A DNA stretch of 64,000 nucleotides from Pseudomonadota bacterium (GTDB taxonomy: Bacteria; Pseudomonadota; Gammaproteobacteria; Burkholderiales; JABEVD01), in NCBI GenBank assembly GCA_021802655.1, contig JAJZRP010000004.1:3288-67287 (forward strand). Reading direction: 5' to 3'. The position numbers were made by a program, and so were the translations under genes. Position 1 is the first letter of the stretch. The number at the start of each line of letters is the position of its first letter. The notes beneath the pieces were generated by a model that saw only the letters and a program-made list of their open reading frames with translations, was not told where the DNA came from and did no database searches. Positions 1 through 64,000 of this stretch are shown piece by piece.

Positions 1-471
1 GACAGCCTGCCGCGGCATGTCTGCCCGGTATGCCATACCGTCCATTACCAGAACCCCAAGATCGTGGTGGGATGCATCCCGGAGATGGAGGGGCGCGTGC
101 TGCTCTGCAGACGCGCAATCGAACCCGGCCACGGCCTGTGGACGCTCCCCGCGGGATTCATGGAAAACTCGGAAGCAGCGGATGCGGGCGCCGCGCGGGA
201 AACGCTGGAAGAAGCCTGCGCCAGGGTGGAGATCGGCCCCCTTTACGCATTTTACAACCTGCCCGCCCTGAGCCAGGTTTACCTGATCTTCAGAGGAGAA
301 TTGACGGACAACGATTTCTGCGCCGGAGAGGAAACCCTGGAAGTCGGCCTTTTCTCGGAAAACGAGGTGCCCTGGAACAGCATCGCTTTCACGGTGGTCA
401 AGGAAACGTTGCAGCGTTATTTCGAGGACTTGAAGAACGGCAGTTTCCGCTTTCACTTCGCCACCCTCTGA
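1..471 (+). CDS. NUDIX hydrolase, 5'-partial (runs off the window start)
   Basis: Frame 1 is open from base 1 (DSLPRHVCPVCHTVHYQNPK..., a zinc-ribbon-like CxxC) and continues into listed ORF 64..471. A Nudix box is readable as GFMENSEAADAGAARETLEEACA. Stop TGA at 469-471. Confidence 0.8.
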   Translation, partial: DSLPRHVCPVCHTVHYQNPKIVVGCIPEMEGRVLLCRRAIEPGHGLWTLPAGFMENSEAADAGAARETLEEACARVEIGPLYAFYNLPALSQVYLIFRGELTDNDFCAGEETLEVGLFSENEVPWNSIAFTVVKETLQRYFEDLKNGSFRFHFATL

Positions 472-479
472 GGAGTCTC

Positions 480-878
480 ATGCCGAACCAACATCCTCTC
501 GTTCCGGGCACTTTCATCGTCGCCATCCTCAGCTACCTCCTGATGGTGGCCGCCTATTTCCTGCACCGCAAGCGCTACTTCCACATCCCGGCGATGGCAG
601 CCCTCATTGTTTTCGATCTGTCCCTCCCCTTCTATCTCTATTCGCATCGCCAATGGTGGCACCGCCTCATCGATCAGCAGGAAATCTTCTCTTCGCTGCT
701 GTGGATGCATGTCGGCATCCTGTTGACGATGTACGCGCTAGATGCGGCACAGGTCTTCACTGCAATGAAAATCGTCAAGGGCGACATGGAAGCGAGAATC
801 GCCCATCGCTCCCAGGGCAAGGTGCTGCTGGTAGTGCGTCTCTTCGCGATCCTGACAGGAATGCTGCTCGCCCCCTAA
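480..878 (+). CDS. small integral membrane protein (about 4 TM helices), function unknown
   Basis: ATG at 480 lies inside listed ORF 30..878; the upstream part of that ORF overlaps the NUDIX gene and is Arg/Gly-rich shadow. Hydrophobic helices: FIVAILSYLLMVAAYF, AMAALIVFDLSLPFYLY, LLWMHVGILLTMYAL, VLLVVRLFAILTGMLLA. Confidence 0.55.
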   Translation: MPNQHPLVPGTFIVAILSYLLMVAAYFLHRKRYFHIPAMAALIVFDLSLPFYLYSHRQWWHRLIDQQEIFSSLLWMHVGILLTMYALDAAQVFTAMKIVKGDMEARIAHRSQGKVLLVVRLFAILTGMLLAP

Positions 879-1301
879 GGAAGCCCTGAACAAGTCCTGC
901 TTCCTGTAGAATTGCACGTGAGCCAACGACCGATTCGATCTGCCATGAAACAGATGAGTGTTGCTGCAAGTGAGTACATCAAGAAACCGAAACAGACCAG
1001 GAAGGAACGGTTTCTGCAGGAGATGGAGGCGGTTGCTGGCGTGGACACTCTGCCGGATGAAACCACCATTCTCAATTTCCGGCACCTGCTGGAACGGTAC
1101 GGCTTATCGAAGCAGGTATTTGCCGAGGTTAACGGACTGCTCACCGAGCAGGGGCTGCTGTTACGGGAAGGCACCACCGTCGATGCCACTCTGATCGCCG
1201 CTCCGCCTTCCACCAAGAACCGGGAGGGCAAGCGCGATCCGGCGATGACGCAGACGAAGAAGGGCAACCAATGGTACTTCGGCATGAAGGCGCACATTGG
1301 C
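879..1301 (+). mobile_element. IS5-family insertion sequence remnant: left terminal inverted repeat plus an internally deleted, 3'-truncated transposase fragment
   Basis: GGAAGCCCTGAACAAGTCC at 879-897 resembles the IS5 left end as I recall it (GGAAGGTGCGAACAAGTCC). It is directly preceded by CTAA (875-878), the YTAR target typical of IS5. ORF 912..1361 carries transposase blocks [13 protein letters not shown], then a jump to [55 protein letters not shown]. Similarity stops near 1301, there is no DDE C-terminal half, and no right inverted repeat was found. Confidence 0.8.
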
Positions 1302-1357
1302 TTTCCTGAAGAATCACTTGAATTGATGAAACGAACCATTAGCGAAAGGAGGCCCCA

Positions 1358-2434
1358 TTGAACAATCTGTTCGAACCGATCCAGATCGGAGACCTGAACC
1401 TTCCCAACCGAATCGTGATGGCACCTTTGACCCGTTGCCGTGCCAGTGCCGGGCGTGTGCCCAATGACCTGATGGCCCAATACTATGCCCAGCGTGCCGG
1501 CGCAGGCCTGATCCTTTCTGAAGCGACCTCCGTTTCCCCCCAGGGAGTCGGATACCCGGACACACCCGGAATCTGGTCGAGCGAACAGGTGGCAGGCTGG
1601 AAGCTGGTGACCAGGGCCGTCCACGATGCCGGGGGGCGGATATTCCTGCAACTTTGGCATGTGGGGCGGGTTTCCCATCCGGACTATCTGGAAGGAAACT
1701 TGCCTGTCGCCCCGAGTGCAATCGCGCCCCGGGGACATGTCAGCTTGCTGCGCCCCCAGCGGGAGTATGTCACTCCGCGCGCCCTCGAACTTTCAGAAAT
1801 TCCGGGTATCGTCGAGGCTTACCGCACGGGTGCGGAGCACGCCAAACAGGCCGGGTTCGACGGGGTGGAGATTCACGGCGCCAACGGGTACCTGCTGGAT
1901 CAGTTCCTGCAGGACAGCACCAACAAGCGGAATGATGTCTATGGCGGCCCGATCGAAAATCGGGCCAGACTGATGCTGGAAGTGACCGACGCTATCATCT
2001 CGGTCTGGGGTGCGGGTCGCGTGGGAATGCATCTCGCGCCAAGGGGAGATGCGCATAGCATGGGCGACTCCGACCCCCTGTCCACTTTCGGATATGTCGC
2101 CGAAGCGCTCGGCAAACGGGGCATCGCCTTCATTTTCACCCGTGAATCCCTGGGGGATAACCGCATCAGCCCCGAGCTGAAAAAACGATTCGGCGGCGTT
2201 CTCATCGCAAACGAAGGCTTCGACAGGGAAACGGCCCGGCAGGTGGTTGCAGCGGGAGAAGCGGATGCAGTATCCTTCGGCAAGCTTTTCATTTCCAATC
2301 CGGATCTGCCGCATCGCCTGCAAATCGATGCGCCCCTGAACCCTTTCCACCCGGAGACCTTCTATGGATACGGCCTGCAGGATCCCAGGGTGGGCTATAC
2401 TGATTATCCTGCTTTGACGATGGAACCTGCCTGA
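1358..2434 (+). CDS. nemA: NADH:flavin oxidoreductase / N-ethylmaleimide reductase (Old Yellow Enzyme family)
   Basis: 358 aa, collinear with E. coli NemA as I recall it ([42 protein letters not shown]). TTG start at 1358 with GAAAGGAGG a few nt upstream. Confidence 0.85.
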
Positions 2435-2455
2435 CTTTGAATCGAGGAGAATTTC

Positions 2456-3223
2456 ATGTCCCGGGATAAATCCGGTCGTAACTCGCGCATCGCGATCGTC
2501 ACTGGCGCCTCTTCCGGCATCGGGGAGGCGACAGCGAGAAAATTCGTTGCAGAAGGCTATGCTGTGGTGGGCAATGCCCGCAATGCCGATAAACTCAAAG
2601 CGCTGGAACAGGAGCTGGGGCCCGCATTTTTCGGCGTGGCGGGGGATGCTGCCGACGAAACGGTGCTGGACAGTCTATTTTCTTCTGCAATCGGGCGCTT
2701 CGGACAGTCCCCGGACATTGTGGTGGCGAATGCCGGACGGGGCCTCGGCGGCTCGGTCAAGGATGCCGATTTGTCCAAATTCGAGGAAATACTCAAACTC
2801 AACGTGACAGGCACCCTGGCCCTGCTCCAACAAGCCGCCAGGAGAATGCTGGACGGCCTGACCTACCCGAAACAGGCCGCGGATATCGTGATCATCGGCT
2901 CGGTGGTGGGGAGACATGTTTCGCCCTTCAGCGCGGTTTATGGCGCTACCAAGTTCGCCGTCCATTCGCTGGCAGAAGGATTGCGCCGCGAAGTGGGGCC
3001 GAAAGGGATTCGCGTTTCCCTGGTCGAACCCGGCATCGTCATCAGCGGATTCCAGGATGGCGCAGGGTACGGCGAGGACCTCGTGCGGAATTTCGACGAA
3101 AGATTCGGCCCGCTGCTGGTCGGCGAGGATGTGGCGAATGCGATTCAATATATCGTGACGCAGCCCCCTCATGTCCACGTCAGCGACATCATGGTCAGGC
3201 CGACGCGTCAGGACTACCCATGA
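2456..3223 (+). CDS. short-chain dehydrogenase/reductase (SDR) family oxidoreductase
   Basis: 255 aa. TGASSGIG cofactor motif and YGATKFAV (YxxxK) catalytic motif. GAGGAGA Shine-Dalgarno before ATG 2456. Confidence 0.85.
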   Translation: MSRDKSGRNSRIAIVTGASSGIGEATARKFVAEGYAVVGNARNADKLKALEQELGPAFFGVAGDAADETVLDSLFSSAIGRFGQSPDIVVANAGRGLGGSVKDADLSKFEEILKLNVTGTLALLQQAARRMLDGLTYPKQAADIVIIGSVVGRHVSPFSAVYGATKFAVHSLAEGLRREVGPKGIRVSLVEPGIVISGFQDGAGYGEDLVRNFDERFGPLLVGEDVANAIQYIVTQPPHVHVSDIMVRPTRQDYP

Positions 3224-4109
3224 TTATTGTTTCTTGATCCTCAATTCGTACCCGATGCAAGGGTCGAGCGCCATCACCATCATTTCAGCTTTCGAACGCA
3301 AAAGGCGCTCATCCCTCGCGGGCAAGCCCGTGAGCCCCTGAAAAAGGGCGCCACGCGGATGGAAGTTCCATTCCGTCGGCGCCAGGATCCGGTAGCGCCT
3401 GACTGTATCCTTTTCGATCTCCACCCGATGCAGCAGCATGCCTCGCGAAACCCTCTTCCGAAGCAAGTCGTTCGGCGATCTCCACTGCCTGCGGCATGGG
3501 CGCCATACAGCCATTCCACGGCTCGTCGTTTTCGGACAGACGCCGCACCATCTGTGAAAGAAGGGAACCGGTATCGGCAGGGAGCGATTCCCACAGGCCG
3601 CTTCCGGAGGGGGCGCTTGTTCCGAAAACCTGTTCGCGAAGATGCTGCTCCAGCCTATCGGCGCATTCTTCCGGGAGTTCGTCAGGTGTTTCCTCAAACC
3701 CCGGCTTTCCAGTGACCGGCATCAGCCCGGATTCGAGCTGTTTCCGAAGCTCGAAATATGCATCCGGATCGCTTTTCATCCCGAGAATCCGCGGCCAATC
3801 CAGGTGGAAACGCCAAAGATGCTCCAAAGCCATCTCGACATGCACGAGCAAACTCCAGGTTCTCCTGATCGGATTGGCAATCGGGGCTCCCATTGCCTCC
3901 CTGCATGCCGCAGCCCCGGTGACAGTCTGGGCCTTGCCGCAAACGCTGTAGAGCAGGGGAATCATGGACAACGCTTCCTGCACCGACCTGCCCTGCAGCA
4001 CGCGGCATGCATCCACACGCCTGCTGGATTCGATGCTCACCTCGCGCACAACTCCATGCTTCAGCTTGAGTTCGATGGACAGGCGGCCTTCCGGGACAAG
4101 CACACTCAT
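3224..4109 (-). pseudogene. hupK: HupK/HoxV-like [NiFe]-hydrogenase large-subunit-like scaffold protein, split over two frames
   Basis: ORF 3309..4109 (LYSVCGKAQ..., ADTGSLL...) and ORF 3224..3697, whose tail reads ARGMLLHRVEIEKDTVRRYRILAPTEWNFHPRG...DPCIGYEL, together look like one large-subunit-like protein. The frames switch near 3440-3455. The total span of 886 nt is not a multiple of 3. ATGA overlap with hypC at 4106-4109. Confidence 0.5.
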
Positions 4110-4339
4110 GTTCGAGCGTCTGCAGCCAGAATTTCGTCCAGCAGCGCCCAGATCGACAGGGCTTCCTGTTCCGGGATTCTCCTCAAGGCATGGCCGAGAT
4201 GCACGACGACATAATCATCCACGGCAACCGACTCGTCCTCAAGCAGCAGCAAACTGACTTCCCGCATCTCGCCCCTTGCGGCGCATTTCGCCATCCGGCC
4301 ATCGACCGAAACGATCTGCATGGGAATTCCCAGACACAT
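4106..4339 (-). CDS. hypC: hydrogenase assembly chaperone HypC/HupF family
   Basis: 77 aa starting with the diagnostic MCLGIPMQIV N-terminus; typical length. Confidence 0.85.
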   Translation of the reverse strand: MCLGIPMQIVSVDGRMAKCAARGEMREVSLLLLEDESVAVDDYVVVHLGHALRRIPEQEALSIWALLDEILAADART

Positions 4340-4423
4340 GACGCATTACCCAAGATTGCAATTGAATTCCCCATATTCTAGTGCTAGTTTTAATTGAACA
4401 GGTAGAAAAAGAAAGCGAGAACC

Positions 4424-4765
4424 ATGACTGCCAGCAACACATTGATCCTCGGAATCGGCAACACCCTGTTGAGCGACGAAGGCGCTGGCGTTCACGCGGT
4501 TCGGATGCTGGCGGAAAGGCTGCAGGACCATGATTCAGTCGAGACGATGGATGGCGGAACGCTGAGCTTTGCGCTTGCCGAGGCCATGGAGGAATCGGCG
4601 CAACTGATCGTGATTGATGCCGCGCAGCTTGACGCGGGAGCCGGCACTACAAGGGTATTCGAGGGCGAAGCAATGGATGCCTTTGTCGGCGGCAGACGCA
4701 GCGTGCATGAGGTTTTCCCGCCATCAGATTGCCGGGTGTATGATATGAAAGGCTCTTTCGTTTAG
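4424..4765 (+). pseudogene. hupD: hydrogenase maturation endopeptidase (HupD/HyaD family), 3'-truncated remnant
   Basis: N-terminal 97 aa fit the family (LILGIGNTLLSDEGAGVHAV, DGGTLSF, LIVIDAA, SVHEV). The sequence then diverges into FPPSDCRVYDMKGSFV and stops at 113 aa, whereas family members are about 160-200 aa. Confidence 0.6.
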
Positions 4766-4792
4766 ACGGCGATGTTCATCCAAAGGTAAGTC

Positions 4793-7700
4793 ATGCCCGT
4801 TCGCCTCCCTTCCATCAAGACTCTGGCGATATCGCTTGTCGGCCTGTTTGTCGCCTATGCGCTTTTTGGCTGGCTGATATTTCCCCGCATGCTCGAATCC
4901 CAGGCAATACGCTATATCTCCGAAAAGACCGGACACCACCTGTCCCTTGACCGACCGGAGTTCAATCCCTTCACCCTCAGTCTGCGCATCTCCAATCTTC
5001 ATTTGCAGGAACCCGACGGCAAGCAGCTGCTTGGCTTTCAAAGGCTGACGGTAACATTCTCCGCAACAAGCATTTTTAGGCGCGCCCTGGTCTTCAATGC
5101 CATCCAGCTGGACGATCCTGAAGCGGCCATTGTCTTGAAACCTGACGGCCGGCTCAACTGGTCGGCGCTGCTCGATTCGCTCGATGGGAAAGCTGCCCAG
5201 GCGGCGCACCAGCATGATTCGCAGTTGCCTCGAATAAATATCCGGAACTTCGGCCTGAAGGGGGGGCGCATCGACTTCGCCGACGAAAAAACCGGCTTCG
5301 CCACCCGCATTTCCCCTGTGGATCTGGAGCTGAGAGACGTTTCCACATTTCCAAACGACAAGGGACGCTACCAGATTTCAGCACGCACATCATTCGGCGC
5401 GCGCGTGAAATGGCAAGGTCAGGCCATGCTCAACCCGTTGTCTGTCGATGGAAGCATGAGCGTGGAAAATCTCGACTTGGCACCCCTAACGCCCTATTTC
5501 AGGGACGTTCTGCCGAACGCGCCTCCCGCCGGAGTGGCTTCGATTTCGACTGACTACCATATATCCTACGCAGAAAATCAGCCCAACCTTGCCCTGAAAA
5601 ACCTCACAGGCAAACTCTCGAACTTCCGGATCAGCGTCGGTGGAAACCCTGTTTCGATCAAAACGATCGAGGCGAAAAATGGCCAATATGACCTGACCAG
5701 AGACAGGATCGCCCTGGACACGCTCGCTCTTTCCGGAGGCAAGGTTGCGCAACCCGGCTTAACTTCTCCCGAACTGCTGCAGCTTGGAAAATTGACGTTC
5801 ACGAATGCCAAAATAGACCTGTCCGGGAAGCGCATCACGCTCGACCGCATTGATTTCAAAAATGGCCGGCTCGATGCAGTGCGAAATGCCAAAAGCCGCA
5901 TCAATCTTCTCGACGCCCTGCACGCGGCAATGCCCGTGCCTGGCGTCAAACCGGAAAAGAAGCCGCATGCCGCGCCCTGGCGCTACCGGGTAAACAGGCT
6001 GGAACTTGCAAATTCTGCCGTCACATTCCGCGACGAGTCCGTGAAACCGGCTGCAGTCATCGCCTTGAATGATATCGCCCTGAGCGTGGAGGACATTGGC
6101 GACAACCTGTCCGCGCCCCTGCCTGTCCGGCTTTCTTTCCGCGCCGAAGATGGCGGCAGCTTCACAGCTTCGGGCCAGGTTGTTCCTGCCGGTCCCTCTG
6201 CAGACCTGCACCTCAAACTCGCGAACCTTGCCTTGAAGCCCGCGCAGCCCTATCTGGCTTCGGCAGCGAAGCTCAGGCTTGCCAGCGGACAACTCGACGC
6301 AGAAGGCCATGCCACGTATGGCAGGCAGGGGGCGGCTTACAAGGGCAGCTTCTCTCTGCGCAATGTGAGCATGCTGGAAGCCGACACCGGGGCTGTCTTC
6401 CTGGGCTGGAAATTTATCGGCAGCCGCAATCTGAAGGTTGCGCCCGCCGGACTGGACATTGGGGAGCTCGATGTCGACCATCTCGACACCAAACTCATCA
6501 TCAACAGGGACAAGACGGTCAACCTGTCCCATATTCTGCGAAACCCCAAACCGGCAGCGGCAGCAAAACCTGCGAAGAAATCTACGCCATTTCTGCTAAA
6601 CATCGATCGCATCAGGATCAGCCATGGTGAAATGAACTACGCCGATTATTCTCTCATCCTGCCCTTTGCTGCGCGCATCCACAAACTGCACGGCTATATC
6701 AACGGCCTGTCTTCAACCCCTGGCGCTTCCGGCCGGCTCGAACTGAATGGACAGGTGGACAGGTTTGGCCTCGCCCGTGCGATCGGCAGGATAGACCTCT
6801 TCGACCCCACCAATTTCACGGACATCAAGGTGATGTTCAGCAATGTCGACATGCCCAGATTGACGCCTTACTCGACGACTTTCGCCGGACGAAAGATAGA
6901 TGCCGGCAAACTCTCGCTGAACCTGGAATACAAGATCAAGAATCACCAGCTTGAGGGCAACAACCGGATCATCATCGACAACATCCAACTCGGCGAGCGG
7001 GTAGAAAGTCCGCAGGCGAAGGATCTTCCTCTTGATCTGGCCATTGCCATCCTGGAGGATTCCGATGGCCGCATCGATCTTGGCCTGCCCGTCTCTGGCA
7101 ACCTGGACGACCCGCAGTTCAGTTACGGCGGCATCATCTGGAAGGCAATCGTGAGCATTTTCGAAAAAATCGCCACCGCGCCATTCAGGGCATTGGGCGC
7201 CCTGTTTGGCGGCGGAGAGAAAATCGACAGCATCCACTTCGATCCCGGAGTTGCCAGGCTCTCCCCACCCGAGCATGAGAAAATCATCCGGCTCGCAGGC
7301 GTTCTCAACAAGCGCCCCGGCCTTGCGATGACGGTGCATGGCGTCTACTCCGGCGCCGACAGGATCGCACTGCAGGACCTGCAGCTCCGCAGGGAGGTGG
7401 CTGTCAAGGCAGGGGAGCACCTCGGAAACCATGGAAATCCCGGCCCCCTGCCCACCGGCTCGCCCAGGATTCAGGATGCTTTGGAAAGTCTGTTTTCGGA
7501 CCGAATCGGAAGCGGCGAACTGGCGTCCCTGAAGGAAGGTTTTCGCAAGGCCAATCCCGGACAACTGAAGGAAAGCGTTTCCGGAAGGATGATATCCGGC
7601 CTGTCCGGCCTTTTCCGGAAAAAGCGGACATTGAACGAGCACGATGTCGCGCAGTTGAAAGGAGCCGATTTCTACGCGGTCCTTTTCAGGCGCTTGCGTG

Positions 7701-7912
7701 ATCTGGAAGCGGTATCGGATGAAGGGCTCAAGTCGCTGGGCAAGGCGCGCGGCGAGAACATTTATGCTTCGTTGCAGGCGGCAGGCGCTCCGGCTGACCG
7801 CCTTCTGCTCGCCCCGCCTGAGAAGGTCGAGAGCGATGCGCAGGGCGTACCTGCAAAACTGGATCTGGGCGCAGTCCCCAAACCTGTTGCCACCTCTCCA
7901 GCCCTGAAGTGA
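4793..7912 (+). CDS. large DUF748 / AsmA-like envelope protein
   Basis: 1039 aa with an N-terminal TM anchor (LAISLVGLFVAYALFGWLIF). Repeated '...I.F.D' beta modules. C-terminal LGLPVSGNLDDPQFSYGGIIWKAI block typical of DUF748 proteins, from memory. Confidence 0.7.
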   Translation: MPVRLPSIKTLAISLVGLFVAYALFGWLIFPRMLESQAIRYISEKTGHHLSLDRPEFNPFTLSLRISNLHLQEPDGKQLLGFQRLTVTFSATSIFRRALVFNAIQLDDPEAAIVLKPDGRLNWSALLDSLDGKAAQAAHQHDSQLPRINIRNFGLKGGRIDFADEKTGFATRISPVDLELRDVSTFPNDKGRYQISARTSFGARVKWQGQAMLNPLSVDGSMSVENLDLAPLTPYFRDVLPNAPPAGVASISTDYHISYAENQPNLALKNLTGKLSNFRISVGGNPVSIKTIEAKNGQYDLTRDRIALDTLALSGGKVAQPGLTSPELLQLGKLTFTNAKIDLSGKRITLDRIDFKNGRLDAVRNAKSRINLLDALHAAMPVPGVKPEKKPHAAPWRYRVNRLELANSAVTFRDESVKPAAVIALNDIALSVEDIGDNLSAPLPVRLSFRAEDGGSFTASGQVVPAGPSADLHLKLANLALKPAQPYLASAAKLRLASGQLDAEGHATYGRQGAAYKGSFSLRNVSMLEADTGAVFLGWKFIGSRNLKVAPAGLDIGELDVDHLDTKLIINRDKTVNLSHILRNPKPAAAAKPAKKSTPFLLNIDRIRISHGEMNYADYSLILPFAARIHKLHGYINGLSSTPGASGRLELNGQVDRFGLARAIGRIDLFDPTNFTDIKVMFSNVDMPRLTPYSTTFAGRKIDAGKLSLNLEYKIKNHQLEGNNRIIIDNIQLGERVESPQAKDLPLDLAIAILEDSDGRIDLGLPVSGNLDDPQFSYGGIIWKAIVSIFEKIATAPFRALGALFGGGEKIDSIHFDPGVARLSPPEHEKIIRLAGVLNKRPGLAMTVHGVYSGADRIALQDLQLRREVAVKAGEHLGNHGNPGPLPTGSPRIQDALESLFSDRIGSGELASLKEGFRKANPGQLKESVSGRMISGLSGLFRKKRTLNEHDVAQLKGADFYAVLFRRLRDLEAVSDEGLKSLGKARGENIYASLQAAGAPADRLLLAPPEKVESDAQGVPAKLDLGAVPKPVATSPALK

Positions 7913-8260
7913 CCGAATCGCCGGCTAATCAAATCCATCTATTTCCTGAACCGAACGCGAAACCGCCATGTCCCAGGCAAGACCAGGCACCATTTTGCTA
8001 TGACCATTCCGAGTGCAATTTCCCCGGACCAGGCTGCCCCCAGCATGAATTCGACCTTCACCGTCTCGAAAGGGAATTCTGTTTTTCCGTCCCGGGTGCG
8101 GCTGAGCACGTCAGCTTCGAGCAAAGCCTGCACGTTGCCGTGAACGGCCTTCCACGTCGCGCCCCGCCCATCACCTTAGAAACTACATCAAGAAATCGAC
8201 CTTGCGCCCTGTTTTATCTGGACTCCCCGTCAGAAGCCTGATCAAAAATTCAATTAACTG

Positions 8261-8289
8261 TTGATTGCAAAGCATTTTATTGGTAGGCT
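8261..8289 (+). promoter_or_regulatory. possible sigma70 promoter for the bactofilin operon
   Basis: TTGATT (8261-8266), 17-nt spacer, TAGGCT (8284-8289), about 80 nt upstream of the bactofilin start. The -10 is weak. Confidence 0.25.
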
Positions 8290-8367
8290 TCGAATTCGCA
8301 CCAAGGCCGTATCCAGCAACCGAGCGCAATTCCGGCTTACGTCATCAGCATGCAAAGGAATATTGTG

Positions 8368-8817
8368 ATGTTTGGCATGAGCAAAAAAGCGGATCATGGA
8401 ATCCTGATCAAGAACCTGGAAACCATCATCGGCAAATCGGTACACATAGCAGGCGACATCCAGGTCAGCAACGGCATCCGCATAGACGGCCATCTGGATG
8501 GAAATATCACCCAGGAAGACGGGCATGTCGCCACCATCGCCATCGCCCAGGGCGCCAAAGTCCATGGCACCATCCGGGCGGGGCACGTCATCATCTCGGG
8601 TGAAATTAAGGGAAATATCTTTGCGGACCGAATCGAAGTCCTGCATACCGCCCATATCCACGGCGACCTCAAATACAAGTCGATCAGAATCGAGTCTGGG
8701 GCAAAAATCTTCGGACTTCTCAACCAGACCGAAGAGAAGCCGCATACCGAAGAAAAGGCAGCGCCTGGCAACCTGAACCTTCTGGTCTCCGACGGAAAAC
8801 TCAAGCAGCAATCCTGA
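8368..8817 (+). CDS. bactofilin (polymer-forming cytoskeletal protein)
   Basis: Beta-helical repeat pattern (G.I.I.G.v.G.I) across the core. Typical MFGMSKK start; ATG 8368 is preferred over 8350 because AAAGGA lies 9 nt upstream. Disordered charged tail. Confidence 0.8.
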   Translation: MFGMSKKADHGILIKNLETIIGKSVHIAGDIQVSNGIRIDGHLDGNITQEDGHVATIAIAQGAKVHGTIRAGHVIISGEIKGNIFADRIEVLHTAHIHGDLKYKSIRIESGAKIFGLLNQTEEKPHTEEKAAPGNLNLLVSDGKLKQQS

Positions 8818-8821
8818 GATC

Positions 8822-9742
8822 ATGCAGCTTATTTGGGTTTCCGGCCCGGTGGGGCGGATCAGAAGGATCAATCTGACATTGCGCAATCTGCTGACGATTG
8901 CCGCAATGTCAGTGCTTGCATGCGTTCTTCTCGGAGTATGCCTCGAATTCGCGGGATTCCGTTTCGCCATCGAATACGACCCGCAGCTTGCGCACAGGAT
9001 AGGCAACCTCTATTCCCAGGAAGAATTCAACAATCTGAAAAACCGGTACGAGAGCCGGATGAGCCAGGTTGAACAGGATTTGGCCGCTTTTCAGGATCGC
9101 CTGACCGTCCTCGACAATTTGAACAAGAAACTCAAGTTCATGGCGACCCCTCCCCCCCTCATCACCAAGAAAGGCGTTTCGAATGCCCAGGGAGGCCCTA
9201 TGTTGAACCTCGCCCCCAGAAGCAATCCCGACCTGATCGATTATCTTGGCGATGTTTACGAAAACGAAAATCTGCTGTTGAAATATACCGATACCTCGAT
9301 CGACTACTGGAAAAACGAAGTGCAGTGGTTGGAGGCGAAGCCGATTCTTTTTCCATTGCAGGGCAGCATTGCCATTTCCAGCCCATACGGCAAAAGGGTC
9401 GATCCCATCGCAGGCAGATTGGGATTCCATCCCGGCCTCGACTTTCAGGAAGCTATAGGCACAAGCGTTTTCTCCACCGCAAAAGGGATCGTCAAGAGTT
9501 CCGGATGGGACCCGGAATACGGCAACAACATCATCATCAACCATGGCGACGGGTATGAAACAAGGTATGCCCATCTCAGCCGTTTGCTCGTCAAGACCGG
9601 AGAAGCAGTAGGACAACACCAGTTGATCGGCCTGTCCGGGAACACGGGCAGATCAACCGGCCCCCATCTCCATTATGAAATCATCAAGGATGGACATTTC
9701 ATCAATCCGGAAACCATGCTGATTCAACTGGCACATAAATGA
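8822..9742 (+). CDS. M23 family (LytM-type) metallopeptidase with N-terminal TM anchor and coiled coil
   Basis: 306 aa. TM LLTIAAMSVLACVLLGVCL. LytM motifs HPGLDF and GNTGRSTGPHLHYEI. Begins 4 nt after the bactofilin stop. Confidence 0.85.
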   Translation: MQLIWVSGPVGRIRRINLTLRNLLTIAAMSVLACVLLGVCLEFAGFRFAIEYDPQLAHRIGNLYSQEEFNNLKNRYESRMSQVEQDLAAFQDRLTVLDNLNKKLKFMATPPPLITKKGVSNAQGGPMLNLAPRSNPDLIDYLGDVYENENLLLKYTDTSIDYWKNEVQWLEAKPILFPLQGSIAISSPYGKRVDPIAGRLGFHPGLDFQEAIGTSVFSTAKGIVKSSGWDPEYGNNIIINHGDGYETRYAHLSRLLVKTGEAVGQHQLIGLSGNTGRSTGPHLHYEIIKDGHFINPETMLIQLAHK

Positions 9743-9776
9743 GGCTCCCGAGCAGAGGCCTTATTGATTTGCCGAA

Positions 9777-10583
9777 TCAGAATGCGTAGCCCAACCCGAC
9801 CCTCAGCGTCGTGTAGCTGGTCTTGCTGTCCGGCTCATAATACGCACCGTAAACCGCGCTCATCCCGTACTTGAAAGACGTGTAATCGGCGCCGATGTTT
9901 CCGTGGAAATTCTGGGTGAATGCATAATCCGCCGAAAGGCCGAATTTATACAGGGTAGAATTGCCGAGCGCACCTGAAAACCCGGTAAGGCCGGGGCCGG
10001 ACCCGACATCGATATTCGACCCGAAAGTGCTGCCGATCAGGGCGTTGGCCGTGAACACCAGCCCGCTCACGGGCGAAGTGCACTGGCCGAGCGCACCTAT
10101 CCCGTAATAGTTGTGCGTGTAGGTTTCGCCGTAATTGACGCCCCTGTCCCAGCTGTGGTGTCCGATTTCGATATACGGCGTCAGCATCGCTTCATCCCCG
10201 ATAACAAACCCCGTCCCGTAGCGCGCGCTGTAGTTGGCGAGGGTCGCCCCGGATTGCCCGACCACGGAACCGTATGCTCCCCCGCCGACAGGAGCTCCGA
10301 CATAGTTGGTATGACCGCTGTTGTGGTCATACTCAACCTGGATATAGTCGTTTCCGAGCCACAGATCCTGCATGGTGGAAAGGGAAAGCGCATAGCCTGG
10401 AACACTGCCGGATTCCGTATCCGCAGTAGCACCGTTAGCCGTTTCAGTGTAATTGACGCTGGTGGATATGAGCTGGATGCCAACCTGATTGTTGACCGCC
10501 ACAATATCTGCCGTATCGGCAACTGCCGTCGCAGAAGCTGTCATGCAGGCGATGGATAGGGCGATTTTTGCGACTTTCATCAT
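9777..10583 (-). CDS. outer-membrane beta-barrel protein, family not recognised
   Basis: 268 aa. Signal peptide MMKVAKIALSIACMTASATAVA. Alternating aromatic/Gly-rich strands. C-terminal ...RVGLGYAF beta-signal ending in Phe. Confidence 0.65.
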   Translation of the reverse strand: MMKVAKIALSIACMTASATAVADTADIVAVNNQVGIQLISTSVNYTETANGATADTESGSVPGYALSLSTMQDLWLGNDYIQVEYDHNSGHTNYVGAPVGGGAYGSVVGQSGATLANYSARYGTGFVIGDEAMLTPYIEIGHHSWDRGVNYGETYTHNYYGIGALGQCTSPVSGLVFTANALIGSTFGSNIDVGSGPGLTGFSGALGNSTLYKFGLSADYAFTQNFHGNIGADYTSFKYGMSAVYGAYYEPDSKTSYTTLRVGLGYAF

Positions 10584-10748
10584 TATTCCCCAATGCGGTG
10601 GTTAGAAAATTGAGCCTAATATATCCACATAAGCTTACACCAGACTTTCACGAGAACTGCCGGCCATGAAGCCTTGCTTCTTCAAGCCAATACTGACCGT
10701 TTTACCGAATTTTGCTATCCTGTGTCCAAACTTCACGGGGAATACCAC

Positions 10749-11105
10749 ATGCGATTCATGCTTTTTCTTCTGCTGCTGCCGCTTGCGGCATGCTCGGGGG
10801 GGAACGGCAGCAACCTCAGGGTCGGGACCGTGTTTTCCCCCAACCCCGATGTCGTCACCTGCCCGACCGGGGATCTTCTCGAAAAAATCAGGCAATACGC
10901 CGCCGCAAAGGACGAGAAGGGTTACAATTCGATGCTTCTGGACGGCGGCGGCCTTTGCACGACATTGCCCTCTGCCGCGACTTTGAGCGTCGCGGAAGTT
11001 GCGGGAGACATGATCCGAGTCCGGCCTGCCAGCGCTCCGAATGCAAAAGGGGTATGGGCTTCCCCGCGCATTCTGGAGAAGCCTGACGGTCACATGGGAC
11101 CGTAG
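10749..11105 (+). CDS. small lipoprotein, function unknown
   Basis: ATG 10749 inside ORF 10674..11105 gives MRFMLFLLLLPLAACSG with a lipobox (LAAC); 118 aa. Confidence 0.6.
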   Translation: MRFMLFLLLLPLAACSGGNGSNLRVGTVFSPNPDVVTCPTGDLLEKIRQYAAAKDEKGYNSMLLDGGGLCTTLPSAATLSVAEVAGDMIRVRPASAPNAKGVWASPRILEKPDGHMGP

Positions 11106-12286
11106 CGTTTCCGCAGATCCGAATACAAACCGAAGGAAGTCCGTATCAAGGCGGATAAACTTCTCGCCAGAGGCTCCGCCAGTGCCGTTTTGCCGGCATG
11201 CATGGGGGGCTTTGCGCCGTCGCAGACGACCTTGTTCCTGCCCGTGTGCTTGGCTTGGTAAAGCGCCCTGTCGGCATCCGAGATCATGCGTCCGGCCAGA
11301 ACGCCGTTGTCGCTCGCGCCATCTGCCGGCAGCATAGACAAGCCGATCGAGATGGTTATTCCGGGCATCCCGCTCCCGAAAGGCTCGGCTGCAATCCTGG
11401 CGCGGATGCGTTCTGCGATATCCAGCGCATGGTTGGCCGCAGTTTGCGGGAGAAGCGCGACAAACTCTTCTCCGCCATAACGCGCAACGGTATCCCCCGC
11501 GCGCAACTGACCCTGGATGATGCGGGCTACACTGCGCAGCACTTCATCGCCCACCTGGTGGCCGTAGGTATCGTTGATCCGCTTGAATCTGTCGACATCG
11601 AGAAACATGCAGGCAAGCGGATGCTTGTGGCGACGCGCAAGGCTGATCTCCGTCTGACAGCGATGCTCGAAATAGCGCCTGTTCTGGACCCCCGTCAGCC
11701 CGTCGGTCAACCCGAGCAACTTCAGACGCTCCTGGTTCAGGGTGCTTTCAAGGCAAACGGAGATGATTGCGGCAAGGCGCTCTAGGAATCGGGTCCCGCT
11801 GACACTGTCGTACCGTTCGGGATTGTCGCTGCCGAAATGGAGGCTGCCGATCAATTCGCCCTGCCGAGCCAGAGGCAGAAGCGCAACAGAGGCGATATTG
11901 CCGCGATTTTCCCTGAAAAGCTCCCCGTGGATCGAAGCATCGAACCTGCCCAGACGCGGGTTTCGATTTTCGCCATACAACTTTTCGAGAGCAGCTCCCG
12001 ACCCGAGCAATGTCAGTCCCGGAGCCGATACCGGCTCGGCCTCAAGAATTCTGGCCACTTCGTATTCCGCATCGACCAGCGCCAGGGTCACATGTTCCAC
12101 ACCGAAAGCCGATTTGTATTCCGAGAGCAGCATGCCGACCAGTTCGGCCAGAGAGGCCGCGCCTATCAGCTGACGCTCGAGCTGGTCGAAGCGGCGCATC
12201 TTGTCCTCGTTGCAACGCGCCTCGTGGAGAAGCGCCTCGAGCTGTTGACGAAGAGAAAAATTTTCAGCATGGAGATTATTGCCCAT
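11090..12286 (-). CDS. GAF/DUF484-like sensor diguanylate cyclase (GGDEF)
   Basis: 398 aa. N-terminal coiled coil plus GAF-like region. Active-site GGEEF with an RAGD I-site five residues upstream; RYFEHR, DVDRFKRINDTYGH. Confidence 0.85.
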   Translation of the reverse strand: MGNNLHAENFSLRQQLEALLHEARCNEDKMRRFDQLERQLIGAASLAELVGMLLSEYKSAFGVEHVTLALVDAEYEVARILEAEPVSAPGLTLLGSGAALEKLYGENRNPRLGRFDASIHGELFRENRGNIASVALLPLARQGELIGSLHFGSDNPERYDSVSGTRFLERLAAIISVCLESTLNQERLKLLGLTDGLTGVQNRRYFEHRCQTEISLARRHKHPLACMFLDVDRFKRINDTYGHQVGDEVLRSVARIIQGQLRAGDTVARYGGEEFVALLPQTAANHALDIAERIRARIAAEPFGSGMPGITISIGLSMLPADGASDNGVLAGRMISDADRALYQAKHTGRNKVVCDGAKPPMHAGKTALAEPLARSLSALIRTSFGLYSDLRKRYGPM

Positions 12287-12365
12287 GACGACATTATCGG
12301 CGCTTCATGCGGATTCTTTAGCCAGAACCATTTTCCGCCACGCAGGATTCGAGCATAATAATCCC

Positions 12366-12551
12366 ATGACAACGAAACCGGACAAAAAGCGCCCGGACTG
12401 CAACAGTTGCGCCCACTACTACATTACCCACGACGCCAGTTTCAGATATGGCTGCCGCGCATTCGCCTTCAAAAGCCAAAGGCTGCCGATCCTGGACGTC
12501 GCGGAAGCCTCCGGAGAGCAGTGTCTTTACTTCCGCCAGAAAAGGCGATGA
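12366..12551 (+). CDS. small conserved-looking Cys-containing protein (61 aa), function unknown
   Basis: ATG 12366 inside ORF 12279..12551: MTTKPDKKRPDCNSCAHYYITHDASFRYGCRAFAFKSQRLP...GEQCLYF (CxxC plus two further Cys). Followed by a strong terminator. Confidence 0.5.
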   Translation: MTTKPDKKRPDCNSCAHYYITHDASFRYGCRAFAFKSQRLPILDVAEASGEQCLYFRQKRR

Positions 12552-12574
12552 CTTTATACATGCGCTCCAAATGT

Positions 12575-12600
12575 AAAAACGGGCCGGCAGGCCCGTTTTG
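12575..12600. terminator. bidirectional rho-independent terminator
   Basis: AAAAACGGGCC-GGCA-GGCCCGTTTTG: a 7-bp GC stem flanked by an A-tract and a T-tract, between convergent small genes. Confidence 0.8.
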
Positions 12601-12631
12601 CGACATGCCGGCCGATCGGCCGACCCGTCGG

Positions 12632-12736
12632 TCACCTGCCCTTTTGATACAGGTAACAGCTTCCCAGATAAACTACTGCACAAACGATCAATACGACGAT
12701 GCCGCCTGCATTTGTGAACTGGATTGCATCAGCCAT
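12632..12736 (-). CDS. unlisted 34-aa hydrophobic small protein
   Basis: Minus-strand reading AAAGGAGAGATGTAA-ATG GCT GAT GCA ... gives MADAIQFTNAGGIVVLIVCAVVYLGSCYLYQKGR, then TGA. Strong Shine-Dalgarno 8 nt upstream. One TM helix with a basic C-terminus. Ends 31 nt before the bidirectional terminator. Below the ORF-track size cut-off. Confidence 0.5.
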   Translation of the reverse strand: MADAIQFTNAGGIVVLIVCAVVYLGSCYLYQKGR

Positions 12737-12917
12737 TTACATCTCTCCTTTAGTAGTTATGTTGGTACAACTTGCTCCGTGCCTTTCGGCAACTTTAATT
12801 ATGGCATTGTTTCGCAAAAAATTAACATTATCAGCAGGATGGATATTTCGGATTTCCAGGAAGGGATATCAGAAACAGCTTGAAGAAAAATGGATATTGC
12901 AGGAAAAAGCCTGAGAT

Positions 12918-13625
12918 TCAGCCCAGCAGGCGGAAGAATTCCTCCCTCACCACACCGTAGCACTCACAGCACTCGCACTCCAGGCGCCGCCTGTCGAGCA
13001 CCGTGACATGCCCGCGCCTGTAATCGATCAGCCCGTCGCCACGCAGTTCTCCCGACACCTTGGTCACGCTTTCCCGGCGAACGCCGAGCATGTGGGCTGT
13101 GGTCTGCTGCGTCAGGGCGAACCTGTCAGACAGCGCCCTGTCGTGAATCAGCAGCAGGTGAAGGCAAAGCTGCTGGCGCAGCGAATGATGCCGCCCGCAA
13201 ATCGACAACTGAGCCATCTGGGTGAAAAGCGCCTGGGTGTAGAGAAGCAGGATGTGCCTCAGGTTTCTGGAGCGGTCGAGTTCCCGTTTGAGAATTTTTC
13301 CGTCCAGCCGGAAGGCCTGGCCGGAGGTCTCCACTACGGCCATATAGGGCATGGTTTCCCCACCGAGGATGGGAACGATGCTGAACATGCCCTCGTTCCC
13401 GATGAGTGCGATTTCGGACGATGTTCCATGGTCCATCGGATAATAGAGCGAGACCATGCTATCCACCGGGAAATAAACGAAACGCGATATTTTGTTCGGT
13501 TCGGCCAGGATATCGCCCACCCTGAGAGAAACCCGCTCGAGGGCGGGAAGGAGGTGCGCATATTCGGAAGGCGGGAGCATTTCCAGAAGACGGTTCTGAC
13601 GGGGATCAGCTATTTTATTATTCAT
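12918..13625 (-). CDS. Crp/Fnr family transcriptional regulator with Cys-rich C-terminal tail
   Basis: 235 aa. cNMP-binding-like beta-roll, C-terminal HTH (TQQTTAHMLGVRRESVTKVSGELR), unusual tail LECECCECYGVV. Confidence 0.8.
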   Translation of the reverse strand: MNNKIADPRQNRLLEMLPPSEYAHLLPALERVSLRVGDILAEPNKISRFVYFPVDSMVSLYYPMDHGTSSEIALIGNEGMFSIVPILGGETMPYMAVVETSGQAFRLDGKILKRELDRSRNLRHILLLYTQALFTQMAQLSICGRHHSLRQQLCLHLLLIHDRALSDRFALTQQTTAHMLGVRRESVTKVSGELRGDGLIDYRRGHVTVLDRRRLECECCECYGVVREEFFRLLG

Positions 13626-13783
13626 TGGACTACCGGGTGAATCTAACTAACTGGAAATTATATCGATATCTCGCCCGACAGTATGTACGCAATCTAACAC
13701 AAGCACGACACAAACGCTTCGTATTGCTATACTCTCAGGCGAGCTTCCTGGCATCTCGTCGCCGGGGCATTTATCAATATTTT

Positions 13784-14659
13784 ATGGCTTCATCTACCAT
13801 GAGCGAAGAAGAACTGCTTGACCGGGAAATGGAAAAAGTCATCAACAGCGTCGGGATTCCCCCCAGGCCGACGATACTGATGGAACTCGATGCCGAAATA
13901 AAGAAGGACGAACCGAGTTACAGAAAAATAGAACAGATGGTTTCGTCGGACGTGGGGCTTTCCGCAACGCTCCTCAAGACCGTGAACTCCCCCTTCTTCG
14001 GATTGCGCAACAAGGCCACCACGATCAGCCAGGCGGTATCCGTGCTGGGTTTGTCCACATTGGCCAGAACGATAACCGGGCTGATGCTGAGGCAGGTTTT
14101 CGCCAAATCCGGGCAGATCGACATGGAAAGTTTCTGGGACGCATCCGCCAAGGTCGCCATGATGACTTCCCATATCGCCGAACAGCTTCCCGGCATGAAC
14201 AGGGATGAAGCTTACACCTTCGGGCTTTTTCAGAACTGCGGCATCCCGATCCTGATGCGGCGTTTTCCAGACTACAAAAAAACTTTCGGCCTGGCCGAAC
14301 GCTCCATGGACAGGAAGTTCACCGAAATCGAGGATGAGTTTTACAACACCAATCACGCCACGGTAGGCTACCTTCTCGCAAAAAACTGGAATCTGCCGAA
14401 TACGCTTTCCAGCGCAATCCGGTTCCACCACGAATACGACCTGCTCGCCGAATCGCAATCCCTGCTGCCCGCGGAGAGCCAGCATCTGGTTGCTCTTGCC
14501 CTGCTCGCCGAACGCGCCATCCAGCTTCATTTCCGTCTGCCCGATTCGGCGGAATGGCACAAGGGAGGGCAAATCGCGCTGCAGCACCTGGGACTGTCCG
14601 CCGGCGAATTCGGGGAAATCGTCGACGATGTCAAGACCTTCCTGGACGGGCAGGATTGA
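13784..14659 (+). CDS. HDOD domain signalling protein
   Basis: ATG 13784 inside ORF 13625..14659. IPPRPTILMELD..., DVGLSATLLKTVNSPFFGL..ISQAVSVLGL and HHEYD fit the HDOD pattern. Confidence 0.75.
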   Translation: MASSTMSEEELLDREMEKVINSVGIPPRPTILMELDAEIKKDEPSYRKIEQMVSSDVGLSATLLKTVNSPFFGLRNKATTISQAVSVLGLSTLARTITGLMLRQVFAKSGQIDMESFWDASAKVAMMTSHIAEQLPGMNRDEAYTFGLFQNCGIPILMRRFPDYKKTFGLAERSMDRKFTEIEDEFYNTNHATVGYLLAKNWNLPNTLSSAIRFHHEYDLLAESQSLLPAESQHLVALALLAERAIQLHFRLPDSAEWHKGGQIALQHLGLSAGEFGEIVDDVKTFLDGQD

Positions 14660-14700
14660 GTCGATTTATACTGTAAGGCTTTTCAGTATCAGAGGCTTTC

Positions 14701-15081
14701 ATGCAAAGAACCATGCTGAGTTCGAAACTTCACAGGGTGAGGGTTACGCACGCCGAATTGCATTACGAGGGCTCCTGCGCGATCGACGAAAACCTGCTCG
14801 ATGCAGCCGACATTCGCGAGTATCAGCAAATCGACATCTACAACGTGAGCAATGGCGAACGATTCACGACCTATGCGATCAGGGCGGAAAGGGGTTCCGG
14901 CGTCATTTCGGTGAACGGCGCGGCGGCGCACAAGGCTTCCCCGGGGGACATCGTGATCATCGCAACCTATGCATGCTACGATGAAATAGAGCTTTCCAGC
15001 TTCAAGCCGAAGCTGATCTATGTGGACGAAGCCAACCGCATCGTGGGAGAGCGCAGCAGCATCCCCCTCCAGGCAGCCTAG
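14701..15081 (+). CDS. panD: aspartate 1-decarboxylase
   Basis: 126 aa. [30 protein letters not shown] contains the self-processing G-S site and the family N-terminus. Confidence 0.95.
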
Positions 15082-15554
15082 TGGTGGTGGTCCCCGTCGT
15101 GGGTATGGCCGTGTTCGATTTCTTCTTTCGTGGCAGGACGGATCGCCGTCACCGTGCAACTGAAAGTCAGCTTCATCCCCGCCAGCGGGTGATTGCCGTC
15201 GACGACGACCTTGTCCGGCGTCACGTCGGTTACGGTATAAATCAGCATATCCTCGGACTCTTCTTCGCCCCCTTCGAAGCGCATACCGACTTCGACTTCG
15301 GACGGGAAAAGCCCTCTCGGCTCGACGCGGATCAGATTGGGGTCGATTTCGCCGAAGGCGTTTTCCGGCTCCATTTCGACCGTGCATGAAAATCCCACTG
15401 CCTGCTCATGCAAGGCCTCCTCGACCTGGGGAAAGATCCCGTCGTAACCGCCGTGAAGGTAGCTGACAGGCGCTTCCGTCTTTTCGAGAAGATTGCCAGA
15501 ATCGTCGGTCAGTTCGAAGTCGAGGGACACGACAGTGTTTTTTTCGATGCGCAT
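15078..15554 (-). CDS. slyD: FKBP-type peptidyl-prolyl isomerase SlyD with His-rich tail
   Basis: 158 aa. [18 protein letters not shown]..., IF-domain insertion, C-terminal [11 protein letters not shown]. Confidence 0.85.
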
Positions 15555-15620
15555 TGAGAGGCCGTCCGTGAAATTGAATTGGTAACGGAATTCTAACCCA
15601 TTTCACGATGTTTTTTTGGA

Positions 15621-15626
15621 TATAAT
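15621..15626 (+). promoter_or_regulatory. consensus -10 hexamer TATAAT immediately upstream of the roxA-like start (possible leaderless transcript)
   Basis: TATAAT at 15621-15626, ATG at 15633, no Shine-Dalgarno in between. No convincing -35. Confidence 0.25.
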
Positions 15627-15632
15627 TCGAAA

Positions 15633-16748
15633 ATGCTGGGAGATATCAAACCATCCGAATTCCTGCGCGATTACTGGCACAAGAAACCGCTTCTGATCCG
15701 CAACGCCATCCCGGACTTCAAGGGACTCTTGAGCCCGGATGAGCTGATCGAACTCGCCTCGATGGAAGAAGCGCAATCCCGCCTCGTGACTTTCGACAAG
15801 AGCAAATGGTCCCTGGAAAACGGGCCTTTCGAGAAAAGGCGCTTCAGGAAATTGCCGGAATGCTGGACCCTCCTGGTCCAGGGCGTCAATCACTTCCTCC
15901 CTGAAGGCGCGAAGCTGCTCGGGCAATTCGATTTCATTCCCCATGCGAGACTGGACGATCTCATGGTCAGCTTCGCCCCTGACGGCGGCGGAGTGGGGCC
16001 GCATTTCGATTCCTACGACGTATTCCTGCTCCAGGGCATGGGGAATCGGCGCTGGCAGATTTCGGCAAAACAGGACAGCGCATTGATTCCGGATGCGCCG
16101 CTCAGGATACTCGCCCGCTTCGAGCCCGAACAGGAATGGATACTGGAGCCCGGCGACATGCTCTACCTTCCTCCCAAATACGCGCACAACGGCGTGGCGA
16201 TGGGGGATTCGATGACCTATTCGATCGGCTTCAGGGCACCCTCCCATCAGGAACTGGCGACCCAGTTTCTGGTCTACCTTCAGGATCATCTGGAAACGGA
16301 AGGAATGTACGAGGACCCTGATCTGCAAAGACAGGATCATCCCGCGGAGATCGGGGTTGCCATGCAGGAGAAGGTTTCTCGCATCCTGGACCGGATACGC
16401 TGGAGAGACGACGATATCGAACGCTTTCTCGGCATGTACCTTTCCGAACCCAAGCCCCATCTTTTTTTCGATCCGCCCGCACGCCCCGCCTCAAAAAAGC
16501 GTTTTCTCGGGCAAATCGGAAAATTCGGCATCCATCTCGATCTCAAGTCGCAGATGCTTTTCACCCGAAAGCATCTTTTCATCAATGGGGAAATCCTGTC
16601 TTTCGACGGACTGGACAGGGTTTTCCTGATGGCGCTTGCCGACCGGCGCGAACTGTTTCCGGCAAAAACCGACCCCGAGACGTCATCCCTGCTTTACCAG
16701 TGGTACCAGGACGGCTATATTGGAATCGGGAGACAAATCGATGGATGA
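15633..16748 (+). CDS. roxA: JmjC/cupin ribosomal oxygenase (YcfD/RoxA-like, uL16 arginine hydroxylase family)
   Basis: 371 aa, collinear with E. coli YcfD as I recall it (FLRDYWHKKPLLIR, LLVQGVNHF, DDLMVSFAPDGGGVGPHFDSYDVFLLQG.G.RRW, GDMLYLPPKYAHNG). Confidence 0.8.
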   Translation: MLGDIKPSEFLRDYWHKKPLLIRNAIPDFKGLLSPDELIELASMEEAQSRLVTFDKSKWSLENGPFEKRRFRKLPECWTLLVQGVNHFLPEGAKLLGQFDFIPHARLDDLMVSFAPDGGGVGPHFDSYDVFLLQGMGNRRWQISAKQDSALIPDAPLRILARFEPEQEWILEPGDMLYLPPKYAHNGVAMGDSMTYSIGFRAPSHQELATQFLVYLQDHLETEGMYEDPDLQRQDHPAEIGVAMQEKVSRILDRIRWRDDDIERFLGMYLSEPKPHLFFDPPARPASKKRFLGQIGKFGIHLDLKSQMLFTRKHLFINGEILSFDGLDRVFLMALADRRELFPAKTDPETSSLLYQWYQDGYIGIGRQIDG

Positions 16749-17226
16749 ACCCATACACCAGAAGCTCGACGGCCTCGCCGAATATTCCGCCGCCATCGAC
16801 GAGATTATCGGGCTGGCAAAACACCATGTCCGGATTTTCGATTACAATCTTGAAAATATGGGCTTCAATTCCCGGGACAGGCATGACAGGCTGCACGCCT
16901 TTCTGCTCGCCAACCCCGAGAACCGCCTGTCGATCGCCGTGCACAGTCCGGATTATCTGGACAGGCATTGCCCGCGCATGGTCATGCTGCTGCGGCGCTT
17001 CGGCCGCAATGTGGCGATCCACCGCACTCTGCCGACAATTTCCGAGGTCTGCGATCCCTTCTGCCTTGCAGACGGCAACCATTATGTGCGCCGCTTCCAT
17101 TTCGACGACCCGAGGGGCATTTCAGGCAAGAACGATTCCCACGAAGGAAGGCTGCTCATGCAACGCTTCGAGCAGATCTGGGAAGCTTCGGAAACTGCGA
17201 TTCAGACCGACATGGCTGGGCTATAA
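16741..17226 (+). CDS. hypothetical protein (162 aa), start overlaps the roxA stop
   Basis: ATGGATGA overlap at 16741-16748. Soluble protein MDEPIHQKLDGLAEY...; no motif recognised. Confidence 0.55.
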   Translation: MDEPIHQKLDGLAEYSAAIDEIIGLAKHHVRIFDYNLENMGFNSRDRHDRLHAFLLANPENRLSIAVHSPDYLDRHCPRMVMLLRRFGRNVAIHRTLPTISEVCDPFCLADGNHYVRRFHFDDPRGISGKNDSHEGRLLMQRFEQIWEASETAIQTDMAGL

Positions 17227-17355
17227 TAAAAAACTCATAGACTACTGGAAAACTTTGTCAAATCTGCTAGAATCTCAGGGTCGGTCGAATTCAAGCTTTC
17301 GGATGACCGATTGCTATTCAGGTTTTGTATCAACTTTAATTTAGGGAATAATATA

Positions 17356-17574
17356 ATGAACCGCTCGCTCCTCCTTGCTGCCTTGCTTGGCCTTACTTTG
17401 ACTGCTTGTGGCGAAAAGCCTGCTCCTGCTCCTGAAGCTGCTCCCGCTCCTGAAGCGCCTGCTGCTGCTCCCGCAGCGCCTGCCGCTCCTGCTGCCGACG
17501 CATCCGCTGCTGCACCTGCTGCCAGCGACGCTGGTGCTGCACCTGCCGCTCCTGCTGCGCCTGCTGCAAACTAA
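17356..17574 (+). CDS. small Ala/Pro-rich lipoprotein
   Basis: ATG 17356 gives MNRSLLLAALLGLTLTACG (lipobox), followed by low-complexity PAPAPEAAPAPEAPAAAPAAPAAPAA... Strong terminator downstream. Confidence 0.6.
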   Translation: MNRSLLLAALLGLTLTACGEKPAPAPEAAPAPEAPAAAPAAPAAPAADASAAAPAASDAGAAPAAPAAPAAN

Positions 17575-17588
17575 GCATCAAAGCTCAA

Positions 17589-17619
17589 CAAAAAAGCCGG
17601 CCTTGCGCCGGCTTTTTTG
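17589..17619. terminator. bidirectional rho-independent terminator
   Basis: AAAAAAGCCGGC-CTTGC-GCCGGCTTTTTT between the convergent lipoprotein gene and the MBL hydrolase gene. Confidence 0.85.
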
Positions 17620-17621
17620 TT

Positions 17622-18389
17622 TCAGACTATCTGACGCCAGCCGAACCCTTCCTTCTGGCAGGCAATCCCGATCCATTCTTCGCTGCAATTCATCGCCTTG
17701 CTCAATGCGCTTCTAGCCAGTTGGGGGGTGTTGTTTTTCTGGCTGAGATGGGCGGCGATGACATGCTGCAGACGACTCCGGTCCAGCCTTGAAAGCAATT
17801 CTGAAGAACTCCGGTTTTCAAGATGGCCGAAACGGCCCGAGATACGCCTGATGAGGCTGGGAGGATAATTGCTGTTCGCCAGCATTTGCGCATCATGATT
17901 GCACTCCAGAACCAGCGCATGGCATCCGCTCAAAGTCGCCTCGATATGCGGGGTCGAGCAGCCGACATCCGTGATCACGCCAAGCCGGGTCGCTCCGTTT
18001 CCGAATACGAACTGGACCGGCTCACGCGCATCGTGCGGAACGGGAAAAGGCTCGATTTCGATGTCGCCTATCCCGAAGCGCTGATAACCTTCTATCATGC
18101 AAATGCCGGGCAGAGGCGAATAGGCATTCTGGTCGGCCCTGAAAGTGCCGTGGGTCATCCACACGGGCAGGTTGAATTTCCTTGCGAAGCGAACGACGCC
18201 GCTCGCATGGTCTTCATGTTCGTGCGTGACGAGAATTCCGGAAAGGTCTTCGGGGGACAGTGAAAGGCGACAGAGTCTGGATACGGTCTCACGCAATCCG
18301 AGCCCGCAATCGAGCATGACGCATGTCCCGCCCGACTCGACAACCAGCGCATTGCCTTCGCTGCCGCTGGCAAGGGAGGCGAAACGCAC
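17622..18389 (-). CDS. MBL-fold metallo-hydrolase
   Basis: 255 aa. THEHEDHA (HxHxDH) motif. GTG start 4 nt after the bamC stop. Confidence 0.8.
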   Translation of the reverse strand: MRFASLASGSEGNALVVESGGTCVMLDCGLGLRETVSRLCRLSLSPEDLSGILVTHEHEDHASGVVRFARKFNLPVWMTHGTFRADQNAYSPLPGICMIEGYQRFGIGDIEIEPFPVPHDAREPVQFVFGNGATRLGVITDVGCSTPHIEATLSGCHALVLECNHDAQMLANSNYPPSLIRRISGRFGHLENRSSSELLSRLDRSRLQHVIAAHLSQKNNTPQLARSALSKAMNCSEEWIGIACQKEGFGWRQIV

Positions 18390-18393
18390 GAAA

Positions 18394-19041
18394 CTACTTC
18401 AATTGTTCGTAAAGCAGTTCCAGTATCTTCGCGGAAGTTTCGGTGTGTTCGGAGAAACCGTCCTTGTCGAGTACGGACACGACGCTGCCTGTACTTGATG
18501 ACTGAACCTGGATTTGGTATTTCCGGGGTTCGGCTTTTGCCTTGTCCTTCCAGAACTCCAGCCTGGAAAAGAATCCCTTGTCTTCCTGCTTCTTTTCTGG
18601 GTCGGCATAGCTCACGAAATAGAGCCCTTTCACCCTGTCCTGATCGTCGACAGTGAAGCCGGCTTTGTCGAGGGCGAGGCCCACGCGCCGCCAGGCATGA
18701 TCGACCGGAATACCAAGGGTGATGTCGTTGTCCTGTTCGGAAAGTTTGGCATGCGCAGCTTCCGGCGGCTCGTCACCCTGAGCCGATGCTGACTGATCTG
18801 CAGCCGACGACGTCGCCAATGGTGATGTTACAGCAACCCCTCCAGCAGGAGCCGCAGGCACGCTGTACCGGTCGTTTTCCGCAGGCTTCGTGAGGTCGGG
18901 CGGCACTTCGAGAGGAGAGCCCTCCTTTGCCGACTTGTAAGCGTCGTCATGCTTCTTCATGAATGGCAGATGGCTGCATCCCGAAACCAGGAGCGTCGAA
19001 GAACACAGGGCGATCATGAGGTGCAAGCGGTAATATTTCAT
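18394..19041 (-). CDS. bamC: outer membrane protein assembly factor BamC (NlpB)-like lipoprotein
   Basis: ATG 19041 gives MKYYRLHLMIALCSSTLLVSGC (lipobox), then ...PLEVPPDL. Sits in the conserved position downstream of dapA. The longer listed ORF (to 19293) overlaps dapA and is rejected. Confidence 0.65.
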   Translation of the reverse strand: MKYYRLHLMIALCSSTLLVSGCSHLPFMKKHDDAYKSAKEGSPLEVPPDLTKPAENDRYSVPAAPAGGVAVTSPLATSSAADQSASAQGDEPPEAAHAKLSEQDNDITLGIPVDHAWRRVGLALDKAGFTVDDQDRVKGLYFVSYADPEKKQEDKGFFSRLEFWKDKAKAEPRKYQIQVQSSSTGSVVSVLDKDGFSEHTETSAKILELLYEQLK

Positions 19042-19064
19042 AATTCCATTCCGAATCTTACGGT

Positions 19065-19943
19065 TCATAAGGGTATTCCGGCGCTTCTCATTGCGGCGAG
19101 CACGGTTTCGTGATGGCAGCTTTGGAGCTGCGTCATTGGCAGCCGCATGGCAGGACCGATCAGCCCCATTTGCGCAACCGCCCATTTTACAGGAATCGGG
19201 TTCGCCTCGACGAAAAGCTTGCGATGCAGCGGAAGCAGCTTGTCGTTGATTGCGCGCGCAAGGGGCACGCTCCCTGCAAGGGCGGCCTCGCACATTTCAT
19301 GCATCAGTTTCGGGGCGACATTGGCAGTGACCGAAATGACGCCTCGTCCGCCGAGGAGCATCAGGGCGAGCGCGCTCGCGTCGTCCCCGCTGTAAACAGA
19401 GAAATCTCCGGGCGCATTGCGGATAAGATCGGAGCCCCGTTCGATGTTCCCGGTCGCATCCTTGATGCCGACGATGTTGGGTATTTCGGCGAGCCTCAGC
19501 ACGGTTTCGTTGGCAATATCCGCAACCGTCCTGCCGGGAACATTGTAGAGGATCATCGGAATGTCGACAGCTTCCGCGATCGCCCTGAAATGCAGATGGA
19601 GTCCTTCCTGCGTGGGCTTGTTGTAGTAGGGAACGACGGAAAGGGTGGCATCCGCCCCGGCTTCTTTCGCATAGCGCGAAAGCTCGATCGCTTCCCGAGT
19701 CGAATTCGCTCCGGTTCCTGCGATCACCGGAATGCGTCCTGCAGCATGCTCGACAACAGTGGCGATCAAGAGGCGATGCTCTTCGAAATCCACAGTGGGG
19801 GATTCGCCCGTCGTGCCGACGACGACGATGCCGTCCGTTTTTTCGGCGATGTGAAAATCGACGAGCGAGCGGAGCCTCGCGAGATCCAGGGACCCGTCAT
19901 CCTGCATGGGCGTGACTATCGCAGCCAGACTGCCTTTGAGCAT
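19065..19943 (-). CDS. dapA: 4-hydroxy-tetrahydrodipicolinate synthase
   Basis: 292 aa. [13 protein letters not shown]..., [15 protein letters not shown] family blocks. Confidence 0.95.
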
Positions 19944-19966
19944 AATTCCGAACTTCTGAAAATTGA

Positions 19967-21754
19967 TTATTCTACCTGATTATTTTCAGGCGCCGTAATC
20001 TTTTCCTCTTCCTGCTGCTGCAGCATCCACATGCTGGCATAGGTGCCGCCCTTCTCGAGAAGCATCCTGTGCGTACCCTGCTCGATGATCCTGCCCTTGT
20101 CCATGACAAGAATCAGGTCGGCATCGACTATCGCGGAAAGCCTGTGCGCAATGACCAGGGTGGTGCGGTTTTTGGCAATCCTTTTGAGCTCCATCTGGAT
20201 GCTCTTTTCCGATTTCGAATCGAGTGCCGAAGTCGCCTCGTCGAAGATCAGCACGGCAGGCTGCTTCAGTATTGCTCTGGCGATGGCGACGCGCTGTTTC
20301 TCCCCCCCTGAGAGCTTGAGTCCGCGCTCTCCGACCAGGGTTTCGTATCCTTGCGGCAGGGAGGAAACGAAATCGTGGATATGCGCCATTTTCGCAGCCT
20401 CGAAAACCTCCTCGCGGCTCGCAGCGAGCCTGCCGTAAGCGATGTTGTAATAGATGCTGTCGTTGAAAAGGACAGTATCCTGAGGCACGATCCCGATGGC
20501 CGAGCGCAGCGATTTTTGCGTGACATCCCGGATGTCCTGGCCGGATATCAGTATCCTGCCGCGGTGCGCTTCGTAGAACCTGAAGAGCAGCCTCGCCAGG
20601 GTCGATTTTCCCGAACCGCTGTGGCCGACCACTGCAACCGTCTTTCCCGCCGGAATTTCGAAGCTGATGTCGTAGAGGATCTGGCGGTTTTTTTCGTAGC
20701 CGAAATCGACATGCTCGAACCGGACTTGAGCTTGGCCCGGAACCAGATCCTGCGCACCTTCCCTGTCCGGGATCTCGGGAAACTGCTCCAGAAGGGCGAA
20801 CATTCTTTCCATGTCGGCAAGGGAATGCCTGATCTCGCGGTAGACGAATCCCAGGAAATTGAGCGGCATGTATAGCTGGAGCATGTAGGCGTTCACCAGG
20901 ACGAGATCCCCTATGGTCATTTTCTTCTCGACCACGCCTTTGGCGGCCAGCCACATCAGAATCGTGATCCCGATCGCGATGATCGCGCTCTGCCCGGCAT
21001 TGAGCCAGGCAAGGGAAGTCTGATTGCGCACCGCTGCGTTCTCCCAGCTTTCCAGGTTTTCGTCGTAGCGTCCCGCCTCGAAGGCTTCGTTGGAGAAATA
21101 CTTGACCGTTTCGTAATTGAGCAGGCTGTCGATTGCGCGCGTGTTGGCCTTCGAGTCCATATCGTTCATGGTCCTGCGGAAAATCATGCGCCATTCGGTG
21201 ATGGCGAGGGTGAAGCCAATGTAGACAAGGAGCGTGATGCAGATGATGACTGCGAACCAGACGTCGTACTTCGAGAGCAGTATCACCGCGACGAGCGCGA
21301 TCTCGACGATGGTCGGAATGATGTTGAACAGCATGAAGTTGAGCAGGAAGCTGATGCCCTTGGTGCCGCGCTCGATGTCCCTCGACATGCCGCCAGTCTG
21401 CCGCTCGAGATGAAAGCGCAGGCTGAGCGAATGCAGGTGGAGGAATATTTTCAGCGCGACGCGGCGTATCGCGCGCTGCGTCACCTTGGCGAATACCGCA
21501 TCGCGCAGCTCGCCGAAGAACGTGCTCAGGAATCTCAGGAGTCCGTAGGCAAGAAGCAGAAATGCCGGCAGGGCTACCGGGTTGTTGCGGACATCGAGGG
21601 CATCCACGACATGCTTGAAAAGGATGGGCACGGTGACCCCTGCGCCTTTTGCCAGGATCAGGAAAAGCGCGGCGAGCGCCACCCTTCCCCTGAATTCCAG
21701 GAGATAGGGAATCAGGGTTTTGACGGTTTTCCAGTCGCTCCTACCTGAACTCAT
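19967..21754 (-). CDS. ABC transporter, fused permease/ATPase (Atm1/ABCB-like exporter)
   Basis: 595 aa. Six-TM N-terminal half. Walker [10 protein letters not shown], signature LSGGEKQR, Walker [12 protein letters not shown]. Confidence 0.85.
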
Positions 21755-22928
21755 GATCCCTACCGTAGCCCGCCATGCCGGTCAGGAACCTGACCAATCC
21801 GTAGCTCAGCCATGTCATGAAGCGGGTGGTGAGCGGCTGCCTCGCCCAACTGTCCGGGAGCAGCCTGCTCGAATCGTTTGCGATCGCATCCAGCAGGCTT
21901 TCCCTCAGCTCGAGTGCGAAAGGTTCGTCCCTGATCACCACATTGGCTTCCCTCGCGAGGAGCAGGCTGAAGGGGTCGATGTTGGACGAACCCACGGTCG
22001 TCCAGTATCCGTCGATCACGGCAACCTTGGCGTGCATCAGGCTCCTGTGATACTCGTGAATCTCGATTCCGGAATCGAGGAATTTCCCGTAAAGGGCCCG
22101 GGTGGCGTAATGCAGCAGCAGGTATTCCACCTTTCCCTGCAGCAGCAGGACGACGCGCACCCCTCGCGAGGCGGCATCGACGAGCGCATGGCGAAAGCTC
22201 AGCCCGGGAAAGAAATAGGCGTTCGCGATGATGATTTCCCGCTTCGCCGAGGCGATGGCGCGCAGATAGGCGAGCTCGATGTTGCGGCGATGGCGCAGAT
22301 TGTCCCGCACCAGAAATGCCGCGACCTGATCCCCGGGCTTTTCGTGGTTATTCGGGGAGAAGTTTTCCTTCCAGGGTTTTCTCAGGTGCATCCACGCGCG
22401 CAGGATCCAGAGGTTCCTGACCGAATGATGGATGTCGGACACCAGCGGGCCGCGGATTTCGACGGCATAATCGAAGCGGGGAGGAATGTTCTCTCCCTTG
22501 ATCGGAATGCCCGGTATGTTCCTGTCGTCGATGACATTGATTCCGCCGACGAAAGCGATCCTTCCGTCGATGACGGCGAGCTTCCGGTGCAGCCTTCTCA
22601 GGCGGCTCCGCCTCAGCGTCCAGGGGGAAGTCCTTTGCCCGAAGAAGAGCACATGTACGCCCGCATTTCCCATTGTCTCGACAAACGTCTCCGGAAGCTT
22701 CCTGGAACCGAAACCGTCTATCATGAGATGAACGGAAGCCCCCCTTTTTGCAGCGCGAGTCAATGCCTCTCCTATCCTGATTCCCGCACTGTCGTGCTCG
22801 AAGATGTAGGTTTCGAGGAAGACTTCATGAGAAGCGCTGTCCAGAGCGGCTTCGAGGGCGGGGAAATAAGCGTCGCCGTTCTTCAGGAGCCTGATGGCAT
22901 TTCCGGAAACGAAGCGCTCGCCTCTCAT
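21741..22928 (-). CDS. clsB: cardiolipin synthase ClsB-type (PLD superfamily)
   Basis: 395 aa with two HKD motifs (HRKLAVIDGRIAFVGGINV and HAKVAVIDGYWTTVGSSNI). ATGA overlap with the upstream EEP gene, matching the E. coli ybhP-clsB arrangement. Confidence 0.8.
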   Translation of the reverse strand: MRGERFVSGNAIRLLKNGDAYFPALEAALDSASHEVFLETYIFEHDSAGIRIGEALTRAAKRGASVHLMIDGFGSRKLPETFVETMGNAGVHVLFFGQRTSPWTLRRSRLRRLHRKLAVIDGRIAFVGGINVIDDRNIPGIPIKGENIPPRFDYAVEIRGPLVSDIHHSVRNLWILRAWMHLRKPWKENFSPNNHEKPGDQVAAFLVRDNLRHRRNIELAYLRAIASAKREIIIANAYFFPGLSFRHALVDAASRGVRVVLLLQGKVEYLLLHYATRALYGKFLDSGIEIHEYHRSLMHAKVAVIDGYWTTVGSSNIDPFSLLLAREANVVIRDEPFALELRESLLDAIANDSSRLLPDSWARQPLTTRFMTWLSYGLVRFLTGMAGYGRDHEFR

Positions 22929-23677
22929 TTCAGGACCAGAGTCGTCGAGAGCGGCGCGTGATCGGATATCCTGGACCAGGGCTGCCCCTGATGAACCGCG
23001 GCCGCCCTGACGTTGAATCCCCTGACGTATATCCTGTCGAGGCGAAATAGCGGAAGCGCAGAGGGGAAGCTCCTTGCCACCTTGCCCCTTGTGGTCTCGA
23101 AAACCTCATTCAGGGGCTTGCCGTGGACCATGATTCTGCCCGCCCTGCACGACCAGTCGTTGAAGTCGCCTGCAACGATCAGGGGAGAGTCCAGAGGGAC
23201 GATCTCCTCGATTTTTTTCTCGAGCGCCGCGATCTGTTTTCTTCTCACGCGGGACGATAATCCCATGTGGATGCAGATGCAGTGCAAATGCCTGTCCCAC
23301 GAGGGCACCTCGACTTCGCAGTGAAGCAGGCCGCGGCTTTCGAAACGATGTCCGGAAATGTCGAAATTGTCCCAGTTCAGGATGGGGAAGCGGCTCAGGA
23401 TCGCGTTGCCGTGGTGCCCCTCTTCGTAGACGGCATTCTTGCCGTAAGCGAATTCTGGCCATGCCGATTCCGCCAGGAATTCGTACTGGGGCGCCTCCGG
23501 CCAGTTCTCGTGGGTGAGCGCATGCTCTTCGTGAACTCCCTGTACCTCCTGGAGAAAAATGAGATCGGCCCCGATGCCGTGCAGGTTTTCGCGCAATTCA
23601 TGCACCATCAGCCGTCTGTTGAAATGCGAGAATCCCTTGTGGATGTTGTAGGTCGCGATGTGCAGCGTTCTGAACAT
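22925..23677 (-). CDS. endonuclease/exonuclease/phosphatase (EEP) family protein (YbhP-like)
   Basis: ATG 23677 (MFRTLHIATYNIHKGF...), C-terminal SDHAPL. Starts 1 nt after the nadA stop. Confidence 0.8.
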   Translation of the reverse strand: MFRTLHIATYNIHKGFSHFNRRLMVHELRENLHGIGADLIFLQEVQGVHEEHALTHENWPEAPQYEFLAESAWPEFAYGKNAVYEEGHHGNAILSRFPILNWDNFDISGHRFESRGLLHCEVEVPSWDRHLHCICIHMGLSSRVRRKQIAALEKKIEEIVPLDSPLIVAGDFNDWSCRAGRIMVHGKPLNEVFETTRGKVARSFPSALPLFRLDRIYVRGFNVRAAAVHQGQPWSRISDHAPLSTTLVLK

Positions 23678-23678
23678 G

Positions 23679-24782
23679 TCAGGAGACTTCGAGCATGCGC
23701 GAAAGCGCGAGCCTTGCAAGTTCGGCTTCGCTTTCAGGCACCGTTATCCTGTTGACCACATGGCCTTCAAGGAGGTTTTCCAGCGTCCAGGCGAGGTGCT
23801 GCGGATCGATCCTTGCCATGGTCGAGCACATGCACACCGTGGGCGACATGAACCGCACCGTCTTGCCCTGCGGCTTGAATTCCTCCGCCAGGCGATTGAC
23901 CAGATTGAGTTCCGTTCCGACCAGCCAATGCGTGCCTGCGGGGGAATTTTCTATGGTCTTGATGATGGTTTCGGTGGAGCCCACCTCATCGGAAAGCCTG
24001 CAGACATCGAAGCTGCATTCCGGGTGGGAGATCACCCGGCCTTCGGGGTGGCTTTTCCTGAAGCTCTCTATATGCTGCGGCTGAAACATCTGATGGACAG
24101 AACAGTGCCCTTTCCACAGGAGCATCTTCGCTTTTTTGATGGCCTCCTCGCTGTGTCCGCCCATGGGCTGGTCGTAATCCCATACCAGCATCTCATCCAG
24201 AGGAATGCCCATCCTGTGACCCGACCAGCGCCCCAGGTGCTGATCGGGAAAGAACAGCACCTTTTCCCGTTTCGCAAAAGACCATTCCAGTATCTTTCCG
24301 GCATTGCTGGAAGTGCAGACGATGCCGCCGTGTTCGCCGCAGAATGCCTTCAGATCGGCGGCTGAATTGATATAGGTCACGGGCGTGATGGTTTCGTCCG
24401 GATCGAGGATCGAAGAAAGCTCGCGCCAGGCGCGCTCGACCTTCGACAGGTTGGCCATGTCGGCCATGGAGCATCCTGCCGAAAGGTCGGGAAGAATGGC
24501 GACCTGATTCGGCCCTGTCAGGATATCGGCCACCTCCGCCATGAAATGCACGCCGCAGAACACGATGTATTTCGCTTCAGACTTTGCAGCCAGGCGCGAG
24601 AGCTTGAGCGAATCTCCCGTCAGGTCGGCATGCCTGTAAACATCCGAGCGCTGGTAATGGTGGCCCAGGATGACGACTTGCTTTCCCAGAGCGGCTTTTG
24701 CGGCGAGAATGCGCGCCTGACAACTCTCGTCGTCCAGGTTCCGGTAAAGGTCGAAGGCAATGGCCATTTTCGCTCCAGTCAT
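23679..24782 (-). CDS. nadA: quinolinate synthase
   Basis: VILGHHYQRSD, FCGVHFMAE, CSMADMA, CSVH and MCSTMARI blocks. Start chosen at ATG 24782, which forms an ATGA overlap with the nudB stop; ATG 24767 is also possible. Confidence 0.9.
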   Translation of the reverse strand: MTGAKMAIAFDLYRNLDDESCQARILAAKAALGKQVVILGHHYQRSDVYRHADLTGDSLKLSRLAAKSEAKYIVFCGVHFMAEVADILTGPNQVAILPDLSAGCSMADMANLSKVERAWRELSSILDPDETITPVTYINSAADLKAFCGEHGGIVCTSSNAGKILEWSFAKREKVLFFPDQHLGRWSGHRMGIPLDEMLVWDYDQPMGGHSEEAIKKAKMLLWKGHCSVHQMFQPQHIESFRKSHPEGRVISHPECSFDVCRLSDEVGSTETIIKTIENSPAGTHWLVGTELNLVNRLAEEFKPQGKTVRFMSPTVCMCSTMARIDPQHLAWTLENLLEGHVVNRITVPESEAELARLALSRMLEVS

Positions 24783-25222
24783 TTGTTCAGCATTTCGGGC
24801 AACTTCAGTATGGCAGATGCGTTGCTCGAGGAAAAAACTTTGGCGGCCGCATCCTCGAAGGGGAGCCAGAGGTAATTCAGGTGCTCTCTGGGGGAAAGCC
24901 TGACGGGTTGAGGCTTTCCCAGCCTGAAACCGAAGACATGCTCGATGTTTCTGGTCACGCCGGGCGCATAGCGATGGCGCCATTCGGGGTAAATCTCGTA
25001 TTCGGTTTCAATTTCCCAATCCAGGAGCTCTCCCTGTTGGAGTCCGGTTTCTTCGCCAAGTTCGCGCATCGCAGCATGCCTCGGGCTTTCCCCCGCTTCC
25101 AGACTGCCGGTCACGGATTGCCAGTAGCCGGGATGGTCCGCGCGCTCGAGCAGCAGAACATCGAGGTCGCCGGTATGCACGACGACCAGAACCGAAAAGG
25201 GGCGCTTGCAGGTCTCAGCCAA
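24779..25222 (-). CDS. nudB: dihydroneopterin triphosphate diphosphatase (NUDIX)
   Basis: KRPFSVLVVV..., YWQSVTGSLEAGESPRHAAMRELGEETG, RHRYAPGVTRNIEH closely parallel E. coli NudB as I recall it. Start uncertain: TTG 25222 is chosen by N-terminal alignment; the listed ORF starts at TTG 25282. Confidence 0.8.
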   Translation of the reverse strand: MAETCKRPFSVLVVVHTGDLDVLLLERADHPGYWQSVTGSLEAGESPRHAAMRELGEETGLQQGELLDWEIETEYEIYPEWRHRYAPGVTRNIEHVFGFRLGKPQPVRLSPREHLNYLWLPFEDAAAKVFSSSNASAILKLPEMLNK

Positions 25223-25535
25223 GTTGAACCAGCGCGTTTCCCGATGCAACCCAGCCGATGATTCCGCCCTGGAGATTGGCAAGATTACTCCAGCCCTTGG
25301 CTGCGAGGAAACCGCAAGCCTGCCCGGACCGGCCTCCGGACTGGCAGTAAATGACGGTGGGTGTGTTGCCGTCCATTTCGTTCATTCTGACGGGAATGAG
25401 GTGCAGCGGAATATGGATCGCGCCGGGAATGACCCCCCTCGCCACTTCCGCATCCGTTCTGACATCGACCAACCTGATATTTCCCGATTTTTGCAGCCGC
25501 ACCAGTTCCGCCGCATCGACATTATTGAAACTCAT
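25215..25535 (-). CDS. rhodanese-like sulfurtransferase domain protein
   Basis: 106 aa with active-site loop CQSGGRS. Confidence 0.85.
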   Translation of the reverse strand: MSFNNVDAAELVRLQKSGNIRLVDVRTDAEVARGVIPGAIHIPLHLIPVRMNEMDGNTPTVIYCQSGGRSGQACGFLAAKGWSNLANLQGGIIGWVASGNALVQLG

Positions 25536-25678
25536 CCTGTTGCCTTAAAAAAACGTAGCCCCCGCTATGCTAAAGACGGTTTGCCCATATGGCAAGCCCT
25601 GCAGTTCTAGATAGGGATCGTTCTACTTCTTTCAAGCACCTGTAGGAACTAATTCACAAAAGATTTATCATAGACGCC

Positions 25679-27121
25679 ATGAAATTGGCGATCACTGTCT
25701 TGCTGCTCCTTTTTTCCGTTGCGGGCCTTGCCGAGGGGCTGCCCGACATCGCCGACGCTTCCCAGGCTGCGCTCTCTCCCGAGCAGGAAAAGCAGCTTGG
25801 CGAGCAAATCATGCGGGAGATTCGCGCCGACCCTTCCTACCTGGACGATCCGGAGCTGGTTCAATATCTGGACGACCTTGGACAGCGCCTCGTCGTCAAC
25901 ACCACCATGCCCGGCATGACCCTCAACTTCTTCATGGTAGAGGACAACACGGTCAATGCCTTCGCCCTGCCCGGCGGCTTTGTCGGCGTGAACACCGGGC
26001 TGATCCTGACTGCAGAGAGCGAGTCCGAATTGGCAAGCGTGCTTGCACACGAAATCAGCCACATCACCCAACGGCATTACGCGAGAATGGCGGTCGAAAC
26101 CAAGGGAAGCTCGCTCGAATCCCTCGCCGCCCTTGCCGTGGCAATACTGACGGCAAGGGGAGGCAGCCAAGTGAGCGGCGCAGCCCTCGCTGCAGCGCAG
26201 GCCAATGCCATCCAGTCCCAGTTGGATGTCACCCGAGCGCATGAAGAAGAGGCGGACAGGGTGGGACTCAATGTCCTTGCAAAATCCGGATTCGATCCCA
26301 GGGCGATGGCGACTTTCTTCGAGCGCCTGCAGAAATCGACACGACTTTACGAAAACAATGCCCCCGTTTATCTGCGCGACCACCCGCTTACCAGCCAGCG
26401 TATCGCCGCAATCGAGAACCGGGTCCAGGGCTATCCCTATAGACAGGTCGTGGACAGCCCGGACTTCTGGCTGCTCAGGGAACGACTGCTCGCCGACCAG
26501 GGCGATCCGAACGATGCGCTAACCTACTTCGAAACTGCGCTGAAACAGGGAAAGTACGAAAACGAGGCAGCTTACCGCTTCGGCCTCACCGAAGTACTGA
26601 TGCGGCTCGGAAAATACGACAGGGCAGAGCAGGAATTCGCCAAGGTCAAAAAGGCCTTCGGACAAAACCCCATCATAGCGACAATGCAGGGGCGGGTTCT
26701 GCTCGCGCTCGGCAGGAAAAAGGAGGCCATGACGTATTACGCCGACGCCCTGGCATCCTACCCGGACTACAAGGCGCTCATCTACGATTATGCCGGGGCG
26801 TTGATAGACAACGGACATGCTGCAGAGGCGGCCAACCTCGCCACATCGCGGCTGCGCCAGGATCCCGACGACATTCACCTTTACCAGTTGAGCGCGCGAG
26901 CTTATGCGTCACTCGGAAGAAACCTGCTCGAGCACCAGGCGCAGGCCGAAGTTTATTACCTCGATGGAAACCTTCCCGCTGCAATCGACCAACTGCAGCT
27001 GGCCGAAAAATCCAATGACGGGGATTTCTATTCGCGCTCCATGGTCGAGGCAAGACTCAGGCAACTCAAGGCCATGGCAGCCGAGACGGGCGGCAAAAAG
27101 AAGAAGCGCCGGGGTTTATAA
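25679..27121 (+). CDS. bepA: periplasmic M48 metalloprotease with TPR domain (BepA/YfgC-like)
   Basis: 480 aa. Signal peptide, [12 protein letters not shown] zinc motif, C-terminal TPR-like repeats. Confidence 0.8.
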
Positions 27122-28579
27122 TCCCAGATCGCCCCATAGCGCATCGATGCGCTTTTTCACCTCGCTATCCATAGCAATGGGTTTTCCCCACTCCCGGCTG
27201 GTCTCCCCCTGCCACTTGTTGGTCGCATCCATGCCCATCTTGCTTCCCAGGCCGGATACCGGACTTGCGAAATCCAGGTAATCGATGGGCGTGTTCTCGA
27301 CCATGAGTGTGTCTCGCGCAGGATCCATTCGGGTCGTGATCGCCCAAATGACTTCCTTCCAGTCGCGAATATCGACGTCGCCGTCGACCACGACGATGAA
27401 TTTCGTATACATGAACTGTCTGAGGTAAGACCAGATGCCGAACATCACCCGCTTCGCGTGCCCTGGATACTGCTTCCTGATCGAAACCACGGCAAGACGG
27501 TAGGAGCAGCCTTCCGGAGGGAGGTGGAAGTCGACGATTTCCGGAAACTGCTTTTGCAGCAGCGGCACGAAAACCTCGTTGAGGGCGACGCCCAGTATGG
27601 CGGGTTCGTCGGGGGGCTTTCCGGTATAGGTGCTGTGATAGATCGGGTTTTCGCGCATCGTGATGCGGTCGATGGTGAATACCGGAAACCGGTCCTGCTC
27701 ATTGTAATAGCCGGTATGGTCCCCGAAAGGCCCTTCGAGCGCGGTCTCCCCGGGATGGATCGCCCCTTCCAGGACGATTTCCGCACTTGCGGGCACCTCC
27801 AGATCCGATCCCAGGCATTTGACGAGCTCCGTCTTCGATCCCCTTAAAAGCCCTGCGAAGTGGTATTCGCTCAGACTGTCCGGAACCGGGGTGACGGCGC
27901 CCAGTATGGTCGCAGGGTCGGCGCCGAGCGCAACCGCGACGGGAAAAGGCTCTGCGGGATGGGCGTGCATGTGGTCGCGCAAATCCAGCGCCCCTCCCCT
28001 GTGAGCGAGCCATCTCATGATCACCTTGTTTTTCGCGATCACCTGCTGGCGGTAGATGCCGAGGTTCTGACGGGGTTTCAAGGGGCCTTTCGTCACCACC
28101 AGCCCCCAGGTGATGAGCGGTGCGATGTCTTCAGGCCAGCAAGTCTGGATGGGAAGCCTGGACAGATCGACTTCGGATCCTTCCCAAAGGATTTCCTGGC
28201 ATGGCGCATGTTTGACGGTTTTGGGCGCCATGTTGAGCACCTGCTTCAGGACCGGCCATTTCTCCCAGGCATCCTTCAATCCCCTGGGCGGCTCGGGCTC
28301 CTTGAGGTAGGCGAGCAGCCTGCCTATTTCGCGCAGCGCTGCCGTATCCTCCTCTCCCATTCCGAGCGCAACCCGTAAAGGCGTACCGAAAAGGTTGGCA
28401 AGCACCGGGATTTTCGAGTTTTTCGGATTTTCGAAAAGGAGGGCTGGTCCTCCGGAGCGCAATACCCTGTCGCAAATTTCGGTCATTTCGAGATTCGGAT
28501 CGATCTCGACGGAAATGCGCTTCAATTCGCCGCACGCCTCCAGCTGCGCGATGAAATCCCTGAGGTCGCCGTATTTCAT
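27116..28579 (-). CDS. ubiD: 4-hydroxy-3-polyprenylbenzoate decarboxylase
   Basis: 487 aa. [14 protein letters not shown]..., full-length UbiD pattern. Confidence 0.9.
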
Positions 28580-28589
28580 TTCCGGTCTT

Positions 28590-28937
28590 TCAAGAATACA
28601 TTTCCCTTCTGTCGCTGAAATAGAGCCAGCCCTTGACGATGCGGTAGATGACCCATATCGCGTCCATACCCAGAATGACCCAGCCTATCAGCAAAAAATA
28701 GGTGATGGAGCCGATGATACCCCACAGCAGGCTGTACCAGAATGTTCTCATCTGCCACCTGAAGTGGGATTCAAGCCAGGTTCCCCTGACATCGGGAAAC
28801 TTGACGTAATTGATGATGATTGCGATCAGGTAGGTGATGCCGAAGAAAAAGGACGCTGCCTGCAGCGCGTAGATCGCCGGCGTAAGCGTCTCTGCGGAAT
28901 CCCGTTCACGCATCGCCTGTGAGCTTTTTCCTGGCAT
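28590..28937 (-). CDS. small membrane protein (3 TM), function unknown
   Basis: [48 protein letters not shown]. The alternative start at ATG 28913 avoids overlap with the upstream gene. Confidence 0.55.
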
Positions 28938-29187
28938 TTTTGTAAAGATCCCAAAAGAACCAGCCCCGCTTCAGCCATCTGAAAGTCCTGGCAGGCTTGA
29001 GAACAAATAATGCCGCAGCAGCAAGGGCGGGAATGAGCGGGTGTTCCTTGAGGTATCGGGCAAAGGCGATTCCTTTGCCGATTGCGGCAAGGGGCGGCTT
29101 GAGAATCTGCGCTTCATGTGCAAGATCCCGTCTCTGCCTTGCGATCCTTGCCAGAATCGCCTGTTTGCGCAGGGCAATCGCGCTCAT
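28906..29187 (-). CDS. YqjK-like protein
   Basis: ATG 29187 gives MSAIALRKQAILARIARQRRDLAHEA..., with one C-terminal hydrophobic segment. Position after a yqjE-like gene matches the E. coli yqjDEK operon. Confidence 0.55.
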   Translation of the reverse strand: MSAIALRKQAILARIARQRRDLAHEAQILKPPLAAIGKGIAFARYLKEHPLIPALAAAALFVLKPARTFRWLKRGWFFWDLYKNARKKLTGDA

Positions 29188-29552
29188 TCCAAATCGCTCA
29201 TGTCTCGGGAAAACTCTGCAAGACTCTGCGAGAAAAGACCGGGTTTCGATTTTGCCTTCTTCAGGAAAAGCGCTCCGGTATAGAGGCCGGCGGCTGAGAA
29301 AAGCGCGGCGAGAATACCCAGAGCGAGCAGCCTGTCGTCCCAGAAGGCCACCAGAATCAGAACGACAGTCAGGATCACCGCAATGCCGAGGAAGAACAGG
29401 GAAAGCGCTGCGCAAAAAGCGAGCCCTGCAAGCCGCGCAACTTCCTCCTCGAATTCGACAGAAAGCAATTCGACGCGCGTTTTGGCTATCCCGGCCAGGG
29501 TCGCCAGAAGCCGCTTCACAGAAGAAAACAGCCCCGACCCATCATTGCCCAT
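29184..29552 (-). CDS. YqjE-like (DUF1469 / phage-holin-family) membrane protein
   Basis: ATG 29552 gives MGNDGSGLFSSVKRLLATLAGIAKTRVELLSVEFEEE..., followed by two TM helices. Confidence 0.6.
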   Translation of the reverse strand: MGNDGSGLFSSVKRLLATLAGIAKTRVELLSVEFEEEVARLAGLAFCAALSLFFLGIAVILTVVLILVAFWDDRLLALGILAALFSAAGLYTGALFLKKAKSKPGLFSQSLAEFSRDMSDLE

Positions 29553-29557
29553 ATAGC

Positions 29558-29863
29558 TCAGCGGCGACCGATCAGCATGCCGATGACGAGGCCGACGCCG
29601 GCTGCGATTCCGACGGACCTCCATGGATTTTCATGGACATAACCGTCCGCGACCCTGGCGGCTTCCTTGCCCTTGTCGAGCAGCATGCCTTCCGCTTCCC
29701 TGAGCTTCGCCTTGGCTTCGGTGATCTTTTTCTCGAGCTTCACACGGGTTGCCGAGAATTTCTCCCCGGCTTCGCTTGCCGTTGCCTGGAGCAACTCCTC
29801 GGCATCGGCTATGACGACCTTGAAATCCGCTACCAGTCTTTCTTTTGATTCTGCTGAATTCAT
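29558..29863 (-). CDS. ElaB/YqjD family (DUF883) tail-anchored stress protein
   Basis: ATG 29863. Helical N-terminal part. C-terminal HENPWRSVGIAAGVGLVIGMLIGRR is characteristic of the family. Confidence 0.75.
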   Translation of the reverse strand: MNSAESKERLVADFKVVIADAEELLQATASEAGEKFSATRVKLEKKITEAKAKLREAEGMLLDKGKEAARVADGYVHENPWRSVGIAAGVGLVIGMLIGRR

Positions 29864-29939
29864 GATGAAATCCCTTTTCGTGAAATGACCTGCTTCCGAT
29901 TCCATTATAGGGAGTAAAAGAAGGGTTTTCCAGTCCGGA

Positions 29940-30863
29940 TCAGTCGTTCAGCTGTTTCGGGATGGGGAAGGAGACATTTTCATGAATGCCCTGCAATTCG
30001 CAAACCTCGCCGGCTCCCAACTCCTTCAGCCTTTCGATCACTTCCTGAACCAGCTGCTCCGGAGCGGACGCGCCGGCTGTGACGCCTATCCTGTTTTTTC
30101 CGGAAAACCATTCAACTCTCAATTCGCTCGCATTGTCGACCATGTGGGATTCCACCCCGAGGGATCTTGCGACCTCCCTCAGCCTGTTTGAATTGGAGCT
30201 GTTCGGGGAACCGACCACGATGACGAGGTCGCTTTGTTCCGAAAGCATCTTGACCGCATCCTGGCGATTCTGCGTGGCATAACAGATGTCGTCCTTTTTC
30301 GGCCCGACGATTTTGGGAAAGCGCGCCTTGAGGGCTTCGACGATTCTGGAGGCATCGTCCACTGAAAGCGTGGTCTGGGTCACAAAGGCGAGGTTTTTCG
30401 GGTCACTGACTCTCAAAAGGGGCACATCCTCGGGCTTTTCGACGAGATACATCCCCCCTGTCGACTGGCCCATGGTGCCTTCCACTTCGGGGTGCCCGGC
30501 GTGCCCTATCATGATGATTTCCCTGCCCTGCTCGCGCATCCTGACCACTTCGACATGGACTTTCGTGACGAGCGGGCAAGTCGCATCGAACAGCCTGAAT
30601 CCCGCATTTTCCGCCTGTTTTCGCACGGCGAGGGAAACGCCGTGAGCGCTGAATATCAGCGTGGCGCCTTTCGGAACCTCTGCGAGATCCTCGATGAAGA
30701 TCGCTCCCTTTTTCTTGAGGTCGTCGACCACGAACTTGTTGTGGACGACTTCGTGGCGCACGTAAATCGGCGCACCGAAGTTGGCGAGCGCGCGCTCGAC
30801 GATTTCGATGGCACGGTCGACACCCGCGCAGAATCCCCTGGGGTTGGCGAGCAGCACCTTCAT
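29940..30863 (-). CDS. ispH: 4-hydroxy-3-methylbut-2-enyl diphosphate reductase
   Basis: ATG 30863 gives [23 protein letters not shown]...; 307 aa. ATGA overlap with the lspA stop. The upstream extension of the listed ORF is a shadow over lspA. Confidence 0.95.
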
Positions 30864-31327
30864 GATTTGCCCTTCCTGAGATTGTCCAGAATCAGCAGCA
30901 TCGCTCCCAGCGTGATGGCCGAATCGGCCAGATTGAAGGCCGGGAAATGATGTTCGGCAAGATGAAAGTCGAGGAAGTCGACGACATGCCCTATCCTGAT
31001 CCTGTCGACAAGATTGCCCAGCGCCCCGCCCAGAACGAGGCTCAGGGCGAGGCTGAAAAGCAATTCCCCCCTGTGTTTCCTGAGCAAAAAGAGGATCAGG
31101 ATCGATGCGGCAACCGCGATGACCATGAAAAAACCCCTCTGCCACCCCCCGGCATCGTTGAGGAAGCTGAAGGCCGCGCCCTCGTTGTAAAGGAGGACCA
31201 GGCTGAAAAAGGAAGTGAATGCCACCTCGCCTTTTTCGGAGAGCATTTTCACGATTTCCCATTTGCTCGCCTGGTCGAGCAGGACGACGGCAAAGCTCAG
31301 GAAAAGCCAGCGCATCCACTCAAGCAT
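30860..31327 (-). CDS. lspA: signal peptidase II (lipoprotein signal peptidase)
   Basis: [37 protein letters not shown] blocks. Start at ATG 31327 or 31315. Confidence 0.9.
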
Positions 31328-34133
31328 GGGTCCGCTCCTCGCCTTCCCCGTACAGGTTCGCGGTGCAGCGCCCGCAGATCGAGGGATGCTGCCTGTCTGA
31401 CCCCACATCCTCCCGGTAGTGCCAGCAGCGCTCGCATTTCTGGTGGGGACTCGCCTTCACGATGATGCTTTGTTCGGACGATTCGACGAGAAACGCTTTC
31501 GATGTCACGAGCAGGAAGCGCAGATCCTCTCCAAGCGAATTCAGCAGTTGGTACTTTTCGCCATTCGCACGAATTTCGATCTCGGCTGCAAGCGATGAGC
31601 CGATGAGTCCGGCTTGGCGCGCCTCCTCGAGATGCTTCTGGGCTTCAGAGCGGTATTCCCTGAGCTTTGCCCACTTCGCAAGCAAGGCATCCCCATGCTC
31701 CTGCCCGGGAAACGAATGCCAGGTATGGAAAAACACGCTTTCCTCGGGGTCATTCGTAAAAAACGTCCAGGCTTCCTCGGCTGTAAAGGAAAGGACGGGG
31801 GCGAGCAGCCTCAGCAGACTGTGGAGCACATGGTAAAGGGCGTTCTGGGCGGAGCGACGCGCGACAGAATGTTCCCCCGAAGTGTAGAGCCTGTCCTTCA
31901 GGATGTCGAGGTAGAATCCACCCAGGTCTTCTGAGCAGAAATGGTGCAGGCGCTGTGCGACGAGATGGAATTCGTACCGATCGTAGTGTGCTGCCAGTTC
32001 CCTTTGCAGGGAGGCCGAAAGCGCCAGCGCATACCGGTCGATTTCCAGCCATTGTTCGACGGGCATGCCATGCTTTTCCGGGTCGAAGTCGGCGAGATTG
32101 GCGAGCAAAAAGCGCATCGTGTTCCTGATCCTGCGGTAGCTTTCCGTCACACGCTTCAAGATTTCGTCGGAGATCGTGAGCTCCCCGGAATAGTCCGTCG
32201 ATGCGACCCACAGGCGCAATATGTCCGCGCCCAGCGTATCCATGACTTTCTGCGGACTCACCACATTGCCCTTCGATTTGCTCATCTTGTGGCCGTGGGC
32301 ATCGACGACGAAACCGTGGGTGAGCAACGCCCTGTAGGGGGCACGGGAATCGATCGCGCAGCCGGAAAGAAGGGACGACTGGAACCATCCCCGGTGCTGG
32401 TCGGAGCCTTCGAGATAGAGGTCCGCGGGATAGGCGAGGTCCGATCTTGTCCGCAATACCGAGAAATGCGTGGTTCCGGAATCGAACCAGACATCCAGCG
32501 TGTCTTTCAGCTTTTCAAAGGACGGATCGACGCCGAGCTCCTTCTGGTCGAGGGAGAACCAGGCTTCTATGCCGTCATTTTCGATTTTCTTCGCGACTTT
32601 TTCGATGAGTTCGGGGGTATCGGGATGAAGCTCGCCGGTTTCCTTGTGGACGAAAAAGGGAATCGGCACCCCCCAGTTCCTCTGGCGGGAGATGCACCAG
32701 TCCGGCCTTTTTTCCACCATGCCTTCGAGCCGCGCCCTCCCCCAGGACGGAAAGAATTCGGTGCTTTCCACGGCGCTTGATGCGATCTCCCTGAGGGGGT
32801 TTTCTCCCGAATCCATGCCGATGAACCACTGGGCCGTGGCGCGGAAAATGATCGGACTCTTGTGGCGCCAGCAATGGGGATAGCTGTGCCTGATCTGCTC
32901 GACTTTCAAAAGATGCCCGCTCGTCTGCAGCGCTTCGATCACGACGGCATTGGCCTTCCAGACGGAAAGCCCGCCCACGAGCGGCACTGAATCGAAAAAC
33001 TTGCCATCTCCGTTCACGGGATTTTCGACTTTCAGCCCGTATTCCAGTCCGACGAGATAGTCGTCCACGCCGTGAGCCGGGGCGGTATGCACGGCTCCCG
33101 TGCCGGCATCGGCAGTCACATGGTCGCCCAGAATCACAGGCACTTGCCGATCGTAGAACGGATGCTTGAGCAAAATATGTTCCAAACTTTTGCCAAGACA
33201 ACCATCAATTATATTGATTCGGCTATCGCTTGGGGCAATGCCATACCGGTTCAAAGCCTCATCGCGTAGCTGGTCGGCAAGCACGAGATATTCCTTGCCC
33301 GTATCGACCACGTCATAGTGAAATTGCGGATTCAGGCAAACGGCTTCGTTGGCAGGCAATGTCCAGGGCGTCGTGGTCCAGATCACGAAATAAACCGGCT
33401 TTGTGTAATCCCTGTCGTCTCCCATAGGGATGCGGCCTTCGCGCGCCAAGGTCCTGCCAGCAGCCTTGTCCCAGAAACCTTCCCGGTCTATCACTTCGAA
33501 TTTCACGTCTATCGCGGGGGAAGTCTTGTCCTCGTATTCGACTTCGGCTTCCGCAAGCGCGGAGCCGCAGTCGAGGCACCAGTTGACGGGCTTCTGCCCC
33601 CTGTAGATGTGGCCGTTCTCGAGAATTTTTCCGAGCGCCCTGACGATGTCGGCCTCGGTTTTGAAATTCATCGTGAGATAGGGGTTTTCCCAGTCGCCGA
33701 GAACACCGAGTCGGATGAAATCCTGTTTCTGGCTTTCCACCTGCACGGCCGCATATTCCCTGCACAGGCGCCTGAATTCGTCTGGAGAGACTTCCCTTTT
33801 GCCGAGCTGCTTCTCGACCATCAGCTCGATGGGCAGGCCGTGGCAGTCCCATCCCGGAACGTAGGGGGCGTCGAAGCCGGAAAGGGTCTTCGACTTGACG
33901 ATGATGTCCTTCAGGATCTTGTTGACCGCATGCCCGATGTGAATGTCGCCGTTGGCATAGGGCGGGCCGTCGTGCAGGATGAATTTCGGCCTGTTCGCCG
34001 CGACTTCGCGGATTCTTCCATAGCGGTTCTTCAGGCGCCAGGATTCCAGCATGCCCGGCTCGCGTTTTGCGAGATCGCCCCGCATCGGGAACAGCGTATC
34101 CGGGAGATTCAATGTTTGCTTGTAGTCTGTCAT
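31320..34133 (-). CDS. ileS: isoleucine--tRNA ligase
   Basis: HIGH ([11 protein letters not shown]) and KMSKS motifs. C-terminal CERCWHY...CGRC zinc knuckle. ATG 34133 ([11 protein letters not shown]) is preferred over the listed TTG 34145. Confidence 0.95.
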
Positions 34134-34134
34134 G

Positions 34135-35055
34135 TCAGTTTTCAAAATATCGCCTGGCGTCCTGCACGTCCCTGCCTATCCTGGCCTTCAGGGTTTCGAG
34201 ATCGGGAAATTTTTCCTCATCGCGCAATTTGAACAGAAAATCGACGCGCAGGCGAGCGCCGTAGATTTCCCCTTCGAAATCGATGAGGTGCACTTCGAGT
34301 ACGGGATTGCCGCCGCGAACCACCGTGGGCCTCACGCCCAGGCTGGCCGCTCCCCTGATGGGTTTCTTCCTGATACCGTGGACTTCGACCACATGAATTC
34401 CTGAAAGCGGCGGCTTGTTGTGCTTGAGCTTGATGTTCGCCGTGGGATAGCCCAGGGTCTTGCCGAGCTTGTCGCCATGGACAACGCGGCCTACGATGCT
34501 GTAATTTCGCCCCAGAAGGCGCGTCGCAAGCGCGAAATTCCCGGCCCGGACGGCTTCCCTCACGAGCGTGCTGGAAATCCGGTGCCCGTCAAGCTTCACG
34601 CTGTGCATGGCTTCGACTTCGAAACCGAATTGCTTCCCGGCTGCCTCCATCGAGGCGAAATTCCCGGCGCGCTTCGCGCCGTAATGGAAGTCGTCTCCTA
34701 TCAGCACCCATTTAGCGCCCATCCCGGAATGGATCTTGTATTCGAATTCCGAGGAATCCATTTTCGCGAATTTCGCATCGAAGCGGCACAGGTGGACCCG
34801 GTCTATGTTCAGCGCTGCGAAAAGCGAGAGCTTCTCGCGCATGTCCGTGAGCCTGGCCGGAGCATTGGCAGGATCGAAGAATTCCCTGGGGTGGGGCTCG
34901 AAGGTCATGACGCAGGCGGGAATGCCCAGGGATTTCGCCTTCTCGACAAGACGCGCAAGAACGGCCTGATGCCCGAGATGAACGCCGTCGAAGTTGCCTA
35001 TGGTGAGGGCGACCGGAACTTCGGCTTTTTCGGGGATTCCGCGGAAAACCAGCAT
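34135..35055 (-). CDS. ribF: bifunctional riboflavin kinase / FMN adenylyltransferase
   Basis: 306 aa. [20 protein letters not shown], the usual two-domain layout, and the conserved position before ileS. Confidence 0.95.
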
Positions 35056-35098
35056 AGTTCTTGCAAAATAATGAATTTTACTGCTTATCCCTGCAATT

Positions 35099-36232
35099 TC
35101 AAAGCATGGTTTTGGCTGCGTTCCACCAATGGGTCAGCCAGCCGGCCTTTTCCACGGGCGACAAGGCCACAAGAGGAATCTCGACGACTTTCCGGCTGCC
35201 GTCGCTCAGTATCAATTTGCCGACCGCCTGTCCGCGCTTCAATGGCAGGGGAATCGATGTCGGGAATTCCAGACTGGGCTTGAGACTTGAATAGGTGCCC
35301 CTGGGCACGGTCACCCAGACGTCTTCCAGGGGGCCTACCCGGATTTGCATGGGACTCGCTTTCGTATCCTGGATTTTGCCGACCGGCTTCCCGGCAATGT
35401 AGGCCTTGTGCGTCTCGAAGAAACGGTAGCCGTAATCCAGCAGCGCTTCGGCCGATTTGGCGCTGGCTTCCCGGGAGGATGCGCCGAGCACCACCGCGAT
35501 CAGCCTGTGCCCGTCCCGCACTGCGGTTGCATCCAGACAGTAGCCCGCATCGTCGGTGTGGCCGGTTTTCATGCCAGTCACCGTACTGTCGCTGAAAACC
35601 AGGGGATTCCAGTTGTTTTGGGTGACATGATTGTAGGTGAAGGTCTTTTCCCCGAAATAATGCAGGTATCCGGGATACTTCCTGATGATCGCCTCGGTCA
35701 GGATGCCGATGTCCCTTGCGCTGGTCAGATGGGAAGGCATCGGCAGGCCATCGACGTTGAGGAAGTGGCTTTCGTTCATGCCGAGCTGCCCGGCGGTGGC
35801 ATTCATCATTTGCACGAAGCTGTCCATGTTGCCCGCGATCGCCTCCGACAGGGCCACTGCGGCATCGTTTCCGGATACCACCACCATTCCCTGGATCGCC
35901 TGCTCCACCGTCACCGGCAGACCGGGCTGCAGGAACATGGTCGATCCGCCCGCCTTCCAGGCAGCCACGCTGACCGGCACATTCTGACCAAGCCCTAGAG
36001 TGCCGTTCGATATCGCCTGGAAAGTCAGATAGGCGGTCATCAGCTTGGTCAGGCTGGCAGGCGGCACCTGCTTTTCCGCATCGTGCGCGGCAAGCATCTG
36101 CCCGGACAGCGGATCGACCAGTGCATAATTGCGCGCATCCACCTGGGGCGCTGCCGGGAGCGGGAGCGGATCGGCAAGGGCATTCGGTGCGGCCAGCAAC
36201 AAGACGCCCAGGGGCAGGATCGGTAATTTCAT
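35099..36232 (-). CDS. dacC: D-alanyl-D-alanine carboxypeptidase (PBP5/6 class)
   Basis: ATG 36232 gives signal peptide MKLPILPLGVLLLAAPNALA. SLTK (SxxK), SGN and KTG motifs. Confidence 0.85.
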   Translation of the reverse strand: MKLPILPLGVLLLAAPNALADPLPLPAAPQVDARNYALVDPLSGQMLAAHDAEKQVPPASLTKLMTAYLTFQAISNGTLGLGQNVPVSVAAWKAGGSTMFLQPGLPVTVEQAIQGMVVVSGNDAAVALSEAIAGNMDSFVQMMNATAGQLGMNESHFLNVDGLPMPSHLTSARDIGILTEAIIRKYPGYLHYFGEKTFTYNHVTQNNWNPLVFSDSTVTGMKTGHTDDAGYCLDATAVRDGHRLIAVVLGASSREASAKSAEALLDYGYRFFETHKAYIAGKPVGKIQDTKASPMQIRVGPLEDVWVTVPRGTYSSLKPSLEFPTSIPLPLKRGQAVGKLILSDGSRKVVEIPLVALSPVEKAGWLTHWWNAAKTML

Positions 36233-36288
36233 GGGGTTTCCTATGCATGCGGTCAATCCTGCAATTATACGGAAACCCGGAGGAGAAT

Positions 36289-37539
36289 TCAGATCATCAT
36301 GCCGGCCGCCACCGTGTTGTTGGTGGCTTCGTCGATCACGATGAAGCTGCCGGTGGCACGGTTCTTACTGTAGCTGTCGGAAGCGAGTGCTTGCTGAACC
36401 TTGAATCCCACCCTGGCGATGTCGTTCATGGAAAGCACCTCCACCCCGGACTCCTGCTCCAGGGTATTGACGTTCACCCTGCAGGCTATCCTGTCGATCA
36501 TGATCCTGGCGGTTTTCGTCGTATGCTTGATCAGGTATCTGCGCCTCACATCAAGCCGATCTTCCGAGAGCCAGCAGAGCATCGCTTCGAATTCCTTCGA
36601 AAGATCGGGACGGTTTTCCGATTTCACGATCATGTCGCCGCGCGAAATATCGATTTCGTCTTCCAGCAACAAGGTGACCGACTGGGGAGCGACGGCCTCG
36701 ATCAGGTCGCCGTCAAAGGTCGAAATGGCCCTGACCCTGGAAGTCCTGCCGGAAGGCAGAACCGTGACCTCATCTCCGATCCTGAGGCTGCCCGACTCTA
36801 TCCTTCCCATGTACCCCCTGAAGTCGCGCCACTCTTCCGTTTGCGGCCTGCAAATCCATTGCACCGGAAAGCGGAAGTCTTCCATATTGATGTCGTGGTC
36901 GATCTCGATGTTTTCGAGCACTTCCAATAATGTCTCCCCCTCGTACCAGGGCATGCTGCTTCCCCGCTCGACGACATTGTCCCCGGAAAGCGCCGAGATC
37001 GGGATGGGAATGATGTTCCTGAGATTGAGGCCGGATGCGAATTCCCCGAAGTCTCCGACGATGGACTCGAACACCTCTTTCGAATAGCCGACGAGATCCA
37101 TCTTGTTGACCGCGACGACAAGGTGCGGGATGCCGACGAGGCTCGCCAGATAGGCATGGCGCCTTGTCTGGGTGAGCACGCCGCGCCTGGCATCGATCAG
37201 GATGATTGCGAGATTCGCGGTGGATGCCCCGGTCACCATGTTTCTCGTGTACTGCTCGTGCCCCGGTGTATCGGCAATGATGAATTTACGCTTCGGGGTG
37301 GCGAAATAGCGGTAGGCGACATCGATCGTGATGCCCTGTTCGCGCTCTGCCTGGAGCCCGTCAGTGAGCAGCGAAAGATCGACTCCTTCGAGGCCGCGCC
37401 TTTTCGTGGTTTTTTCGATGGCGCAAAGCTGGTCCTCGAAGATCGATTTCGAATCGTGCAGCAATCTGCCGATCAGGGTGCTCTTGCCGTCATCGACGCT
37501 TCCCGCAGTGATGAAGCGCAACAGTTCGATGTTTTTCAT
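36289..37539 (-). CDS. cysN: sulfate adenylyltransferase subunit 1 (GTPase only, no fused APS kinase)
   Basis: 416 aa. GSVDDGKST G1 motif, DTPGH, NKMD. The length leaves no room for a CysC domain. Confidence 0.9.
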   Translation of the reverse strand: MKNIELLRFITAGSVDDGKSTLIGRLLHDSKSIFEDQLCAIEKTTKRRGLEGVDLSLLTDGLQAEREQGITIDVAYRYFATPKRKFIIADTPGHEQYTRNMVTGASTANLAIILIDARRGVLTQTRRHAYLASLVGIPHLVVAVNKMDLVGYSKEVFESIVGDFGEFASGLNLRNIIPIPISALSGDNVVERGSSMPWYEGETLLEVLENIEIDHDINMEDFRFPVQWICRPQTEEWRDFRGYMGRIESGSLRIGDEVTVLPSGRTSRVRAISTFDGDLIEAVAPQSVTLLLEDEIDISRGDMIVKSENRPDLSKEFEAMLCWLSEDRLDVRRRYLIKHTTKTARIMIDRIACRVNVNTLEQESGVEVLSMNDIARVGFKVQQALASDSYSKNRATGSFIVIDEATNNTVAAGMMI

Positions 37540-38459
37540 CAGAAATATCCTTCCTTCTTCCTGAGTTCCATGGAAGCATCCGAGGTCTGGTCGTCCATCC
37601 TGGTCGCTCCCCTTTCCGTGACCCTGGTCGTCGCCGTCTCGACGATGATGTCTTCCAGGGTGGATGCATTCGATTCGACCGGGCAGGTGCAGGTCATGTC
37701 GCCCACTGTCCTGAAACGCACCGACAATTCCTCGATTTTCTCGTGTTCAAGAGGCCTCACCAAATGCGAGACGGGAAGAAGGCTGTCTCCCCTCCTGATC
37801 ACTTTGCGCCGGTGCGCAAAATAGATGCTGGGGATTTCGAGCTTTTCCCTGGCGATATACTGCCAGATGTCCATTTCGGTCCAGTTGCTGATGGGAAACA
37901 CGCGGATGTTTTCTCCCGGATGAACCCTGGTGTTGTACAGATCCCATAATTCCGGCCTCTGGTTTTTCGGGTCCCACTGACCGAATTCGTCCCTGAAGGA
38001 AAATATCCTCTCCTTGGCGCGCGCCTTCTCCTCGTCCCTTCTTGCCCCGCCTATGCAGGCGTCGAACCTGAATTCAGCTATCGCATCGAGCAGCGTGACC
38101 GACTGGAAGGCATTCCTGCTCTGGTCGGGATGCTTCAGGATGACGCGCTTTTGCCTTATCGATTCTTCCATTGACCGCACGATCAGCCTTTCCCCGAGCT
38201 CGAGAGCGCGCCGGTTCCTGAAATCGATCACCTCGAGAAAATTGTGCCCGGTATCGATGTGCAGAAGCGGAAAGGGAAATTTCGCAGGCCTGAACGCCTT
38301 TTCGGCAAGACGCAGCAGAACGATGGAATCCTTACCTCCCGAGAAAAGCAGGGACGGATTGGCGCATTCAGCCGCGACCTCCCTCAGGATGTGGATGGCT
38401 TCGCTCTCCAGCACGTCGAGATGGGTGAGGCGGCGAGAAATGATATGTAAATTGCCCAT
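37539..38459 (-). CDS. cysD: sulfate adenylyltransferase subunit 2
   Basis: ATG 38459. SGGKDS PP-loop. The stop overlaps the cysN start by 1 nt. Confidence 0.9.
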   Translation of the reverse strand: MGNLHIISRRLTHLDVLESEAIHILREVAAECANPSLLFSGGKDSIVLLRLAEKAFRPAKFPFPLLHIDTGHNFLEVIDFRNRRALELGERLIVRSMEESIRQKRVILKHPDQSRNAFQSVTLLDAIAEFRFDACIGGARRDEEKARAKERIFSFRDEFGQWDPKNQRPELWDLYNTRVHPGENIRVFPISNWTEMDIWQYIAREKLEIPSIYFAHRRKVIRRGDSLLPVSHLVRPLEHEKIEELSVRFRTVGDMTCTCPVESNASTLEDIIVETATTRVTERGATRMDDQTSDASMELRKKEGYF

Positions 38460-38460
38460 G

Positions 38461-39135
38461 TTATGCCTTTTTCCTGTGAAGTCCGCATTCCCTGCCGGAC
38501 GCATCTTCCCACCACCAGCGCCCTGCCCGTATGTCTTCGCCGCGAGTGATTGCGCGGGTGCAGGGGGCGCAGCCTATGCTGGGATAGCCCCTGTCGTGCA
38601 GGTCGTTGTAGGGGACGTTCTGCATGCGGATGTAATTCCACACTTCCGTCTCGGACCACTCCAGCAGCGGACTATATTTGTGCAAGCCGTTGTCCTCGTC
38701 ATAGACCGCATCCGCCAGGTCGCTGCGCGTCGGAGACTGCTGCCGCCTCATGCCGGTGATCCATGCCCCCTTGCCTTTTAGCGCCCGCGAGAGCGGCTCG
38801 ACCTTCCTGATCCGGCAGCAGGTTTTCCTCAATTCGACCGAATCGTAAAAGGCGTTCGGGCCGTTCCTTTCGGCATAGGCTTCGATCGAATCTGCTTTCG
38901 GGAAATAAACATCGATCTTCAATCCGTAGCGCTGCCTGGTTTTTTGCATCAACTGATAAGTTTCCTCGGGAAGTCGCCCGGTGTCGAGTGTGAATATCGA
39001 AACAGGAATGCCGTGCCTCGCTATCATGTCGATCAGCACCATGTCTTCCACACCGAAGCTGCTCGCAAGGCATGCAGGGGCATGACTGGCTGCAATATTT
39101 TCCAGAGCGTTGCGCAATGCTTCTATTTTTTCCAT
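38461..39135 (-). CDS. cysH: assimilatory adenylyl-sulfate (APS)/PAPS reductase, Fe-S type
   Basis: 224 aa. The CC pair (KTCCRIRKVEPL) plus CAPC, characteristic of the Fe-S-cluster APS-reductase subgroup. ECGLH near the C-terminus. Confidence 0.85.
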   Translation of the reverse strand: MEKIEALRNALENIAASHAPACLASSFGVEDMVLIDMIARHGIPVSIFTLDTGRLPEETYQLMQKTRQRYGLKIDVYFPKADSIEAYAERNGPNAFYDSVELRKTCCRIRKVEPLSRALKGKGAWITGMRRQQSPTRSDLADAVYDEDNGLHKYSPLLEWSETEVWNYIRMQNVPYNDLHDRGYPSIGCAPCTRAITRGEDIRAGRWWWEDASGRECGLHRKKA

Positions 39136-39136
39136 G

Positions 39137-41149
39137 TCAGGCGGCCCTCGGCAATGCTTCGCTCAAGTCGAGCTGGCTGTCGCGCTGCAGGCAATATTCG
39201 GCAGCCTCCCGGGTCCAGGCATCGAGCGACTCGAAGAGGCTGGAGAGCGAGTCCGTTTCGGAACCTTGAAGGCGCCTGACGATGTCCTCGAAAAAGTCGC
39301 TCAATTTCCCGGGAACCAGGGATTTCAGATGTTCGGAAATCTCCGAAAGCGCTTCCCCGGTATTGCCGCCGTGAAGATGCACGAGTCCCTGTCCGATCAA
39401 AATCAGGATGGACTCGGCGCATTTCGCAGCCTCCCCGTATTTGCGCTGCATGAAGAGCGCATCGCGATAGCGTCGCTCATGCGCCGCCTCGAAAAAGCTC
39501 GATCCGATCCTGACCTGGGATGCGCCCGCGCATTCGCCGCCGCCCAACTGGAGCACCTTGAATTCCCTGGATTCCCCGTGGTCGTGCAGGACAGAGAGGA
39601 TTTCGTCTGATTTCACTTCGACAAGATCCGAGAGCAGTTCGTTGATAACGTGTTGCCCGCTGTTTCTCACCCAGTCGAAGAAAGGCTCCTTGCCCCCATG
39701 GGCTTCTTTCAGACGCGAAATCGCCTCCTCTATCCTGACCGAGGGAATGGAAGGGCCCTTGATCGCAAGCGCACCTTCCCCCATGCCGTTTCCGCCCAGG
39801 TAGAGCTGGTAATGCGGAACGAGCTTGCCGTGAATGCGCCGCCCTTCCCCGTAGAGGCCGATGTCTCCCGTCTCGGGCTGGGCGCATCCATTGTGGCATC
39901 CCGATACCCTGATGCGCAGGTCGCTTTCCCCGCCGTCGAGCTTTGGCGCCAGAACCATGCTGGAGGAAATGCCCAGCCTGCAGGTAGTGGTGCCGGGGCA
40001 GGCAGTCACATTGTCCCCTGCACGCGGCTCCTTGAGACCGAGTTCCGAAAACTCCGCGCGCAATGCGGGGATCTTTTCCACCGGCACGTTCAAAATCATG
40101 AGGTTCTGGTCCTGGGTGGTGCGCAATTCATGGAGGCCATGCCTTCGCGAGATCCGGGAAATCCCCCTCAACTGATTCGATGAGAGGTTTCCCAGAGGAA
40201 GCGCAATGGGGAAAACGAACAACCCTTCCTGCTTCTGCCGGAAAACGCTCCTCGGCGCACCCTGACCGCAGGGCTTTACCGCTTCGCCCATCTTCCAGCT
40301 TCCCTCGGGATAGGGATGCTTCGCCAGCGCGCTGCGGGTTAGGGTCAGTTCCTCGCGATATTTCTCGACAAAGCCTTCTGCGCCGAAACGGTCGACCAGG
40401 AACTTGATCCTGGACTTGGCGCGTCTCGTCCTGTCGGAATAGCGATTGTGGAGCGAAACCAGGGCTTCCATCACGATGAGCAGTTCCTTCTCCTCAACGA
40501 AGGGTTCGACGATTATGGCTTCGTGAGGCTTGTGCCCCAGCCCTCCCCCTGCGTAAACCCTGAACCCGAAACGCCCTGCATCGCTCACTGCGACGATGCC
40601 GACATCATGGATCATGGCCTGGGCGCAGTCGGCTTCGCAGCCCGAGAGGCTGATCTTGAATTTCCGGGGCATCTGCTGGCTGAGGGGATTTCTCAGAAAA
40701 TGCAGCACCGCCCCTTCGAGATGCGTGGATACGTCGACATGCTCCCTGGGGCACACGCCTGCCATGGGGCAGGCGGTGATGTTGCGCACGGTATTGCCGC
40801 AGGCTTCCCTGGTGGTGAGATTCGCCCTTTCCAGGATGCGCATGGCCGCAGGGGTCTCGGCAAGCGGCACGGAATGGATCTGGATATCCTGGCGTGTCGT
40901 GACATGCACCGTATCGTTTTGCGAGTAGGTATCCAATACATCGGCTATCGCATCGATCTGCACCGGATTGATCGAGCCTCCAGGGATCTTCACGCGCAGC
41001 ATGTTGACTCCATCCTGGCGCTGCCCATAGACTCCCTGCTGCAACCGGATCGCAGTAAAACGCTCGGCATCGATCTGCAGATTGAAATAGCCCGCCAGCG
41101 CTGCCTCGAAGCGATCGATCTCTTCGGAATTCGTTAATATTTCATTCAT
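39137..41149 (-). CDS. cysI: siroheme/[4Fe-4S] sulfite reductase hemoprotein (ferredoxin-type NirA/CysI family) with a C-terminal extension of about 160 aa
   Basis: 670 aa. Cluster ligands ACPGTTTCRLG and SGCHNGCAQ, pseudo-repeat TACPMAGVCP / SGCEADCAQ. The core ends near aa 505 and the remainder (39137-39620) is a helical add-on. Confidence 0.8.
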   Translation of the reverse strand: MNEILTNSEEIDRFEAALAGYFNLQIDAERFTAIRLQQGVYGQRQDGVNMLRVKIPGGSINPVQIDAIADVLDTYSQNDTVHVTTRQDIQIHSVPLAETPAAMRILERANLTTREACGNTVRNITACPMAGVCPREHVDVSTHLEGAVLHFLRNPLSQQMPRKFKISLSGCEADCAQAMIHDVGIVAVSDAGRFGFRVYAGGGLGHKPHEAIIVEPFVEEKELLIVMEALVSLHNRYSDRTRRAKSRIKFLVDRFGAEGFVEKYREELTLTRSALAKHPYPEGSWKMGEAVKPCGQGAPRSVFRQKQEGLFVFPIALPLGNLSSNQLRGISRISRRHGLHELRTTQDQNLMILNVPVEKIPALRAEFSELGLKEPRAGDNVTACPGTTTCRLGISSSMVLAPKLDGGESDLRIRVSGCHNGCAQPETGDIGLYGEGRRIHGKLVPHYQLYLGGNGMGEGALAIKGPSIPSVRIEEAISRLKEAHGGKEPFFDWVRNSGQHVINELLSDLVEVKSDEILSVLHDHGESREFKVLQLGGGECAGASQVRIGSSFFEAAHERRYRDALFMQRKYGEAAKCAESILILIGQGLVHLHGGNTGEALSEISEHLKSLVPGKLSDFFEDIVRRLQGSETDSLSSLFESLDAWTREAAEYCLQRDSQLDLSEALPRAA

Positions 41150-41162
41150 GATTCTTCCTTTT

Positions 41163-41918
41163 TCAAAACACCAATTTACCGCCGATCAAAATCAGCATGC
41201 TGGCCAATGCCCCTCTCAGCATTTTTTCGGGAATCTTCGAACCGATATGGCTGCCGATATAAATTCCGGGCAAAGATCCCAGGAGCAGGCTGCCCAGCAG
41301 ATGAAAATCGACCGTTCCCAGAGCGGCGTGCCCCAACCCGGCAACGGCCGTCAGGGGAACGGCATGCGCAATGTCTGTCCCAACCACATTGGTTGCGGAC
41401 AAGCGAGGATAGAGGTAGAACAGCGCGACAGTGCCGAGCGCCCCAGCTCCGACCGACGAGAAAGTGACGAGAAAACCCAGAACCACTCCAAGGACGACTG
41501 TCGCAATGGCAATCCTGTCTTCCGCAATCCTGCCGAGTTTCCCTATCCTGCCCCTTGAAACAATCGCGACGGAGGTGAAGATGAGCGCAATCCCGAGGGC
41601 GGTCGAGATGAAAGCGGCCATGGCATGCCTGTCCACGGAGAGATTTTTCAGAACGAATATGCTCAGAATGGCAGAAGGGATGCTGCCGGATGCGAGCAGT
41701 CGTGCAATCTTCCAGTCGACATGGCCGCTCGTGCCATGCACCCATGCGCCTCCCGCCTTGGTGATCGCGGCATAAAACAGATCGGTTCCCACTGCGATTG
41801 CAGGGGGAATGCCGAACACGATCACGAGCAGCGGGGTCATCAACGATCCGCCGCCGACGCCTGTCATGCCCACAATGGAGCCTACAAGCAGCCCGGACAG
41901 GGCATATCCGAAATTCAT
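41163..41918 (-). CDS. TauE/SafE (TSUP) family anion exporter/permease
   Basis: 251 aa, highly hydrophobic, internal duplication with GxGGG-type motifs (VGMTGVGGGSLMTPLL / VGAGALG). First gene of the cys operon. Confidence 0.75.
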   Translation of the reverse strand: MNFGYALSGLLVGSIVGMTGVGGGSLMTPLLVIVFGIPPAIAVGTDLFYAAITKAGGAWVHGTSGHVDWKIARLLASGSIPSAILSIFVLKNLSVDRHAMAAFISTALGIALIFTSVAIVSRGRIGKLGRIAEDRIAIATVVLGVVLGFLVTFSSVGAGALGTVALFYLYPRLSATNVVGTDIAHAVPLTAVAGLGHAALGTVDFHLLGSLLLGSLPGIYIGSHIGSKIPEKMLRGALASMLILIGGKLVF

Positions 41919-42026
41919 TCGCTTCCTTCAGAAGTACCGATTGGGCTCATGATAGCAAGCATGCTATATATTATTAAATAATTTTATGTTAGAGTTTTAT
42001 AACCAATGGGAATTAGGAGGAACCTC

Positions 42027-42947
42027 ATGAAGCTTCAGCAATTGCGCTATCTCTGCGAAATCGTGCGTCAGGATCTGAACGTTTCCGATGCAGCAAGCTC
42101 GCTTTTCACTTCCCAACCCGGAATCAGCAAGCAGATCCGGCTGCTCGAAGAAGAACTCGGCATCGATGTTTTCGTGCGCAACGGCAAGCGCCTGGTTGCA
42201 GTGACCGAGCCGGGGCAGGCCGTGGTCTCGATCGCCCAGCGCATGCTGCAGGATGCGGAGAACCTGAAGCGGGTCGGGGAGGAATTCGGCGATCAGCCCG
42301 CGGGGTGCCTCAAAGTGGCCACGACGCATACCCAGGCGCGCTACGTACTCCCTGCCGTGGTGCAGAAATTCATCGCGCTTTACCCCGGAGTCACGCTCAA
42401 CCTGCACCAGGGAAGCCCGATGCAGATCGCCGAAATGGTACGGTCGGGAGAAGTGGACATCGGAATCGCAACCGAGGCGATAGAGCTATTCGAGGATCTC
42501 GCGATGCTGCCGTGCTATGAATGGAACAGGTGTGTGGTGACGCCGCCCGGCCATCCGCTATTGAAAAGCAAGCCGCTCAAGATCGAGGACATTGCGCAAT
42601 ACCCGATCATCACCTACGACTTCGCTTTCACCGGGCGCTCCAAGATCAACAAAGCCTTCGAGACGAAGGGGTTGAGTCCGAATGTCGTCCTGACCGCGAT
42701 CGACTCGGATGTCATCAAGACTTACGTGGGAATGGGACTCGGCGTGGGAATACTGGCGAAAATGGCTTTCGATTCCCACCGCGACCGCGACCTCAGATCG
42801 ATCGACGCATCGCACCTTTTCGAACCCAGCATGACGAGAATCGCAATCCGGAAAAACAGCTATCTGAGAGGATACATGTACGATTTCATCAGCCTTTTCG
42901 CGCCCCACCTGGATCGGGAACAGATCGATTCCAGGATGGGCGGTTAG
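42027..42947 (+). CDS. cysB: LysR-family regulator of the cysteine regulon
   Basis: MKLQQLRYLCEIVRQDLNVSDAASSLFTSQPGISKQIRLLEEELG is nearly identical in pattern to the E. coli CysB N-terminus. AGGAGG Shine-Dalgarno before ATG 42027. Divergent from the cys operon. Confidence 0.9.
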   Translation: MKLQQLRYLCEIVRQDLNVSDAASSLFTSQPGISKQIRLLEEELGIDVFVRNGKRLVAVTEPGQAVVSIAQRMLQDAENLKRVGEEFGDQPAGCLKVATTHTQARYVLPAVVQKFIALYPGVTLNLHQGSPMQIAEMVRSGEVDIGIATEAIELFEDLAMLPCYEWNRCVVTPPGHPLLKSKPLKIEDIAQYPIITYDFAFTGRSKINKAFETKGLSPNVVLTAIDSDVIKTYVGMGLGVGILAKMAFDSHRDRDLRSIDASHLFEPSMTRIAIRKNSYLRGYMYDFISLFAPHLDREQIDSRMGG

Positions 42948-44881
42948 TCCGCAGGGCATTCCCAGAAATATTTTCCGTTACCCAGGGGAAGCCGATCTTC
43001 AGGCCGTCCCGGGGCGAGCAGCCTGGCTCTCAATTCCTTGAGCGGAAGATCGAAAAGCGTTGACGGATCGGCATGCCTTTTCCAGATCATCGTATCCTTG
43101 GCGACGCTGTCGATGGAACAGGATATCCCGCGCGAGGCTTCCTTTCCCTCCTGCTCCATCGCAGCGATTTCCTCTTCGAGTTCCTTCTGCTCTTCCTGAA
43201 GCGCCCTGATTTCAGAATTGACTGAAGCAATGGCTTTCAGTTCTGGCGCGATCTTCGCACCCAGCCTCTGCCAGTTGCCTTTTTGCTCGTCCGTCAGGAG
43301 GATTTCCTTCCTTTGCAGTTTTCCCGCGATGAGAAGATAGCTCCTGACTTCCTGCTGTTCCGTAATGGAGGCGTACTTCCTGCGCCTTTCCTCGATTTTC
43401 AGTGCGATCTCATCGATCCGGTTTCCGATTTCTGCAGTTCTGGCTTTGAAGCCGGACAAATCCGGGAGCAGCACCGACACCACAGTCTGAATATCCTTGA
43501 GGGAATGGGAGATACCGATGTGAATTTCCTTCCCGGCCACGGCGCACCCTTCCGATATTTCGATTTCGATGGCCTCCCCTGCAATGGTGCAGTTTTTTGC
43601 AGATTCGACAACCGCGCGCGCGCCCACGATCAGGGAATTCTCGGCGCGCTTGATGGAGACCGTGCCATGCCTGGCATGAACCAGCGTATTGGATACCAAA
43701 CCTTCCACGGTGATGTCGCCGTCATGATTCGTCGCTGAACCGCCGACAAGGTTGCGCTTCAACAGGACTTTCCCGCCTGTGGAGACGACCTTCCCGTAAA
43801 CATTCGCCATGAGGGTGATATTTTTTCCCTCGACGACCCTGTTTTCCTGGACTTCCCCATGCTCCTCGAAATGCTCCCCGTCAAGCGAGATATCGCCTGT
43901 CGTCTTCATGCTGACGCCGGTGTAATTGACGATTTTTTCCATGACGGCGATTCGATTCGTCGCAGTGTCGATGTTAAGGAATCCGCTGATGCTGGCGACA
44001 ATGAATTCACCCTCGGCGGTGGCCTCGATGCGCGTTCCTTCGCCGGCCAAAGCCGAAAGATCGAAGTCCTCGGGCAAAGGGGGCTCGATCGGTTTCCCGC
44101 TGAGGTCCATGCCCGGGGTTCCCAGGATGCGTGGAGACTTTCTCAGAAGACGCTCGCCCTCCCTGATCTGCGGAAATCGGTTGCTGAATTGCCTCAGGTC
44201 GAATCTTCCGTCTCTCAGTTTGCGGGGAGAGTTGTCCCTGTGAAGCTTGTTCGTTTCTTCTTTCAGGCTGGAATCCTGGCCGTCGTTGGGAGGAAGAGAT
44301 CTGGCGAAAGTGAACCTGCCCGTTTTACCGCTCGCGATGACTTCCTTCACCACATCGGCGTCGATGCCGAAGCGGATGCCCTTCATCCACATGGCGGCGA
44401 CGAATTCGTCGAAGGAAAGCGCATCCTTTACCGTGACGGTCCTCTGCTCGACACCGACGACTTCCGGTACCCCATCCGCATTCTCTGCATAGAGGGGTTC
44501 TTCCACCGTCCTGTCGACCAGGAGCGATTCGAACAGATACTCCGCCTTCCCTGAAGAAATCCGCGCATCCCTGTAAAGTCTCAGCCTTTCGGGGGGGAAA
44601 ACCACGATATTGGAAGCAAAGCGCATCGTTCCAGTTCGCTTTACCGCAGAAGGATTCTTCGCGGCGATCATCTCGGGGGTATATTCACTGAGCAGTTCGA
44701 GAAATGCCTTGTAGTCGAGATCTGAGAAAAAGTATCCGGTCGAAAATACGCGCTCGGCGAAAAGCGAGAACTGCTCCGAAGACTCAAGCTTGGCCAGGTC
44801 GACAAAAACCCCGTCGCCCGTCTTGACGACGAAGCTGGAGACGCCGAATTCGTTGAAATGGGCTGGCTGATCGCTCTGCAT
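42944..44881 (-). CDS. FapA-like (DUF342) protein
   Basis: 645 aa. Central beta-helix-like repeat region (VSTGGKVLLKRNLVGGSATNHDGDITVEGLV...). C-terminal coiled coil (IRALQEEQKELEEEIAAMEQEGKE). Layout typical of DUF342, from memory. Confidence 0.6.
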   Translation of the reverse strand: MQSDQPAHFNEFGVSSFVVKTGDGVFVDLAKLESSEQFSLFAERVFSTGYFFSDLDYKAFLELLSEYTPEMIAAKNPSAVKRTGTMRFASNIVVFPPERLRLYRDARISSGKAEYLFESLLVDRTVEEPLYAENADGVPEVVGVEQRTVTVKDALSFDEFVAAMWMKGIRFGIDADVVKEVIASGKTGRFTFARSLPPNDGQDSSLKEETNKLHRDNSPRKLRDGRFDLRQFSNRFPQIREGERLLRKSPRILGTPGMDLSGKPIEPPLPEDFDLSALAGEGTRIEATAEGEFIVASISGFLNIDTATNRIAVMEKIVNYTGVSMKTTGDISLDGEHFEEHGEVQENRVVEGKNITLMANVYGKVVSTGGKVLLKRNLVGGSATNHDGDITVEGLVSNTLVHARHGTVSIKRAENSLIVGARAVVESAKNCTIAGEAIEIEISEGCAVAGKEIHIGISHSLKDIQTVVSVLLPDLSGFKARTAEIGNRIDEIALKIEERRRKYASITEQQEVRSYLLIAGKLQRKEILLTDEQKGNWQRLGAKIAPELKAIASVNSEIRALQEEQKELEEEIAAMEQEGKEASRGISCSIDSVAKDTMIWKRHADPSTLFDLPLKELRARLLAPGRPEDRLPLGNGKYFWECPAD

Positions 44882-44908
44882 GGGATTCCTGTTTTTATGC
44901 CACCGGAC

Positions 44909-44937
44909 AGTCTAGACTTTTTCCAACCTATTGACAA
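44909..44937 (-). promoter_or_regulatory. possible sigma70 promoter of the FapA-like gene
   Basis: Minus strand: TTGTCA (44937-44932), exactly 17 nt, TAGACT (44914-44909), about 28 nt upstream of ATG 44881. Confidence 0.35.
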
Positions 44938-44946
44938 TGAATAAAA

Positions 44947-45774
44947 TCAAGCCACTTCGAGATTGTCGATGAGGCGCGTCTTCCCCAGCCATGCCGCGCC
45001 CAGCACGATGAGATTTTTTGCGGAAGGCCCCGGCTTCTCCAGGCTTTCCGCTTCCCTGACTTCCAGATAGTCGACCTTCCAGCCGCGATTTGCAAGATCC
45101 TGCCGCGCTTCCGACTCGATCCGCCGGAAGTTCCTTTCGCCGGCAATCAGGGCAAGCTTCACCTTCTCGAGGTTGCGATGCAGCCGCGGCGCCTCCAGGC
45201 GCTCCGCCCCGGTCAGGTAGCGATTTCTCGAACTCATGGCAAGCCCGTCCGCCTCGCGCACCGTCTCTCCGGCGACGATAGAGATGGGGAGATCGAGCTG
45301 GGAAACCATTTTCCTGACAAGATGGAGTTGCTGGCAGTCCTTCTTGCCGAACACGGCATAATGGGGCTGGACAATATTGAAGAGCTTGAGAACGACTGTG
45401 GCCATGCCACGGAAATGTCCCGGGCGACTGGCGCCGCAAAGTTCTTCGGCGATCGGCGGCAGGTTCACCGTCACTTCCTGCAAAACGGGATAGAGTTCCG
45501 ATTCTTCAGGAGCGAACAGGACGTCGACGCCTGCCTTTCCGAGCTTCTCGCAGTCCTCATTGAAAGTACGGGGATAGCGATCGAAATCCTCACCCTGCCC
45601 GAACTGGAGCCGGTTGACGAACAGGCTCGCGACGACGCACCCGGCATGCTGTCTGGCGACGCGCATGAGTTCAAGATGCCCCTGGTGCAGATTCCCCATC
45701 GTCGGCACGAATGCAATGCCCGTCTCGCACCTCAATCTTTCGCGCAAGGCGGGAATGGTCCGCAGCACTTCCAT
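44947..45774 (-). CDS. panC: pantoate--beta-alanine ligase
   Basis: 275 aa with the FVPTMGNLHQGHLEL motif. Confidence 0.95.
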   Translation of the reverse strand: MEVLRTIPALRERLRCETGIAFVPTMGNLHQGHLELMRVARQHAGCVVASLFVNRLQFGQGEDFDRYPRTFNEDCEKLGKAGVDVLFAPEESELYPVLQEVTVNLPPIAEELCGASRPGHFRGMATVVLKLFNIVQPHYAVFGKKDCQQLHLVRKMVSQLDLPISIVAGETVREADGLAMSSRNRYLTGAERLEAPRLHRNLEKVKLALIAGERNFRRIESEARQDLANRGWKVDYLEVREAESLEKPGPSAKNLIVLGAAWLGKTRLIDNLEVA

Positions 45775-46562
45775 CAGAAAGTATGCTCTGGGCCGGGGAA
45801 AACGCCGCGTTTCACCTCAAAGACATAGCGCCTGACCGCATCCCCGATATCGCTCGCGTCCGCCATATAGTTCTTCACGAATTTCGCCCGCTTGCCGGGA
45901 TAAATCCCCAGCATGTCGTAGAGCACCAGGACCTGGCCGGAACATGCACCTCCCGCCCCTATCCCTATGGTGGGAATCGAGATGCTCTCCGTGATCTCGC
46001 TCGCGAGTTCCCCTGGAATCGCTTCCAGCAGAAGCATCGAGGCGCCTGCCTGTTCGAGCGCAACCGCTTCCCCGAGAAGGCGCTTCGCATCCTCTTCCGT
46101 CCTTCCCTGAACCCTGTAACCGCCGAGGCGATGTACAGACTGCGGCATGAGTCCGATATGGGCGCAAACCGGGATGCCGCGCTCGGACAAAAAGCGGACC
46201 GTGTCGAACATCGCCCCCCCCCCCTCGATCTTGACCATGTGGGCGCCTGCGGAAAGCAGCATCGCGGCATGCGAAAAAGCCTTTTCCGCATTTTCCTGAT
46301 AGCTGCCGAAAGGCATGTCGGCCATGATGAAGGAGGACTTCGAGGACTGCGCAACGCATTTCGTATGGTAAATCATCTCTTCCATGGAAACGGACAGGGT
46401 CGTATCCTTCCCCTGAATCACCATGCCCAGGGAATCCCCCACCAGCAGGATATCCACGCCCGCTGCCTCGATGAGAGCCGCAAAGCTCGCATCGTAGCAG
46501 GTCAGCGCTGCAATGGGGATGCCTTCCTCGCGCATCTTGAGCAGGGAAGCGAGCGTTTGCAT
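45774..46562 (-). CDS. panB: 3-methyl-2-oxobutanoate hydroxymethyltransferase
   Basis: 262 aa. LTCYDASFA, LLVGDSLGMV, VKIEGG blocks. Confidence 0.95.
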   Translation of the reverse strand: MQTLASLLKMREEGIPIAALTCYDASFAALIEAAGVDILLVGDSLGMVIQGKDTTLSVSMEEMIYHTKCVAQSSKSSFIMADMPFGSYQENAEKAFSHAAMLLSAGAHMVKIEGGGAMFDTVRFLSERGIPVCAHIGLMPQSVHRLGGYRVQGRTEEDAKRLLGEAVALEQAGASMLLLEAIPGELASEITESISIPTIGIGAGGACSGQVLVLYDMLGIYPGKRAKFVKNYMADASDIGDAVRRYVFEVKRGVFPGPEHTF

Positions 46563-47209
46563 CAGGCCCCTCTGCTGAAGAATTCCCGACCGCCGCGCAT
46601 CCGCTCGATGCGCTCCAGAAGCAGATCGAAGTCGTGGCTTTCCTCAATGAAATTGAAGTTGTCGCTGTTGACCATGAAAACCGGTGCCGCATCGTAATGC
46701 AGGAAGAACCTGCTGTAGCCCTCGACCAGCCTGCCCAGGTAATCTTCGGTGATCCCCTTCTCATAGGCCGCGCCGCGCCGCCTGACCCGCTCGATCAGCT
46801 TGTCGGGGGAAGCCTGCAGATAGATCACGAGATCGGGAACCGGCACCTGGGGCTGCAAATGCCGGTACATCTGCTGGTAAAGGTGGAATTCGTCGTCGCT
46901 CAGGGTCAGCCTCGCGAAAAGCGGATCCTTGTCGATCAGAAAGTCGGTCACCGTCGCCCGGCTGAACATGTCGGGTTGAATCAGTTCCTGAAGATCCTGG
47001 ATGCGCTGGAACAGGAAGAACATCTGGACGGGAAGGGCGAAGCGCTGGGGATCGTCGTAGAATCTCGCCAAAAAAGGGTTCCTTTCCGGCTTTTCAAGAA
47101 GGAGCCGCGAATGGTCGCCGAAATGGGCGGCGAGGCGCCTCGCCAGGCTCGTCTTGCCGACGCCTATCGGCCCCTCGACTGCGATATAGCTGTATTTTTC
47201 GAAAAGCAT
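46562..47209 (-). CDS. deoxynucleoside kinase family protein
   Basis: 215 aa. P-loop EGPIGVGKTSLA. Typical dNK size and position between folK and panB. Confidence 0.8.
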   Translation of the reverse strand: MLFEKYSYIAVEGPIGVGKTSLARRLAAHFGDHSRLLLEKPERNPFLARFYDDPQRFALPVQMFFLFQRIQDLQELIQPDMFSRATVTDFLIDKDPLFARLTLSDDEFHLYQQMYRHLQPQVPVPDLVIYLQASPDKLIERVRRRGAAYEKGITEDYLGRLVEGYSRFFLHYDAAPVFMVNSDNFNFIEESHDFDLLLERIERMRGGREFFSRGA

Positions 47210-47212
47210 GCG

Positions 47213-47701
47213 CTACTCCGTCATTTTCTGCAGAATTTGGCCGGACAATGCAGGCAGCAAATCTTGCGCCCTTCCGAGTCCGGGGATCTCGCAATCCGGC
47301 GCAATCTCGATAAGGGGGCACAACACGAACCTGCGTTCATGCATGCGGGGATGCGGGATGGTCAAATGAGGCCCGGACAAGACGAGGTCATTATACAACA
47401 GGATGTCGAGATCGAGCGTCCTTGGCGCATTCTGCTCCATGCGCACCCTGCCGCGGGAATGTTCGATGGAGAGCAGCGCTTCGAGCAGGGCATAAGGATC
47501 GAGCCCGGTCTCGACCAATGCCACCGCATTGACGTAATCCGGCTGGGCGATAGCGGATATCGGGGCGCTGAGATAGAGGCTGGATCGCGCAAGACATCGC
47601 GTCCGGGGCATGCGCGAGAGTTCCGCGAAAGCTGCGGCTATCTGCGCCTTCGGTTCGGAAAGATTGCTTCCGAGGGCGATGTACGCGCGGCTCCGAACCA
47701 T
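47213..47701 (-). CDS. folK: 2-amino-4-hydroxy-6-hydroxymethyldihydropteridine diphosphokinase
   Basis: ATG 47701 gives MVRSRAYIALGSNL...; PRTLDLDILLY and H.R.FVL blocks. The upstream extension of the listed ORF overlaps pcnB. Confidence 0.9.
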   Translation of the reverse strand: MVRSRAYIALGSNLSEPKAQIAAAFAELSRMPRTRCLARSSLYLSAPISAIAQPDYVNAVALVETGLDPYALLEALLSIEHSRGRVRMEQNAPRTLDLDILLYNDLVLSGPHLTIPHPRMHERRFVLCPLIEIAPDCEIPGLGRAQDLLPALSGQILQKMTE

Positions 47702-47702
47702 T

Positions 47703-49031
47703 TCAGGCCGCCGCAGGCGCCGCCCTGGGGCGGCGCCTGCGGCGGCGCTTCGGCGCCTCGTCATGAAGCAGCATCCCTTCCCGCGCTTCGCCCGATGCAG
47801 CCTGGAAATCCTCCCACCACTTCCCGATTGCGGAATCGACTTCGCCGCTTTGGCAGCGCAGCACCAGAAAATCGTATCCCGCGCGAAACCTGGGATGCTC
47901 CAGCAGGAGATACGGCCTGCGCCCGGAGCGCTGCAAAAAGCGCGGCTGCAGGCTCCATATTTCCTTCATGGTGGCGGTATATCTTCTCGGAATGGCAAGC
48001 TTCTCCTGCTGCACCCCGAGCACATGATCCATCGCATCGAAAAGCGCGGGAACCGGCCTCACCCCCTTCTCCTGTGCGGCTTTCCATGCGGCGAGCACCT
48101 CGTGCCAGAGCAGCGAGGCGAACAGGAATGCAGGGGAAACCGGCTTTTCCTCGGCCACCCTCTCGTCGGTATTCCTGAGGGCAGCCATGACGAAACGCTC
48201 GCCCATCGGCTGCTCCAGAATGACGTCCAGCATAGGCAGCAATCCGTGATGCAGCCCGGCCCGCCGCAATTCCAGGATGCAAGGTACGGAGTGCCCGGAC
48301 ATCAGGAGCTTCAGCATTTCTTCGAAAAGCCTCGCCTCCGGAACATGCTGCAGCAGCTCTCCCAGAGTTTCGATGGGCGCTTCGGTCTTCCGGTCGAGCT
48401 TCATCCCGAGCTTGGCGGCAAAGCGCACGGCGCGCAGCATGCGCACCGGGTCTTCCCTGTAGCGGGTCGCAGGATCCCCGATCATCCTGAGCCTCGAATC
48501 CTTGAGATCGGCATAGCCGCCGTGGTAATCCCAGATCTCCTCCGTGGAAGGGTCGTAGAAAAGCGCATTGACCGTGAAATCGCGCCTTTGCGCATCCTCT
48601 TCCTGATTGCCGAAAACATTGTCGGCGAGCACCCGGCCATGGGCATCGGTCCTTCCTTCGCCCTCTTCCTCGCTCTCGTCGGAAGCATGCGAGCGCCTGA
48701 AGGTCGAAACCTCGATCACTTCCGCCCCGCACATCACGTGAACCAGCCTGAAGCGCCTGCCTATGATTCTGGAACGCCTGAAAATCGCCCTGATTTCGTC
48801 GGGATCGGCATCGGTCGCCACATCGAAGTCCTTCGGCTTTCTGCCCAGCAGCAGATCTCTCACAGCACCGCCCACGACAAATGCGGAAAAACCCGCTTCC
48901 TGCAAACTCGACGTCACTTTTCTCGCGCAGGGACTCACGCTCTCGCGGCGGATGCCGTGCTTCTTCAGGGGAATGACGAGCGGGCCGTTTTTCGGTTTTT
49001 CGAAAACCCGTTGGATGAATTTGCGGATCAT
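47703..49031 (-). CDS. pcnB: poly(A) polymerase I
   Basis: 442 aa. GGAVRDLLLGRKPKDFDVAT nucleotidyltransferase motif and Arg-rich C-terminus. Confidence 0.9.
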   Translation of the reverse strand: MIRKFIQRVFEKPKNGPLVIPLKKHGIRRESVSPCARKVTSSLQEAGFSAFVVGGAVRDLLLGRKPKDFDVATDADPDEIRAIFRRSRIIGRRFRLVHVMCGAEVIEVSTFRRSHASDESEEEGEGRTDAHGRVLADNVFGNQEEDAQRRDFTVNALFYDPSTEEIWDYHGGYADLKDSRLRMIGDPATRYREDPVRMLRAVRFAAKLGMKLDRKTEAPIETLGELLQHVPEARLFEEMLKLLMSGHSVPCILELRRAGLHHGLLPMLDVILEQPMGERFVMAALRNTDERVAEEKPVSPAFLFASLLWHEVLAAWKAAQEKGVRPVPALFDAMDHVLGVQQEKLAIPRRYTATMKEIWSLQPRFLQRSGRRPYLLLEHPRFRAGYDFLVLRCQSGEVDSAIGKWWEDFQAASGEAREGMLLHDEAPKRRRRRRPRAAPAAA

Positions 49032-49067
49032 TGCACCGGCGCAGGAAAGAAATTGATCATCCGCAGA

Positions 49068-49739
49068 TTATAGCGGAAAATCCTTTCGCAAGCTGATGAT
49101 TTGCCATCCCATTCTCTCGGCGTGATCCTTGAGCGTGGGATCCGGATCGACGGCGACGGGATGGCTCACCTCCTGAAGCAGGGGAAGATCGTTGAGCGAA
49201 TCGCTGTAGAACCAGCTCGATTCGAAATCGGAAAGCTTCTGCCCGCGCGATTCCAGCCAATCCTTCAGGCGGATGACCTTGCCTTCCCTGAAGCAGGGAA
49301 TTCCCGAAGGATTCCCGGTGAATTCCCCGCCTAGAATTTCGGGCTCGGTGGCAAGCAGGTGCGCTATCCCGAATGCCGCGGCGATGGGTCCGGTGACGAA
49401 GCTGTTCGTCGCGGTGACGATAGCGCAAAGGTCTTCCCTGTGGCGCTCGATCAGCCTGAACGCGGATTCCAGCATCATGGGTCTCACCTTTGCCTCCATG
49501 AATTCGGCATGCCAGAGATCGAGCTGGCTCCTCGCATGCCTGGACAGGGGTTTGAGCTGGAAAGCGAGGAATTCGCGGATGTCGAGCGTACCGGACTTGT
49601 AGTCCTCGTAGAACTGGCTGTTCCTGGCTTCAAACACTTCCCGGTCGAGCACGCCCTTTTCCATCAGGAACTGGGCCCACTCGAAATCGCTGTCCCCTTT
49701 CAGCAGGGTGTTGTCGAGGTCGAACAGGGCTAGGCGCAT
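49068..49739 (-). CDS. HAD-IB family hydrolase (phosphoserine-phosphatase-like)
   Basis: 223 aa. LFDLDNTLL (DxDxT) motif and SDSLNDLPLL. Confidence 0.8.
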   Translation of the reverse strand: MRLALFDLDNTLLKGDSDFEWAQFLMEKGVLDREVFEARNSQFYEDYKSGTLDIREFLAFQLKPLSRHARSQLDLWHAEFMEAKVRPMMLESAFRLIERHREDLCAIVTATNSFVTGPIAAAFGIAHLLATEPEILGGEFTGNPSGIPCFREGKVIRLKDWLESRGQKLSDFESSWFYSDSLNDLPLLQEVSHPVAVDPDPTLKDHAERMGWQIISLRKDFPL

Positions 49740-50401
49740 TTCATTTTCTCCATGATTTCCTTCAGCAGGGGAATCGTTATCGGGCGCCTGTTTTCGAGCG
49801 AATAATCGTCGAGCGCATCGAGCATCGCAACGAGCGTCGGCAGGTCGCGCCGGACATGATGCATCAAGTAATTGACCACTTCCACAGACAGATCGAAGCC
49901 GCGCGCCCTGGCGTGGGACTGCAGCGCCTCGCGCTTTTCATCGTCCATCAGTGCATGGACCTGGTAGACAAGGCCCCAGCCGAGGCGGGTGGCGAGATCG
50001 GGGCGCAAACCTATACGGAGTGGGGGCGCATTCCCGCTCGCGAGCAGCACTTTCCCCTTCTCGCGCAGCCTGTTGTAGAGATGGAAAAGCGCGACCTGCC
50101 CTGCTTCTCCCAAATTTTCCACATCGTCCACCGCGACGAAATCGGCATCGATGTCGAAGCCGGTCTCCTTGCTGCAGGCGACATGAACGGATTTGAGCCC
50201 CGCGCCCGATGCTTCATTGCAGCATGCCGCGAGCAGATGGCTCTTGCCGCAGCCTTCTTCTCCCCAGAGATAGACCATGCGCTCATTTAGCCTGCCTCCC
50301 AGGAGATCGCGCAGCACCTGCAGCATTTCCATGTTGGAGCCGGTGACGAAATTCGAAAGGGTGGGATTGCCGGAGGAGAGGCCCAGAAGCAGTTGTTTCA
50401 T
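49730..50401 (-). CDS. hda: DnaA regulatory inactivator Hda
   Basis: 223 aa. AAA+ P-loop GEEGCGKSHLL. Typical position divergent from purM. Confidence 0.8.
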   Translation of the reverse strand: MKQLLLGLSSGNPTLSNFVTGSNMEMLQVLRDLLGGRLNERMVYLWGEEGCGKSHLLAACCNEASGAGLKSVHVACSKETGFDIDADFVAVDDVENLGEAGQVALFHLYNRLREKGKVLLASGNAPPLRIGLRPDLATRLGWGLVYQVHALMDDEKREALQSHARARGFDLSVEVVNYLMHHVRRDLPTLVAMLDALDDYSLENRRPITIPLLKEIMEKMKCA

Positions 50402-50506
50402 TCAGCGCTTGACATTCATTTGCGGTAAAATCGGCAATAACTTGCAAAGTTCGTATTCTAGCAGCACTGCTGGTGCATCCATGACACTTTTTCGAAGAGA
50501 ACGACA

Positions 50507-51544
50507 GTGAACCAAGACTCCCTTTCCTACAAAGACGCCGGCGTGGACATCGACGCGGGCGACAGGCTGATCGAGAACATCAAGCCGCATGCCAAAAAAA
50601 CCCTGAGAGAAGGCGTTCTGGGCGGCATAGGCGGTTTCGGGGCATTGTTCGAAATTTCGAAGAAATACCGGGAACCCGTGCTGGTATCCGGAACCGACGG
50701 CGTGGGCACCAAGCTGAGATTGGCCTTCATGCTCGGCAAACACGACACGGTCGGGATAGACCTCGTCGCGATGAGCGTCAACGACATCCTGGTGCAGGGG
50801 GCGGAGCCGCTTTTCTTCCTCGACTATTTCGCCTGCGGCAAACTGGATGTCGGCATCGCCACGGACGTGATCCGCGGCATCGCCAAGGGTTGCGAGCAGG
50901 CGGGATGCGCCCTGATCGGCGGGGAAACGGCGGAAATGCCAGGGATGTACCCGGCAGGGGAATACGATCTTGCCGGATTCGCAGTGGGCGCCGTAGAGAA
51001 ATCGAAAATCATCGACGGCAGCGGCATTCGTGAAGGCGACATCGTGCTGGGGCTCGCATCGAGCGGCGCGCATTCCAACGGCTATTCGTTGATCCGCAAG
51101 ATCATCGAGCGCGACCATGCCGATCTTTCCATGGTATTGCCCGGAGAATCCCGTCCCCTTTCCGAAGTCGTCATGGCGCCCACCAGGATCTATGTCAAAT
51201 CCATGCTTGCGCTTTTCGAGAAATTCCCGCCCAAAGGGCTCGCCCATGTCACGGGAGGCGGCCTGCTCGAAAACATTCCGCGCATCCTCCCGGAAAACCT
51301 GACTGCCGCCCTGCAAAAATCCTGGCCCATGCCTCCGCTCTTTTCATGGCTGCAGGAAAAAGGCAAGGTTCAGGACTCCGAAATGCACCGGGTATTCAAC
51401 TGCGGGATCGGCATGATCGTGGTGACTTCTCCCGAAAATGCCGAAGCATCGATCAGGCTGCTTGAGGATGCCGGGGAATCCGTCTGGAAAATAGGCGAAA
51501 TCCGGACCCGCAAACCGGGGCAGGCGCAGACCTTCGTCGAATGA
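50507..51544 (+). CDS. purM: phosphoribosylformylglycinamidine cyclo-ligase
   Basis: 345 aa. [31 protein letters not shown] start. Confidence 0.95.
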
Positions 51545-52179
51545 AGCGCATCGTCATCCTGATTTCGGGAAGGGGGAGCAACATGCTTTCCATCCTGGAT
51601 GCAAACCTCCCTGCGGAAGTGGCCGCAGTCATCAGCAACAGAAGGGATGCCCCGGGACTCGCTTCGGCCCGCGCGCGCGGGATAGAAGCCCTTGCGATCG
51701 AACATCGGGATTACGCTACGCGAGAGGCATTCGATGCTGCGCTTGCCGAAAAAATAGACGAATTCTCCCCGGATTACGTCATTCTCGCAGGCTTCATGCG
51801 CATTCTTGGGAACGATTTCGTGAACCGCTACGCGGGGCGCCTCCTCAACATCCATCCCTCCCTGCTTCCCGCCTTTCCCGGAACGGCTACCCACAAAAGG
51901 GCGCTGGAAGAAGGAGTCAAGATTCACGGCTGCACCGTCCATTTCGTCACGGAAAAGCTCGATCATGGCGCGATCGTGATCCAGGCCGCGGTTCCGGTGC
52001 TGGAGGCCGATACGGAAGAGACGCTCGCCACGCGCGTTTTGAAGCAGGAGCACCGAATCTATCCCGAGGCGATACGCTGGCTCGTGTCGGGCAGACTGAA
52101 GATCGAGGGCAACAGGGTATGCATCGGCATTCCTGGAATGCCGATGGGAACCCTGATTTCGCCGGAAATACCGTGTTGA
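51541..52179 (+). CDS. purN: phosphoribosylglycinamide formyltransferase
   Basis: 212 aa. [29 protein letters not shown] overlap with purM. Confidence 0.95.
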
Positions 52180-52183
52180 TGCG

Positions 52184-53182
52184 ATGAATCGCATCTGGAA
52201 AACCCTGCTGGTTTCCCTGCTGGCTTCCCTGCTGATCCACTTTTTGCTGCTGGGCTTTTTCCCCAAGATCACCTGGCCCGATTTCGGAAAGAAACCCATC
52301 GTTCTGGAAACCCGGATCGTCTCCCCGAAAAAACCGATTCGCTTCAAGCCGCTCGCCCCGCCAAGACCCAAGACCGCCAAACCCAAAGCTTCAGAAACAG
52401 GGGCGCCCCCCTCCATCGCCAGAACCGAATCCGCGAGCCCGCCGCAACTCACGAGCGCGCCCACGCCTGCAAGCATGCCCATGCCTGCGAGCACTCCCCG
52501 GGCGGCAAGCGCCCCGCTACCCGGACAGGAAAAAGAGGTCGGGGTGCCGAGTCACGCCGTCCTGACTTTCAATGTCTTCAGGGGCAACGTCAACGTGGGA
52601 ATCGCCGTCCATACCTGGGACATCACGGACGACGGGCGCTATGCGATCACGAACAGGGTCAGTGCGACAGGCATCTTCGCCCTTTTCGTCAAGGGCGCCA
52701 TGACCCAGACGAGCGAAGGGCGGGTGACCGAAAAGGGACTCCAGCCTGAACTCTACACGATCACCCGGGGAGGCGAGCAAAACCGGCAGGAAGCGCATTT
52801 CGACTGGAAAACCATGAAGCTCGAACTGGTCTCCAACGGGGTCAGCCAGGAAGTGGAGCTCGAACCCATGACCCAGGACCAGTTGAGTTTTCTCTACCAG
52901 TTCGCCTACACCCCCCCGAAAGAAGGCATTTTCAGTTTCCATTCGACAGACGGCAGGAAGATCGATATCTACGATTACCAAATCCTCGGAGAAGAAACCG
53001 TCCTCTCCGGGGCTAAAAAAATCAGGACATTGCACCTGAAAAAATTGCACGATGCCGGGGTGGAAGGAACCGAAATCTGGCTCGACGAAGACCATTACTA
53101 CTGGCCGGTGGCAGTGTTGATGACGGACAAAAACGGCGACACGATGAGGCAACTGATCTCGCAAATCGAGGAAAAACGATGA
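52184..53182 (+). CDS. DUF3108-like envelope protein with TM anchor and Pro-rich linker
   Basis: 332 aa. TM LLVSLLASLLIHFLLLGFF, then a Pro/Ala/Ser-rich spacer, then a beta-rich domain. Its position after purN recalls DUF3108 genes in other betaproteobacteria, from memory. Confidence 0.5.
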   Translation: MNRIWKTLLVSLLASLLIHFLLLGFFPKITWPDFGKKPIVLETRIVSPKKPIRFKPLAPPRPKTAKPKASETGAPPSIARTESASPPQLTSAPTPASMPMPASTPRAASAPLPGQEKEVGVPSHAVLTFNVFRGNVNVGIAVHTWDITDDGRYAITNRVSATGIFALFVKGAMTQTSEGRVTEKGLQPELYTITRGGEQNRQEAHFDWKTMKLELVSNGVSQEVELEPMTQDQLSFLYQFAYTPPKEGIFSFHSTDGRKIDIYDYQILGEETVLSGAKKIRTLHLKKLHDAGVEGTEIWLDEDHYYWPVAVLMTDKNGDTMRQLISQIEEKR

Positions 53183-53295
53183 CACGGATGCATCGTGATC
53201 AGGCGCCCGGACATTTCTCCATACCGCAATCAGGATTTCGGTGCCGAAGCAGGCCGACCCTGACGGCGGCAAGCATGCGCCCGCTCGACCCAAGC

Positions 53296-53324
53296 TTGTC
53301 ACAAAACCATCACAATTCTTTCAC
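53296..53324 (+). promoter_or_regulatory. three direct 7-bp repeats at 11-bp phasing (Pho-box-like / OmpR-family response-regulator site candidate)
   Basis: TTGTCAC-aaaa-CCATCAC-aatt-CTTTCAC, 74 nt upstream of the TBDR start. Compare the E. coli Pho box CTGTCAT-A(A/T)A(T/A)-CTGTCA(C/T). Confidence 0.3.
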
Positions 53325-53397
53325 GTTATCCTAAGTCTGGCTGCGTAAATTTCGCCCCACAAATTGGTTTTTTGTGACTTCTATAGGGGAGAAATGC

Positions 53398-55569
53398 ATG
53401 AAAAAGGGATTCGGTTTCAGGAAAAAGCTTATCGCTCAGCTGGTTTTGGGAAGCCTCTTCGCAGCAGGCCATGCCTTCGCGCAAGACGCGGTGGATCTGG
53501 GAACGGTGCAGAGCAATGCGGGAGACACCGGCGCCACAGGCCCCGGCACGGCGTCCTATGTGGCGCCCACCCAGGGTTCACTGGTCGCGACCCAGCCCCA
53601 GTCGATTATGAGCCAGCAATACATCCAGCAAAACGCTTCGGCGACTTCCAACTACACCGACATCGTCAACATCGCGCCATCCGTCTACAGCATTGACCCG
53701 AACGGCCCTGGCATGATGGAATCCCAGTCCGGCGGTCCTTACATCCGGGGCTTCCACGACGGGCAGTATAACGTCACGTTCGACGGCATTCCATGGGGCG
53801 ACTCGAACGACTTCACGCACCATTCGACCTCCTACTTCATGGCCCAGGATATAGGCGGCATCACGGTTGACCGCGGTCCGGGGGACGCCAGCAACATCGG
53901 CTATGCCACCTTCGGCGGCACCCTCGCCGTGCAATCCAAGAATCCGATGACTTCGACCAATTTCAATGCTTATGCAACGGTCGGAAGCTGGAATACCCGT
54001 ATGGTGGGCGGCGAATTCGACACAGGCGTGATGAAGAACTACGGAGACGGCGCTGCCTTCATCGACTACAGAAAGGTTCAAACGGACGGCTACCTGACCA
54101 ACAGCGGCCAGAAGCGCGGCAACCTGTTCGTCAAGTATGTGAAACCTGTTTCGGACACGACCGTGTTGACCTTCGTGACCATGCAGAACACGGTTCATCA
54201 GAACGTTCCTTATGGCGCGACCCTCTCGACCATCGCGCAGTATGGCAAGAATTACGGACTGAGCGCGAATCCGATGAGCCAGGACTATTACAACTACAAC
54301 TACGATTCGATCAACTCGGATTTTGAATACATCGGCCTGAATACCACACAGGGCAACTGGCAGATCGACAACAAGCTCTACACTTATGCCTACTACCACA
54401 ACGGCTTCAACGGTGCGCTTGTGGGGATCAACCAGCCCAACACGGGAGGGCTCTCTGCAGGCGACGTTCCCGGTGGCGCAATGTACATGAATTATCGTTC
54501 CTGGGGCGACATCCTGAAAACTTCCTATGCCATCGGCAAGGACAGCCTGGATATCGGCGCATGGATGGACCGCCAGAACAACAACCGCGGAGCATGGAAC
54601 ACGGATGCGACGCTCGGCAATGCATTCGTCAGCTGGACTGGCGGCAGGTTGATGACCGACTCATTGACCACCGTTCAGCCCTATGCCCAGTACAACTGGA
54701 AGCTCTCGGATGCCCTCACGGTCACGCCCGGGGTAAAATACTCGTCCTTCACCAGGACCATCAATGCCCCCATAAACAACGGCGGCAACCCAGCCTATGC
54801 CGGCAGCCAGACCTGGGGAAAGGCGCTTCCCTCGCTCGTCGCGCACTACATGATCCAGCCCAACTGGAGCGCCTATGCCCAGTATGCCGAAGGCTTTTTG
54901 GCGCCCAATATCAATGTGTTCTCGACAGCCGGCGGCACCCCGCTGCCTAGCGAGCTGAATCCCGAAACGACGCAGAACTTCCAGGTCGGCACAACCTGGA
55001 AGAGCAAGCAGCTCACCGTTTCCGGCGACGTCTACAAGATCGACTACACCAATCAGGCGCAGGCCATTGCGTGCGGCGCCTATACCTGCTACCAGAATAC
55101 CGGCGGGGTAAAATACAACGGCGTCGAGGGCGAGGCGACCTATGTCATGGGCTCCGGATTCAGCCTGTACGGCAACTATGCCATCAACAATTACACGATG
55201 AGCACTGCGGGCAACTACCTCACGGATGTTGCTAAATTTACAGCGACGGCAGGCGTGATCTACAATCAGGGACCGGCCTATGCCTCCCTGATCACCAAGG
55301 AAATCGGCGGCCGCTACGGCTTTGCACAGGATGCCAACGGCAATCCGATCCCCTTCTCGAGCTACGCGGTGACGAACTTCAACTCGAGCTATGATTTCAA
55401 GGGGCTGGCCGGCTGGGGCAAGGATGTAAAGGTCGGCTTCCAGATCAACAACATCTTCAACTACAACAACATCTACGATTCGGCAACCAACGACGGGACA
55501 ACCAACGCGCCGATGTACTTCGTGTATCCCGAGCGCAACTACGAGCTGACTCTGTCGATCGATCTGTGA
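53398..55569 (+). CDS. TonB-dependent outer membrane receptor
   Basis: ATG 53398 after GGGGAG. Signal peptide ...GHAFAQDA. Plug-domain blocks (IRGF..., NVTFDGIPWGD, ITVDRGPG). Long Tyr/Asn/Gly-rich barrel. 723 aa. Confidence 0.85.
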   Translation: MKKGFGFRKKLIAQLVLGSLFAAGHAFAQDAVDLGTVQSNAGDTGATGPGTASYVAPTQGSLVATQPQSIMSQQYIQQNASATSNYTDIVNIAPSVYSIDPNGPGMMESQSGGPYIRGFHDGQYNVTFDGIPWGDSNDFTHHSTSYFMAQDIGGITVDRGPGDASNIGYATFGGTLAVQSKNPMTSTNFNAYATVGSWNTRMVGGEFDTGVMKNYGDGAAFIDYRKVQTDGYLTNSGQKRGNLFVKYVKPVSDTTVLTFVTMQNTVHQNVPYGATLSTIAQYGKNYGLSANPMSQDYYNYNYDSINSDFEYIGLNTTQGNWQIDNKLYTYAYYHNGFNGALVGINQPNTGGLSAGDVPGGAMYMNYRSWGDILKTSYAIGKDSLDIGAWMDRQNNNRGAWNTDATLGNAFVSWTGGRLMTDSLTTVQPYAQYNWKLSDALTVTPGVKYSSFTRTINAPINNGGNPAYAGSQTWGKALPSLVAHYMIQPNWSAYAQYAEGFLAPNINVFSTAGGTPLPSELNPETTQNFQVGTTWKSKQLTVSGDVYKIDYTNQAQAIACGAYTCYQNTGGVKYNGVEGEATYVMGSGFSLYGNYAINNYTMSTAGNYLTDVAKFTATAGVIYNQGPAYASLITKEIGGRYGFAQDANGNPIPFSSYAVTNFNSSYDFKGLAGWGKDVKVGFQINNIFNYNNIYDSATNDGTTNAPMYFVYPERNYELTLSIDL

Positions 55570-55577
55570 GAACCTGA

Positions 55578-56258
55578 ATGAATATCGAAACTTTTCAACA
55601 CGTCGCCGAAACTTCCGGCGGAATCCTCTACCTGATGGGGCTGCTGCTTCTGGCAGCCCTGACGGTAGCCATCGAACGCAGCTGGTATCTCTGGAAAGTG
55701 ATCAGGCAGGGCGGCCAGATCATGTCCCGACTGGAGTCGGCAACGAAGGTGGAACATCAAACGCTGGAGCACCTGGGGGAAAGTTTTTCCCAGTTGCCCC
55801 ATGCCAGGGTGCTGACGGTCGCTTTGCAGCACGATCTCAACCACGACTTCGACCGCATTTCCGACAAGCTGGATGAATCCATCATGAGGGAAGCGCCCGG
55901 AATAGACCGATACCTATGGATCCTGGATACGATCGTGACCATGGCCCCGCTCCTGGGGCTCCTCGGCACCATCATCGGCATGTTCAATGCCTTTCAGGTG
56001 CTGGGAGATCCGGGCAATGCCCCGACCAAGGTCACGGGAGGAGTGGCCGAAGCATTGCTCGCCACAGCTTCCGGCCTCTTCATCGCGATCCTGGGCCTGT
56101 TTTTCTTCAATGCCTTGAGCAACCGGGTCCGCGTGATCATGCACCAGCTGGAGACGCTGAAAGTGATGCTGGTGAACCGCATGTATCCCCATTATCAGAA
56201 TGCCGCAGAAGTCAGGGCGAAGCAGGTCGTGTCCGACCTCAGATCGCGCGCGGTCTGA
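55578..56258 (+). CDS. exbB: MotA/TolQ/ExbB family proton channel
   Basis: 226 aa. MAPLLGLLGTIIGMFNAF and GGVAEALLATASGL signature helices. Confidence 0.85.
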   Translation: MNIETFQHVAETSGGILYLMGLLLLAALTVAIERSWYLWKVIRQGGQIMSRLESATKVEHQTLEHLGESFSQLPHARVLTVALQHDLNHDFDRISDKLDESIMREAPGIDRYLWILDTIVTMAPLLGLLGTIIGMFNAFQVLGDPGNAPTKVTGGVAEALLATASGLFIAILGLFFFNALSNRVRVIMHQLETLKVMLVNRMYPHYQNAAEVRAKQVVSDLRSRAV

Positions 56259-56269
56259 TCGGAGGCGGC

Positions 56270-56656
56270 ATGAAATATTTCGAAGTCAAGAAGGCACGGA
56301 TCGAGATCATTCCGATGATCGACATCATGTTCTTCCTGCTGATCTTCTTCATCATGATCACGCTGCACATGATCCCATCATCCGGGATAACTTCGAGCCT
56401 CGCCAAAAGCTCGACCGCCACCCCGCTCGATCAACCCAAAGTGGTTCTGAGCGTCGATGAGCAGGGCAATATCGGCATCGACGGCAGAACGGTCAGTCCG
56501 CCCGAACTGACTGCCATGCTGCAGCAGAAGGGGGCCAATACCATCGTCACCATAGCGGGCACCAAAGAGACTTCGCTTCAGCATCTGATGGACGTCATGG
56601 ATGCCTGCCGTTCTGCAGGTGTCACCCAGATCGGGCTGGCAGCCCGCAAGCAATAA
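56270..56656 (+). CDS. exbD: ExbD/TolR family protein
   Basis: ATG 56270 gives MKYFEVKKARIEIIPMIDIMFFLLIFFI...; 128 aa. Confidence 0.85.
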   Translation: MKYFEVKKARIEIIPMIDIMFFLLIFFIMITLHMIPSSGITSSLAKSSTATPLDQPKVVLSVDEQGNIGIDGRTVSPPELTAMLQQKGANTIVTIAGTKETSLQHLMDVMDACRSAGVTQIGLAARKQ

Positions 56657-56663
56657 GGCGATC

Positions 56664-57293
56664 ATGAAGTTCGCACTTTCCAGATCTGCCCTGATCGCGC
56701 TCGCACTCGAAAGCCTGATCATCGCGGTTTTTGCCGTGGTCCTGGAGCGTCAGCCAGTCAAGGAGAAACCCAAGCAGCCCGTGGTCATGCTGACCTTCCC
56801 GGCACTGCCCGATCCGCCCAAACCCCAGACGCCGCCGAAGCAGGAGAAACCGGTTTCCAGGCCCAGGCCCGTGCATCACCAGCAACCCAGGCCGGACCCT
56901 GTACAGCAGCCGAAGATCGCCGATGCTGCGCCTTCGACCATTCAGGCACCGGCGTCGCCGCCTGCTCCGCCGAAAGTCGAAAGCCCTGCTCCGGCACCGG
57001 ATATCGCAGCATCCTTCCGTAGCGCAGTAAGGGCCTCGGTTCAGGCCGCGGTGCATTACCCCTACGCCGCAAGGATGGCGCATGTTTCAGGAAAAGCCCT
57101 GGTTTCCTTCTCCTACCATGACGGTACGGTCAGCAACCCGTCGATCGTCACGTCGAGCGGATATTCCCTGCTCGACAATGCCGCGAAACAGGCCGTCGAA
57201 ACAGCTTCCTACCCCCCTCCCCCGCCCGAGCTGGCCGGAAGAGCTCTGCAGTTCCAGGTATGGGTGCGATTCAACCAGAACCAGGTGCAATAG
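56664..57293 (+). CDS. tonB: TonB family energy transducer
   Basis: ATG 56664. TM anchor, Pro-rich spacer (PDPPKPQTPPKQEKP...), C-terminal YPYAARMAHVSGKALVSF...SSGYSLLDNAAKQAV domain. Confidence 0.85.
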   Translation: MKFALSRSALIALALESLIIAVFAVVLERQPVKEKPKQPVVMLTFPALPDPPKPQTPPKQEKPVSRPRPVHHQQPRPDPVQQPKIADAAPSTIQAPASPPAPPKVESPAPAPDIAASFRSAVRASVQAAVHYPYAARMAHVSGKALVSFSYHDGTVSNPSIVTSSGYSLLDNAAKQAVETASYPPPPPELAGRALQFQVWVRFNQNQVQ

Positions 57294-57294
57294 C

Positions 57295-58653
57295 ATGAAA
57301 CTCGCGATCCAGTTATTCGCCATCCTGTCCACGGCACTTTTCCGGACGGCAGACGCGAATGCGCATGGCAGTCTCTACGCGGCCTATGTGGTGCTCGGAA
57401 ACAATGGACAGGGCATTGCTCGGGTCATAACCGGTGCACAGGATTGCCCTTCCATCGAATTCGACGGGAAGCCGGGAAAAATGCATTTCAGGGCCTCCCC
57501 TGGCAGCGTTCCGGCGCGCACCGGGTCGCTCAAGAATGCGCAGTTTCCCGTGCTGGTCTGCGAAGTGAAGTTGCCTCCTCATGTCGAACATATCAGCATT
57601 GCAGGAAAAGCGCTGCCAGTTCCCAAGAAGAATCCGCAGCGTATTGTCGTGATCGGCGATACGGGTTGCCGCATGAACCTGAGCGAGCATGCTTTCCAGT
57701 CCTGCACCGATCCGGAAAAATGGGCGTTCCGGCAAATCAGCACGGCAGCGGCGGCTTTCAAGCCAGATCTGGTGATCCATGTCGGCGACTACCTTTACCG
57801 GGAAAGCCCCTGCCCGAAAGGAGCAAAAGGATGCACAGGCAGCCCCTGGGGCTACGGGTTCGACTCGTGGCGGGCCGATTTTTTCGCCCCTGCAAAACGG
57901 CTCCTTGCCGCTGCGCCCTGGGTGATGGTCCGCGGCAACCACGAATCCTGTTTTCGCGCAGGCCAGGGATGGTTTCGCTTTCTCGATGCGCAACCCCTTG
58001 TTCCATCAAGGTCCTGCGACGATCCCGAAAACGATTCCCAGGGGGATTTCAGCGAACCCTATTCAGTGCCGGTCTCGCACGACACGCAGTTGATCGTGTT
58101 CGATTCGTCGAAAACCGCCAATTCTGCTTACTCCCCTGAAGACAGCACCTATCAGCGCTATCTGTCAGAATTCCGCAAAGTGGACGAACTGGCGGGCAGG
58201 GTGCCGCACAGCTTTTTCCTCAGCCATCATCCGGTGCTCGCTTTCGCTCCGGGAGAAGGGGAGGACAGCACGATCAAGCCTGGAAACAGGGGGCTGCAAT
58301 CCGTGATGCAGGCGCTTCATCCGGTACGCCTTTTTTCGCCTGGCATCGATGCGGCGTTTCACGGCCATGTCCATCTTTTCGAAGCGCTGGATTTTGCGGA
58401 CGATCACCCCGCCACTGTCGTGGCAGGAAATTCTGGAACGGCAACCGACAGTCCGCTCCCGAAAGCATTGCCTGAAGGCGCGCATCCGGCGCCGGGGGCA
58501 ATGGTGCGCCGAATCATCTCTGGGTCTGGAGTCGGCTTTCTGACCATCGAACGCATCGGCAAGCAATGGCTGCTGACCGAACGGAACCGCTACGGCAAAC
58601 CGCAAGTGCGCTGCACCCTGCGTGGCCAGTCCCTGCTATGTGCCAGGCTGTAG
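57295..58653 (+). CDS. secreted metallophosphoesterase with purple-acid-phosphatase-type metal-binding blocks
   Basis: ATG 57295, 1 nt after the tonB stop. Signal peptide MKLAIQLFAILSTALFRTADANA. Ordered blocks VIGDTG / HVGDYLY / VRGNHE / FLSHHP / FHGHVHLFE. Confidence 0.75.
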   Translation: MKLAIQLFAILSTALFRTADANAHGSLYAAYVVLGNNGQGIARVITGAQDCPSIEFDGKPGKMHFRASPGSVPARTGSLKNAQFPVLVCEVKLPPHVEHISIAGKALPVPKKNPQRIVVIGDTGCRMNLSEHAFQSCTDPEKWAFRQISTAAAAFKPDLVIHVGDYLYRESPCPKGAKGCTGSPWGYGFDSWRADFFAPAKRLLAAAPWVMVRGNHESCFRAGQGWFRFLDAQPLVPSRSCDDPENDSQGDFSEPYSVPVSHDTQLIVFDSSKTANSAYSPEDSTYQRYLSEFRKVDELAGRVPHSFFLSHHPVLAFAPGEGEDSTIKPGNRGLQSVMQALHPVRLFSPGIDAAFHGHVHLFEALDFADDHPATVVAGNSGTATDSPLPKALPEGAHPAPGAMVRRIISGSGVGFLTIERIGKQWLLTERNRYGKPQVRCTLRGQSLLCARL

Positions 58654-58702
58654 TCGAATGGCGCTCGACTCGCTCATCTTCATGGTAGGATAAGGACCCG
58701 CA

Positions 58703-59371
58703 ATGGAGCTGGATATGCGCGTCCTGATTATCGAAGACGATCCCATGATCGGCCGGAATCTCGCCCTGGCGCTGAAGGAAGCCGGGCTGATCGCGGACTG
58801 GGTTCAGGACGGCATCCAGGGGCTGGATGCTGCACAAGCAGGGCATTATGCCGTGGTTCTGCTCGACCTGGGGTTACCCCGAAAATCCGGGACGGACGTA
58901 TTGAAGTCGATGCGTGACCGAGGAATCGACACGCCTCTCCTCATCATCACCGCAAGGGATGGAATCGATGACCGCGTCGAAGGGCTGGACCTGGGTGCCG
59001 ACGATTATCTCGTCAAGCCTTTCAGCTTCAAGGAACTGCTGGCGAGGATACGCGCGATCGTGCGCAGGCAGGGCGGCCACGCCGCATCGATCATCGGCAA
59101 TAGCGAAATCGCCCTCAACCTGGCATCCCACGAAGCCACCTACCGGGGCAAGACTCTGGTCCTTTCGGCCAAGGAATTCGCCCTGCTTCACACGCTCGTC
59201 GCCCATCCCGGAACAATCTATTCCCGCAGTCAGATCGAGGAGCGCATCTACGGATGGGGCGAAGAAGTCGAAAGCAATGTCGTCGACGTGATCATCCATT
59301 ATTTGCGCAGGAAATTCGACAACGAGATCATCCGCAATGTGCGCGGCATAGGCTGGATGGTGGTGAAATGA
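58703..59371 (+). CDS. OmpR/PhoB-family response regulator (QseB/PmrA-like)
   Basis: 222 aa. Receiver domain (VLLDLGLP, KPF), C-terminal winged helix (LSAKEFALLHTL, VRGIGW). Confidence 0.9.
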   Translation: MELDMRVLIIEDDPMIGRNLALALKEAGLIADWVQDGIQGLDAAQAGHYAVVLLDLGLPRKSGTDVLKSMRDRGIDTPLLIITARDGIDDRVEGLDLGADDYLVKPFSFKELLARIRAIVRRQGGHAASIIGNSEIALNLASHEATYRGKTLVLSAKEFALLHTLVAHPGTIYSRSQIEERIYGWGEEVESNVVDVIIHYLRRKFDNEIIRNVRGIGWMVVK

Positions 59372-60696
59372 ACTCGCTGAAGAAGCAGCTCATCATTCTG
59401 TTGGTCGGGCTGCTGAGCATAGTCGGCGTGCTCGCCGGCAGTATTTCCTATGTGCTCGCCAAAAACGACGCCGGGGAATTGCTCGACCATCAGATGCGCG
59501 AGGTCGCTCGGAGCATCGACGAAGGCTCTCAGCTTCCCGCGATGCAGACCCGGTTTTTCACCGAAACCGAGGAAGAGCGGGAAAGCGATTTCGTCATCCA
59601 GGCCTGGTATGAAAATGAGCCGGTTCGTTCGTCCCGTCCCGATTTCACGCTGCCAAGGGGAAATAAAACCGGGTTTTCTGACCTGACGATGCATGGCAAT
59701 AAATGGCGGACCTATACCATCGTTTATCCCGATCGCACCGTGCAGGTTTCCCTGTCAGGGGAAGTCCGCCGGGAAATCGCTACCGCTGCCGCTCTGCGTT
59801 CGGTATTGCCGATAGCCGGGCTGATCCCGCTTTCCTGGATTCTCGTAGCCGTGGTTGTCGGGCGCATCCTTAAACCGCTCGACGCCGTCACGGCAGCGGC
59901 GACCCAGCGGGATGCCTCGAGTCTCGACCCATTGCCTGCCGACAATGTCCCGCAGGAAGTTGCTCCCCTGATCGCTGAAATGAATGCCCTGCTGCTGCGC
60001 CTCGGGGATGCGCTCGAATCGCAGCGCCAGTTCGTGTCGAATGCCGCACACGAACTGCGCACGCCGCTGGCCGCGCTTCAACTGCAGATTGAGAACCTTT
60101 CCCTTTGCCAGTCCCGGCAGGATATGGATACGCGTATCGGAGAATTGAAAGCGGGCGTCCATCGTGCTTCCCACCTCGTCAACCAGTTGCTGAGAATGGC
60201 TCGCTTCGAAGCGGAAAAGCCGTCTGCCAAGCACAATGCCAATCTCGGCCAGATCGTAAAAAACTGCATCGGCAGTCTCATTCCGCTTGCCGAAAAAAAG
60301 GGAATCGACCTGGGAATGGTGCGCGACGAAGAGATCGTCATCCAGGCGAATTCGGATGCACTGCGCATCCTGTTCGACAATCTCATCGACAACGCCATAC
60401 GCTATACGCCGTCCAATGGCAGGATCGACATCAGCGTAATCTCGACAGGGAAAAAAGCTTTTGTCGAAATCGCCGACAACGGCCCCGGTATCCCCGAGCA
60501 CCTGCTGCCGCGCGTCTTCGACCGTTTTTTCCGAGCAAGTGGTCAGGTGATCGAAGGGAGCGGCATCGGGCTCGCCATCGTGAAAGCGATAGCGGACCGG
60601 GAATCGGCCGAAGTCGCATTGGCCAACAGGCAGGACAATGCAGGCCTTGTTGCAAAGATCTCTTTCGATATCCTGAGCCAGGGCGCTGCACAATAA
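59368..60696 (+). CDS. two-TM sensor histidine kinase (QseC-like)
   Basis: ATGA overlap with the regulator gene. Periplasmic loop between two TM helices. H-box SNAAHELRTPLA, N-box DNLIDNAIRYTP, G-boxes DNGPGIP and GSGIGLAIV. Confidence 0.9.
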   Translation: MNSLKKQLIILLVGLLSIVGVLAGSISYVLAKNDAGELLDHQMREVARSIDEGSQLPAMQTRFFTETEEERESDFVIQAWYENEPVRSSRPDFTLPRGNKTGFSDLTMHGNKWRTYTIVYPDRTVQVSLSGEVRREIATAAALRSVLPIAGLIPLSWILVAVVVGRILKPLDAVTAAATQRDASSLDPLPADNVPQEVAPLIAEMNALLLRLGDALESQRQFVSNAAHELRTPLAALQLQIENLSLCQSRQDMDTRIGELKAGVHRASHLVNQLLRMARFEAEKPSAKHNANLGQIVKNCIGSLIPLAEKKGIDLGMVRDEEIVIQANSDALRILFDNLIDNAIRYTPSNGRIDISVISTGKKAFVEIADNGPGIPEHLLPRVFDRFFRASGQVIEGSGIGLAIVKAIADRESAEVALANRQDNAGLVAKISFDILSQGAAQ

Positions 60697-60767
60697 GGGT
60701 ATTACAGGGAGCGGAAGAAGCGCGCATTGCGCCGCCGCAAAGACAGCTTCCTTTTAGGGAAAAGCCA

Positions 60768-61676
60768 TCAGACCGGAACGATGCCCTTGAGGGTCGCGAA
60801 GCAGGTTTCCTTGAGCACGGAAAGAAAGTCGGCGAAATAGGCGCGATTTCCCATATCCTCAGTCGTTGCGGCATAGAGGCTGGACCAGAGCCCCTTCTTC
60901 CCGATGCGCTTCGCGATCACGTAATCGTGTTCCAGGTAATTGCCGAGCCCCCAGCTCGGCAGCGCCGCGATGCCGCGCCGGCTCGCCACAAGCTGCAGGA
61001 TCGCAACGGTCAGCTCCGCCGTGCGGCGGGCGGGATGGATACCCAGAGGAATCAGCACTTCGCGCAAGAGATCGATCCGCTCATCGGGCACTGGATAGGA
61101 GATCAGCGTCTCATCCAGAAAATCGGACGGCTCGATGATGCGCCTGGATTTCAATTTATGGTCGACTGGCAATACGGCGAGCATCTCGAATTTGAACAGG
61201 GGATGGTAAACGATGCCTTCCCTCTTCACCGCGTCCGAAAGGATGACGATATCGGCGCGGTCGCCGAGCAGGGCGATCGGGTCGCTGTGAAAGCCAGAAA
61301 CAAGATCGAGCTCCACTTCGGGCCACGATTTCCTGAATGCATCCATCACCGGCATGAGCCAGTCGAAGCAGGTATGGCATTCGAGCGCGATTCTCAGGGT
61401 TCCCGCATGAATCGCCTGCATTTGGGACAAATCCCGCTCCGCCGTGCGGATTTCCGCAAGAATCGCCTTCCCGAGATCGGCAAGCCTCTTTCCCGCATCG
61501 GTCAGGCCGAATGACCTTCCTTTCCTTTCCAGCATTGCGAGGCCGTAATGCTCCTCCAGCGCCCTGATCTGGTGGGAAACGGCTGACTGGGTGAGATGGA
61601 CACGCTTCGCAGCAGCCGAGACGTTTCCGGATTCGTTTATTGCAATGAGCGTTTTCAGATGTCTTATTTCAAGCAT
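60768..61676 (-). CDS. metR: LysR-family activator of methionine synthase genes
   Basis: [45 protein letters not shown] parallels the E. coli MetR N-terminus. Divergent from metE. Confidence 0.85.
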
Positions 61677-61686
61677 TTTTCATATA

Positions 61687-61699
61687 TGAATATTTTTCA
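61687..61699. promoter_or_regulatory. MetR box (TGAA-N5-TTCA) in the metR-metE intergenic region
   Basis: TGAATATTTTTCA is an exact fit to the TGAA-N5-TTCA consensus. It is followed by the inverted repeat TGTTTT-ATCA-AAAACA (61700-61715) and TATAAAAT (61743-61750) as a possible -10. Confidence 0.5.
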
Positions 61700-61778
61700 T
61701 GTTTTATCAAAAACATTTCATTTTTCTAATGTTATCACACTCTATAAAATGACCTCACGAATTTCACGAGGACACATC

Positions 61779-64000
61779 ATGGCAATCTCTCACAACCTCG
61801 GTTTCCCGAGAATAGGCGCGCAGCGCGAACTGAAAACGCTTCTTGAAGCCTACTGGAAGGGGCAGACAAATCTGCAAAACCTGGACGAAGGGGCGCTAGC
61901 CCTGCGCAGAAGCAACTGGATCAGGCAGCGCGATGCGGGAATGGATCTCATCCCAGTCGGGGACTTCTCCCTTTACGACCATATGCTCGACATGACCGCA
62001 ACCCTTGGGGCGATTCCGGAGCGCTTCGCGCACAAGGGAGAAGTCGATGCCGACTGCTATTTCTCGATGGCGCGCGGATCGAAAAGCGCCGCAGCGATGG
62101 AAATGACCAAATGGTTCGACACGAATTACCATTACCTCGTGCCGGAATTCACCTCAAAAACGAAATTCAGCATCAGCTCAATGCGGCTTTTCCGTGAAAT
62201 CGAAGAGGCGCAGGAGCTCGGCATCGCTCCGAAACCTGTTCTGGTAGGCCCTCTCACCTATCTTTATCTCGGAAAGGAGAAGGAGGAAGGATTCGAAAGA
62301 ATTTCGCTCTTCGAAGATTTGATCCCCCTCTACCATGAAATTCTCGGAAAACTGGCAGACATGGGGATCGAATGGGTTCAGATCGACGAGCCTGCCCTTG
62401 CGCTCGATCTGCCCGAAGAATGGCTGGAGCGTTTCATTCGCGCCTATTCCGAACTCGAATCCTCGGGCATCAGGACATTGCTCGCCACCTATTTCGGTTC
62501 AGTGGAGGAACACGCGGATCTTCTCAAGTCGCTGCCGGTACAGGGACTTCATATCGATTTGTGCCGGGGGAGGAATCAGCTCGATTCGTTTCTGAAGGAT
62601 TATCCCCGGGAAAAAATCCTTTCCCTTGGGGTCGTCGACGGCAGGAACATCTGGCGCGCCGACCTGGAAAAGGAATTTTCCTTCCTGAAACCGGTTCACG
62701 ACAGGCTTCAGGAAAGGCTCTGGGTCGCGCCAAGCTGCTCCCTCATCCACTGCCCCGTAGACCTGGAAGCGGAGGCCGGGCTCGACAGGGAAATCAGAAG
62801 CTGGCTCGCCTTTTCCGCGCAGAAACTGAAGGAGGTGGCGTTACTGAAGAAGGGGCTGAACGAAGGCGGGAGCGCGATCCGCGGCGCCCTCGAGTCCTCG
62901 TCCCTGATCCTGGCGGAGCGGCGCGCTTCTCACAGGGTATCGAATCCCGTGGTGGAAGCGAGGCTGGCCAAGCTCACGGACTCGGATCATAAAAGGGCGA
63001 ACCCCTTCGAAGAGAGGCAAAAAGCGCAAAGAGCACGGTTCGGGCTGCCGCTCTTTCCCACCACGACCATCGGCTCCTTCCCCCAGACAGAGGCCATCAG
63101 GAAGAGCCGCGCGGCTTTCAGGAAAAAGGAGGCGGGCTTTCTCGACTATCTGGAAGCCATGCGCGCTGAAATCCGCCTCGCAGTCGGGAAACAGGAAGCT
63201 TTGGGACTGGACGTTCTCGTGCACGGGGAGGCGGAAAGAGCCGACATGGTCGAGTATTTCGGCGAGCATCTTTGGGGCTATGCGTTCACTGATAACGGCT
63301 GGGTGCAGAGCTACGGTTCGAGGTGCGTCAAGCCGCCCATCATTTACGGCGACATTTCGAGGCCTGAGGCGATCACGGTCGCCTGGAGCAAGTATGCAAA
63401 ATCACTGACCGAAAAGCCCGTGAAGGGCATGCTCACCGGCCCCATCACCATGCTGCAATGGTCTTTCGTCCGGGACGACCAGCCGCGCAGCAAAACCGCT
63501 CTGCAGCTCGCCCTCGCGATAAGGGACGAGGTTCTGGATCTGGAAAAGGCGGGGATAGGCATGATCCAGATCGACGAGCCCGCCATCCGGGAAGGGCTTC
63601 CCCTCAAGAAACCGGATTGGGCCGAATATCTGGATTGGGCGGTCAAGGCGTTCAGGGTCGCAAGCTCGGGAGTCCGGGACGACACCCAGATCCACACCCA
63701 CATGTGTTACGCGGAATTCAACGACATATTGCCTGCCATAGCGGAACTGGACGCCGACGTCATCACCATAGAAACATCGCGCTCCGACATGGAACTGCTG
63801 GACGGATTCGGAAAATTCGACTATCCCAACGAGATCGGGCCAGGAGTGTATGACATCCATTCGCCGCGCATTCCGGAAACCCGGGAAATGGCGCGCCTTC
63901 TGGAGAGGGCGTGCAGCGTGATCGATCCCGAAAAGCTGTGGGTGAATCCCGACTGCGGTCTCAAGACCCGCGGCTGGGCTGAAGTCGAAGCCGCCCTCGG
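61779..64000 (+). CDS. metE: cobalamin-independent methionine synthase, 3'-partial (runs off the window end)
   Basis: Not in the ORF track because there is no in-window stop. I translated it by hand: [19 protein letters not shown]..., [10 protein letters not shown], ...[10 protein letters not shown]..., [16 protein letters not shown]. Open in one frame for 2222 nt. Confidence 0.95.

What the first reader, a model, noticed from the sequence alone, without database searches (positions are those of the whole stretch)
53398..60696. Self-contained TonB-dependent import locus carrying a purple-acid-phosphatase-like esterase and its own two-component system
Seen in the sequence: the receptor (53398-55569), ExbB, ExbD, TonB and a signal-peptide-bearing metallophosphoesterase (57295-58653) are separated by only 8, 11, 7 and 1 nt, so they form one operon. 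After a 49-nt gap, an OmpR-type regulator and a two-TM sensor kinase overlap by ATGA. The esterase shows, in order, the five metal-ligand blocks of purple-acid-phosphatase-type enzymes (VIGDTG, HVGDYLY, VRGNHE, FLSHHP, FHGHVHLFE), preceded by an N-terminal beta-rich domain of about 100 aa.

Established knowledge: TonB-dependent receptors are classically linked to siderophore, B12 or glycan uptake and usually share a housekeeping Ton motor.

Inference: this may be a dedicated module for outer-membrane import followed by periplasmic dephosphorylation, perhaps for an organophosphate. The Pho-box-like repeats upstream fit that idea. I cannot tell from the sequence alone whether the architecture has already been described.
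Basis: partly seen in the sequence, partly recalled or inferred. Interest (0 to 1): 0.6.

Follow-up and report, generated by a model that had tools for sequence, protein, structure and literature searches.

The report
TonB-powered organophosphate scavenging gene module
This is a real seven-gene cluster in which an outer-membrane importer with its own energy motor sits next to a secreted phosphate-cleaving enzyme and a sensor-regulator pair. It is most likely an uncharacterised system for harvesting phosphorus from bulky organic phosphate compounds.

Summary

The MPE has all seven purple-acid-phosphatase (PAP) metal ligands. Its AlphaFold model matches PAPs and PhoD. By sequence it belongs to a large unnamed family.

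Synteny is not chance. 36 of 70 evaluable MPE loci carry a linked TBDR or Ton-motor genes. All 7 TBDR orthologues examined lie next to a secreted phosphoesterase. In four of these, an unrelated PF01663 (NPP-type) enzyme replaces the MPE. One of the four is a close relative with the identical gene order.

Canonical Pho boxes are enriched upstream of MPE-linked TBDRs (45% against 1-2% background). The window's repeats are weaker as Pho boxes but sit in a conserved promoter block. That block also holds a 17-mer that tracks the kinase-regulator pair. No Fur box is present.

Best reading: phosphate-limitation-driven TonB-dependent import of a bulky phosphoester or phosphoanhydride, followed by periplasmic hydrolysis.

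The substrate, the kinase's signal and the enzyme activity are untested. This is a new variant of a known kind (Bacteroidetes PUS loci, Pho-regulated TBDRs).

The parts
53296..53351 (+). Conserved promoter block. Four half-sites lie in 11-bp register with A/T-rich 4-nt linkers: TTGTCAC 53296-53302, CCATCAC 53307-53313, CTTTCAC 53318-53324 and TCCTAAG 53329-53335. It also holds the 17-mer TAAGTCTGGCTGCGTAA (53332-53348) and a -10 candidate TAAATT (53346-53351).
   Evidence: The block is conserved in L001, L084, L059, L202, L163, L086, L209, L210, L211 and L215, while the flanking sequence diverges. The 17-mer occurs once in the window against 0.06 expected. Assignment to PhoB and/or the local regulator is inference.
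53398..55569 (+). TonB-dependent outer-membrane receptor, 723 aa. It has a signal peptide and no N-terminal signalling extension.
   Evidence: Pfam Plug + TonB_dep_Rec_b-barrel. No NCBIfam equivalog; there is only a weak C-terminal PqqU/YncD similarity. Orthologues at 53-90% identity occur in Sideroxydans, Gallionella, Sulfuriferula and Rhodocyclaceae.
55578..56258 (+). ExbB (226 aa), proton-channel subunit of a dedicated Ton motor.
   Evidence: Pfam MotA_ExbB E 3e-31. The gap to the TBDR is 8 nt.
56270..56656 (+). ExbD (128 aa).
   Evidence: Pfam ExbD E 1e-27. The gap is 11 nt.
56664..57293 (+). TonB (209 aa), with an N-terminal TM helix, a Pro-rich spacer and a TonB_C domain.
   Evidence: Pfam TonB_C E 7e-13 and TIGR01352 above its cut-off. 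The gap is 7 nt.
57295..58653 (+). Periplasmic PAP-like metallophosphoesterase (452 aa). It has a signal peptide, an N-terminal beta-sandwich (~27-107), a catalytic domain (~116-377) and a C-terminal beta domain (~404-451). Ten cysteines are invariant.
   Evidence: Pfam Metallophos only. Seven PAP ligands are invariant. AF2 pLDDT 84.9. Foldseek best hits are lupin PAP PPD1 (E 2.5e-12), PhoD and mammalian PAPs. The start lies 1 nt after the tonB stop.
58703..59371 (+). OmpR-family response regulator (222 aa; the start is possibly at 58715).
   Evidence: Pfam Response_reg + Trans_reg_C. The nearest NCBIfam models are PmrA/QseB, both below cut-off. Orthologues at 62-93% identity flank the TBDR in L001, L084, L059, L086, L209, L210, L211 and L215.
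59368..60696 (+). Sensor histidine kinase (442 aa) with two TM helices and a ~110-aa periplasmic 2CSK_N-type domain.
   Evidence: Pfam HisKA, HATPase_c and 2CSK_N. The nearest models, QseC/PmrB, are below cut-off. It overlaps the RR gene by ATGA. The acidic ExxE patch is not conserved among orthologues.

Best explanation
The locus is a phosphorus-scavenging module.

- **Induction.** Under phosphate limitation the operon is switched on through the Pho-box-like repeats, probably by PhoB. The locus-encoded kinase-regulator pair adds a second, unknown input, probably through the adjacent TAAGTCT element.
- **Import.** The TBDR, energised by its own ExbB-ExbD-TonB motor, imports a phosphorylated compound too large for porins. 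The best guess is a phosphodiester or phosphoanhydride substrate, such as nucleotides, dinucleotides, oligonucleotides or polyphosphate; phytate is also possible.
- **Hydrolysis.** The periplasmic PAP-like metallophosphoesterase then cleaves the compound. The released phosphate enters the cell through ordinary phosphate transporters.

**Shown here:** gene content and order, domain families, PAP-type ligands and fold, conserved synteny, enzyme-slot replacement, and conserved promoter elements.

**Inferred:** co-transcription, regulation by phosphate, the direction and identity of the transported substrate, and the enzyme activity.
For: - **Tight spacing.** Gaps of 8, 11, 7 and 1 nt on one strand.
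- **MPE-side census.** 36 of 70 evaluable loci have a linked TBDR or ExbB/ExbD: 10 with the full TBDR-ExbB/D-(TonB)-MPE order, 2 cut before the TBDR, 9 TBDR-MPE, 14 MPE then TBDR, and 1 divergent. A Novosphingobium plasmid also carries the pair.
- **TBDR-side census.** 7 of 7 orthologues (53-75% identity) are adjacent to a secreted phosphoesterase. The MPE fills the slot in L209 (Sideroxydans sp. CL21), L212 and L213. A PF01663 NPP-type enzyme fills it in L210, L211, L214 and L215.
- **Enzyme replacement.** L215 has the same order as the window, with ExbB 85%, ExbD 82%, TBDR 75% and RR/HK 72% identity, but an NPP-type enzyme in place of the MPE.
- **Pho boxes.** Sense-strand Pho-box scores of at least 11/14 occur upstream of 45% of MPE-linked TBDRs, against 1.1% (2.2% in low-GC sequence) of background windows.
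- **P-related neighbours.** Other loci place the module next to OlsB-like, LpxH/PlcP-like, GT4, DgkA, PPK1 and SixA genes, or a PstS-like protein.
- **No Fur box**.
- **Enzyme identity.** PAP ligands are invariant. The fold matches PAP PPD1, which is a diphosphonucleotide phosphatase/phosphodiesterase, and PhoD.
- **Precedents.** Pi-regulated exbB2D2-tonB4 in P. aeruginosa (PMC4971064); low-Pi TBDT plus periplasmic phosphoesterase loci in Flavobacterium (PMC8115612); TBDRs in the Caulobacter PhoB regulon (PMC11208175).
Against: - There are no expression, transport or enzyme data for any member.
- The window's half-sites match the CTGTCAT consensus only 9/14 per pair, which is not above chance on its own. 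They always co-occur with the local TCS or its relatives, so they might be that regulator's operator instead.
- The TCS resembles PmrAB/QseBC, not PhoBR.
- About half of the MPE homologues are stand-alone genes among housekeeping neighbours, without Pho boxes.
- 61% of homologues are predicted outer-membrane lipoproteins, so in those the site of action (periplasmic face or cell surface) is open.
- The Pho-box enrichment counts related genomes (several Undibacterium species), so the loci are not independent.
Confidence: 0.6

Rival explanations
1. A classical metal or siderophore uptake system. The TBDR and its Ton motor import iron or another metal. The phosphoesterase is an accessory that releases the metal from a phosphate-containing chelate or needs that metal as cofactor.
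For: JGI's automatic names for the TBDR homologues are 'iron complex outermembrane receptor protein'. PAP-type enzymes use Fe(III), which is established knowledge. The host lineage appears related to iron oxidisers, since Mtr/PioB genes lie near one relative. One relative has a ChaN-like gene downstream.
Against: There is no Fur box: the best score is 10/19, which equals the window median. Pho boxes are enriched instead. The enzyme slot alternates between an Fe-type PAP-like enzyme and an alkaline-phosphatase-superfamily enzyme with different metal chemistry, so a shared metal-supply role is unlikely. The automatic name is a generic orthology label.
Confidence: 0.08
2. An envelope-stress or LPS-remodelling unit under a PmrAB/QseBC-like system. 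The periplasmic phosphoesterase removes phosphate groups from lipid A or core. The TBDR linkage reflects regulation rather than a shared pathway.
For: The best NCBIfam matches of RR and HK are PmrA/QseB and QseC/PmrB. RND efflux genes flank the module in L084, L086, L210 and Novosphingobium. Many MPE homologues are outer-membrane lipoproteins.
Against: All of those matches are far below the equivalog cut-offs. The PmrB-type ExxE patch is not conserved. The TBDR-phosphoesterase pair persists where no TCS is adjacent (L212, L214, L087 and many Burkholderiales loci). A dedicated Ton motor makes no sense for an LPS-modifying enzyme.
Confidence: 0.07
3. Import and hydrolysis occur as proposed, but phosphorus nutrition is not the purpose. 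Possible purposes are carbon or nucleoside acquisition, or removal of a signalling or toxic phosphoester (extracellular nucleotides, cyclic dinucleotides, xenobiotic organophosphates). The local TCS would sense that compound.
For: A dedicated periplasm-sensing kinase is conserved with the TBDR in three different gene arrangements. This is typical of substrate-responsive utilisation loci. The window's repeats are only weak Pho boxes.
Against: Canonical Pho boxes occur in TCS-less relatives. Neighbours in other loci are P-starvation genes: lipid-remodelling genes, ppk and a PstS-like gene. No catabolic genes for an organic moiety are present in the operon.
Confidence: 0.17
4. The adjacency is a chance or lineage-specific accident, and the genes are functionally unrelated.
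For: About half of the MPE homologues have no TBDR nearby.
Against: The linkage recurs in Nitrosomonadales-like, Burkholderiales, Moraxellaceae (Aquirhabdus) and Sphingomonadales genomes, in at least four arrangements. It also survives replacement of the enzyme family.
Confidence: 0.02

Closest known systems
Bacteroidetes phosphate utilisation systems (PUS; low-Pi-inducible PusCD/TBDT loci with periplasmic phosphomono- and diesterases; Lidbury et al., PMC8115612)
   Same: An outer-membrane TonB-dependent transporter is co-localised with secreted or periplasmic phosphoesterases. The proposed logic is the same: import of an organophosphate, then periplasmic cleavage under P limitation.
   Different: There is no SusD-like lipoprotein. 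The enzyme families differ (PAP-like MPE or PF01663 enzyme). The locus carries its own ExbB-ExbD-TonB and its own two-component system. The host is a betaproteobacterium. Neither system has a demonstrated substrate.
Pho-regulated TonB-dependent receptors and Ton motors in Proteobacteria (Caulobacter PhoB regulon, PMC11208175; P. aeruginosa phdA-pdtB-exbB2D2-tonB4 operon, PMC4971064; TBDT-phytase pairs, PMC3400609)
   Same: TBDRs and even a separate ExbBD-TonB set are under phosphate control. TBDRs are found adjacent to a phosphate-releasing enzyme.
   Different: In those cases the TBDR, the motor and the enzyme are not one compact operon. The enzymes are different (phytase, LapA and others). 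None carries a QseC/PmrB-like kinase-regulator pair.
Purple acid phosphatases (plant PPD1 3zk4, mammalian TRAP/uteroferrin) and PhoD (2yeq)
   Same: The window MPE has the same five motifs with the seven metal ligands, including the GDxxY tyrosine. It has the same fold with an N-terminal beta domain.
   Different: Sequence similarity is at noise level: phmmer E 0.2 against PAP chains. There is no Pur_ac_phosph_N Pfam match, and the PhoD match is below cut-off. The window MPE has an extra C-terminal beta domain and ten conserved cysteines, and its family is bacterial and periplasmic or lipoprotein. Colour and pH optimum are unknown.
PmrAB / QseBC / BqsRS-type envelope two-component systems
   Same: An OmpR-family regulator with a two-TM kinase carrying a 2CSK_N-type periplasmic domain. 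These are the best-scoring named models.
   Different: Scores are well below the equivalog cut-offs. The metal-binding ExxE motif is not conserved. The target operon is a TBDR-phosphoesterase unit.

Membership tests
Purple acid phosphatase (PAP) type metallophosphoesterase | Five conserved blocks (GDxG, GDxxY, GNH(D/E), VxxH, GHxH) supplying seven metal ligands, including the Fe(III)-binding tyrosine | tested here: met
   D122, D165, Y168, N215 (+H216), H311, H358 and H360 are present and invariant in 26 homologues.
Purple acid phosphatase (PAP) type metallophosphoesterase | Significant sequence similarity to established PAPs, or the Pur_ac_phosph_N domain | tested here: not met
   phmmer against PDB: PAP chains only at E 0.2. 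Pfam: Metallophos only, with PhoD below cut-off. NCBIfam: no family.
Purple acid phosphatase (PAP) type metallophosphoesterase | PAP fold: N-terminal beta domain plus a beta-alpha-beta-alpha-beta catalytic sandwich | tested here: met
   The AF2 model (pLDDT 84.9) has as top Foldseek hits PAP PPD1 3zk4 (E 2.5e-12), PhoD 2yeq and human, pig and rat PAPs. TM-scores are about 0.45-0.65.
Purple acid phosphatase (PAP) type metallophosphoesterase | Fe(III)-M(II) centre with tyrosinate charge-transfer colour and phosphatase activity | not testable with these tools
   Requires purified protein.
TonB-dependent transporter with dedicated Ton complex | Plug + 22-strand barrel receptor, plus ExbB (MotA_ExbB), ExbD and TonB with a C-terminal domain | tested here: met
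   All Pfam domains score above their gathering cut-offs. TIGR01352 tonB_Cterm scores above its cut-off.
Pho regulon member | Pho box (two or more 7-bp CTGTCAT-like repeats with A/T-rich 4-bp linkers, 11-bp period) replacing the -35 region | tested here: inconclusive
   The window has three or four phased half-sites with AAAA/AATT linkers, but each pair matches only 9/14, which is not above chance alone. The block is conserved in orthologous promoters. Canonical boxes are enriched upstream of MPE-linked TBDRs elsewhere.
Pho regulon member | PhoB-dependent induction under phosphate limitation | not testable with these tools
   Needs expression data or PhoB binding assays.
Fur-regulated iron uptake locus | Fur box in the promoter | tested here: not met
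   The best match to the 19-bp consensus is 10/19, equal to the median of all windows of that size.
PmrAB / QseBC two-component systems | Score above the NCBIfam equivalog cut-off | tested here: not met
   PmrA 219 against 330; QseB 209 against 345; QseC 219 against 475; PmrB 172 against 314.
PhoBR | Equivalog-level match; a kinase without a periplasmic sensor domain | tested here: not met
   PhoB TIGR02154 scores 156 against 296, and PhoR 150 against 334. The kinase has a ~110-aa periplasmic 2CSK_N domain.
Bacteroidetes PUS/PUL-type loci | SusC-like TBDT paired with a SusD-like lipoprotein | tested here: not met
   No SusD-like gene is present; the operon content is fully accounted for.

The most novel reading that the evidence does not exclude
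This TBDR subfamily would be the first TonB-dependent importer for condensed or diester phosphates (polyphosphate, nucleotides/dinucleotides or oligonucleotides) in Proteobacteria. It would form a modular 'organophosphate utilisation locus' with an interchangeable hydrolase slot (PAP-like or NPP-like). Its promoter would integrate PhoB with a dedicated periplasm-sensing two-component system that recognises the substrate or a companion cue through the TAAGTCT element.
Probability: 0.25. Interest if true: 0.75.

Novelty: new variant of a known kind. Interest (0 to 1): 0.55.

Why it matters
How Gram-negative bacteria get bulky organic or condensed phosphates across the outer membrane is largely unresolved. 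TonB-dependent uptake has been proposed from co-expression in Flavobacterium and Caulobacter, but no substrate-transporter pair has been demonstrated.

This module offers a compact, widely distributed test case:
- The MPE family has more than 6000 homologues and more than 550 matching stretches among the genome collection's one-per-species representative genomes.
- The module occurs in a cultured strain, Sideroxydans sp. CL21.
- It provides a natural experiment, because the hydrolase is swapped between two unrelated enzyme families. This narrows the likely substrate chemistry to bonds that both families cleave.

It also defines a large uncharacterised bacterial PAP-like family and a candidate dual-input promoter. 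The lineages involved live in iron-rich, phosphate-sorbing habitats and in wastewater, so the system may matter for phosphorus cycling there.

Tried and rejected
1. **Fur/iron regulation.** No Fur box was found.
2. **PmrB-like metal sensing.** The acidic ETEEERE patch in the kinase's periplasmic domain is not conserved in orthologues.
3. **A known RNA element in the leader.** Rfam found no match in the window at gathering thresholds, and none in 53100-53450 at E<=1.
4. **A sigma-54 promoter in the 17-mer.** The GG/GC spacing is inconsistent between orthologues (read directly).
5. **Novosphingobium pLA3 TCS as an orthologue.** It is only 30-36% identical, so it is generic.
6. **Metagenome scan with the 17-mer**. 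Most of the 120 loci are chance matches. Only L163, L202 and L127 are related.
7. **Naming the TBDR from solved structures.** Only weak partial hits to YncD/PqqU were found.
8. **Naming the replacement NPP-type enzyme.** There are no PDB sequence hits and only faint PhoY/PafA/sulfatase NCBIfam matches.
10. **Literature searches** for a described TBDR + metallophosphoesterase/PAP module returned nothing specific.
11. **Gene calling in loci.** My crude caller missed the MPE ORF in 11-12 loci. The census therefore rests on tblastn hits, not on that caller.

Full report
**Observation**

- TBDR 53398-55569
- ExbB 55578-56258
- ExbD 56270-56656
- TonB 56664-57293
- metallophosphoesterase (MPE) 57295-58653
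- response regulator (RR) 58703-59371
- histidine kinase (HK) 59368-60696

All are on the + strand with ATG starts. The gaps are 8, 11, 7, 1 and 49 nt, and RR and HK overlap by ATGA.

Pfam confirms each family: Plug + barrel, MotA_ExbB, ExbD, TonB_C, Metallophos, Response_reg + Trans_reg_C, and 2CSK_N/HAMP/HisKA/HATPase_c. GC content is flat across the locus at 0.56-0.60, so nothing suggests recent import. The rest of the window is housekeeping: purM, purN, DUF3108, hda, IleRS, IspH, UbiD, sulfite reductase, an AsmA-like protein and a LysR regulator. No RNA genes were found.

**The enzyme**

The 452-aa protein has a cleavable signal peptide. It matches only the generic Metallophos Pfam model; PhoD is below cut-off, and no NCBIfam model matches.

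It has more than 6000 homologues in the protein collection. None carries a name more specific than 'metallophosphoesterase' or 'serine/threonine protein phosphatase'.

In an alignment of 26 homologues that are 48-88% identical to the window protein, the seven PAP-type metal ligands are invariant: D122, D165, Y168, N215, H311, H358 and H360. H216 and ten cysteines are also invariant.

An AlphaFold2 model built from that alignment is confident (pLDDT 84.9, pTM 0.88). It shows an N-terminal beta domain, a catalytic sandwich and a C-terminal beta domain. Foldseek against the PDB gives these top hits:
- lupin PAP PPD1 (E 2.5e-12)
- Bacillus PhoD
- mammalian PAPs

By sequence alone, PAP chains score only E 0.2. 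It therefore works like a PAP-type binuclear phosphoesterase, but it belongs to a distinct, uncharacterised bacterial family.

73 of the 120 listed homologues carry a lipobox without Asp at +2, so they are predicted outer-membrane lipoproteins. The window protein has a plain signal peptide instead.

**Census from the enzyme side**

A scan of the genome collection (one genome per species) found 556 matching stretches, and the best 80 loci were kept. Using tblastn with the window proteins, 70 loci had usable flanks. Of these, 36 had a linked homologous TBDR or ExbB/ExbD:

| Arrangement | Loci |
|---|---|
| TBDR-ExbB/D-(TonB)-MPE | 10 |
| Same, but contig cut before the TBDR | 2 |
| TBDR-MPE directly | 9 |
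| MPE followed by TBDR | 14 |
| Divergent TBDR-ExbBD-TonB | 1 |
| No linked TBDR | 34 |

The 34 unlinked loci lie mostly among housekeeping genes such as metY, holA and leuS.

Carriers span Oxalobacteraceae, Comamonadaceae, Rhodocyclaceae, Gallionella, Casimicrobiaceae, Burkholderia, Cupriavidus, Dyella and Aquirhabdus. A Novosphingobium plasmid carries a TBDR-MPE pair.

Several loci place the pair next to genes typical of phosphate-starvation responses. These are an OlsB-like acyltransferase, an LpxH/PlcP-like phosphoesterase, a GT4 glycosyltransferase, DgkA, PPK1 and SixA in L023, L030 and L071. One locus has a PstS-like binding protein right after the MPE.

**Census from the transporter side**

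The TBDR has many orthologues at 50-90% identity in Sideroxydans, Gallionella, Sulfuriferula and Rhodocyclaceae. This suggests the window comes from a Nitrosomonadales-like betaproteobacterium.

All seven orthologues whose contigs I read sit next to a secreted phosphoesterase:

| Locus | Source | Gene order |
|---|---|---|
| L209 | Sideroxydans sp. CL21 | RR-HK-TBDR-ExbB-ExbD-TonB-MPE-YncE-like-DUF347 |
| L212 | metagenome contig | TBDR-ExbB-ExbD-TonB-MPE |
| L213 | metagenome contig | ExbB-ExbD-TonB-MPE-TBDR |
| L210 | Sulfuriferula | RR-HK-TBDR-NPP |
| L211 | Rhodocyclaceae | RR-HK-TBDR-NPP |
| L214 | MAG (GCA_021783175.1) | TBDR-ExbB-ExbD-TonB-NPP |
| L215 | MAG (GCA_021848825.1) | TBDR-ExbB-ExbD-TonB-NPP-RR-HK |

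Here NPP means a PF01663 'type I phosphodiesterase/nucleotide pyrophosphatase' protein of about 500 aa with a signal peptide, unrelated to the MPE.

L215 is the key case. Its other six proteins are orthologous to the window's: ExbB 85%, ExbD 82%, TBDR 75%, RR 72%, HK 72% and TonB 54% identity, in the same order. The hydrolase slot, however, holds the other enzyme family.

Two unrelated secreted phosphoesterases occupying the same position is the strongest argument that selection acts on 'TonB-dependent transport plus phosphoester cleavage'. It also argues against the TBDR merely supplying a cofactor metal. PAP-type and alkaline-phosphatase-superfamily enzymes use different metals (established knowledge).

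**Regulation**

Upstream of the TBDR lie TTGTCAC-AAAA-CCATCAC-AATT-CTTTCAC (53296-53324). Each adjacent pair of half-sites matches the E. coli Pho-box consensus only 9/14. Such matches are not rarer than chance in the window: 9 found against 10.5 expected.

Comparative data give the repeats weight.
- In 33 upstream regions of MPE-linked TBDRs, the best sense-strand Pho-box score is at least 11/14 in 45% and at least 10/14 in 88%. The background figures are 1.1% and 8% for all 300-nt windows of the same loci, and 2.2% and 13% for low-GC windows. Examples are ATGTCATAAAACTGTCAT and GTGTCATTAAGCTGTCAT.
- The caveat is that several loci are congeneric (Undibacterium), so they are not independent.
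- In the Nitrosomonadales-like orthologues, a block of about 55 nt is conserved while the flanks diverge. The block has three or four half-sites in 11-bp register with A/T-rich linkers. They are followed by yTAAGTCTnnnTGCsTA and a TAnnnT -10 candidate.

The TAAGTCT element (17-mer at 53332-53348; 1 occurrence against 0.06 expected) tracks the two-component system.
- It is present in every promoter whose locus carries the adjacent TCS: window, L001, L084, L059, L163, L202, L086, L209, L210, L211 and L215.
- It is absent from L212, L214 and L087, which lack an adjacent TCS.
- A metagenome scan also found it upstream of a DUF347-lipoprotein-RR operon whose regulator is 57% identical to the window's.

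I infer a composite promoter with distal Pho boxes for PhoB and a proximal operator for the local regulator. This is not shown, and the local regulator could bind the repeats as well. There is no Fur box and no Rfam match in the leader.

**The two-component system**

RR and HK score best against PmrA/QseB and QseC/PmrB, but far below the equivalog cut-offs. They score lower still against PhoB/PhoR. The kinase has a periplasmic 2CSK_N-type domain, and its acidic patch is not conserved in orthologues. The signal therefore cannot be named.

The pair is found with the TBDR in three arrangements:
- downstream on the same strand (window, L001, L084, L215)
- upstream on the same strand (L059, L202, L209-L211)
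- upstream and divergent (L086)

In L086 the TCS is 57-63% identical to the window's although the TBDR is only 36% identical. The TCS is thus a genuine, recurrent part of the module in this lineage, but it is not universal.

**Mechanism and rivals**

Best supported (about 0.6) is the following sequence.
1. Phosphate limitation, plus an unknown periplasmic cue, induces the operon.
2. The TBDR, with its own motor, imports a phosphorylated compound too large for porins.
3. The periplasmic PAP-like enzyme cleaves it, and Pi enters through standard transporters.

The closest structural match (PPD1) is a diphosphonucleotide phosphatase/phosphodiesterase, and the replacement enzyme is of the nucleotide pyrophosphatase/phosphodiesterase type. 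My substrate guess is therefore phosphodiester or phosphoanhydride compounds: nucleotides, dinucleotides, oligonucleotides or polyphosphate. Phytate remains possible. This guess is inference.

Rivals, as scored in the Rival explanations section:
- a non-nutritional or carbon-directed utilisation locus (0.17)
- metal uptake (0.08)
- PmrAB-style envelope remodelling (0.07)
- chance adjacency (0.02)

**Comparison with known systems and novelty**

The general logic is already proposed elsewhere:
- Flavobacterium PUS loci, with low-Pi-inducible TBDT/SusCD plus periplasmic phosphoesterases (PMC8115612)
- TBDRs in the Caulobacter PhoB regulon (PMC11208175)
- TBDT-phytase pairs (PMC3400609)
- a Pi-regulated extra Ton motor, exbB2D2-tonB4, in P. 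aeruginosa (PMC4971064)

I found no description of the following combination: this TBDR subfamily, a dedicated Ton motor, an interchangeable PAP-like or NPP-like hydrolase, and a QseC/PmrB-like TCS with its own promoter element. None of its parts is characterised.

I therefore rate it a new variant of a known kind. It is of moderate interest and readily testable, because a cultured carrier exists (Sideroxydans sp. CL21).

Noticed in passing
L215:8001-15383 (GCA_021848825.1), compared with window 53398-60696: A close relative has the identical seven-gene order with orthologous TBDR, ExbB, ExbD, TonB, RR and HK (54-85% identity). A PF01663 nucleotide-pyrophosphatase/phosphodiesterase-type protein takes the place of the PAP-like enzyme. 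This is a clean non-orthologous displacement.
   Followed up: yes
window 53332-53348; also L059:5804-5820, L086:5738-5754, L127:7230-7246: The 17-mer TAAGTCTG(G/C)CTGC(G/C)TAA is found in the promoters of loci that carry the adjacent kinase-regulator pair. It is absent where the pair is absent. It also lies upstream of a DUF347-lipoprotein-regulator operon in L127, whose regulator is 57% identical to the window's. It may be that regulator family's operator.
   Followed up: partly
L209:14465-16316 (Sideroxydans sp. CL21): A YncE-like seven-bladed beta-propeller and a DUF347 membrane protein follow the MPE. The window TBDR's only PDB sequence hits are YncD/PqqU, whose E. coli gene neighbours yncE (the neighbourhood is from my own knowledge, not checked here). 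The meaning is unknown.
   Followed up: no
L023, L030, L071 (genes flanking the TBDR-MPE pair): The pair sits beside an OlsB-like acyltransferase, an LpxH/PlcP-like phosphoesterase, a GT4 glycosyltransferase, DgkA, PPK1 and a SixA-like phosphatase. This set looks like phosphate-starvation lipid remodelling plus polyphosphate metabolism.
   Followed up: partly
Undibacterium loci L012, L019, L050, L073 and others: A different conserved arrangement: beta-lactamase-fold serine hydrolase, then MPE, a strong Pho box, TBDR, a porin-like 397-aa protein and a small (142-aa) PstS-like protein.
   Followed up: partly
L020, L022, L042 and CP099603.1 (L083:7884-10636): In Comamonadaceae the MPE is followed by a cytochrome b561/b6-like membrane protein. 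In L020, L022 and L042 a second, unrelated 397-aa secreted metallophosphoesterase comes next.
   Followed up: no
P0001-P0120 (MPE homologues): About 61% carry a lipobox with no Asp at +2, so they are predicted outer-membrane lipoproteins. The window protein and its nearest relatives have a plain signal peptide. The site of action may differ between clades.
   Followed up: partly
L084:4741-5931, compared with window 53183-53397: In the syntenic relative GCA_027438685.1, a chromate-transporter gene lies between DUF3108 and the TBDR. It is absent from the window. The right flank also differs: RND efflux + MarR there, a LysR regulator here.
   Followed up: no
L084, L086, L210, L082 (Novosphingobium pLA3): RND efflux genes repeatedly flank the module. 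This could be coincidence or a link to the two-component system.
   Followed up: no
window 53298-53306 and 53370-53378: A perfect 9-nt inverted repeat (GTCACAAAA / TTTTGTGAC) pairs the first half-site with the sequence just before the ribosome-binding site. It is not conserved in the Gallionella orthologue.
   Followed up: partly
window 61500-62500: GC content drops to about 0.51 downstream of the divergently oriented LysR gene (60768-61676, minus strand). No long ORF is listed there, and it was not examined further.
   Followed up: no
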